Source of the DNA: Candidatus Enterousia sp. | GTDB taxonomy: Bacteria; Pseudomonadota; Alphaproteobacteria; Rs-D84 | DNA length: 32,488 bases | Assembly: GCA_045643525.1 (NCBI GenBank) | Contig: JAZUKY010000047.1 | Span: forward strand, 1 to 32,488 | Reading direction: 5' to 3' | Part shown: in pieces, positions 1 to 32,488 of the stretch | Layout of the letters: each line of letters begins with the position of its first letter | How positions within the stretch are numbered: position 1 is the first letter of the stretch | Position numbers and translations under genes: made by a program | Notes under the pieces: model-generated | The model's database searches: none | Told to the model about the DNA's origin: nothing | Seen by the model: only the letters and a program-made list of their open reading frames with translations

Positions 1-201
1 TGTTATATGTCCAACCTCTGAATTTCCCATGGTATTATGTGGTAACCCAACTGCAGGTCCACTGGCATCCAATACAGCGTGTGGATATTTTTGTAATAAT
101 TGGTTAAAAAATGGCATTTTAGCCATTGCAACGGCATTATGTTCTGAATTCGAACTAATACCAACACCGTCCATAATACATAAAACAACTGGTTTGGTCA
201 T
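1..201 (-). CDS. gpmI: 2,3-bisphosphoglycerate-independent phosphoglycerate mutase, first 67 codons (gene runs off the left edge)
   Basis: My own translation of the reverse strand from ATG 201-199 gives MTKPVVLCIMDGVGISSNSEHNAVAMAKMPFFNQLLQKYPHAVLDASGPAVGLPHNTMGNSEVGHIT. This carries the iPGM N-terminal signature (DGxG ... ASGxxVGLP ... MGNSEVGH). It is absent from the ORF track; the listed 3..188(-) and 29..289(+) ORFs are other frames of the same DNA. Confidence 0.85.
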   Translation of the reverse strand, partial: MTKPVVLCIMDGVGISSNSEHNAVAMAKMPFFNQLLQKYPHAVLDASGPAVGLPHNTMGNSEVGHIT

Positions 202-319
202 TAAAAAATCTCCTATTAATTCATTGCGTGGCACAATTTATCACAATCGTTTTTTAATTGCAAAAGAAAAAGAAAATTTATATAAATAAACGGAATACAA
301 TCATATAAAAAGAAATAAA

Positions 320-691
320 ATGAACAATAAACCTAATGCCGTAGATCAATATTTGGGACAACGTTTGCAATTACGTCGCACAATATTGGGATTCAGTCAA
401 AAAGATTTGGCCAATATGTGTGGTGTAACATTTCAACAAATTCAAAAATATGAAAGTGCAGAAAACCGAATATCCGCATCGCGATTATTTGAAATAGGGC
501 ATATATTATCAACGCCCATATCATTCTTTTTTGACGGGCTGTCTGATAATACAGATGAATTACATATTGACGACCCATTGAAAAAAAATGAATCCCTGCA
601 ATTAATAAAATTATTTTGGAAATTACCAACACATCAACAAATATTAATATTACAATTATTACAATCATTAAATGGTGATGATATAAAGTAA
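320..691 (+). CDS. XRE-family helix-turn-helix transcriptional regulator
   Basis: 123-aa ORF with the HTH_3 pattern LGFSQKDLANMCGVTFQQIQKYESAENRISASRLFEIGHIL. A hairpin terminator follows directly. Confidence 0.8.
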   Translation: MNNKPNAVDQYLGQRLQLRRTILGFSQKDLANMCGVTFQQIQKYESAENRISASRLFEIGHILSTPISFFFDGLSDNTDELHIDDPLKKNESLQLIKLFWKLPTHQQILILQLLQSLNGDDIK

Positions 692-692
692 T

Positions 693-720
693 AAAAAACA
701 CCCGTTTGGGTGTTTTTTTC
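693..720. terminator. Bidirectional intrinsic terminator between convergent genes
   Basis: Stem ACACCC (698-703) pairs with GGGTGT (708-713) around loop GTTT. It is flanked by an A6 run upstream and a T7 run downstream. It sits 2 nt after the XRE stop and 29 nt after the stop of the minus-strand 742.. gene. Confidence 0.7.
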
Positions 721-741
721 GCATTTACGTACAACTAATCC

Positions 742-2331
742 TTATTCTGCGGATTTGTTAACACAATTCTTGTACTCATCCGAATCTGTCTTTGTCCAAC
801 ACCAATTACTGTCAAATTTTTTTCCACCAGACGTCTTAGCATCCCCGTACAACAAATTACCTTTTTCCATTGTTTTTGCAGGTTCACATTCCTTTGTCTT
901 TGAATTATATATATTTCCTGTATCACATTTGGTGCAAACCCCATTTTCATTTGGACCATTTTTCAAATCCACCTTACAATCTGCACATGTATAATCGCCA
1001 TCTTTTGGGAAAGCCTTGTCTTTTTCTTTGCAGAAATACTTCTTACACCCACCATCTGTGGTAATATCATGAATATTCTTATTATATTTTCCACCATTAA
1101 AACCGTCACAATAACCAGCCGAAGTATTTATATTTGATGACGACTTGTCTTGGTTTGATGATTGTTCTTCTTGTTTTTTATCAGATTCTGGGGTTGTTGC
1201 CGGTGCAGGTTTACATGTACCATCATCTGCGAATCCATTTTCGCATTTTATACATTTTTTCGTATTCAAACCATCAAAACCACTTTCTGAATCGGTACAA
1301 ACAAATTTTTTACAGGTTCCATCCTTGGTCATCGTATGTTGATCGGTTTTATATAATGTATCACTGTATCCACTGCACCAATCGACCGATTTACAAACAC
1401 CATCATCACCGACCCCATTTTCGCATTCTATACATTTTTTGGTATCCAAACTGTCAAAACCCGACTTTGAGTCTTTGCACACAAATTTCTGGCATGCCCC
1501 ATCTGCCTTGGTCGTATGCAGGGTTGAATTAAATGATGTTTCACTGTATCCAGCACACCAATTAACAACGCAATCCGTTCCTGCGGAATTCGCAACATAT
1601 CTGTCGGCACATAATAATTTACTTTTGCCCGTTTCTGCAACGTTTTTTACACAACTTTTGGCTACTTTCCACCCCTCACGTTTACACTCCAATTGAATTG
1701 GCCTGGCAATAACACCATGTTTTAAATATTTTATAACCCCCAAAATAACATCAGATTCTGGATCCTTTCCCCAACTATTAAATCCCATTACATATTTTTC
1801 ACGTTCACCATTACCTTTACCATCTGTTCTTAATTTTATATTACTAAATTTTGTTGTATAATCTGTTGTATCCTCTGTTGTGCTGCCACTAACCTCTGAT
1901 GAACAATTTGATCCTGTATAACCCGATTCACACAATGTAACGCAATTGCTTACACTGCATTGACTGTTTCCACACATTGGATAATAATACTTCGTATATG
2001 AATATTGTTCTTTATCTTTATTATTGCATTGTATTTGATACGGGCAAAATTTTCCACCATGCTCATATATTGTTTCCGCCACCAATCCAACAATTGCCCC
2101 TTCATCACTGCCATATGTTCCGCTAGCAAATTTTTTACATTCTTGCGATTGGGTTGAAAAAACCTTTCCATCCATAATAAAACCACTGGCCGTACCCGTC
2201 GCAGTCGTTTCACCATTATATCCCCACCACGCCCCCGCATCCTTATTGACACTTATAGAATACGCAGAACTGTTTGGTAAAATACCACCACACAAAATAC
2301 CCAACATCATCAAATACACAGACTGTTTCAT
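742..2331 (-). CDS. Secreted Cys-rich repeat protein (CxxC-containing ~60-aa modules, EGF-like string), unknown family
   Basis: Track ORF is 742..2349 and its M is GTG. I start at ATG 2331, which has GAGGAA 10 nt upstream. Signal peptide is MKQSVYLMMLGILCGGILPNSSAYS. I hand-counted 34 Cys in the mature part. The module WC[AS]GYS..(K/T)DG.C.KFVC.DS.SGFD.L.TKKCI.CENG..DDG.CK occurs twice in tandem, with a degenerate third copy. CVTLCESGYTGSNC resembles an EGF signature. Confidence 0.75.
   Translation of the reverse strand: MKQSVYLMMLGILCGGILPNSSAYSISVNKDAGAWWGYNGETTATGTASGFIMDGKVFSTQSQECKKFASGTYGSDEGAIVGLVAETIYEHGGKFCPYQIQCNNKDKEQYSYTKYYYPMCGNSQCSVSNCVTLCESGYTGSNCSSEVSGSTTEDTTDYTTKFSNIKLRTDGKGNGEREKYVMGFNSWGKDPESDVILGVIKYLKHGVIARPIQLECKREGWKVAKSCVKNVAETGKSKLLCADRYVANSAGTDCVVNWCAGYSETSFNSTLHTTKADGACQKFVCKDSKSGFDSLDTKKCIECENGVGDDGVCKSVDWCSGYSDTLYKTDQHTMTKDGTCKKFVCTDSESGFDGLNTKKCIKCENGFADDGTCKPAPATTPESDKKQEEQSSNQDKSSSNINTSAGYCDGFNGGKYNKNIHDITTDGGCKKYFCKEKDKAFPKDGDYTCADCKVDLKNGPNENGVCTKCDTGNIYNSKTKECEPAKTMEKGNLLYGDAKTSGGKKFDSNWCWTKTDSDEYKNCVNKSAE
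1210..1560 (-). repeat. Diverged ~180-bp in-frame tandem duplication inside the Cys-rich gene (aa 264-323 and 324-380)
   Basis: The two ~60-aa protein modules align residue by residue with all Cys conserved. The underlying DNA shows matching blocks such as ccattttcgcatt[tc]tatacatttttt. Confidence 0.7.
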
Positions 2332-2355
2332 AATTGTATTGTTCCTCACGTTTAT

Positions 2356-4878
2356 TTAATTTTGTGGGGCATAACACATCGAATTTTCCCAATAACCATC
2401 CAAATCTTCACACCGTTGTGCATACCATTCATCTGTAAACTCACATGTATCGGTCTGTGAATTATATTTTGCAACGACTGTGTCACTTGTATTCCATTTA
2501 TTACATGCAACAGCCACACCGTTTTCTAAACAATATCCCCATGATGTTCGATCTGCATCGGCCCCACTATCAGCATACACCGCCAAATAGAACGCATCCA
2601 ATGTTACAGGTGCCATTCCAGAATTTGTTAACCTATTATATTCGGTTTTATTAACCCAATTTCCCCCCAATGTAGAACACGTATCCCCCAATTGTGCGGT
2701 TAATTGTTCGTATACACCGCTCAATGCCAAACGCGCCTGTTGCTGGGTAAGGGCCGGCAAATTATTAAATGTTAACTTATCCGTCGGGGTATCTGGATTA
2801 GAACAATTTTCAACCGCATACTTAGCAATTGAGCCCGCCAATGTTTTTGTTGAAATTTGATCTTTTAGACTGTTTTCCATTTCACCAGAAATTTCACCAA
2901 CTGCTAAACTACGACAATTCCATGGATATTTATTTTTGCTATCGGTCGCGGTTGGGGTACACAATTTTTCCAAATAATTGTTTATTGCCACTTCACACCC
3001 CTCGGCAGCACGCGAATCATCGACACTGTCAACAAAATTCAACAATGCTGTCAAACCGCAATTGCTGGCATTACTTTTCAAATGCCCGGCCTCATCAAAG
3101 TCACACGCTTCATTACCATTAGCGTTGCCATATAATGCGGCACATGCAACAACCTTTTCCTTACACATTGCCTTTGATGCGTATGCAGCCAGGGCACCTG
3201 CCTGTTGCGATGTTGTGTTATCAAAATCTTTTAATGCACCACTTTGTTTATCATAACATTCCCGCATTGTTGATACACAATTGCTTCTGACATCTTCGAC
3301 CTTGGATGCCTGGGCCTGGGCAATTTCAATTATTGCGGCACGTTTGAATTCATTCCATACTGTTTTCGAAATATCACGACATGTATCCAACGCCTGTGTT
3401 GCGAACATTTTACGTTGCTCCAAAAATGTATTAAATTCTGGATTGGCGTCTAAAACATCCCCACCACCATTCAAATTTATCAAATATTCTAATTTAAATA
3501 AACGTGGACTGTAAATGGGCTCGCCATTACTGATATTTACATACGCCCCAGAATAATCCAAACATTTATAATATCCCTTGCCACAGGCACCATCGTTAAA
3601 TATAGCCGTTCTGACTTTGTCTAAACAATCATTAACATCTTGGGAATTGTGATTTCTGTATTCTTCCAAGCGTGCATCACGCAACATTTTTTCGGCCTGA
3701 CGAACTGTGGCCATTGCTGTCTGTTTTGATGCATCGATTTTTTTAGCATACGCATTACAATCCTGGGTTATCATGATGCTGTATGCACTTTTAGCCATGG
3801 TTAATGTTGCATTATTTTCACATTGCTCACTTATCATCGCCACACATTGTGAATTAGATTTATTGTATAATTCTTTGCCTTCTAACGTTGTTAAATCAAC
3901 GCCAGAACTGGAAAATGCACTATTACCATCCGACAAACCACCACCAGACCAAATATCACCAATATCAGATGAAAAATCCAAAGATAATACCCCCATAGAT
4001 GTACTTGACGTAGACGATTTTGTGGTACTTTTCTTTTTACCAGACAACAAATCGCCAATTTCACTCAATAACGCTGCAGATGCACTGGTATCTTCTTTCA
4101 TTGCCGCTTCACCTGCGGTTGCAGAATACATGGCCTTTACCTCTGCTGCCGTTTTATCAACAGCATTCAAATTATTATTTTCAAAATTTTGTAATAAAAT
4201 CTTGGCCTGATCTATGGCGTCTTCCATGTCACGAAATTCTGTAAAACGATCACTGCAAAAACATCTACGATACGTATCATTTGCATTGGCACAAAATTGA
4301 TCCATACACGTCGCATATGATTCACGACATGTGGCATATGCACCACCAATTTTTGAAATATCCGAAAATACCGCCGTGGCACGTGCCTGTGATGCCCGTG
4401 ATATATTTATCGGATTTGTTGCACTACGTCCACGATTTATTCCAATTTTTGGTATTGTTAATGCAGATATTCCCGAACGAGCTGTCCCGCTATTAACAGC
4501 CACCTTGTTAACGGCAACCGATGTTGCCGCACGCGATTTTGTTCCCATAACATGAGATGTATTTTGACGCGACACCACCGAATTCGTTGTAGAACGTGTT
4601 TTTCCACTTCGATCACCGGTACCGACAACTTTGGTCGCGATACTTGTTGCCCGCCTATTTGATACAGAATGACCAGTATCGTTATTTTCCGAACGTTTGA
4701 CACTATTTCGTTGTGCTACATCACCAGCACGCCCCAAAGAATGTCCCGACACATTCCCAACCACAGACGTTGCCCCACGGGCGTTTGTATTTTGAACAGC
4801 ATTCGCATTGTTATAAACAAATGCGACGGTCGGCAAAACAAATCCCAAACAACAAATTTTACAAAGGGAACTTTTCAT
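2356..4878 (-). CDS. Large secreted protein: basic low-complexity N-region plus ~650-aa Cys-rich domain, unknown family
   Basis: Track ORF is 2356..4914 and its M is GTG. The likely start is ATG 4878, giving signal peptide MKSSLCKICCLGFVLPTVAFVYNNANA. A ~150-aa S/T/R/N-rich region follows, then a domain with 28 Cys (hand count) beginning CRESYATCMDQFCANANDTYRRCFCS. Its stop is 24 nt before the next gene's ATG. Confidence 0.75.
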   Translation of the reverse strand: MKSSLCKICCLGFVLPTVAFVYNNANAVQNTNARGATSVVGNVSGHSLGRAGDVAQRNSVKRSENNDTGHSVSNRRATSIATKVVGTGDRSGKTRSTTNSVVSRQNTSHVMGTKSRAATSVAVNKVAVNSGTARSGISALTIPKIGINRGRSATNPINISRASQARATAVFSDISKIGGAYATCRESYATCMDQFCANANDTYRRCFCSDRFTEFRDMEDAIDQAKILLQNFENNNLNAVDKTAAEVKAMYSATAGEAAMKEDTSASAALLSEIGDLLSGKKKSTTKSSTSSTSMGVLSLDFSSDIGDIWSGGGLSDGNSAFSSSGVDLTTLEGKELYNKSNSQCVAMISEQCENNATLTMAKSAYSIMITQDCNAYAKKIDASKQTAMATVRQAEKMLRDARLEEYRNHNSQDVNDCLDKVRTAIFNDGACGKGYYKCLDYSGAYVNISNGEPIYSPRLFKLEYLINLNGGGDVLDANPEFNTFLEQRKMFATQALDTCRDISKTVWNEFKRAAIIEIAQAQASKVEDVRSNCVSTMRECYDKQSGALKDFDNTTSQQAGALAAYASKAMCKEKVVACAALYGNANGNEACDFDEAGHLKSNASNCGLTALLNFVDSVDDSRAAEGCEVAINNYLEKLCTPTATDSKNKYPWNCRSLAVGEISGEMENSLKDQISTKTLAGSIAKYAVENCSNPDTPTDKLTFNNLPALTQQQARLALSGVYEQLTAQLGDTCSTLGGNWVNKTEYNRLTNSGMAPVTLDAFYLAVYADSGADADRTSWGYCLENGVAVACNKWNTSDTVVAKYNSQTDTCEFTDEWYAQRCEDLDGYWENSMCYAPQN

Positions 4879-4942
4879 TTGACATCTCTCTTTACTTATT
4901 TCAAAGGCTAGCACTTTTTACAAATTTAAATCAACCCGTATT

Positions 4943-5554
4943 TTATTCTATACAACAATTCACCGCATTTTTAACCCAATCGCCTAATTTACGAACCGTA
5001 GATTTTGATTCATTTGTTTTGGCGACCGGCGATTTAATTGCTTTTTTACTTGATTTACCATCCAACGCCACAGGGCAGGTTAACGTTGCACGTTCGTATA
5101 CTTCAGGTGCAATTTTTTGAACCCCCGTCATATCTATTAAATCCATATTAATTCCCCAGAATAATGAATATAAATCATATGCCCGATTAAACATTGCGTA
5201 TGCATCATTTGTATTACCTGCGGACAGGGCCTTGGTCCCAACCTCTATCAAACGCATGGACGCCGCCAATAAATGTTTTGAAATACACCAAACCTCGCCA
5301 TCTTCGGATGATGATTTTTTAACAATACGTGACATTAAATCTTTACGCATATCACGAACTGTATTTATCATGTCATAAAATCCCGGTTTACGGGTTTTGG
5401 CACCACTAAAAAAGAAATGCTCCTCCAAAGAAACCAAATTCATCAACGCAATTGTTAAATCTTGATCTGATGACAAATCCATCGGGTTAACTTTTTTTGA
5501 TTCATCAACCTTTTTTATCATTTCGTCCAATGTCATCTTTTTTTCTTTTTTCAT
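4943..5554 (-). CDS. Hypothetical cytoplasmic protein (203 aa)
   Basis: ATG is preceded directly by AAGGATAAGGAT. There is no signal peptide or TM segment. The termini are Lys-rich. I recognise no family. Confidence 0.7.
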   Translation of the reverse strand: MKKEKKMTLDEMIKKVDESKKVNPMDLSSDQDLTIALMNLVSLEEHFFFSGAKTRKPGFYDMINTVRDMRKDLMSRIVKKSSSEDGEVWCISKHLLAASMRLIEVGTKALSAGNTNDAYAMFNRAYDLYSLFWGINMDLIDMTGVQKIAPEVYERATLTCPVALDGKSSKKAIKSPVAKTNESKSTVRKLGDWVKNAVNCCIE

Positions 5555-5586
5555 ATCCTTATCCTTTTGTTACAAAGTGTGTATCT

Positions 5587-6135
5587 TTAACATAAATTAA
5601 TTCCAACCAACGGTAACCATTCAATTATCGCCCAAAATATCAATGTTACAATCAACAATCCACCAAACGGCATAACAACCTTTTGAAATGGGAACAGGGC
5701 GTGCCCACCATGTGCATTTTTATACCGAACATACGCACGTGCCATTATATAAAACACCACCGTTCCAACAATCGTTCCCAACATAAAACGATCAATTCCC
5801 CAAATACAATCACGATTAAAATGAACCATTGGATTGTATTTAGGCACAAAATAAACCATTGATAAAGCAATATAATATGCAAAGAAATTCACAATATACC
5901 AAAAAATATTACGAACCCCGTGTCGATGCATAAACGATGCGGTCCACATAATCAGGGATAACGTTAATCCACCGGCCCATATACCCGTTAACACATCATC
6001 AACACCCAACAAACGGGCCCCCTCTAATCCGGCACCAACCGCAACCGTACATATAGGGCAAACAGCAATTGCTGCACTGGTAATCAACGATGTAACAACC
6101 GTTGTTATTGCCGAAAACAACCAATTTTTTTTCAT
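5587..6135 (-). CDS. Small polytopic membrane protein with CPIC (CxxC) motif, unknown family
   Basis: 182 aa; the ATG is preceded by AAGGAAAGGAAAAATA. There are about five hydrophobic segments. The Cys residues are C26-P-I-C29 at the end of TM1, C109 (NRDCIWG) and the C-terminal C182. Confidence 0.75.
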   Translation of the reverse strand: MKKNWLFSAITTVVTSLITSAAIAVCPICTVAVGAGLEGARLLGVDDVLTGIWAGGLTLSLIMWTASFMHRHGVRNIFWYIVNFFAYYIALSMVYFVPKYNPMVHFNRDCIWGIDRFMLGTIVGTVVFYIMARAYVRYKNAHGGHALFPFQKVVMPFGGLLIVTLIFWAIIEWLPLVGINLC

Positions 6136-6195
6136 TATTTTTCCTTTCCTTAATACTTACTTTTTAGCAATTTTGCACAAAAAGCCCCATATGTG

Positions 6196-7050
6196 TCAAC
6201 ATGATTTTGTCACCATACGCATTCTGGCACTGCGTGCACGTGGATTTTTTTCAATTTCATCCACAGACGGCGCCACCGCAGGATGTGCCTCAAATGGTGC
6301 GGTCGCCACAATCGGCATATGTGGATCCCCCGGTACAGTTGTCCATTGGCGAAAAATGCTTTTTACAATTCTGTCTTCGATTGAATGAAATGTAACACAT
6401 ATGCATACACCCCCCGGACGTAATAATCTGGGAACACAGCCTAATGCAGTACGAATTTGTCCCATTTCATCATTGACCGCAATACGTAATGCCTGAAACA
6501 CGGGTGCAATATCACGTGGATTATGAATTAAATCACGTAATTTAAATGTGGTATCTGGTGCCTTTTTTTTAATTTCTGTTGCCAAGTGCATTGCACCATG
6601 AATATCACCATAATCACGTAAAATACTTGCAATTTCTGCTGTGGATAACGTGTTTATCAAATCTGCCGCCGTTTGACCATCACCAGACATCCGCATATCC
6701 AACGGTCCATCCCCCCTAAATGAAAAACCACGTTCTGGTTCATCAATTTGCATAGACGAGATTCCCAAATCAAATACGACCGCATCACAAGATTCATCAT
6801 CCAACTGTTCCATTGCTGTAAATGTTTTTGGAATAAATGAAAAACGTCCCGTGAACTGTCCAACAAGGGCCTTGGCCTCAGTTTCAACATGCGGATCCCT
6901 ATCAAAAGCGATTACATTAGCCCCACACGATAAAAATGCACGCGAATAACCACCCGCCCCAAATGTCGCATCAATTATGGTTTTGTTTTGGATATTTCCC
7001 AAACCCTTTATCACAGATTCTAATAAAACCGGAATATGTTGCAACGTCAT
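6196..7050 (-). CDS. rsmH: 16S rRNA (cytosine1402-N4)-methyltransferase
   Basis: Motifs HIPVLL, DATFGAGGYS, FDRDP, DLGISSMQID, GPLDMRM, FQALRIAVNDE and HSIEDRIVK are present. Confidence 0.9.
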   Translation of the reverse strand: MTLQHIPVLLESVIKGLGNIQNKTIIDATFGAGGYSRAFLSCGANVIAFDRDPHVETEAKALVGQFTGRFSFIPKTFTAMEQLDDESCDAVVFDLGISSMQIDEPERGFSFRGDGPLDMRMSGDGQTAADLINTLSTAEIASILRDYGDIHGAMHLATEIKKKAPDTTFKLRDLIHNPRDIAPVFQALRIAVNDEMGQIRTALGCVPRLLRPGGVCICVTFHSIEDRIVKSIFRQWTTVPGDPHMPIVATAPFEAHPAVAPSVDEIEKNPRARSARMRMVTKSC

Positions 7051-10000
7051 TCTATATTTACCCTTATTCCCAATCCAACAAAGTCATTCGCCGTATTCGT
7101 TCCCAATTCAACCCCGTTTGGCAATGTTATTGTTGCAACCCTGTCACCAGTATGCAAATTTAAAATTACCTTCGTCATTCCATGCGGCAACGTATCCAAA
7201 GCCTTTTTCACATCCGTCAAAACCGCCTGATTATAAATTTCCAATGTTATACGACGGGCAATTTTTGCAATCCATTGCGATAATGGTATTATTGAATCAA
7301 CAAAAACAGAAACACGTTCATCACGATTTGATGTTTTTCCAGATATTAAAACGACACTGTCTGATGATAGAATTTGACTGAATGTTGCTGCAGATTCTCC
7401 AAATGCAATAGCATCTATATTTCCAAAACTATCCGACGCATTTATCGTTATCATATCTTTGCCGGATTTGGTTTTACGACGTGAAAAAGATCCAACATTA
7501 GCGGCAATCTGAACCGGTTTACGATCACCAAAGTCAGCCAAAGTGGCACTAGTAGCCAATTTTGCCTGTGCAATTAAATTTTTATACTGATCCAACGGAT
7601 GGGCCGATATATAAAATCCCAATGCAGACAATTCATTTTCCAAACGCTGGGCAAATGTCCATGGTTCTGTTGCCAATAAACTTTTTAGTAATCTATTTTC
7701 ACTAACATCACCTTCGACAGTATTCGCAAATAGCGACAACAAATTACCACCATCACGTGATTTTGATGCATATGATAAAATAGCATCGGCATTCATAAAT
7801 ATTTTTGCACGATTTGGTTCCAAAGAATCCAAAACACCGACCTTGGCAAATGCTTCTAATATACGCTTATTAATAATTGGTGCACAACGTTTTGCAAAAT
7901 CTGTTATATTCTTGAATTTACCATTTTTATTTCGTTCTGAAACAATTGCATCGGTTGCAACTGTACCAACCCCCTTAATCGCAGCTAAACCGTATATAAT
8001 CTTGCCATCACGTACCGTAAACAAAGATTCACTCTGGTTTATATCTGGTGCGACGATTGGTATATTAAAGTTTGTTTTGGCATCGTCAACAAATATCGCC
8101 AATTGATCTGTATCATTCAGATTACTGGACATTGATGCTGCTAAAAATTCAGGTGTATAGTTTGCTTTTAAATATGCACACTGATTTGCAACAATTGAAT
8201 ACGCAATTGCGTGCGATTTATTAAAAGCATATTTTGCAAATTCTTTGAACTGTTCCCATAATTTTTTTGCGGTATCACGATCCAATGTCTGTTCTTTTTC
8301 ACATCCTTCGAAAAATTGTCCCTCCAATTCATTCAATTTTTCAATTAATTTTTTTCCCATAGCCTTTCGCACAGTATCGGATTGTCCACGTGTAAATCCG
8401 GCCAAAGCACGGGTTAATTGCATAACTTGTTCCTGATAAACAATGATACCATACGTTTCTTTTAATATAGGTTCTGCCTTTGGATGGACATATTCTATTT
8501 TTTCTTCACCATGCATACGGGCAATAAATTGCGGTATAAAGGCAATTGGTCCAGGGCGGTTTAATGCATTTAATGCGGATATTTCCAAGAAACTGGTTGG
8601 GTGCATTTTTCGCAATGTCTGTTGAACAAATTGTGCATCAAATTGAAATATGCCCTCAGTTAAACCACGTTGCCACAAATCCATAGTTTTAGCATCATCA
8701 ACTGGAATTTTATCTAAATCTATGTTAATACCACGGGTTTGTTGAATCAATTTTACTGCATATTTCAACACAACCAGGGTTTCCAACCCTAAAAAGTCAA
8801 ATTTTATCAATCCAGCAGATTCCAAATAATGTCCATCAAATTGACATGATGGCAATGGATTCGCAGGATCCCGATAAACGGGGGCTATTTTTGTTGTGGG
8901 CCTGTCACCAATAACAACCCCACACGCATGTTGCCCCAAATTACGAATTGACCCCTCTAATGCTTCGGCCACATTAACAACCTTGTTCATATCATCATCA
9001 GTTGCCAAAATATCTTGTATTTCATCGGATGAATCCACCGCGTCTTTTAGTGTTTTTGCCTCTTGTGGAATCAATTTTGATAAACGATCTGATTTAGAAT
9101 AGGGGATACCGTACACACGGCCAATATCACGAATTGCACCACGTGCCTGTAAACTGCCAAATGTAATAATACGGCAAACAGAATCATGACCGTATTTATC
9201 ACATATATACGCCAATACCCGTTCGATACCGGTGGGTTCAAAATCAACGTCAAAATCCGGCATTGATATACGATCTGGATTTAAGAAACGTTCAAACAAT
9301 AATCCATACTTTAATGGATTAACGTGGGTAATTCCCAATGCCCACGCAACAATAGATCCGGCCCCTGAACCACGTCCCGGTCCTGTTAACACATCATTGT
9401 TTCTGCACCATTGAATATAATCCGCAACAATCAAAAAATACCCAGGGAAGCCCATACCTATGATGACCCCCAATTCAAATTCGGCCTGTTCGTAATAGGG
9501 TGCAGTATCCGTAATATTTTGTTCTTGCAAACGCTGTGCCAAACCATCCATCGTATTTTTACGCAACATCGCACATTCTGCCTCTAAATCGTCACCAAAA
9601 CGGGGCAACAGGGGCTTTTCATGAACATTAACCATAAAACCACAACGATTTGCAATATGCACTGTATTTTCAATTGCCTCCGGTAAATCAGAAAACAATT
9701 CCGACATTTCTGCTGACGATTTAAAATATTGTTCTGATGATTTTCGGGCACGTTCTGGATCAATAACCTTGGTTTGCCCTAATACACAACTTAACGCGTC
9801 TGCGGCCTCGTAATCTTCAGCAGCCCCAAATGCGGCATTATTTGTTGCAACAATCGGTATATTTAATTCACGTGCCAGCTTTAAAAACATCGGTTCTGTT
9901 TTTATTTCATCCGTTAAACCATGACGTTGAATTTCCATATAAAATCTGTCACCAAAAACACCAACAAATTTTTGAGCGAACGTTTTTGCCAAATCATCCT

Positions 10001-10457
10001 GATTATTTAATACGGCCATACCAATTGGTCCAGTATGAGCCCCAGACAAACAAATCAAGCCGTCACTGTGATTAAATAATTCATCAAACGAAATATACGG
10101 CCCCAAATGATGGTTATTTGGTCGCATATACATAATACGACTGATTTCACATAAATTAAGATACCCCGTATGATTTTGTGCCAACAAAACAATGCGCGAC
10201 AATGAGGTTTCACGTAAAATTTTTGGATCTGCCGCATGATGATTTAACGACAATTCCACACCGATGATTGGTTGCAAATGATTTTTTGGCATAACATCTG
10301 AAAATTCAGCACAACCAGACATTAAATTCGTATCAGTTAATGCACACGCAGCCATTCCCAAAGCAGCACATAATTTTGGGATATCTTTGACCCGAATAGT
10401 CCCAGCCCCCACAGATAAACGTGAATGTGTACGAAGATGTATGAATTGTTTTTCCAT
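7047..10457 (-). CDS. dnaE: DNA polymerase III alpha subunit
   Basis: The track ORF runs to 10487, but that start is TTG. ATG 10457 gives MEKQFIHLRTHS, the PHP-domain start. Motifs present: GRGSGAGSIVAWALGITHVNPL, MPDFDVDF, IKFDFLGL, VYQEQVMQL, FNKSHAIAYS. The stop overlaps the rsmH ATG (ATGA). Confidence 0.92.
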   Translation of the reverse strand: MEKQFIHLRTHSRLSVGAGTIRVKDIPKLCAALGMAACALTDTNLMSGCAEFSDVMPKNHLQPIIGVELSLNHHAADPKILRETSLSRIVLLAQNHTGYLNLCEISRIMYMRPNNHHLGPYISFDELFNHSDGLICLSGAHTGPIGMAVLNNQDDLAKTFAQKFVGVFGDRFYMEIQRHGLTDEIKTEPMFLKLARELNIPIVATNNAAFGAAEDYEAADALSCVLGQTKVIDPERARKSSEQYFKSSAEMSELFSDLPEAIENTVHIANRCGFMVNVHEKPLLPRFGDDLEAECAMLRKNTMDGLAQRLQEQNITDTAPYYEQAEFELGVIIGMGFPGYFLIVADYIQWCRNNDVLTGPGRGSGAGSIVAWALGITHVNPLKYGLLFERFLNPDRISMPDFDVDFEPTGIERVLAYICDKYGHDSVCRIITFGSLQARGAIRDIGRVYGIPYSKSDRLSKLIPQEAKTLKDAVDSSDEIQDILATDDDMNKVVNVAEALEGSIRNLGQHACGVVIGDRPTTKIAPVYRDPANPLPSCQFDGHYLESAGLIKFDFLGLETLVVLKYAVKLIQQTRGINIDLDKIPVDDAKTMDLWQRGLTEGIFQFDAQFVQQTLRKMHPTSFLEISALNALNRPGPIAFIPQFIARMHGEEKIEYVHPKAEPILKETYGIIVYQEQVMQLTRALAGFTRGQSDTVRKAMGKKLIEKLNELEGQFFEGCEKEQTLDRDTAKKLWEQFKEFAKYAFNKSHAIAYSIVANQCAYLKANYTPEFLAASMSSNLNDTDQLAIFVDDAKTNFNIPIVAPDINQSESLFTVRDGKIIYGLAAIKGVGTVATDAIVSERNKNGKFKNITDFAKRCAPIINKRILEAFAKVGVLDSLEPNRAKIFMNADAILSYASKSRDGGNLLSLFANTVEGDVSENRLLKSLLATEPWTFAQRLENELSALGFYISAHPLDQYKNLIAQAKLATSATLADFGDRKPVQIAANVGSFSRRKTKSGKDMITINASDSFGNIDAIAFGESAATFSQILSSDSVVLISGKTSNRDERVSVFVDSIIPLSQWIAKIARRITLEIYNQAVLTDVKKALDTLPHGMTKVILNLHTGDRVATITLPNGVELGTNTANDFVGLGIRVNIE

Positions 10458-10571
10458 TATGGATGTGATACTAGCAAAAAATACCAAAGTAGGGCAACCA
10501 TATATTTAATAAAAAATTAATAAATATTCTTGATTATTTTAAACATTATTTTTACACTACCCCCCCGCTAA

Positions 10572-11267
10572 ATGAAAAGTGATAATAATATGAATAGATT
10601 AAATAAAATTATTGTAATTTTCCCTTTATATTTTCAATGTTATAATTTTGCTTATGCTGCAGGTAATGTTTGCACCAGTGCAAACTTTTCCAAAGCTTGT
10701 ACTTCATCAACAGTAATAGCATTAAAAGAAACCGCATGTAAAAGTTCAACTAACGTGTGTGTTACGAATGGTTCCAGTACTGTTTATGTTCAATATTGTC
10801 CACCTAATTATTGTAATACGTGATTATTATACTGTATCAAAAACCGATTTATACCTATGTTCAAATACATCCAGTCCTTACAACGGCTATATACAACGTG
10901 TGCAGCGTGTTCATGTTCTAATTGTACAAGCGACACTGATTGGAGTGCATCTGGTACCGGTTATCAAAAAAAAATTAACTAAACAATGTATATGTACCTC
11001 AGCTAGTAATGGAACCTGTTCAACAACAAAAACGGAATATCGATGTGCGGCAGGTTATTATGGAACATCCACAAATGGTACATCCGGCTATTCCCCGTGC
11101 AGTAATACTGGCAGTGCACGAAAACAATACGGTTCCGGTACAAATATTTATCCAACATCTGATGCGGGTGTGACAATGCCACAATTAACAAATGCTATTA
11201 CCCAACCGGTACTTATCAAGATTCTGCCAGAACATATACAATTAGTTCAAAATGTTATTACAAATAA
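10572..11267 (+). pseudogene. Frameshifted gene for a secreted Cys-rich protein (at least four frame changes)
   Basis: Signal-peptide-like start MNRLNKIIVIFPLYFQCYNFAYA. The sensible Cys/Ser/Thr/Gly/Tyr-rich reading jumps frame 0 to 1 near 10819. It returns to frame 0 near 10890 (TTCAACSCSNCTSDTDWSASGTGYQKK). It shifts to frame 1 at the A9 tract 10966-10974 (KQCICTSASNGTCSTTKTEYRCAAGYYGTS...). It returns to frame 0 near 11165 (CDNATINKCYYPTGTYQDSARTYTISSKCYYK, stop 11265-11267). A terminator follows. Confidence 0.6.
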
Positions 11268-11282
11268 TATTATTTCTTTTAC

Positions 11283-11316
11283 AAAAAAAAAATCCCGCCA
11301 AAAGGTGGGATTTTTA
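11283..11316. terminator. Bidirectional intrinsic terminator (pseudogene / rpsD)
   Basis: AAAAATCCCGCC pairs with GGTGGGATTTTT around loop AAAA, with one G-U pair. An A-run lies upstream and a T-run downstream. Confidence 0.75.
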
Positions 11317-11337
11317 ACATATATCCATATTCAACGA

Positions 11338-11970
11338 TTAACGTGAATAGAATTCAACAACCAATTCTGGGAACATTTGAACAGGATATGGTACATCTGC
11401 AAATGCAGGTACACGAACAAATGTCGCTGTAAAATTGGCACTATCAACATTGATATAGTCTGGCCAGTTACGTTCTGCTGATTCCAATGCCAAAACAACC
11501 AATGGCATCTGTTTTGCTTTTTCGCTAACTGTGATTACATCACCTGGTCGTACCTGATAAGACGCAATTTTTACACGTTTACCATTAACCAAGATATGAC
11601 CATGGCTAACCAACTGACGGGCTGAAAAAACGGTTGGTGCCAATTTTGAACGATATACAACCGCATCCAAACGACGTTCTAACAAACCAATCAAATTTTC
11701 TGGTGTATCACCTTTCATATTATCTGCTTCTAAATAATATGCACGGAACTTCTTTTCACCAATATTTCCATAATAACCTTTTAATGTCTGCTTTGCACGC
11801 ATCTGTTTTGCATAATCAGACGAACTGGCCCCACGTGATGTTGGTCCATGTTGTCCAGGTTTATATTTGCGTTTATTAAACGGAGATTTTGCCTGACCCC
11901 ACAGGTTAACACCCAAACTGCGGCCGATTTTTAATTTTCTTGTGCTACGTTTTGCACCAGCTCTTGCCAT
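11338..11970 (-). CDS. rpsD: 30S ribosomal protein S4
   Basis: 210 aa with PGQHG and the S4 RNA-binding domain [54 protein letters not shown] lies 5 nt before the ATG. Confidence 0.92.
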
Positions 11971-12116
11971 TTTTTATCCTTATTTTTTGGTTTTTTGGTG
12001 CCGGGCGAACGACAGAATCCTTATTTCGAACGGGACCAAAATGCACCGACGATTATTCAGTTCTGATTACCCAGCCTTGGCACTTTACTATATATGTTAT
12101 ACAATTTCAAGTATTT

Positions 12117-13232
12117 TTATAAACTGTTAACTTGCATTGCATTTAAAATCTGATTAAACAATTTTTCTGCACTGCCCAACGCACTGGATTTCCACCCATC
12201 ATCAGATGGATACCAACTTTCGGTTAGATTTTGCCATGTTTCCTTGTTTATCTTACCGTTATGTAATAAATCGTATCTGGCATCCCCCATATCCATACGT
12301 TTATACACAGGGGACATTATTGGAAATTCACCGGTACCTATTTCAAAATCTGCTGTACGAATTGGTATATTCCGTTGTGCAAAACGTTTTTCTAAAAAAT
12401 CAACCAAATCCCCCAACAACGTCGGTCCAAACTGTGCGGAATCATCGGGTATTACTGAAATTTTTTTACCCAAAACCTGCTTAAAATATATTGTATTTTG
12501 ATGGTTAGTTGGATGCGAAACTAACAATTGCGCCGTAGCAACACCCCGTTTACGATAAAAACGTCCCAACCCTGTATGCAAACCAATAGACGTCAATGAT
12601 ATTGCATCATCGGTCATAATTTTGTCATAGATTTCCGTTACCATGCGATTTTCAATTGTCGGGGCCGCCCCGCCATAAAACAAACCATATGGTTCGTAAT
12701 ATTGTCCACGACTGATTGCAGCCCAGGCCCCATCACTTAAATGTTCACGTCGAAATTTTCGAATGGCATTTGTTTTGGTATTTTTATCAGGTTTGGATAA
12801 CAACAATGGATGTGATAGGGCGTATAACGGATTCAAATTACGTAAATTTTTATCCGAAAAATCAACACCAAAATTTCTATTTAAATCAACCAAGCCACCT
12901 GTTACTGTATCTTGGACTTCACGCATACGATTTTGCATTCCCCACGCATTTACAACATGAATCAAAACAATTGTATACTTATCCAACACATCATTTGACA
13001 GTCCATTAACAAATTTATCCAAAAACATATTTTGGGAGGCACTGCCAAAATATCCCTCAATTCCATGAACCCCAGAATTTATAACCAGTTTACGCGGTCC
13101 ATTACCAATCATCAAATACGGTATTTCAAATTGATTTCCATCCGCACGGCAATGCTTCAGCACACCTATTTTCGATGCGTTTTTGGTAAACTTTTCTGTT
13201 GCCTGATACCAATTTTCGGAATAATAGTTCAT
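12117..13232 (-). CDS. M14-type zinc carboxypeptidase-like protein (DUF2817-like)
   Basis: 371 aa with an HxxE zinc motif (SGVHGIEG) and VDLNRNF, both typical of the M14/succinylglutamate-desuccinylase superfamily. It has no signal peptide. Confidence 0.6.
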   Translation of the reverse strand: MNYYSENWYQATEKFTKNASKIGVLKHCRADGNQFEIPYLMIGNGPRKLVINSGVHGIEGYFGSASQNMFLDKFVNGLSNDVLDKYTIVLIHVVNAWGMQNRMREVQDTVTGGLVDLNRNFGVDFSDKNLRNLNPLYALSHPLLLSKPDKNTKTNAIRKFRREHLSDGAWAAISRGQYYEPYGLFYGGAAPTIENRMVTEIYDKIMTDDAISLTSIGLHTGLGRFYRKRGVATAQLLVSHPTNHQNTIYFKQVLGKKISVIPDDSAQFGPTLLGDLVDFLEKRFAQRNIPIRTADFEIGTGEFPIMSPVYKRMDMGDARYDLLHNGKINKETWQNLTESWYPSDDGWKSSALGSAEKLFNQILNAMQVNSL

Positions 13233-13253
13233 AAAAACAAACCTTTATATAAT

Positions 13254-14033
13254 TTATTCTTTGCTGTATCCAATACTACCACTGTTTGGATAAAATGTTA
13301 AACGTATCTGTTTCCACGTTTCAAATTCATTTACAGGTAACATTTTAAATGGTTGACACGCATTAATTGCATTACGAATTGTTTCCAATACATAAGCAAA
13401 TGCCGAATCTGTATCTGCACGTGTGGCCGATTCAAACCATAAATCATGCACAGTTCCATTTTTATTCATACCCAAATGTGCCACAGCACGAATATCAGAA
13501 ATGTCAGGGCGAGTTGTATCAATCGTCCAACAACGTGTTAACGCAACACGTAACGCATCGATTGTTGACACCGTCAATGGCGTATTCGCAAAACCGGTTT
13601 GCCTATTAACCCGAACAATTGTTTTTTTGCGTGGTGCATCATCAACATTTTTTTGCAAATTCTTATCGTCCGATATTGATTTTGTTTCCTTTACCGGAAC
13701 ATCATCTTGGATAAAATCATCCGAATTTTGTTCATCTTTTTGTGTTGCATCTATTACTGGTGCAGGTTCTGATACAGTTTCGATATTATTTTGTTTTGAT
13801 TCATCTGTTTTTTCTATATTATCTGGGCTTTTTGTATTATATAACAACGTTTCATCTCCACCGATTTTTACTGCATTCAAATCAATTTCCATGATTTCTA
13901 TACGATCGGTTGCAATAATCATCCCCGGTTCCGACACAATTAACAATATTGTCACCATGAATGCCACCAGCGTTAAATGCCCCCCCACGGACATCAACAA
14001 ATTTTCCAGTGAAAATCTATAATTTTCGTTCAT
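13254..14033 (-). CDS. tolA: TolA-like membrane-anchored protein (TolA/TonB C-terminal type)
   Basis: Its position directly after tolQ-tolR, with an ATGA overlap with tolR, drives the call. It has an N-terminal TM (HLTLVAFMVTILLIV), an acidic low-complexity linker and a ~90-aa C-terminal globular domain. The call rests on context and architecture, not on a recognised motif. Confidence 0.55.
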   Translation of the reverse strand: MNENYRFSLENLLMSVGGHLTLVAFMVTILLIVSEPGMIIATDRIEIMEIDLNAVKIGGDETLLYNTKSPDNIEKTDESKQNNIETVSEPAPVIDATQKDEQNSDDFIQDDVPVKETKSISDDKNLQKNVDDAPRKKTIVRVNRQTGFANTPLTVSTIDALRVALTRCWTIDTTRPDISDIRAVAHLGMNKNGTVHDLWFESATRADTDSAFAYVLETIRNAINACQPFKMLPVNEFETWKQIRLTFYPNSGSIGYSKE

Positions 14034-14434
14034 TTTTTACCCATTTGGGTCCGTAATCCAACACGTTGGAAACCGGCATCCTTTAATTTTCCCATAACAG
14101 ACATAACCGCACCATAATCTGCCTGTTTATCACCATTTATAACAATCGCTAAATTCGGATTTTCCGAACGCATTGCAATGGCCCGCTGAACAATTTGTTC
14201 TTGGGGCATACGCATTTTCCCAACATAATACCGCCCAGATGCATCAACACTGATTTGTATTGCATGATCACCACCGGTCATCACAGATTTTCCAGCACGT
14301 GGCAGGTTCAAATCAATACCAGTCGACAACATTGGTGTCGTTACCATAAATACCGCCAATAACACCGTCATAACATCTATCATTGGTGTCAAAGAAATTG
14401 TTGCGTCAGAACCGCGACTTCTTCTACGTGACAT
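14030..14434 (-). CDS. tolR: Tol-Pal system protein TolR (ExbD/TolR family)
   Basis: 134 aa with the ExbD/TolR signature ISLTPMIDVMTVLLAVFMVTTPM and a periplasmic domain containing IVINGDKQADYGAVMSVM. Confidence 0.85.
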   Translation of the reverse strand: MSRRRSRGSDATISLTPMIDVMTVLLAVFMVTTPMLSTGIDLNLPRAGKSVMTGGDHAIQISVDASGRYYVGKMRMPQEQIVQRAIAMRSENPNLAIVINGDKQADYGAVMSVMGKLKDAGFQRVGLRTQMGKK

Positions 14435-14446
14435 TTAACTTAATCC

Positions 14447-14935
14447 TTATTTTTTATTGGAATTTGCACGTGCATCTTTACAGGCATCATCCATCGCATC
14501 ATACAATTCATCTGCTTTTTTTGTAAAATATTGATATGCAATCGCAGCAGGAACCGCAGCAATCAATCCCAACGCAGTCGTCCCCAATGCCGTAGCCAAC
14601 CCAGGTGCAATAACACCAATTGATACAGATTGATTTGCACCAATTGCAGCAAAAGAATCCATAACCCCCCAAATTGTTCCAAACAACCCAATAAATGGTG
14701 CAACATATGAAACCATTGCCAAAAACCATAAATTTTTATCGAAGGGACGAATTAATCTATCAATTGACGCATCAATACGAATTTTCATTGGTTGCATACG
14801 TTGATAATGCCACATACGAATTTTACTGATTATGACACTCCAAGACATTATACTGGCCAACACCAATACCAATGACACAAACGCTGTCATTAAATCACCT
14901 GTAAATAAATTCAATAATGAAAAATTATTTGTCAT
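14447..14935 (-). CDS. tolQ: Tol-Pal system protein TolQ (MotA/TolQ/ExbB channel), short form
   Basis: 162 aa with three TM segments and the conserved PFIGLFGTIWGVM and ALGTTALGLIAAVPAAIAY blocks. The cytoplasmic loop between TM1 and TM2 is much shorter than in ~230-aa TolQ proteins. Confidence 0.8.
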   Translation of the reverse strand: MTNNFSLLNLFTGDLMTAFVSLVLVLASIMSWSVIISKIRMWHYQRMQPMKIRIDASIDRLIRPFDKNLWFLAMVSYVAPFIGLFGTIWGVMDSFAAIGANQSVSIGVIAPGLATALGTTALGLIAAVPAAIAYQYFTKKADELYDAMDDACKDARANSNKK

Positions 14936-14962
14936 TTCTTTTCCTTTTTTATTAATTTGTGC

Positions 14963-15340
14963 TTATTCAGATAATCTTTTTACAATCGCACCTGGAATAC
15001 GTGCTGGTCGCATATTGGCCCCAACATATGCCACAACAATATTTAATACGGCACACACATCATCACCATGAATGAATTGTTGTTCAATCTGCATGGATGC
15101 CGCCCCCAGATTAACAATACGACTGCGAACAATAAAACTGTCCGCCAACCGCAACGGTAAATTATATTTTATATTTAATTCCCTGATAACAAAACCTATA
15201 TCTGTTTCCGGTATTTGCACCCCCAGTAATAATTGCATACGGGCACGTTCAGCAATTTCAATATATCGTCCGTGATAAACAATACCTTCGGCATCTGTAT
15301 CGGCATATGCCACAGAAAACGGAAATTCATACACTTTCAT
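14963..15340 (-). CDS. ybgC: Tol-Pal-associated acyl-CoA thioesterase (4HBT family)
   Basis: 125 aa with the hot-dog thioesterase start VAYADTDAEGIVYHGRY. It lies directly upstream of tolQ. Confidence 0.8.
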   Translation of the reverse strand: MKVYEFPFSVAYADTDAEGIVYHGRYIEIAERARMQLLLGVQIPETDIGFVIRELNIKYNLPLRLADSFIVRSRIVNLGAASMQIEQQFIHGDDVCAVLNIVVAYVGANMRPARIPGAIVKRLSE

Positions 15341-15343
15341 AAT

Positions 15344-16333
15344 TTATTTTTCCAACCCTAAATGTTTATATCCAGCATCCGTTATTATACGTCCACGTGG
15401 TGTACGTTGAACAAACCCCAATTGCATAAGATATGGTTCAATAACATCTTCAATCGTATCAGACGGTTCTGATAATGCCGCAGCCAAATTTTCAATTCCA
15501 ACAGGCCCCCCCGCATAATGTCGTACAATCGTTGACATATATTCACGATCAATTTCGTCCAAACCACATTCATCAATATGCAATTGCACCAATGTTGTCC
15601 GGATGGCTTCTGCTGTGATCTGAGAACAGTTCAAAGCCGTGGCAAAATCACGGGCACGTTTTAACAATCTGTTGGCGATACGTGGTGTACCACGGGCACT
15701 ACGTGCCAACATCAACGCCCCCGCTGCATCAATTGGAGTCCCCAAAATATTTGCACTACGAACAATAATTTTAGCCAAATCTTCTGGACTATAAAAAGAC
15801 AAACGTAAATCTATTCCAAAACGATCCCTTAATGGATTAGACAATAACCCCGTACGTGTTGTGGCACCAACCAATGTAAAAGGCGGCAAATCAATACGCA
15901 CACTTTTGGCTGACGGTCCTTCGCCCAACATAATATCTAATTTAAAATCTTCCATTGCAGAATACAAAACCTCTTCAATGGCGGTCGGCAAACGATGTAT
16001 TTCATCAATAAACAACACATCCATCGGTTCCAATGCTGTCAATATTGCGGCCAAATCCCCTTGTTTTGTTAACATCGGCGCAGATGTTGCCCGAAAATTC
16101 GTTCCCAATTCATTTGCCACGATATGTGCCAATGTCGTTTTTCCCAACCCCGGGGAACCATACAATAAAACATGATCCATTGCCTCGCCACGGGAACGGG
16201 CACCAGACACAAACACGGATAAATTTTGCTTTAAACTGTCGTGCCCAATAAAATCATCCAACGTCTTTGGACGAATTGATACGGCCATTTCATCTGGAAT
16301 ATTCGGATTAAAAAATCTATTATTAGTATCCAT
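15344..16333 (-). CDS. ruvB: Holliday junction branch migration ATPase RuvB
   Basis: Has [11 protein letters not shown], Walker [10 protein letters not shown], Walker [10 protein letters not shown], sensor [15 protein letters not shown] and the C-terminal winged helix. Confidence 0.93.
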
Positions 16334-16335
16334 AA

Positions 16336-16995
16336 TTACAACAACCTGTCTTCGGCATTTTCACGACCAACATATGCCTTTAAATCATTATACATCTGAC
16401 GTAAATCGGCGGGTGTACTGTACAAAGAATCAGCATTTTTAATCAAAATTGTTTCCAAACTAATTTGTGCCTGTTTTTTTAAAACCTGCGTCAAATGTGG
16501 TGCAAAATCACGTGATTCATCCGTTTCAGCAGTTCCCTGTAATAACAAACCACGATTTGGACGCGGCGACAAAAATGAAAAATCAGATACTGATGGGTCA
16601 GGGGATACCAACGCAAAACCAGATATTTCTGGGCGACGCATCATTGCCTGCAATACATACCACGCCCCCAATTGGTGACCTGCCAACCATATTTTATCGC
16701 TATCTTCGTTATGATTTTGAATCCAATCTATAACGGTTGCAATATCTAACAAATTTTCTGCAGTTGTCCCAATTGTACCTTCGGAATCACCAAGTCCCCG
16801 ATAATTAAATCGCACAACCGAAAAACCGATATCCATAAATGCACGAAACATTGCATACGAAACACGATCGTTCATATGATATTTCTGTCGTGGGTTACCA
16901 GATAACACAACCGCCAATGGTGCGGACGGTGTTTCAGATTTATGATAAACCGCGTGCAATTTACCTGATTCACCCGTTATAATAAGATCAACCAT
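16336..16995 (-). CDS. Alpha/beta-hydrolase-fold protein (COG2945-like) lacking the nucleophile Ser
   Basis: The track ORF to 17049 starts at TTG. ATG 16995 is preceded by AAAGGTGAAATT. Fold hallmarks: [18 protein letters not shown], and a strand-elbow [10 protein letters not shown] where GxSxG is expected. Confidence 0.7.
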
Positions 16996-17126
16996 AATTT
17001 CACCTTTGTATAAACAACTTTCCTTTGATGGGTAATGTAGAACAAACAAATATCAAATTTCAATAAAAAAGTATGGTAATATGTTTTTTTGTTATATTAT
17101 CAGTGGTGAAACACAACATTTTTGCT

Positions 17127-17156
17127 TTGACACAATTGTTATAAATGTTCTATATT
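17127..17156 (+). promoter_or_regulatory. Candidate sigma70-type promoter of the + strand operon
   Basis: TTGACA (17127-17132), an 18-nt spacer, then TATATT (17151-17156). GGAGAAAAAGGG and ATG 17187 follow. Confidence 0.45.
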
Positions 17157-17186
17157 TCTGATATGCAGGAGAAAAAGGGTATCAAA

Positions 17187-18134
17187 ATGAATAAAATTAT
17201 ACCAATAACTTTATTAACAATGCTGTGTTCCAACGTATCACAACAGGCGGTGGCAGCCGTTCAGATGGATATGGATGTTGGTTATAATGATTTTCAAACA
17301 ATATACACTGAAACACCAGTTCAATCGTATTACGCGTACCCAGATGATCAAAATTTTATCCCGGAAAACGAATTTATGGAACGTGCAGATAGTTTGGATT
17401 ATGACGAAAATATTGTAAACGCAAGGAATTCGGAATTTTCGGCACATCCAGGTGTAATGTTCGCAGACCGTCCAATGGTAATTTGTCGTAATTTTGGTTG
17501 CACACGTTTAAATGAAAATATTACCAGAACATTTTTATTTAACAGTTTGGCCAATATGTTCATGATGAATAATCATTCGCGTGTATATATTTGCGAAGCG
17601 GATCCATTTTCACGTGACTGTTTGCAATCGGGAATTTCATTTCCTGTTCGTGCAGGCATTGCAAACGCATTGGTAAAAATTCCAAAAGCAACAATTTCAC
17701 AAGTCAACGTTTCAACGGGTTTATCCAAGGCAACTGTTGGCATGACATACGATTTTTTGGTGAACGGTATTGATCGCCAATGTGCACCAACCATTATGGA
17801 CATTATGGTTCCAATCAATTCACAGGCAACATTATCCAATCGTGAATTTGCATGCAATATGACCAGTGACGGAATCAGCAATGTATCATTAATGGTCAGT
17901 ATTGATTACATTGATTTAGATTACGGGATTTTGGGTGGATATTATTCGTTGGGCATGCAAGGACCAACCACAGGTGGGGGGACAGGGTACGCATTATTTA
18001 AAACGGAATTCACTACACATGGCATGAAATTTCGTGCGTCTGTTGACAACGATGACGACTTAACGGGTTTAGACAGCACAATGCGAACAATTCAACCAGG
18101 TGAATATGCAGTGGAACCATTAAAAAAGAAATAA
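17187..18134 (+). CDS. Secreted hypothetical protein (315 aa, 6 Cys)
   Basis: I start at ATG 17187, which has a purine-rich SD upstream. Signal peptide is MNKIIPITLLTMLCSNVSQQAVAAV. Its stop overlaps the response-regulator ATG (TAATG). Confidence 0.75.
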   Translation: MNKIIPITLLTMLCSNVSQQAVAAVQMDMDVGYNDFQTIYTETPVQSYYAYPDDQNFIPENEFMERADSLDYDENIVNARNSEFSAHPGVMFADRPMVICRNFGCTRLNENITRTFLFNSLANMFMMNNHSRVYICEADPFSRDCLQSGISFPVRAGIANALVKIPKATISQVNVSTGLSKATVGMTYDFLVNGIDRQCAPTIMDIMVPINSQATLSNREFACNMTSDGISNVSLMVSIDYIDLDYGILGGYYSLGMQGPTTGGGTGYALFKTEFTTHGMKFRASVDNDDDLTGLDSTMRTIQPGEYAVEPLKKK

Positions 18135-18790
18135 TGACAAAAACTGTTTTGATTATTGACGATGATGATGTATTACGCAAATCATTGGCACGTGGATTGC
18201 GTTCAGAGGACTTTAATGTTTTAATGGCGGATTCTGCCGAATCTGCATCAGAAATTTTGAATCGAATTAATGTTGATGCCATAATATTAGACAGAATGTT
18301 GGGCGGCGATGATGGTTTGACTTTTTTAAAACACCGCCGTTCATTTGGCGATAACACCCCAACGATAATGTTAACCGCAATGTCTGGTCCAGAAAATGTA
18401 ATCGATGGGTTATCGGGTGGGGCAGATGATTATTTAACAAAACCGTTTCAATTACGTGAATTGATATTACGATTACAGAATATTACAAAATCACGTTTTA
18501 ACAATGAAAACACATTAAATTTGCCGGATGGCTTGGTATTTATAGACAATGAATTTATGATTAAAACATCAGATTCTACACAAATTTTATATTTATCAGG
18601 CGAAGAAAAAAAATTATTATCTAGATTAACAACCCCTGTTGGCAATATTGTCGCCGCTGCCCCAATGGTGGCAAAACGCTTGCGTGGGAAATTAAATTGT
18701 GTATTATCAAACATAGACATATTAACCATTCGGGGCAGGGGCTACAAATTAATTGTAACCCAACCTGCAACGAACAAAACAAATGGATAA
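18134..18790 (+). CDS. OmpR-family response regulator
   Basis: The receiver domain has LIIDDDD, the phospho-acceptor context AIILDRML, MLTA and LTKPF. The C-terminal winged helix ends in TIRGRGYKL. Confidence 0.88.
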   Translation: MTKTVLIIDDDDVLRKSLARGLRSEDFNVLMADSAESASEILNRINVDAIILDRMLGGDDGLTFLKHRRSFGDNTPTIMLTAMSGPENVIDGLSGGADDYLTKPFQLRELILRLQNITKSRFNNENTLNLPDGLVFIDNEFMIKTSDSTQILYLSGEEKKLLSRLTTPVGNIVAAAPMVAKRLRGKLNCVLSNIDILTIRGRGYKLIVTQPATNKTNG

Positions 18791-20075
18791 AAAAATGAGA
18801 CTGACACCTCGTAGTTTTATGTGGCGAACAATTTTGATGATTATGATACCATTGATTGTTGCACAGGTCATTGTTGCACAGGTATTTTTCAATAATCACT
18901 GGGATCGGGTTCACAGTACCATGGCCCGTAATTTAGCTGGAGATATATCAACCATGATTAAATTCATGGATGAAAATAATTTTGATATCGCCAAATCCAT
19001 GGGACAAAATATCGGTATCAATGTATCTGTTAATAAAAATTTAAATCGGCCACGCAAAAATGCAAATAATTCAATTATCGCCGGTCGTCTGTCCAAAGAA
19101 TTATCGTCAAAAATAAAGCGTTCCGCACAAATATATATCGATCGTAGTAAACGATTGGTATTTATTGATATTCCAACAAACGATCAACAAATCGCAACAT
19201 TTGGAACATCTATGCATCGTATATATTCAACCAGTATCGAAGTATTTTTAATCTGGTTGTTTGGTTCTTTCTTAATTGTATCAATATTGGTTACACCGTT
19301 TATCATATTACATACACGCAGTATTCGCAGCATCGCCCATGCTGCAAACAGATTTGGTCGCGGGTTAGATGCACCAGGCTTCCAACCCAGTGGTTCCAAG
19401 GAAATTCGCGAAGCGGCGACAGCAATGATTACAATGAAAGAACGTCTGGACAGATACAATCGTACACGCACAGATATGTTAAATGCCGTCAGCCACGATT
19501 TAAAATCACCATTGGCCCGTATGCGTTTAGCAATCGAAACAGATGAAACAGATAAAAAAGTTTTATTACGCGACATAGACAGAATGACAGAAATGGTTAA
19601 TGGATACTTGGCGTTTGCACGTGGCGAAATGCCAGAAATAGAACAGGCAACTGAATTACCAGCAATGCTGTTACGCTTGGCACGTGATGCCGCCCCTAAA
19701 AAACGTATCGAAACACATTTTCCAGATGAACCAGTTCAATTTTATGCCCGCCCAATGGCATTGGCACGTGCATTTGGAAATGTTTTAGAAAATGCCGCCA
19801 GGTACGCAAAAAAGAAAATAAAAATTACAGAAAACGATTTTTCTGATTATGTTGAAATTATAATTGAAGACGATGGTATAGGTATTCCAGACAATAAAAA
19901 ATCCGATGCAATGCGACCATTTGTTCGTTTAGATAACGCACGCAGTGCAAACACAGGCGGAACAGGGTTGGGCCTATCGATTGCACAAACAGTCATCGAA
20001 AATCATGGCGGCCAAATCTTTTTAGAAGACAGTAGTTTGGGTGGTTTACGTGTACGCATTGTTTTACCATTGTAA
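18783..20075 (+). CDS. EnvZ-type sensor histidine kinase
   Basis: Two TM segments and a HAMP-like linker. H-box SHDLKSPLARM, N-box NVLENAARYA, G1 EDDGIGIP, G2 GTGLGLSIA. It overlaps the regulator gene by 8 nt. Confidence 0.88.
   Translation: MDKKMRLTPRSFMWRTILMIMIPLIVAQVIVAQVFFNNHWDRVHSTMARNLAGDISTMIKFMDENNFDIAKSMGQNIGINVSVNKNLNRPRKNANNSIIAGRLSKELSSKIKRSAQIYIDRSKRLVFIDIPTNDQQIATFGTSMHRIYSTSIEVFLIWLFGSFLIVSILVTPFIILHTRSIRSIAHAANRFGRGLDAPGFQPSGSKEIREAATAMITMKERLDRYNRTRTDMLNAVSHDLKSPLARMRLAIETDETDKKVLLRDIDRMTEMVNGYLAFARGEMPEIEQATELPAMLLRLARDAAPKKRIETHFPDEPVQFYARPMALARAFGNVLENAARYAKKKIKITENDFSDYVEIIIEDDGIGIPDNKKSDAMRPFVRLDNARSANTGGTGLGLSIAQTVIENHGGQIFLEDSSLGGLRVRIVLPL
18855..18884 (+). repeat. 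15-bp in-frame tandem duplication (IVAQV x2) in TM1 of the kinase
   Basis: attgttgcacaggtc followed by attgttgcacaggta; 14 of 15 positions are identical. Confidence 0.9.
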
Positions 20076-20101
20076 AAAAATAAATGTAAAGGGAACAAAA
20101 C

Positions 20102-21817
20102 ATGAATTTGTATAAATACGTATCAAACAAAATAAATGAAAAATTAGGTTTTGATGTAAATTTAGAAATACCTCGTAATCGTGCATTTGGCGATTTTTCA
20201 ACAAATGCCGCCATGGCATTAGCCAAAAATATGAAAAAAAATCCGCGCGATTTGGCGGTTGATATTATTAATAAATTATCGGATTTAGATTTTGTTGCCG
20301 AAACATCAATCGCAGGACCAGGCTTTATAAATATAAAATTGAAAGACGATTTTATTTTAAATAATGCAAAAACTTCTGCGGGGGAGGTTACACAAACAAA
20401 CGCACCACAAATCATCGATTTGGATTATGGGGCATATAACGTTGCAAAATCGTTGCACATTGGTCATTTACGAACATCAATTGTTGGTGATACACTGAAC
20501 AGAATCGCACGCAAAATTGGCCACAAACCATATTCTTGGAATCATATGGGCGATTGGGGAAAACCAATGGCGTTGGTTATCGCATGGATTGAACGAAAAC
20601 ATCCAGAATTACCATATTTTCAAGACAATTTTGATTCATCACAAACAGTTGATTATACATTGTCACCATCTGAACTAAATACCTATTACCCACAGGCCAG
20701 TGCATTTGCCAAAGAAAATCCAGATTTTCAAGCACACGCACAGGATATCAAGGCAAAATTTCAAAAGGGGCACGCCGGATATTTTGCATTGTACGAAAAA
20801 TTTTTAGCAATATCATTACAATCAATGTCCGATACCGTCAGTCGATTGAATATATTACCATTTGATTATAATTGGGGTGAACGCAATGCTGCAAAATACA
20901 TTGATACAGTTGATAAAATATTACGTGATCAGAATTTGGTATATGAAAACGATGGGGCACAAATTATTAACTTAAAAAAAGATACTGATAATGCACCAAT
21001 GCCACCATATATGTGGGTAGATTCACGCGGCGCCGATACATACGACACAACTGATTTATGTGCAGTATACTGTCGCAAACATACAGATAATCCCGATAAA
21101 TTAATTTATATCACAGATTCACGTCAAAGTTTGCATTTTGAACAATTGTTCAGAGTGTCCGATATATCTGGTATAATGCCATACAGTAAATTCGAACACA
21201 TCGGATACGGAACCATTAATGGAACAGACGGGAAACCCTTTAAAACACGCAGCGGTAATGCCGCAGGATTAGATGATATCTTAGACGTTGCCGAATCCGC
21301 TGTTAGAACACGAGTTTCAGAATCGGGAAAAACATTAGACGATCATACGATATCGCAAATTGCATTGGCTGCGGTAAAATTTAACGATTTATTACACGAT
21401 GTCCGTTCAGATTATATATTTGAACCGTCTGCAATCACCAGTTTCGAAGGCAGAACAGGACCATATGTATTATACACCGCTGTTCGTTTAAACAGCGTGT
21501 TACGTCGAGCAGGGGATATCAATGTAACAAATATCAATATTGAGTTAACCCCAGATGAACGAAACCTATTGATTGAAATATTGAATTTTGATCATACTGT
21601 TCAATCTGCTTTTGACAATCGGGCCACCGATATGATTGCAAATTACACATATGATTTATGCCAATTAATAAATACATTTTATCACAATTGCCCAATATTA
21701 CGTGACGATATTGATAACACGACACGTATGCATCGTTTAACCATAACAAAAATTGCCCGTGATACGTTAAGCGTTGCCTTAGACTTAATGGGATTATCCA
21801 TTCCGTCTGAAATGTAA
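20102..21817 (+). CDS. argS: Arginine--tRNA ligase
   Basis: 571 aa with an N-terminal Arg_tRNA_synt_N-like domain, the HIGH motif SLHIGHLR, FKTRSG and a DALR-type C-terminal domain. Confidence 0.92.
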   Translation: MNLYKYVSNKINEKLGFDVNLEIPRNRAFGDFSTNAAMALAKNMKKNPRDLAVDIINKLSDLDFVAETSIAGPGFINIKLKDDFILNNAKTSAGEVTQTNAPQIIDLDYGAYNVAKSLHIGHLRTSIVGDTLNRIARKIGHKPYSWNHMGDWGKPMALVIAWIERKHPELPYFQDNFDSSQTVDYTLSPSELNTYYPQASAFAKENPDFQAHAQDIKAKFQKGHAGYFALYEKFLAISLQSMSDTVSRLNILPFDYNWGERNAAKYIDTVDKILRDQNLVYENDGAQIINLKKDTDNAPMPPYMWVDSRGADTYDTTDLCAVYCRKHTDNPDKLIYITDSRQSLHFEQLFRVSDISGIMPYSKFEHIGYGTINGTDGKPFKTRSGNAAGLDDILDVAESAVRTRVSESGKTLDDHTISQIALAAVKFNDLLHDVRSDYIFEPSAITSFEGRTGPYVLYTAVRLNSVLRRAGDINVTNINIELTPDERNLLIEILNFDHTVQSAFDNRATDMIANYTYDLCQLINTFYHNCPILRDDIDNTTRMHRLTITKIARDTLSVALDLMGLSIPSEM

Positions 21818-21838
21818 AAAATTGTATTTTAACGCATA

Positions 21839-21878
21839 AAAATAAATACAGGTAATTTATTTTACCTGTATTTATTTT
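21839..21878. terminator. Bidirectional terminator, perfect 17-bp inverted repeat
   Basis: AAAATAAATACAGGTAA (21839-21855) pairs perfectly with TTACCTGTATTTATTTT (21862-21878) around a 6-nt loop. It lies between the convergent argS and tlyA. Confidence 0.8.
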
Positions 21879-21913
21879 ACTTTAATCATTATAAGCATTT
21901 TACTGATTTTAGA

Positions 21914-22621
21914 TTATTTTTTTAAACTCATTAAAAACTCAACATTACCACTACCACCCAATATTGGCGATTTCACCACCCCATCAACATTATATCCCAA
22001 TTGTGTAAAACAATTCGCAACCTTATCAATCACCATACAATGTAAATCTTTTGATTTTATAACCCCATTCGTACGCGCAGCAATTTCACGCGATACCTCA
22101 AACTGAGGTTTTACCAAAACAATTATTCGTGGCGAATTCCATAAAACCAAAGCATCCGCTATATTCGTTAACGACACAAATGAAACATCAACAACTATCA
22201 AACCAACACCTTCAACAGGGGGCATTTTTCGAATATCGGTATTTTCATACGACACAACATGCGGATTATCACGTATTTGTGGTATCAATTGATTTGTCCC
22301 AACATCAACCGCAATTACACGCGACGCACCATGTGACAGCAAAACTTCTGTAAAACCACCTGTACTGGCACCAACATCCAAACACATTAAACCGTTTGGA
22401 TTAACATTAAAATATTCCAACGCATGTAATAATTTCAAACTGCCACGTCCAGATACATATGGCAGGGCGTCCCCAGATATATTATCCGTATCCAACACCA
22501 TTTGACTCGGCTTTTGCACAACAATACCATTAACCATAACCAAACCAGATTTTATCGCTGCAACCGCCTTGGCACGGCTAGGATAAATATTTCGTAAAAC
22601 CAATTCTTGATCTAATCTCAT
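21914..22621 (-). CDS. tlyA: TlyA-family rRNA (cytidine-2'-O)-methyltransferase / hemolysin A
   Basis: N-terminal S4 domain MRLDQELVLRNIYPSRAKAVAAIKSGLVMVNG and the FtsJ-type SAM motif CLDVGASTGGFTEVLL. Confidence 0.88.
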   Translation of the reverse strand: MRLDQELVLRNIYPSRAKAVAAIKSGLVMVNGIVVQKPSQMVLDTDNISGDALPYVSGRGSLKLLHALEYFNVNPNGLMCLDVGASTGGFTEVLLSHGASRVIAVDVGTNQLIPQIRDNPHVVSYENTDIRKMPPVEGVGLIVVDVSFVSLTNIADALVLWNSPRIIVLVKPQFEVSREIAARTNGVIKSKDLHCMVIDKVANCFTQLGYNVDGVVKSPILGGSGNVEFLMSLKK

Positions 22622-24071
22622 AACATTTGAATTATATCACATTAAAACTAACAAAAACAACTGTTATTACACAAATCGCACTACTAACAATAAACTTTAA
22701 CTTTTATTTATTATATATTGAAACAACCTATCTTTCTATTTATCCAAAATACAAAAACACCACAAAAAGCGATACAAACTACACAAAATTTACTTTCTAC
22801 AGAATTATGTATAGCTTACACCCTATAAACAATTTCAAGAAAGCACACTATCATATTATATTTACATATATAATCACAAATCAACACCATACCAAACAAA
22901 ACAATTTCACCATACAAATACATTTAAAAAAACACCAAACAAAAAAACAGATATTTTACATATCCAACAAAATATCCAGTAAATTTTACATCCAATATAA
23001 ACACACCAAAACAAAAAATACACTGCCACACAAATACTAAAGTATACATAATATACATTATACGCCTTTTATAAATCTTAAAAACACATACCCCCCTGTT
23101 ATGTTTTTAAGATTATTTTTTTACAACAAAACCATTTTTTATTTCGATGCTTTTTTTACAAACAATAATCAATATACATTGCCATCAACATTTTTTAATT
23201 TTATAGATATAAAATTTTATTATAAACAGTATTTTTACAAACGAATTCATATTTTATACACCTAATACCACAACGTACAAACTAACCATTTTAAAACAAC
23301 AAACAAACCTTTATATAAATCGAACACAAAAAAAACATTAAAAAAGCCTGATTTTCAACACCCCAACACAATTCCACTTCCCTATAAACAGACAGACAAA
23401 CAACAAACAATTCTCACCATAAACACACACGTTGTTTAGCTAACACATCTCCACAACAACAATATCCAAACACATATTTCATCACCATACACGCTTTCCC
23501 TCAACAACATCATTTTCACACACCAAACAATTCACCACTATTAAAAATATTTATTTACACACAAACGCCCTTAACAAAGTTTATATATTTTTCCAATCAA
23601 AGGATTACCCCTGCATTTCAAATAATAAAGTTCTGATTTTCATCTTTATAAAAAAACACTCTACTCAAAATAAAAACACACAATATTACCACTACAACAA
23701 CAATAAAATTACACAGACATATCAACCAATTACAAAATCACACTAATACAATTTATCAACAATAATAACTATACATAATATATATAGAAAATCATTTTTA
23801 TCATCATCTTTAAAAACACAATCGTTAACAAACCCCACAACAATAACACCAACACCGCAGAAACCTAATACTTTACACAAAAAAAATTCAACACCAAAGC
23901 AAATATATTATATAAACCACACTATTTTCCACACAGCACAAATAACAAGTCAAAAAAAATATTAACCAACTTACACCAACTATTATTCAACTTAAACTAG
24001 AAACTACAAGTTAAAGACAATTATAAATAGAATCACAAACAAAATCAAATAATACAACCAACCGACTGTTA
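22622..24071. other. ~1.45-kb non-coding, G-depleted (A/C-rich on + strand) spacer
   Basis: There is no credible ORF on either strand. My hand count gives about 54 G in ~1450 nt (~4%), against 13-17% in sampled flanking lines. A is ~50%, C ~25% and T ~24%. G-free runs span 22844-22949 and 23636-23715. Confidence 0.85.
23074..23122 (+). terminator. Intrinsic-terminator-like hairpin inside the G-poor spacer, + strand orientation
   Basis: AATCTTAAAAACA (23074-23086) pairs with TGTTTTTAAGATT (23102-23114), a 13-bp stem. The 15-nt loop contains C6. ATTTTTTT (23115-23122) follows. The reverse orientation lacks a U-run. Confidence 0.4.
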
Positions 24072-24632
24072 TTACATATTATTTTTATATGTTTGAAGTG
24101 CTTTTACAACTTTACTTAATGTTTTACGTAAACTTTCGTCACGTGTGTCTACAGTAATGTTTGCTAATGCGTAAATATCATAGCGTTCATCAATCAATTG
24201 CGCCAAAACCTGTTTACTGTCAACATGTAATAATTGTGGTCTTGTATGACGAAAATTTGTTCGTTTAACTAACAAATCTAAATCTGCACGCAACCATATT
24301 GATATCGCATTTTCCAAAACCATTTCACGTACCAACGATGTAATAAATGCACCCTCGCCCGTAGAAATAACTTTGCATACCGGTGGCGTATTCAACAATC
24401 GTTCAATAACACGTTGTTCAACACGTCTGAATTCTGTTTCACCATACATCGAAAAAATATCAACCACACTACATCCGGCCGCAGCCTCAATTTCTTTATC
24501 TGAATCAACAAATGGTATACCCAACCTACGTGCCAACGCACGTCCAATACTGGTTTTACCCGCCCCCATTAATCCGACCATAACAATCGGTTTATCTAAT
24601 GCAATATCTATTTTTTCTAATTTATGATTCAT
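24072..24632 (-). CDS. aroK: Shikimate kinase
   Basis: Walker A GLMGAGKTSIGRALA, plus FVDSDKEIE and GETEFRRVE. The start is uncertain: ATG 24632 is preferred over the TTG at 24668 used by the track. Confidence 0.88.
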   Translation of the reverse strand: MNHKLEKIDIALDKPIVMVGLMGAGKTSIGRALARRLGIPFVDSDKEIEAAAGCSVVDIFSMYGETEFRRVEQRVIERLLNTPPVCKVISTGEGAFITSLVREMVLENAISIWLRADLDLLVKRTNFRHTRPQLLHVDSKQVLAQLIDERYDIYALANITVDTRDESLRKTLSKVVKALQTYKNNM

Positions 24633-24680
24633 ACTGTGTATTTTATCAAAAAAACACCGATTGCTCAATCAAAACATTTT

Positions 24681-25124
24681 TTAGCCACGACGTGCAACAA
24701 AAAATGCACGCAACATATCTGCTGATTCTGCCGCATATGTATCATCCTGCAACCATTCCGGACGCCACAAATGATGATCTGTATCATATATACGCGTATT
24801 ATATTTTATTGCCCCACCCTTTGGATCATCAGCCGCAAAAATAATTCGTTTTATTCGTGCCAACGATATTGCCGTTGCACACATCGCACACGGTTCCAAT
24901 GACACATAAATTTCACAATCGTATAAAAATTTAGTATTCAATTTTTTGCACGCACGATTTATCGCAACAATTTCCGCATGCAACGTTGGATTACGTCGCA
25001 TTTGTACCTGATTTTCACCACGGGCAATTATCACCCCATCACGAACAACAATCGCACCAATTGGCACATCATCATGTCGCAACGCCCGTTCCGCACACCG
25101 CAAAGCAATCTTCATATAATCCAT
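24681..25124 (-). CDS. tadA: tRNA-specific adenosine deaminase
   Basis: CDA zinc motifs HAEIVAI and PCAMCATAI. Start ATG 25124 (MDYMKIALRCAERAL) is preferred over the TTG at 25178. Confidence 0.88.
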   Translation of the reverse strand: MDYMKIALRCAERALRHDDVPIGAIVVRDGVIIARGENQVQMRRNPTLHAEIVAINRACKKLNTKFLYDCEIYVSLEPCAMCATAISLARIKRIIFAADDPKGGAIKYNTRIYDTDHHLWRPEWLQDDTYAAESADMLRAFFVARRG

Positions 25125-25170
25125 AACAGTTATAATAATACAATATTTAACACCATTTTGCAACATAGTG

Positions 25171-25228
25171 TTGACCAAAATTATTTTTTGACAAATTATA
25201 TTGACAAATTATTTTTTTAGGGTATTAT
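25171..25228 (+). promoter_or_regulatory. Three direct TTGAC(C)AAA(A)TTAT boxes plus a candidate promoter
   Basis: Boxes lie at 25171-25184, 25188-25199 and 25201-25212. The last TTGACA (25201-25206) lies 16 nt upstream of TATTAT (25223-25228). AAGGGAA and ATG 25266 follow. Confidence 0.5.
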
Positions 25229-25265
25229 ATTCACAAATTTATAATTAACCCAAGGGAACACAACA

Positions 25266-26045
25266 ATGTTCAAAGAATTAAAAATGAAAATCGCCGCACG
25301 TCGTATTGAACGCAAGAATGCACGTACGGAAAAGAAAAAATCAGTTACAGGTGAAAACACACCAAAAACAATCACAGAACGCATTAAATTTGCATTTAAC
25401 AAATTAATCGCATTTGCAAAATCTAGATTAAATCATATATGGCAATGGATCCGTTGTATTGATTTAATTGGTTTAGTAAACTTAACACTGTTGGTCGCAA
25501 TCATAGTATTGTTTTCAATGCTGATTATCGACATATTAAATTGCCGTAATGTGTCCAAGGTTATAAACACACCAAACGTTGAACAAATTGAAATAACAAC
25601 CCAGACACACCCACATGTGATTGTACGTCCGGTTGTAAAACAAAAATCAAATACTATCGTTACAAATAACACATTACCTATTCATCGTGATTCTGTGACA
25701 CGCAAATATACAGATACCCCTATTTCTATTCGTGCACAAAATACAGATCAACAAAAAATTTATCGCAACACATCAAATTTGATTAATGGTGATATTGTTG
25801 TCGATCGTAATAATGCAACATTAAAAAACAACGATCACATCACCGGACATTTATATTTACAAAATATGCGTAAATACACATTACCATGCAATATTGTTAT
25901 TGACGGTGATTTGTATTTGCGTGACGTTACTATGTTGCAATTTTGCGGTGATTTTATAATTCGTGGTAACATTTATGTCAGCCCACGTTCATCATTTGGC
26001 CCTATTCCACGCACTGCACGTTTGGGCGGCCAGGTAATTTTATAA
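25266..26045 (+). CDS. Single-pass membrane protein with C-terminal ~20-residue pseudo-repeats (solenoid/LRR-like), unknown family
   Basis: 259 aa with a basic N-terminus and a TM at LIGLVNLTLLVAIIVLFSMLIIDIL. The C-terminal repeats are INGD../ITGHLYL../IDGDLYL../IRGNIYV../LGGQVIL, spaced 19-21 aa apart. Confidence 0.75.
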   Translation: MFKELKMKIAARRIERKNARTEKKKSVTGENTPKTITERIKFAFNKLIAFAKSRLNHIWQWIRCIDLIGLVNLTLLVAIIVLFSMLIIDILNCRNVSKVINTPNVEQIEITTQTHPHVIVRPVVKQKSNTIVTNNTLPIHRDSVTRKYTDTPISIRAQNTDQQKIYRNTSNLINGDIVVDRNNATLKNNDHITGHLYLQNMRKYTLPCNIVIDGDLYLRDVTMLQFCGDFIIRGNIYVSPRSSFGPIPRTARLGGQVIL

Positions 26046-26074
26046 AAAATTTTTGTATTTTCTGTTGCAAAAAA

Positions 26075-26097
26075 GGCACGCCATGTGCCTTTTTTTT
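26075..26097 (+). terminator. Intrinsic terminator
   Basis: GGCAC pairs with GTGCC around loop GCCAT, followed by T8. Confidence 0.7.
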
Positions 26098-26118
26098 CTA
26101 TCATTTATTTTTTTACTG

Positions 26119-26127
26119 TGTTATAAT
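26119..26127 (+). promoter_or_regulatory. Extended -10 promoter element
   Basis: TGTTATAAT matches the TGnTATAAT consensus. AAGGAAG lies 12 nt downstream, and ATG 26151 lies 5 nt after that. Confidence 0.5.
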
Positions 26128-26150
26128 GCACACACATAAAGGAAGAAAAC

Positions 26151-26507
26151 ATGAAAAAAACATTTGAAAAAACCTTAAACGTTTTGACCCGCAACATGGG
26201 TTACACAACCGTTTTAATTGTTGCAATCGTATTGTTTGCAATTTTTTCTGGCGGTTTATTAAACGGTATCATCACTGCCCTGTCTGCAATTATTGGTGCG
26301 ACATGTGTGGTTGTTTTGGTTCGTGAATATAAAAAGACCCCAGATCCTGTTGCAAAACCTACACCTGCAGAAAAACCAGCAACAAAGGCTGCACCGGCAG
26401 CAAAAAAAGCACCTGCGAAAAAAGCAGTTGCCAAGAAAGCACCGGCCGCCAAAGCCGCAGCAAAACCTGCAGCAAAAAAGGCACCAGCCAAAAAGAAATC
26501 AAAATAA
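26151..26507 (+). CDS. Two-TM membrane protein with histone-H1-like Ala/Lys/Pro-rich C-terminal tail
   Basis: 118 aa. TM hairpin YTTVLIVAIVLFAIF / LNGIITALSAIIGATCVVVLV. The tail is KKTPDPVAKPTPAEKPATKAAPAAKKAPAKKAVAKKAPAAKAAAKPAAKKAPAKKKSK. Confidence 0.8.
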   Translation: MKKTFEKTLNVLTRNMGYTTVLIVAIVLFAIFSGGLLNGIITALSAIIGATCVVVLVREYKKTPDPVAKPTPAEKPATKAAPAAKKAPAKKAVAKKAPAAKAAAKPAAKKAPAKKKSK

Positions 26508-26523
26508 TCAAATTTAATTGATT

Positions 26524-26552
26524 AAAAATCCCACCAAATTGGTGGGATTTTT
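26524..26552. terminator. Bidirectional intrinsic terminator, near-copy of the one at 11283-11316
   Basis: AAAAATCCCACC pairs with GGTGGGATTTTT around loop AAATT. It lies between convergent genes. Confidence 0.8.
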
Positions 26553-26574
26553 ATTATTCATGATATTAATTTTT

Positions 26575-26880
26575 TTAACGAACATTACTTTTAATAAATG
26601 GGAACGTATGTTTCATCAAAGGTGTAACAAAACCATTTTCAATCAATTCATAAAAAATAATTCTTTTTGAATTATCGGTCAAACGGGCATCAAACCAAAC
26701 CTTTTGAACAACCTCTGAATAACATCTATCTGGATTTTCTTTTACATTTTTTAAAATTGCATGTAAATATTCTCTCTTTTTTTGTGCCAAATATTTATCT
26801 GCCCGTTTTTGTATATTTTGAACAAAGATAATATTTGAATAAATACCATAATTTGAATTAATTTGTTGTTTTTGTTTCAT
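26575..26880 (-). CDS. Hypothetical small basic protein (101 aa)
   Basis: ATG 26880 is preceded by AGGGG 6 nt upstream; the track start at 26886 is TTG. I recognise no motif. Confidence 0.6.
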   Translation of the reverse strand: MKQKQQINSNYGIYSNIIFVQNIQKRADKYLAQKKREYLHAILKNVKENPDRCYSEVVQKVWFDARLTDNSKRIIFYELIENGFVTPLMKHTFPFIKSNVR

Positions 26881-26964
26881 TGCCAACCCCTATTTCATTT
26901 TATGTTTAATGAACCGTGGCATAATATAATAAATATTCAAATAATCAAGTATATTTGTTTTTGC

Positions 26965-26993
26965 ATAAAAAGCCCCCATATTTTTATGGGAGC
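26965..26993 (-). terminator. Weak intrinsic terminator after hsdR
   Basis: The minus strand reads GCTCCCATAAAAATATGGGGGCTTTTTAT. The stem is CCCATA/TATGGG, extended by two G-C pairs across one mismatch, and a T5 run follows. Confidence 0.45.
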
Positions 26994-27021
26994 AATAAAA
27001 GAGCAACATGAATGTATCCCG

Positions 27022-30000
27022 TTAAAATTCACCATTGGATATGCCAAAGAATCTGTCAAAGAATTCCTGCAGACGTGTTATGATATTGCGTTTGCGCTGG
27101 GTGCGATTTGCAGATTTATCAAAACGTGACATTGGTGGTAAAACCTTTTCAATGTCTTGGCCATTTGTCTGCACCGAACCATTGCGGAACGAATTTCTGA
27201 TGAACGTGTATGTTTCTTCTTTGTTCAAGTTTTCCTGTGTTATGATTTTATTTAATTCATTAATTTTTGCCTGATTGACAAACATCATCCATTCTTCATC
27301 AACAACAGAATTTGGTGTTAATGAATTAATAAATTGCAAAATAAGATCTTTTTTGTTACGTAAATCAACACTGGAATCAATTGCACGTTCAATAGAAATC
27401 ATTATTTCTTTATCACAACAATTATCATCATGATATTTTTTTACCAATGCCAAAATATAATCAATATTAACCTCGGTCTGTTTGATTAATTCCATTTCAA
27501 ACACTAAATCATCATTTATATTTTCTTTGCCATTATCTTTATTTTTTATATATTTACCATGCATTTCAATATACATACTGGCATAATCTTGGATATCGCG
27601 TTCGGATAATATTTTTTTATCAGCAAATTCATCAAACGATGTCAAAACATTGCTTAAACGAACAATGCCACTGTATAAACGTATAAATTCTTTTTCGGCA
27701 CCCTCGCCCGTTATTATTTGGCCAATTGGGAATTTATCCAATAATTCTGCAACTAATTCTTTATATCCGCGTATTTGTTTTTCACCATCTGTATAGCCAT
27801 TATAGTATTCTGCAAATGTTTTTAATAAAACTACACCGGCGGCATCTTTATCACCAAATAATGCCAAACTTTCGTTAGTTGCCTTTTCCAGATTGCGAAA
27901 ACAAACAATATTTCCGTGTGTCTTGATAGAATTCAATATACGGTTGGTGCGTGAATATGCCTGCAACAGGCCATGCATACGTAAATTTTTATCAACCCAT
28001 AATGTATTTAACGTTGTCGCATCAAAGCCAGTTAAAAACATATTAACAACAATTAACAAATCTATTTCACGATTTTTCATACGTAATGAAACATCTTTGT
28101 AATAATTTTGAAATCTGTCACTGGATGTATCATAACTGGTACCGAACATTTTATTATAATCATCAATGGCTGATTCTAAAAATTCACGTGATGATATATC
28201 TAAGGCATTTGTATTTTCTGGATTCTCGTCCCACATACCATCTTCGGAATAATCATCACCATTGGCGGCAAAACTGTAAATGGTTGCTATTTTCAATGCA
28301 CGTTCCGGATGTTCGGCCATTTGTTTTTTAAATTCATTATAATACAAACGTGCCATTGGTATTGATTGCACCGCAAGTATAGAATTAAACCCAGACATAC
28401 GGATTGCCTGTTTTACTTTTTCTATTCTATTACGATCTTTGGCACTGGCAACAGTTTCAACATTTTTAATAACGCTGTAAACAAACGATTTATCATTTCG
28501 TTTGGTTTTGATATTAAAGTTATTTAAAATGTATTCTACGTTGTTTTTTATGCGTTCTGGGGCCATTAAAACGTTTTCACGATCAATATCATTTATTTTT
28601 TTATTTTCTATATCTTCGGCATCCCTGCATTTCACAGTGCCAATATAATCAACTTTAAACGGCAATACGTTTTTGTCTCGGATTGCATCAACGATACTGT
28701 AAACATGCAACCGTTCGCCAAATGCCTGATCTGTTGTTTTTAATTCCGCCATTCCCCCAGAATTAGAATTAATTGCAAAAATCGGTGTTCCGGTAAACCC
28801 AAACAAATGATATTTTTTGAATGCATGGGTTATTTGGGTATGTGAAACCCCAAAATGCGAGCGATGACATTCATCAAATATCATTACAATATGTTTATCA
28901 AAAATTGGATGATTTTTATTTTTTTCTATAAAAATGGATAATTTTTGAATTGTTGTGATAATGATTTTTACATTTGAATCTTCTAATTGACGTTTTAATA
29001 CAGCCGTGCTGGTGTTACTGTTTGCGGCACCTTTTTCAAAACGGTCATATTCCTGCATTGTTTGATAATCCAAATCTTTGCGATCAACGACAAATAAAAC
29101 CTTATCTATTTCTGGCATTGCACTGGCCAATTGTGCGGTTTTAAAACTGGTCAATGTTTTGCCACTTCCGGTCGTATGCCAAATATAACCACCACCATCA
29201 ATTGTCCCATATTTTTTGTAATTTGAAGACACATTGATTTTGTTTAAAATTCGTTCCGTGGCAACGATTTGATATGGACGCATAACTAATAAATTATCAT
29301 CGGCATTAAACACACAGTAACGTGTTAAAATGTTTAAAATCGTATGTTTGGCAAAGAATGTTTTTGCAAAATCCATCAGATCAATAATTGGCATATTTGT
29401 TGCATCCGCCCACATGGATGTAAATTCAAAACTGTTACTGGTTTTCTTATGCGGTACGGCAGAATTATTCTTGGCTTCATTTATATGCAAATTACGTGTT
29501 GTATTACTGTAATATTTTGTATATGTCCCATTTGATATAACAAATATTTGAATGTATTCGTATAAACCGCAACCGGCCCAGAAACTGTCCTGTTGATAAC
29601 GGTTGATTTGGTTAAACGCCTGTTTAATATCAACACCACGCCGTTTTAATTCAATATGTACCATTGGAATGCCATTAACCAATACGGTCACATCATAACG
29701 ATTATCATGCGCCCCTGTTACCTCATATTGGTTTATAACCTGCAATCGGTTATTGTGAATATCTTTTTTATCCAACAAATAAATATTTTTAGTGCTGCCA
29801 TCATCACGCGTCAGCAATTGAATATGGCCATCACGTTGCAAAATGGCCGTTTTTTCTTTGATACCATTATTTTTATTTGCAATATTTTGTTTAAAAAACG
29901 TATTCCATTCATTATCGGTAAATTTATAATCGTTCAATAATTCCAATTGATTGCGCAGATTATTTATTAAATCATCCTCGCTGTGGATTGGTAAATATTC

Positions 30001-30144
30001 ATACGCCTGCTTTTGCAATTGCGCAATAAACATTTTTTCTAATTCTGATTCCGATTGATATGCAGTTACCCGTGATGTATTTGGTTGATACTGTGCAACA
30101 ACTGTGGATTCTGTATTTTCTGCAACGACGCTGTAATTTACCAT
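27022..30144 (-). CDS. hsdR: Type I restriction enzyme R subunit, EcoR124I-like (type IC)
   Basis: 1040 aa. Nuclease region NRYDVTVLVNGIPMVHIELKRRG. Helicase motifs GGGYIWHTTGSGKTLTSFK, FVVDRKDLDYQT, MIFDECHRSHFG, FGFTGTPIF, LIVVNMFLTGFDATTLNTLWVDKNLRMHGLLQAYSRTNRI. By my recollection these strings closely parallel EcoR124I HsdR. Confidence 0.92.
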   Translation of the reverse strand: MVNYSVVAENTESTVVAQYQPNTSRVTAYQSESELEKMFIAQLQKQAYEYLPIHSEDDLINNLRNQLELLNDYKFTDNEWNTFFKQNIANKNNGIKEKTAILQRDGHIQLLTRDDGSTKNIYLLDKKDIHNNRLQVINQYEVTGAHDNRYDVTVLVNGIPMVHIELKRRGVDIKQAFNQINRYQQDSFWAGCGLYEYIQIFVISNGTYTKYYSNTTRNLHINEAKNNSAVPHKKTSNSFEFTSMWADATNMPIIDLMDFAKTFFAKHTILNILTRYCVFNADDNLLVMRPYQIVATERILNKINVSSNYKKYGTIDGGGYIWHTTGSGKTLTSFKTAQLASAMPEIDKVLFVVDRKDLDYQTMQEYDRFEKGAANSNTSTAVLKRQLEDSNVKIIITTIQKLSIFIEKNKNHPIFDKHIVMIFDECHRSHFGVSHTQITHAFKKYHLFGFTGTPIFAINSNSGGMAELKTTDQAFGERLHVYSIVDAIRDKNVLPFKVDYIGTVKCRDAEDIENKKINDIDRENVLMAPERIKNNVEYILNNFNIKTKRNDKSFVYSVIKNVETVASAKDRNRIEKVKQAIRMSGFNSILAVQSIPMARLYYNEFKKQMAEHPERALKIATIYSFAANGDDYSEDGMWDENPENTNALDISSREFLESAIDDYNKMFGTSYDTSSDRFQNYYKDVSLRMKNREIDLLIVVNMFLTGFDATTLNTLWVDKNLRMHGLLQAYSRTNRILNSIKTHGNIVCFRNLEKATNESLALFGDKDAAGVVLLKTFAEYYNGYTDGEKQIRGYKELVAELLDKFPIGQIITGEGAEKEFIRLYSGIVRLSNVLTSFDEFADKKILSERDIQDYASMYIEMHGKYIKNKDNGKENINDDLVFEMELIKQTEVNIDYILALVKKYHDDNCCDKEIMISIERAIDSSVDLRNKKDLILQFINSLTPNSVVDEEWMMFVNQAKINELNKIITQENLNKEETYTFIRNSFRNGSVQTNGQDIEKVLPPMSRFDKSANRTQRKRNIITRLQEFFDRFFGISNGEF

Positions 30145-30155
30145 AACATGCCCCT

Positions 30156-31322
30156 TTATTCAGCAATTTGTTCAAAGTTTAATAATTTATCGCGCCAGTA
30201 TTCATATTGTTGGCGACGTACGTTTATTTCAGCGGGCAAACCAATTGATATGTCATTTACCAACGCATCAAATTTATCCAATATGGAAACAATACGTTCC
30301 TGTTCGGCAAGTGATGGAACTGGAACTTTTAATTTGTTAAAATCTTTGATGTTTAGGTTGTTTCTATCACTTTTTATCATACTTTGTATGGCTCGTTTGT
30401 TTATACTACTGTTCAGATAATATGCTATAAATTGTGGCAAAACGACATTTTGATTTTTTATTCTAGTGACAATGGTTGCAAAACCTAAACTACCATCAAA
30501 CTCTTTTGTAATTACCGCAGATGTGCCAACATCACCAGTATGAACAGTTATTATATCCCCCAGTTTATGTTGCCTGCTTGCATTTGATTTCGCAAATTCT
30601 CTATCTAAAAAAATTTGCTTGGTGATTTTAATATGATTTTCTTTTATATTGCAATTATTCAGAAGTTTAACCCCATCTTCAACATAGTGTGTTGTCATTG
30701 TGGTCACAAGTCCTATAAATGTGTCAGCAATATCTATTATTGGTCTGTATGCATCTGGTGCAATATTTAACAATTCGTCACGATAATGTTCGTATTGCTT
30801 CTTTCTAGCTTCTAGTTCGGCTTCTAGTTCGGCTTCTAGTTCAGTAAAGGCGTCCAGAATACGAACAATTTCTTCCTGAACTGGTAATGGCGGAACAGGA
30901 ATTTGCAATCCGTTTAGTTTTTTTCTGCTTAAACTTGGAATACCCGCACCTTGTTGTGATTTCATAAATTCGTCTTGATGGTTCTTCAAAATATAATATA
31001 CATATTTTTTTAATACATTATCAGTTATAAATGTTAATACATAACAGTGTGCACCTGCCCAAAAATTTTCTGTCATCCAATTAACATATCCTGCTGATGC
31101 ACCGCCTTGACTAATTGCCACGTTATTTTTTTCGGAATTATATTCGTCATATCTGCCAGATGGATATATTCCGCCGTTCATAACAGGGTATTTACCACTA
31201 TTAAACAACAATTCCTTGTTTAACTGTTTTCCTGTGTCAATGGTTGCCAATTTTTCCAATTTGCAGTATTCAACCCCATTTGGGCAGTATTTGGCAATTA
31301 AATCATCAATTTTGGACATCAT
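30156..31322 (-). CDS. hsdS: Type I restriction-modification specificity subunit
   Basis: 388 aa with two target-recognition domains. The conserved helices are LPVQEEIVRILDAFTELEAELEAELEARKKQYEHYRDELL (central) and LAEQERIVSILDKFDALVNDISIGLPAEINVRRQQYEYWRDKLL (C-terminal). There is a TAATG overlap with hsdM and an 11-nt gap to hsdR. Confidence 0.9.
   Translation of the reverse strand: MMSKIDDLIAKYCPNGVEYCKLEKLATIDTGKQLNKELLFNSGKYPVMNGGIYPSGRYDEYNSEKNNVAISQGGASAGYVNWMTENFWAGAHCYVLTFITDNVLKKYVYYILKNHQDEFMKSQQGAGIPSLSRKKLNGLQIPVPPLPVQEEIVRILDAFTELEAELEAELEARKKQYEHYRDELLNIAPDAYRPIIDIADTFIGLVTTMTTHYVEDGVKLLNNCNIKENHIKITKQIFLDREFAKSNASRQHKLGDIITVHTGDVGTSAVITKEFDGSLGFATIVTRIKNQNVVLPQFIAYYLNSSINKRAIQSMIKSDRNNLNIKDFNKLKVPVPSLAEQERIVSILDKFDALVNDISIGLPAEINVRRQQYEYWRDKLLNFEQIAE
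30818..30853 (-). repeat. 12-bp x3 tandem repeat encoding (ELEA)3 in the hsdS central conserved region
   Basis: On the + strand: gcttctagttcg, gcttctagttcg, gcttctagttca. Confidence 0.9.
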
Positions 31323-32488
31323 TAACCCTCCAAATCTTTCACAATGGCATCTATCTTGGTGCGAAGTTCATTTTGACGTGCCACGATACCTGTGATGCGC
31401 TGGTTCAATTCGGTTATATCAACAACTTCACGTGTGTCACGTGCCTCCACATAACTGGATACAGATAAATTATAATCATTTTCAGCAATATCGTCTTTTT
31501 TAACCAATTTGCAAAAATGTTCCACGTTTTCACGTTTGATATATGCGTTCAGCAATGTTTCAATGTTTTCGTCCGACAATTTGTTTTTATTGCCGGAATG
31601 AATGAATTGTTCACTGCCATCAATAAATAAAATATGATTATCGTTTTTGCTTTTCTTTAACACAATGATGCAGGTTGCAATACTTGTTCCAAAAAACATA
31701 TTATCTGGCAATTGAATAACACAATCAACAAAGTTATTATCAACCAAATATTGGCGGATTTTCTTTTCTGCACCACCACGATATAAAACGCCGGGAAATT
31801 CAACAATTGCCGCGGTACCATCGGTTGACAACCATGATAACATGTGCATTGTAAATGCCAAATCGGCCGCGCTTTTTGGGGCCAAAACCCCAGCGGGTGC
31901 AAAACGGCTGTCGTTTATCAACAACGGGTTAGAATCACCCTCCCATTTAATACCATATGGCGGATTGGAAACGATTGCTTCAAATGGTTCATCATCCCAA
32001 TGTTTTGGGTTTAATAGTGTATCACCCAATGCAATATCAAATTTAGAATAATTTATACCATGTAAAAACATGTTTATACGGCACAGATTATATGTGGTTA
32101 TATTTATTTCCTGGCCGTAAAAGCCTTGGTTAACATTATCACGACCCAAAACCTTGGCAAATTGCAATAATAATGAACCGGAACCGCATGCTGGGTCATA
32201 AACCTTATTAACAGATGTTTTCATATTGTTTGGCTGGTTACGGTCAACCAATGTTATTTTTGCCAATAATTTTGATACTTCCTGGGGGGTAAAAAATTCA
32301 CCACCGGATTTACCCGCGTTACCCGCATACATTGTCATTAAATATTCATACGCATCACCAAATGCATCAATCGTATTATTCTGAATATCATCATTTAATT
32401 TTAAATCTGCAATTGCATCTAATATTTTTACCAATTTTTTATTGCGTTCCGGAACGGTGGCCCCTAATTTATTTGCATTAACATCAAT
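31322..32488 (-). CDS. hsdM: Type I restriction-modification N6-adenine DNA methyltransferase subunit (5' end beyond the right edge)
   Basis: SAM motif [12 protein letters not shown] and catalytic NPPYGIKW. The track start at 32434 is TTG, and the frame stays open to the window edge ([24 protein letters not shown]...), so the gene is 5'-truncated by the window. Confidence 0.92.

Follow-up and report, generated by a model that had tools for sequence, protein, structure and literature searches.

Replication-associated GC and TA skew in bacteria (Lobry-type skew) arises from cytosine deamination. In the terminus of Bacillus subtilis, XerD-binding sites (XDS) unload SMC complexes. Among chromosome dimer resolution sites, the dif site of E. 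coli has the sequence GGTGCGCATAATGTATATTATGTTAAAT (PMC3025954). Carnoy and Roten showed that the XerD arm is the best conserved part of dif, that the second central base is the most variable of the six and that the outer ends vary (PMC2731167). Integrative elements exploiting Xer (IMEX) were described by Krupovic and Forterre (2011, PMC3091885), and gokushoviruses integrate at the E. coli dif via XerCD (Kirchberger and Ochman 2020, PMC7062461). For Candidatus Enterousia (order Rs-D84), we found no description of the terminus, the dif site or prophages in the literature. In the present study, a DNA stretch of 32,488 nucleotides (the window) was analysed, whose host is a Candidatus Enterousia-like gut alphaproteobacterium with a genome below 1 Mb. 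For comparison, 80 related GTDB loci were used by means of anchored stacks and pairwise alignment.

The window carries a non-coding spacer, or island, at 22622-24071, which is G-poor on the plus strand and C-poor on the minus strand; it was delimited by base counts, G-free runs and the lack of a credible ORF or Rfam family, and itself has no assigned strand. It is bordered by tlyA (21914-22621, minus strand) and aroK (24072-24668, minus strand), and both gene names given in the original prediction were confirmed by family scores (TIGR00478, 189.8 bits against a cut-off of 185.8, for TlyA; NF010552, 218.5 against 186, for shikimate kinase). The exact-protein look-up with TlyA found no record. 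On the plus strand the island has 672 A (46.3%), 323 C (22.3%), 56 G (3.9%) and 399 T (27.5%), so that the earlier hand count of about 54 G was nearly right, and the estimated shares of A (~50%), C (~25%) and T (~24%) were slightly off. Both G-free runs reported earlier, of 106 nt (22844-22949) and 80 nt (23636-23715), were found to be exact. The whole window has 15.2% G and 21.3% C. All 200-nt windows with less than 7% G lie within the island except one at 21851 (6.5%), and C falls below 7% in no 200-nt window. The island is the sole such stretch in the 32 kb. Its GC content (26%) is like that of the other spacers. The ORF listing bore out the view that the gap holds no credible ORF on either strand: the longest one (137 aa, plus strand) is of low complexity and had no Pfam match, and exists because TAA is the only stop codon on a G-free strand; the minus-strand ORFs reach at most 45 aa. 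C-poor tracts of at least 400 nt were seen on the aroK-sense strand at the same locus in 30 of the 80 independently assembled relatives, and the reverse polarity was never seen among the 80. This recurrence rules out the assembly artefact that had been considered as a cause.

We found that the island holds the chromosome dimer resolution site dif, a candidate target of XerC and XerD, on the minus strand at 23041-23068. The site (28 bp, AAGGCGTATAA-TGTATA-TTATGTATACT) was recognised by sequence match, conservation, a switch of KOPS words and prophages in relatives. It has two 11-bp arms with inner dyad symmetry, namely the XerC arm AAGGCGTATAA (23068-23058, minus) and the XerD arm TTATGTATACT (23051-23041, minus), and a 6-bp central region TGTATA (23057-23052, minus). 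The 28-mer has a single match in the window and none in 100 shuffles. It is nearly invariant in 76 of the 80 related loci, lies in non-coding DNA and occurs once per locus, except where a prophage duplicates it; the conservation is limited to the 28-mer and 2-3 further nt. When 74 homologous sites were aligned, 41 were identical to AAGGCGCATAATGTATATTATGTATAGT, and changes were confined to the outer XerC arm, bases 1-3 of the central hexamer and position 27 in the XerD arm. This information profile matches the published trend for dif (PMC2731167), and together with the KOPS switch and the prophages of relatives it speaks for a functional dif. Compared with the E. coli dif, 21 of 28 positions are equal, including all six of the central region. 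An approximate E. coli XerD query found no tyrosine recombinase in the window or the 80 loci. In the mechanism that we propose, XerC and XerD would attach to the 28-mer at 23041-23068, and FtsK, steered by GGGNAGGG-type words pointing at dif from both sides, would activate recombination there; Xer and FtsK would be encoded elsewhere in the genome. Integrase-less microviruses would integrate through the same dif site.

The orientation of these words changes exactly at dif. The KOPS words GGGNAGGG gave a top to bottom strand ratio of 54:0 on the left of dif and 1:53 on the right, and for YAGGGS an excess of top-strand copies was seen left of dif in 74 of the 77 loci and an excess of bottom-strand copies right of it in 59. 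No such flip occurred with control words rich in G. For KOPS-type words in the window alone, the ratios across dif were 8:0 versus 5:18 (p = 1.6e-4). Within 60 nt on the left of dif, 29 KOPS-like words were found on the top strand across loci and none on the bottom strand. In the window, one CAGGGG (23093-23098, minus), which matches YAGGGS, is placed 30 nt before dif and points at it, and a second CAGGGG inside the island (23608-23613, minus, position -545) points at dif as well. In contrast to the KOPS words, the composition does not flip at dif. In relatives, the sign of the 4-fold GC skew is constant between -7.5 and +4.5 kb, and in the window it stays the same out to +22 kb; the range of -7.5 to +22 kb thus lacks the skew switch that is expected close to dif. 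The published spread is 0-1.39% of the genome, with outliers below 3%; in a genome of less than 1 Mb, 22 kb with no skew shift corresponds to more than 2.5%. Gene orientation runs straight through dif, as does the GC skew. The flip of KOPS at dif, which the composition does not follow, led us to reject a KOPS-type polar tract as an explanation of the base composition. The suggestion of a DNA-level element exploiting extreme strand asymmetry is right in one part, since a dif site with XerD half-sites is present, and wrong in the other: the skew polarity is constant across dif while the functional polar words flip, and the asymmetry is not exploited by the element.

We consider it probable (roughly 0.6) that the island is unconstrained DNA around dif, shaped by AT-biased, strand-asymmetric C-to-T mutation, and we infer that mutation and not selection sets its composition. 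Two factors would act together, the low GC content (26%) typical of the genome's non-coding DNA and a strong strand-asymmetric C-to-T pressure on the minus strand, which is presumably the leading strand because its synonymous sites are rich in G and T over at least 22 kb. C would fall to 3.9% because GC is low in addition to the skew. Some 1.4 kb would have no sequence-specific function, the exceptions being dif, the tlyA promoter and one or two XerD half-sites. The minus strand of the island (A.275, C.039, G.223, T.463; GC skew 0.70) resembles the 4-fold sites of tlyA, aroK and tadA (A.278, C.056, G.270, T.397; skew 0.66), and C is not different between them (Fisher, p = 0.23). In 43 relatives, the mean spacer skew (0.45) is above the 75th percentile (0.42) but below the maximum (0.55) of the 4-fold skews of the locus genes, and spacer C is correlated with 4-fold C across species (rho 0.37, p 0.01). 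Minus-strand C is alike on the two sides of dif (4.0% towards aroK, 3.3% towards tlyA). The skew keeps its sign across dif, and 4-fold sites show this sign whichever strand the gene is on, as a replication-direction mutational bias, and not a dif-centred function, would give. The earlier objection that C is too high for such a model falls away, as plus-strand C is 22.3% in the island and 21.3% in the window.

Divergence of the spacer also appears to be neutral. Since a metagenome scan with TlyA gave no confirmed relative, the neutrality test relied on closely related pairs of the 80 GTDB loci. For the four species pairs nearest to each other, spacer versus 4-fold divergence was 0.04 versus 0.04, 0.10-0.16 versus 0.10, 0.19-0.21 versus 0.17 and 0.18-0.20 versus 0.17. 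L002 is the closest relative of the window, and within the island the two could be aligned only over the dif core (~30 nt) and ~100 nt by tlyA.

Several observations stand against this mutational reading. The ORF-free gaps of relatives outside the aroK-tlyA interval are less C-poor (11-24% C in nine gaps of at least 250 nt), and the short spacers of the window show little skew, but such gaps and spacers are weak controls because they are short and full of signals. Even in relatives with GC-rich 4-fold sites (GC content up to 0.7), the spacers are AT-rich and their C content is 7-9%, from which it follows that spacers do not simply copy the 4-fold composition; the model makes the usual assumption that non-coding DNA is nearer to the AT-biased mutational equilibrium. 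Polarised substitutions in dif-adjacent tandem arrays (n=149, in arrays possibly under selection) showed A-to-G above T-to-C and C-to-T similar to G-to-A, and the equilibrium implied by these 149 changes did not reproduce the C depletion. The lack of the expected skew switch counts against the model as well. In addition, these genomes are below 1 Mb with a coding density of ~90% (PMC12306168), and throughout the genus 0.4-1 kb of non-coding DNA is nevertheless retained on either side of dif, which hints at selection for its presence.

This persistence speaks for the proposal that the composition itself is selected, with a C-poor/G-poor tract conditioning the neighbourhood of dif. It could act as a landing zone or spacer for Xer, FtsK or SMC unloading, or the plus-strand antisense RNA could be an ideal Rho substrate; such RNA would be C-rich, G-poor and unstructured (C/G = 5.8, almost no structure), by which dif would stay free of transcription. 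The C-poor tracts are indeed tied to dif: ~850 kb of related sequence holds 69 gaps of 250 nt or more that lack ORFs, and 56 of them are within 1.5 kb of dif with a mean C of 8.3%, compared with 11-24% elsewhere. In addition, spacer composition is uniform in species that span 0.27 to 0.73 in 4-fold GC. However, the skew does not exceed that of synonymous sites of the neighbouring genes, the control gaps are few and short, and the polarity is constant at dif, whereas KOPS, the sole demonstrably selected polar signal, flips. Selection on composition is improbable in our judgement.

Another proposal is that strand-specific C-to-T hypermutation acts in a zone around dif, apart from the genome-wide replication bias and caused, for example, by single-stranded DNA exposed in termination, by Xer/FtsK processing or by terminus repair. 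In the window, 4-fold C is 5.6% in the three genes touching the island against 12.1% in the other 14 minus-strand genes (p = 0.001), and the island does not differ in C from the near genes (p = 0.23). Across 68 relatives, however, 4-fold C was 0.170 near dif and 0.178 beyond 2.5 kb, which is not significant, and some of the window's genes far from dif are just as skewed (0.56-0.67). A break in dif followed by end resection predicts opposite polarities on the two sides, and these were not seen; break-and-resection at dif was thus rejected as a mechanism. We regard such a zone as very unlikely. A more far-reaching statement, that the C-poor tract is either a selected component of the dif region throughout the genus (for instance for Rho clearance) or a terminus-linked hypermutation zone, and that FtsK polarity (KOPS, dif) and replication polarity (GC skew) are uncoupled over at least 22 kb, appears doubtful.

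The original prediction had suggested a long non-coding RNA, CA-rich from the plus strand or GU-rich from the minus strand, acting as a single-stranded protein-binding platform or sponge. The extreme composition is kept at the locus across the genus, and a plus-strand RNA would be unstructured, with a predicted fold of -33 kcal/mol over 956 nt. The expectation of nearly structure-free transcripts thus held for the plus strand and failed for the minus strand, for which -159 kcal/mol was predicted via G-U and A-U pairs, no better than shuffled sequences; the z-scores of the 956-nt segment were near zero on both strands. There is no conserved sequence beyond dif and the tlyA promoter region, the divergence is about neutral, like that of 4-fold sites, and a recombination site lies in the middle of the tract. 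Searches of the island found no repeated motif, no terminator by the terminator scan, no Rfam match at gathering or E-value thresholds and no tRNA or tmRNA, and promoter-like sites were not enriched (24 against 17.3 +/- 4.4 expected). With these results the RNA proposal is unsupported, and we hold it to be highly improbable.

A further suggestion was a relic of coding DNA with strand-specific G-to-A change. The gene mscL, which occupies the aroK-dif interval in most relatives and is absent from the window, would be one candidate for a gene that was inactivated and then hypermutated on the plus strand, possibly by a deaminase, and the base shifts do fit G-to-A on this strand. The compositional half of the suggestion was upheld, as the island fits C-to-T on the minus strand and equals the 4-fold sites of tlyA, aroK and tadA; no trace of a former gene was detected. 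Tblastn with seven MscL sequences, with no composition filters, gave no match in the island, an alignment with C and T merged gave no match at the position of mscL, and both results rule out an mscL relic. Furthermore, relatives with an intact mscL have the same C-poor DNA beside it. An origin from a hypermutated gene is therefore scarcely credible.

Next to dif, the island contains a few smaller features. An extra XerD-arm half-site TATTATGTATAGTTA (23766-23780, minus) has the orientation of dif and is placed 712 nt towards aroK with no XerC arm, and another, TTATGTATAGCTT (22805-22817, plus, one mismatch), is inverted relative to dif and lies ~225 nt towards tlyA. In relatives, extra half-sites of the same orientation are on the aroK side of dif in 21 of 24 cases, and all 35 inverted ones are on the tlyA side, often in tandem arrays. 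Reading of the sequence also suggests an AT-rich hairpin by the XerC arm at 23077-23111 (no strand assigned), with a 10-bp stem CTTAAAAACA / TGTTTTTAAG, a KOPS-like word in the loop, an A-run on one side and a T-run on the other (23116-23122, plus). The terminator scan left it unscored because it has only two G-C pairs; relatives have a hairpin or the mscL terminator at the equivalent place. On the minus strand, TTGTTT (22660-22655) and TATAAT (22636-22631), separated by an 18-nt spacer and ending 10 nt before the ATG, probably form the promoter of tlyA (22631-22660). Relatives share TTGATTT-N17/18-TAnnAT in the corresponding position, 10-45 nt ahead of the start codon of tlyA, and the alignment of the window with L002 that starts in tlyA extends to 22723. 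A long Rho-proof 5' leader of tlyA was ruled out by this shared promoter-like sequence near the ATG.

The half-sites lead to the question of how the spacer arose. Prophages of microviruses, which encode capsid F, a pilot protein and Rep but no integrase, were found flanked by dif in the relatives L072 and L002, and homologs in L003, L015 and L080. These elements measure ~4.4 kb, with the host dif at one end and, at the other, a second dif-like site that is more divergent. In L072 the prophage sits between dif and the second dif-like copy and is missing in the sister locus L068, and in L002 a hybrid XerC-arm junction is seen at the prophage. The spacer could have originated from Xer-dependent elements such as these prophages, together with arrays of XerD half-sites by dif, which were eroded and worn by mutation. 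Consistent with this, the distances vary among relatives (dif-tlyA 0.4-3.1 kb, aroK-dif 0.6-5.5 kb), 11 relatives have tandem arrays of a hairpin and an inverted XerD half-site directly after dif, of which the array of L072 grades into G/T-rich DNA, and either flank of dif in the window bears a single half-site, oriented as is typical of that side. Against it, the microvirus proteins of L002 had no tblastn match in the window, blastn of the island against phage and plasmid collections was empty, and a C/T-blind alignment was no better than shuffles, save for dif-anchored extensions. Such an origin is possible, though we think it unlikely. It is compatible with mutation as the best explanation of the composition. 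The composition as an inheritance from a single-stranded DNA phage was ruled out, because the prophage-bearing interval of L002 is not C-poor overall (C 14.9%) and the prophage orientations differ between L002 and L072.

If the mutational reading is correct, ordinary strand-biased mutation can drive unconstrained DNA to 4% G over 1.45 kb, which calls for caution before such G-poor tracts are taken for new RNAs. The G-less island becomes an annotated landmark, with the dif site and FtsK-orienting words of an uncultured, genome-reduced gut lineage. The dif site may serve as a practical marker to orient and close metagenome-assembled genomes of this lineage, and it is the likely attachment site of its microviruses. 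The KOPS flip at dif with no flip of skew or gene orientation, if confirmed in complete genomes, bears on the old question of whether replication ends at dif.

The locus is closest to the dif-XerCD-FtsK-KOPS system of E. coli and other Proteobacteria, with which it shares a 28-bp site of 11-6-11 architecture, the centre TGTATA, a better conserved XerD arm, a single copy in non-coding DNA and GGGNAGGG words converging on the site from both sides. The XerD arm ends in TATAGT here and in TTAAAT in the E. coli dif, and at position 25 the site has T in place of the A that was highly conserved in the survey of Carnoy and Roten. Unlike known dif systems, the 4-fold GC skew and the gene orientation show no switch at the site, over at least 22 kb on one side. 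The IMEX-type gokushovirus and microvirus prophages have their likeness in the integrase-less elements at dif in relatives, but the host here is an uncultured genome-reduced alphaproteobacterium, and the window carries isolated half-sites and no prophage. Isolated XerD-arm half-sites with no XerC arm cluster around dif, as do the XDS of B. subtilis, and the half-site arrays of relatives have a fixed orientation on each side; unlike XDS, these arrays are tandem repeats with a hairpin, the likeness is one of sequence alone, and they could equally be scars of mobile elements. With rut regions the island shares a plus-strand transcript that would be C-rich, G-poor and unstructured, and with CrcZ-type CA-rich sponge RNAs an A/C-richness like that of Hfq/Crc-binding motifs; the island differs in its length of 1.45 kb and has no repeated binding motif, defined ends or sequence conservation. 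The Lobry-type replication skew is matched by the excess of G over C and of T over A on one strand, at 4-fold sites in either gene orientation and in the spacer, and what sets this locus apart is the extreme size of the skew (0.70, with C down to 3.9%) and its constant sign at dif.

The base count of the + strand over the spacer at 22622-24071, which lies between tlyA (21914-22621, -) and aroK (24072-24668, -) and is called the island here, gave 56 G among 1450 nt (3.9%); the other bases are A at 46.3%, C at 22.3% and T at 27.5%, and G in the whole window is 15.2%. The original prediction had described a G depletion confined to this gap, G-free runs of 106 and 80 nt and no credible ORF, and all of this was borne out. 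The run lengths were exact, all 200-nt windows with less than 7% G fell within the island except one at 21851, and sliding base counts found no correspondingly C-poor region anywhere in the 32-kb window. The longest ORF on the - strand has 45 aa, and the longest on the + strand (137 aa) is low-complexity and exists only because TAA is the sole stop codon of a G-free strand. No tRNA, tmRNA or Rfam family and no tandem repeats of note were found in the island. Of its neighbours, tlyA encodes a methyltransferase of the TlyA family, and aroK, which has tadA upstream, encodes shikimate kinase. For comparison, 80 loci were retrieved with AroK (71-86% identity) from species-representative genomes, all of them gut MAGs labelled Candidatus Enterousia or unclassified Alphaproteobacteria. 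Genomes of this lineage measure about 0.75-1.0 Mb with a coding density of about 90% (PMC12306168). In 44 of the 80 loci aroK and tlyA are co-oriented and 1.2-5.3 kb apart, and in most of these mscL (PF01741, E 1e-31 to 1e-34) directly follows aroK, then an ORF-free stretch runs to tlyA. This stretch holds at least 400 nt with less than 7% C on the aroK-sense strand in 30 of the 80 loci, and the opposite polarity occurs in none of the 80, so the feature is real, recurrent and not tied to any single assembly.

The blastn search of the island against these loci returned two types of match only, namely tlyA together with some 100 nt of the sequence before it, and a block at 23033-23077, of which 30-45 nt matched at about 90% identity in almost every locus. 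When the loci were stacked on this block, AAGGCG(C/T)ATAATGTATATTATGTATAGTTT was essentially invariant in 76 loci, the flanks were unrelated and the information content was limited to 28 nt plus 2-3 nt. On the - strand, the block reads as an XerC arm AAGGCGTATAA (23068-23058), a central region TGTATA (23057-23052) and an XerD arm TTATGTATACT (23051-23041). The dif site of E. coli, GGTGCGCATAATGTATATTATGTTAAAT (PMC3025954), shares 21 of the 28 positions with it, including the whole centre. Among the loci the XerD arm is nearly fixed, whereas the XerC arm varies at its outer positions and the centre mostly at the second base, the same trend as in the 161 proteobacterial dif sites of Carnoy and Roten. 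The site is non-coding, has one copy in the window and had no match in 100 shuffles. We regard the 28-bp block at 23041-23068 as a candidate dif site with a probability of about 0.9. Two independent functional checks were made on this assignment, the polarity of KOPS (the polar words that orient FtsK) and the use of the site by mobile elements.

For the first check, words whose strand bias reverses sign at dif were searched de novo. The top 7-mers, GGGCAGG and GCAGGGC, correspond to the core of GGGNAGGG, the sequence that orients FtsK in E. coli (PMC2680272). Within 6 kb on either side of dif in 77 loci, the top (aroK-sense) strand carries GGGNAGGG 54 times to the left (aroK side) and once to the right (tlyA side), and the bottom strand never to the left and 53 times to the right. 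For YAGGGS, 74 of the same loci have a top-strand bias on the left and none the opposite, and 59 have a bottom-strand bias on the right with 6 opposite, whereas the bias of the control G-rich words SGGGAY and GGGG is unchanged across dif. The window by itself gives 8:0 on its aroK side and 5:18 on its tlyA side (p = 1.6e-4). As a separate observation, a semi-conserved CAGGGCA(N)CGATAT lies 8-25 nt before dif, just outside the XerC arm (e.g. in relatives L015, L017 and L024); it is a KOPS-like word adjoining and pointing at dif, and in the window (23091-23098) it falls in the loop of an AT-rich hairpin.

The second check came from prophages. Locus L072 has a 4.4-kb segment (7483-11900) with dif at one end and a second dif-like copy at the other. 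It carries genes for a major capsid protein F of Microviridae (PF02305, phrog_514 E 3e-104), a pilot protein and Rep but none for an integrase, and it is absent from the sister genome L068. The nearest relative, L002, carries a related prophage (7113-11525) whose hybrid junction retains the host XerC arm, and homologs occur in L003, L015 and L080. In this, the microvirus prophages resemble gokushoviruses, whose integration at the dif site of E. coli depends on XerCD (PMC7062461). Other repeats were also seen beside the site. Eleven loci (L013, L068, L005, L064, L050, L067, L017, L069, L075, L076 and L006) have tandem arrays in the first 150-420 nt after dif, with 2.8-8 copies at a period of 43-61 nt. 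The repeated unit combines a small hairpin with an XerD-arm half-site in inverted orientation, AAAC[T/G]ATACATAATAT. Of the extra half-sites counted in all loci, the inverted ones lie on the tlyA side in 35 of 35 cases, and those in the same orientation as dif on the aroK side in 21 of 24. The arrays may serve XerD binding or may be scars that mobile elements left. In L027, L052 and L057 the left flank is near-identical over 300 nt before dif (L027 and L052 diverge by 0.7%, versus 0.33 at aroK 4-fold sites) and dif lies about 1.7-3.3 kb after aroK, the usual distance being about 0.9 kb, which suggests a common mobile insertion on the XerC side.

A switch of GC skew near dif, which would have added to the case for the site, was expected and was not found. 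The polarity of KOPS reverses precisely at dif, but 4-fold skew, generic G-rich words and gene orientation all remain unflipped. The aroK-sense strand is G- and T-rich from -7.5 kb (relatives) to +22 kb (window). The simplest reading is that forks from the aroK side normally continue past dif and that forks meet over 22 kb beyond it, which suggests that replication ending well away from dif is usual in this genus. This distance is more than 2.5% of a genome below 1 Mb, on the margin of what has been published for the separation of dif and the skew shift (0-1.39% of the genome within one sigma, outliers below 3%). The sole skew reversal in the window is at 27.0-32.4 kb, where the type I restriction-modification genes hsdR, hsdS and hsdM (27022-32434) have a 4-fold GC skew of -0.21. 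This block looks recently acquired by transfer, since HsdR is 98% identical to that of relatives L001 and L002, versus about 80-86% for the neighbours AroK and TadA. Two other features of the window were recorded. The 850-nt dnaE-rpsD 'spacer' (10572-11346, +) holds two ORFs of 83 and 195 aa in different frames, which together resemble one Cys-rich, signal-peptide-bearing protein with no family match and may be a frameshifted gene or pseudogene. A small protein at 26151-26507 (+) has a single hydrophobic segment, and its tail, rich in Lys, Ala and Pro, resembles nucleoid proteins of the histone H1-like type, with weak hits only.

The C content of the - strand equals GC x (1 - skew)/2, and in the island a GC of 0.262 and a skew of 0.70 give 3.9%. 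Neither factor is locally exceptional. Short spacers of the window have GC 0.17-0.37, and the 4-fold sites of the three island-adjoining genes (A.278, C.056, G.270, T.397) have a skew of 0.66 and a C content statistically indistinguishable from that of the island (Fisher p = 0.23). In - strand genes further away, C at 4-fold sites averages 12.1%, with individual genes reaching skew 0.56-0.67, and opposite-strand genes have the same absolute polarity, so the asymmetry tracks the DNA strand rather than transcription. The spacers of 43 relatives have a mean skew of 0.45; for the 4-fold skews of genes at the same locus, the 75th percentile is 0.42 and the maximum 0.55. Across species, the C content of spacers is correlated with that of 4-fold sites (rho 0.37, p 0.01). 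The G-poor tract is explicable as an extreme strand compositional asymmetry in unconstrained DNA. The - strand C is 4.0% and 3.3% on the two sides of dif with identical polarity, which excludes mirror-symmetric causes, both KOPS-type selection and resection from a break at dif. The earlier proposal of a hypermutated coding relic stood in part: a C-to-T-type process fits the + strand shifts (G 15 to 4, A 32 to 46), which come near the values expected if three quarters of the G had become A, and the objection that C was too high for a G-to-A model fails (22.3% versus 21.3% overall). No gene relic was found. Relatives do mostly carry mscL in the interval, normally between aroK and dif (e.g. L004, L016, L024, L060); the window (23069-24071) and L002 lack it and have about 0.5-1 kb of C-poor DNA in its place, with no remnant in either by unfiltered tblastn or by an alignment merging C and T.

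Several points argue against mutation as the only cause. Of 69 long ORF-free gaps in the 80 loci, 56 are at dif, and the nine gaps elsewhere are less C-poor (11-24% C), which leaves room for something dif-specific, these nine being short (250-390 nt) and likely full of signals. In species with GC-rich synonymous sites the spacers are still AT-rich, with 7-9% C, so the mutational reading needs the standard assumption that non-coding DNA is closer to an AT-biased equilibrium. The spacer is also retained throughout a genus with very compact genomes. Because of these points, we keep selection on the composition itself as an unlikely explanation, and give a very small chance to a zone of local hypermutation at dif, for which the near/far 4-fold contrast of genes in the window argues (p = 0.001) but which was not reproduced in 68 relatives. 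Decaying tandem arrays next to dif, which are possibly under selection, were used to read the mutation spectrum from a small set of 149 polarised changes; A-to-G outnumbered T-to-C, C-to-T did not significantly exceed G-to-A, and the equilibrium calculated from these changes fell short of the C depletion seen.

Coding DNA of the window shares about 78-80% identity with that of L002, and of the island only dif and the tlyA-proximal 100 nt align. In the four closest species pairs, raw spacer divergence on both sides of dif is close to that of aroK 4-fold sites (0.04 vs 0.04, 0.10-0.16 vs 0.10, 0.19-0.21 vs 0.17 and 0.18-0.20 vs 0.17). More distant pairs seem less diverged in the spacers than at 4-fold sites, in alignments that are low-complexity and with some flanks clearly shared mobile DNA. 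In these alignments, we saw no sequence constraint in the rest of the island. The original prediction of a CA- or GU-rich non-coding RNA was unsupported: the Rfam search found no family, promoter-like and terminator-like sites are at chance level, and the predicted fold of the GU-rich - strand RNA (956 nt) is no more stable than those of its shuffles (z -0.6). The CA-rich + strand RNA is unstructured (z +0.5), and a 419-nt tlyA-side segment has some local palindromes (z -1.6 and -3.1). The island was also rejected as a long tlyA leader, since most relatives have a promoter-like TTGATTT-N17/18-TAnnAT 10-45 nt before the tlyA ATG, in the window TTGTTT-N18-TATAAT (22660-22631, -).

The proposal of a DNA-level element held in that the island contains dif, for a reason invisible in the original prediction. 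We consider the island itself of modest interest, and the uncoupling of KOPS from GC skew and the half-site arrays of relatives of somewhat higher interest. We found no earlier description of the dif/XerCD-KOPS/IMEX system in this lineage, and the core of these results is a new instance of the well-known dif/XerCD system with FtsK-KOPS and microvirus IMEX elements.
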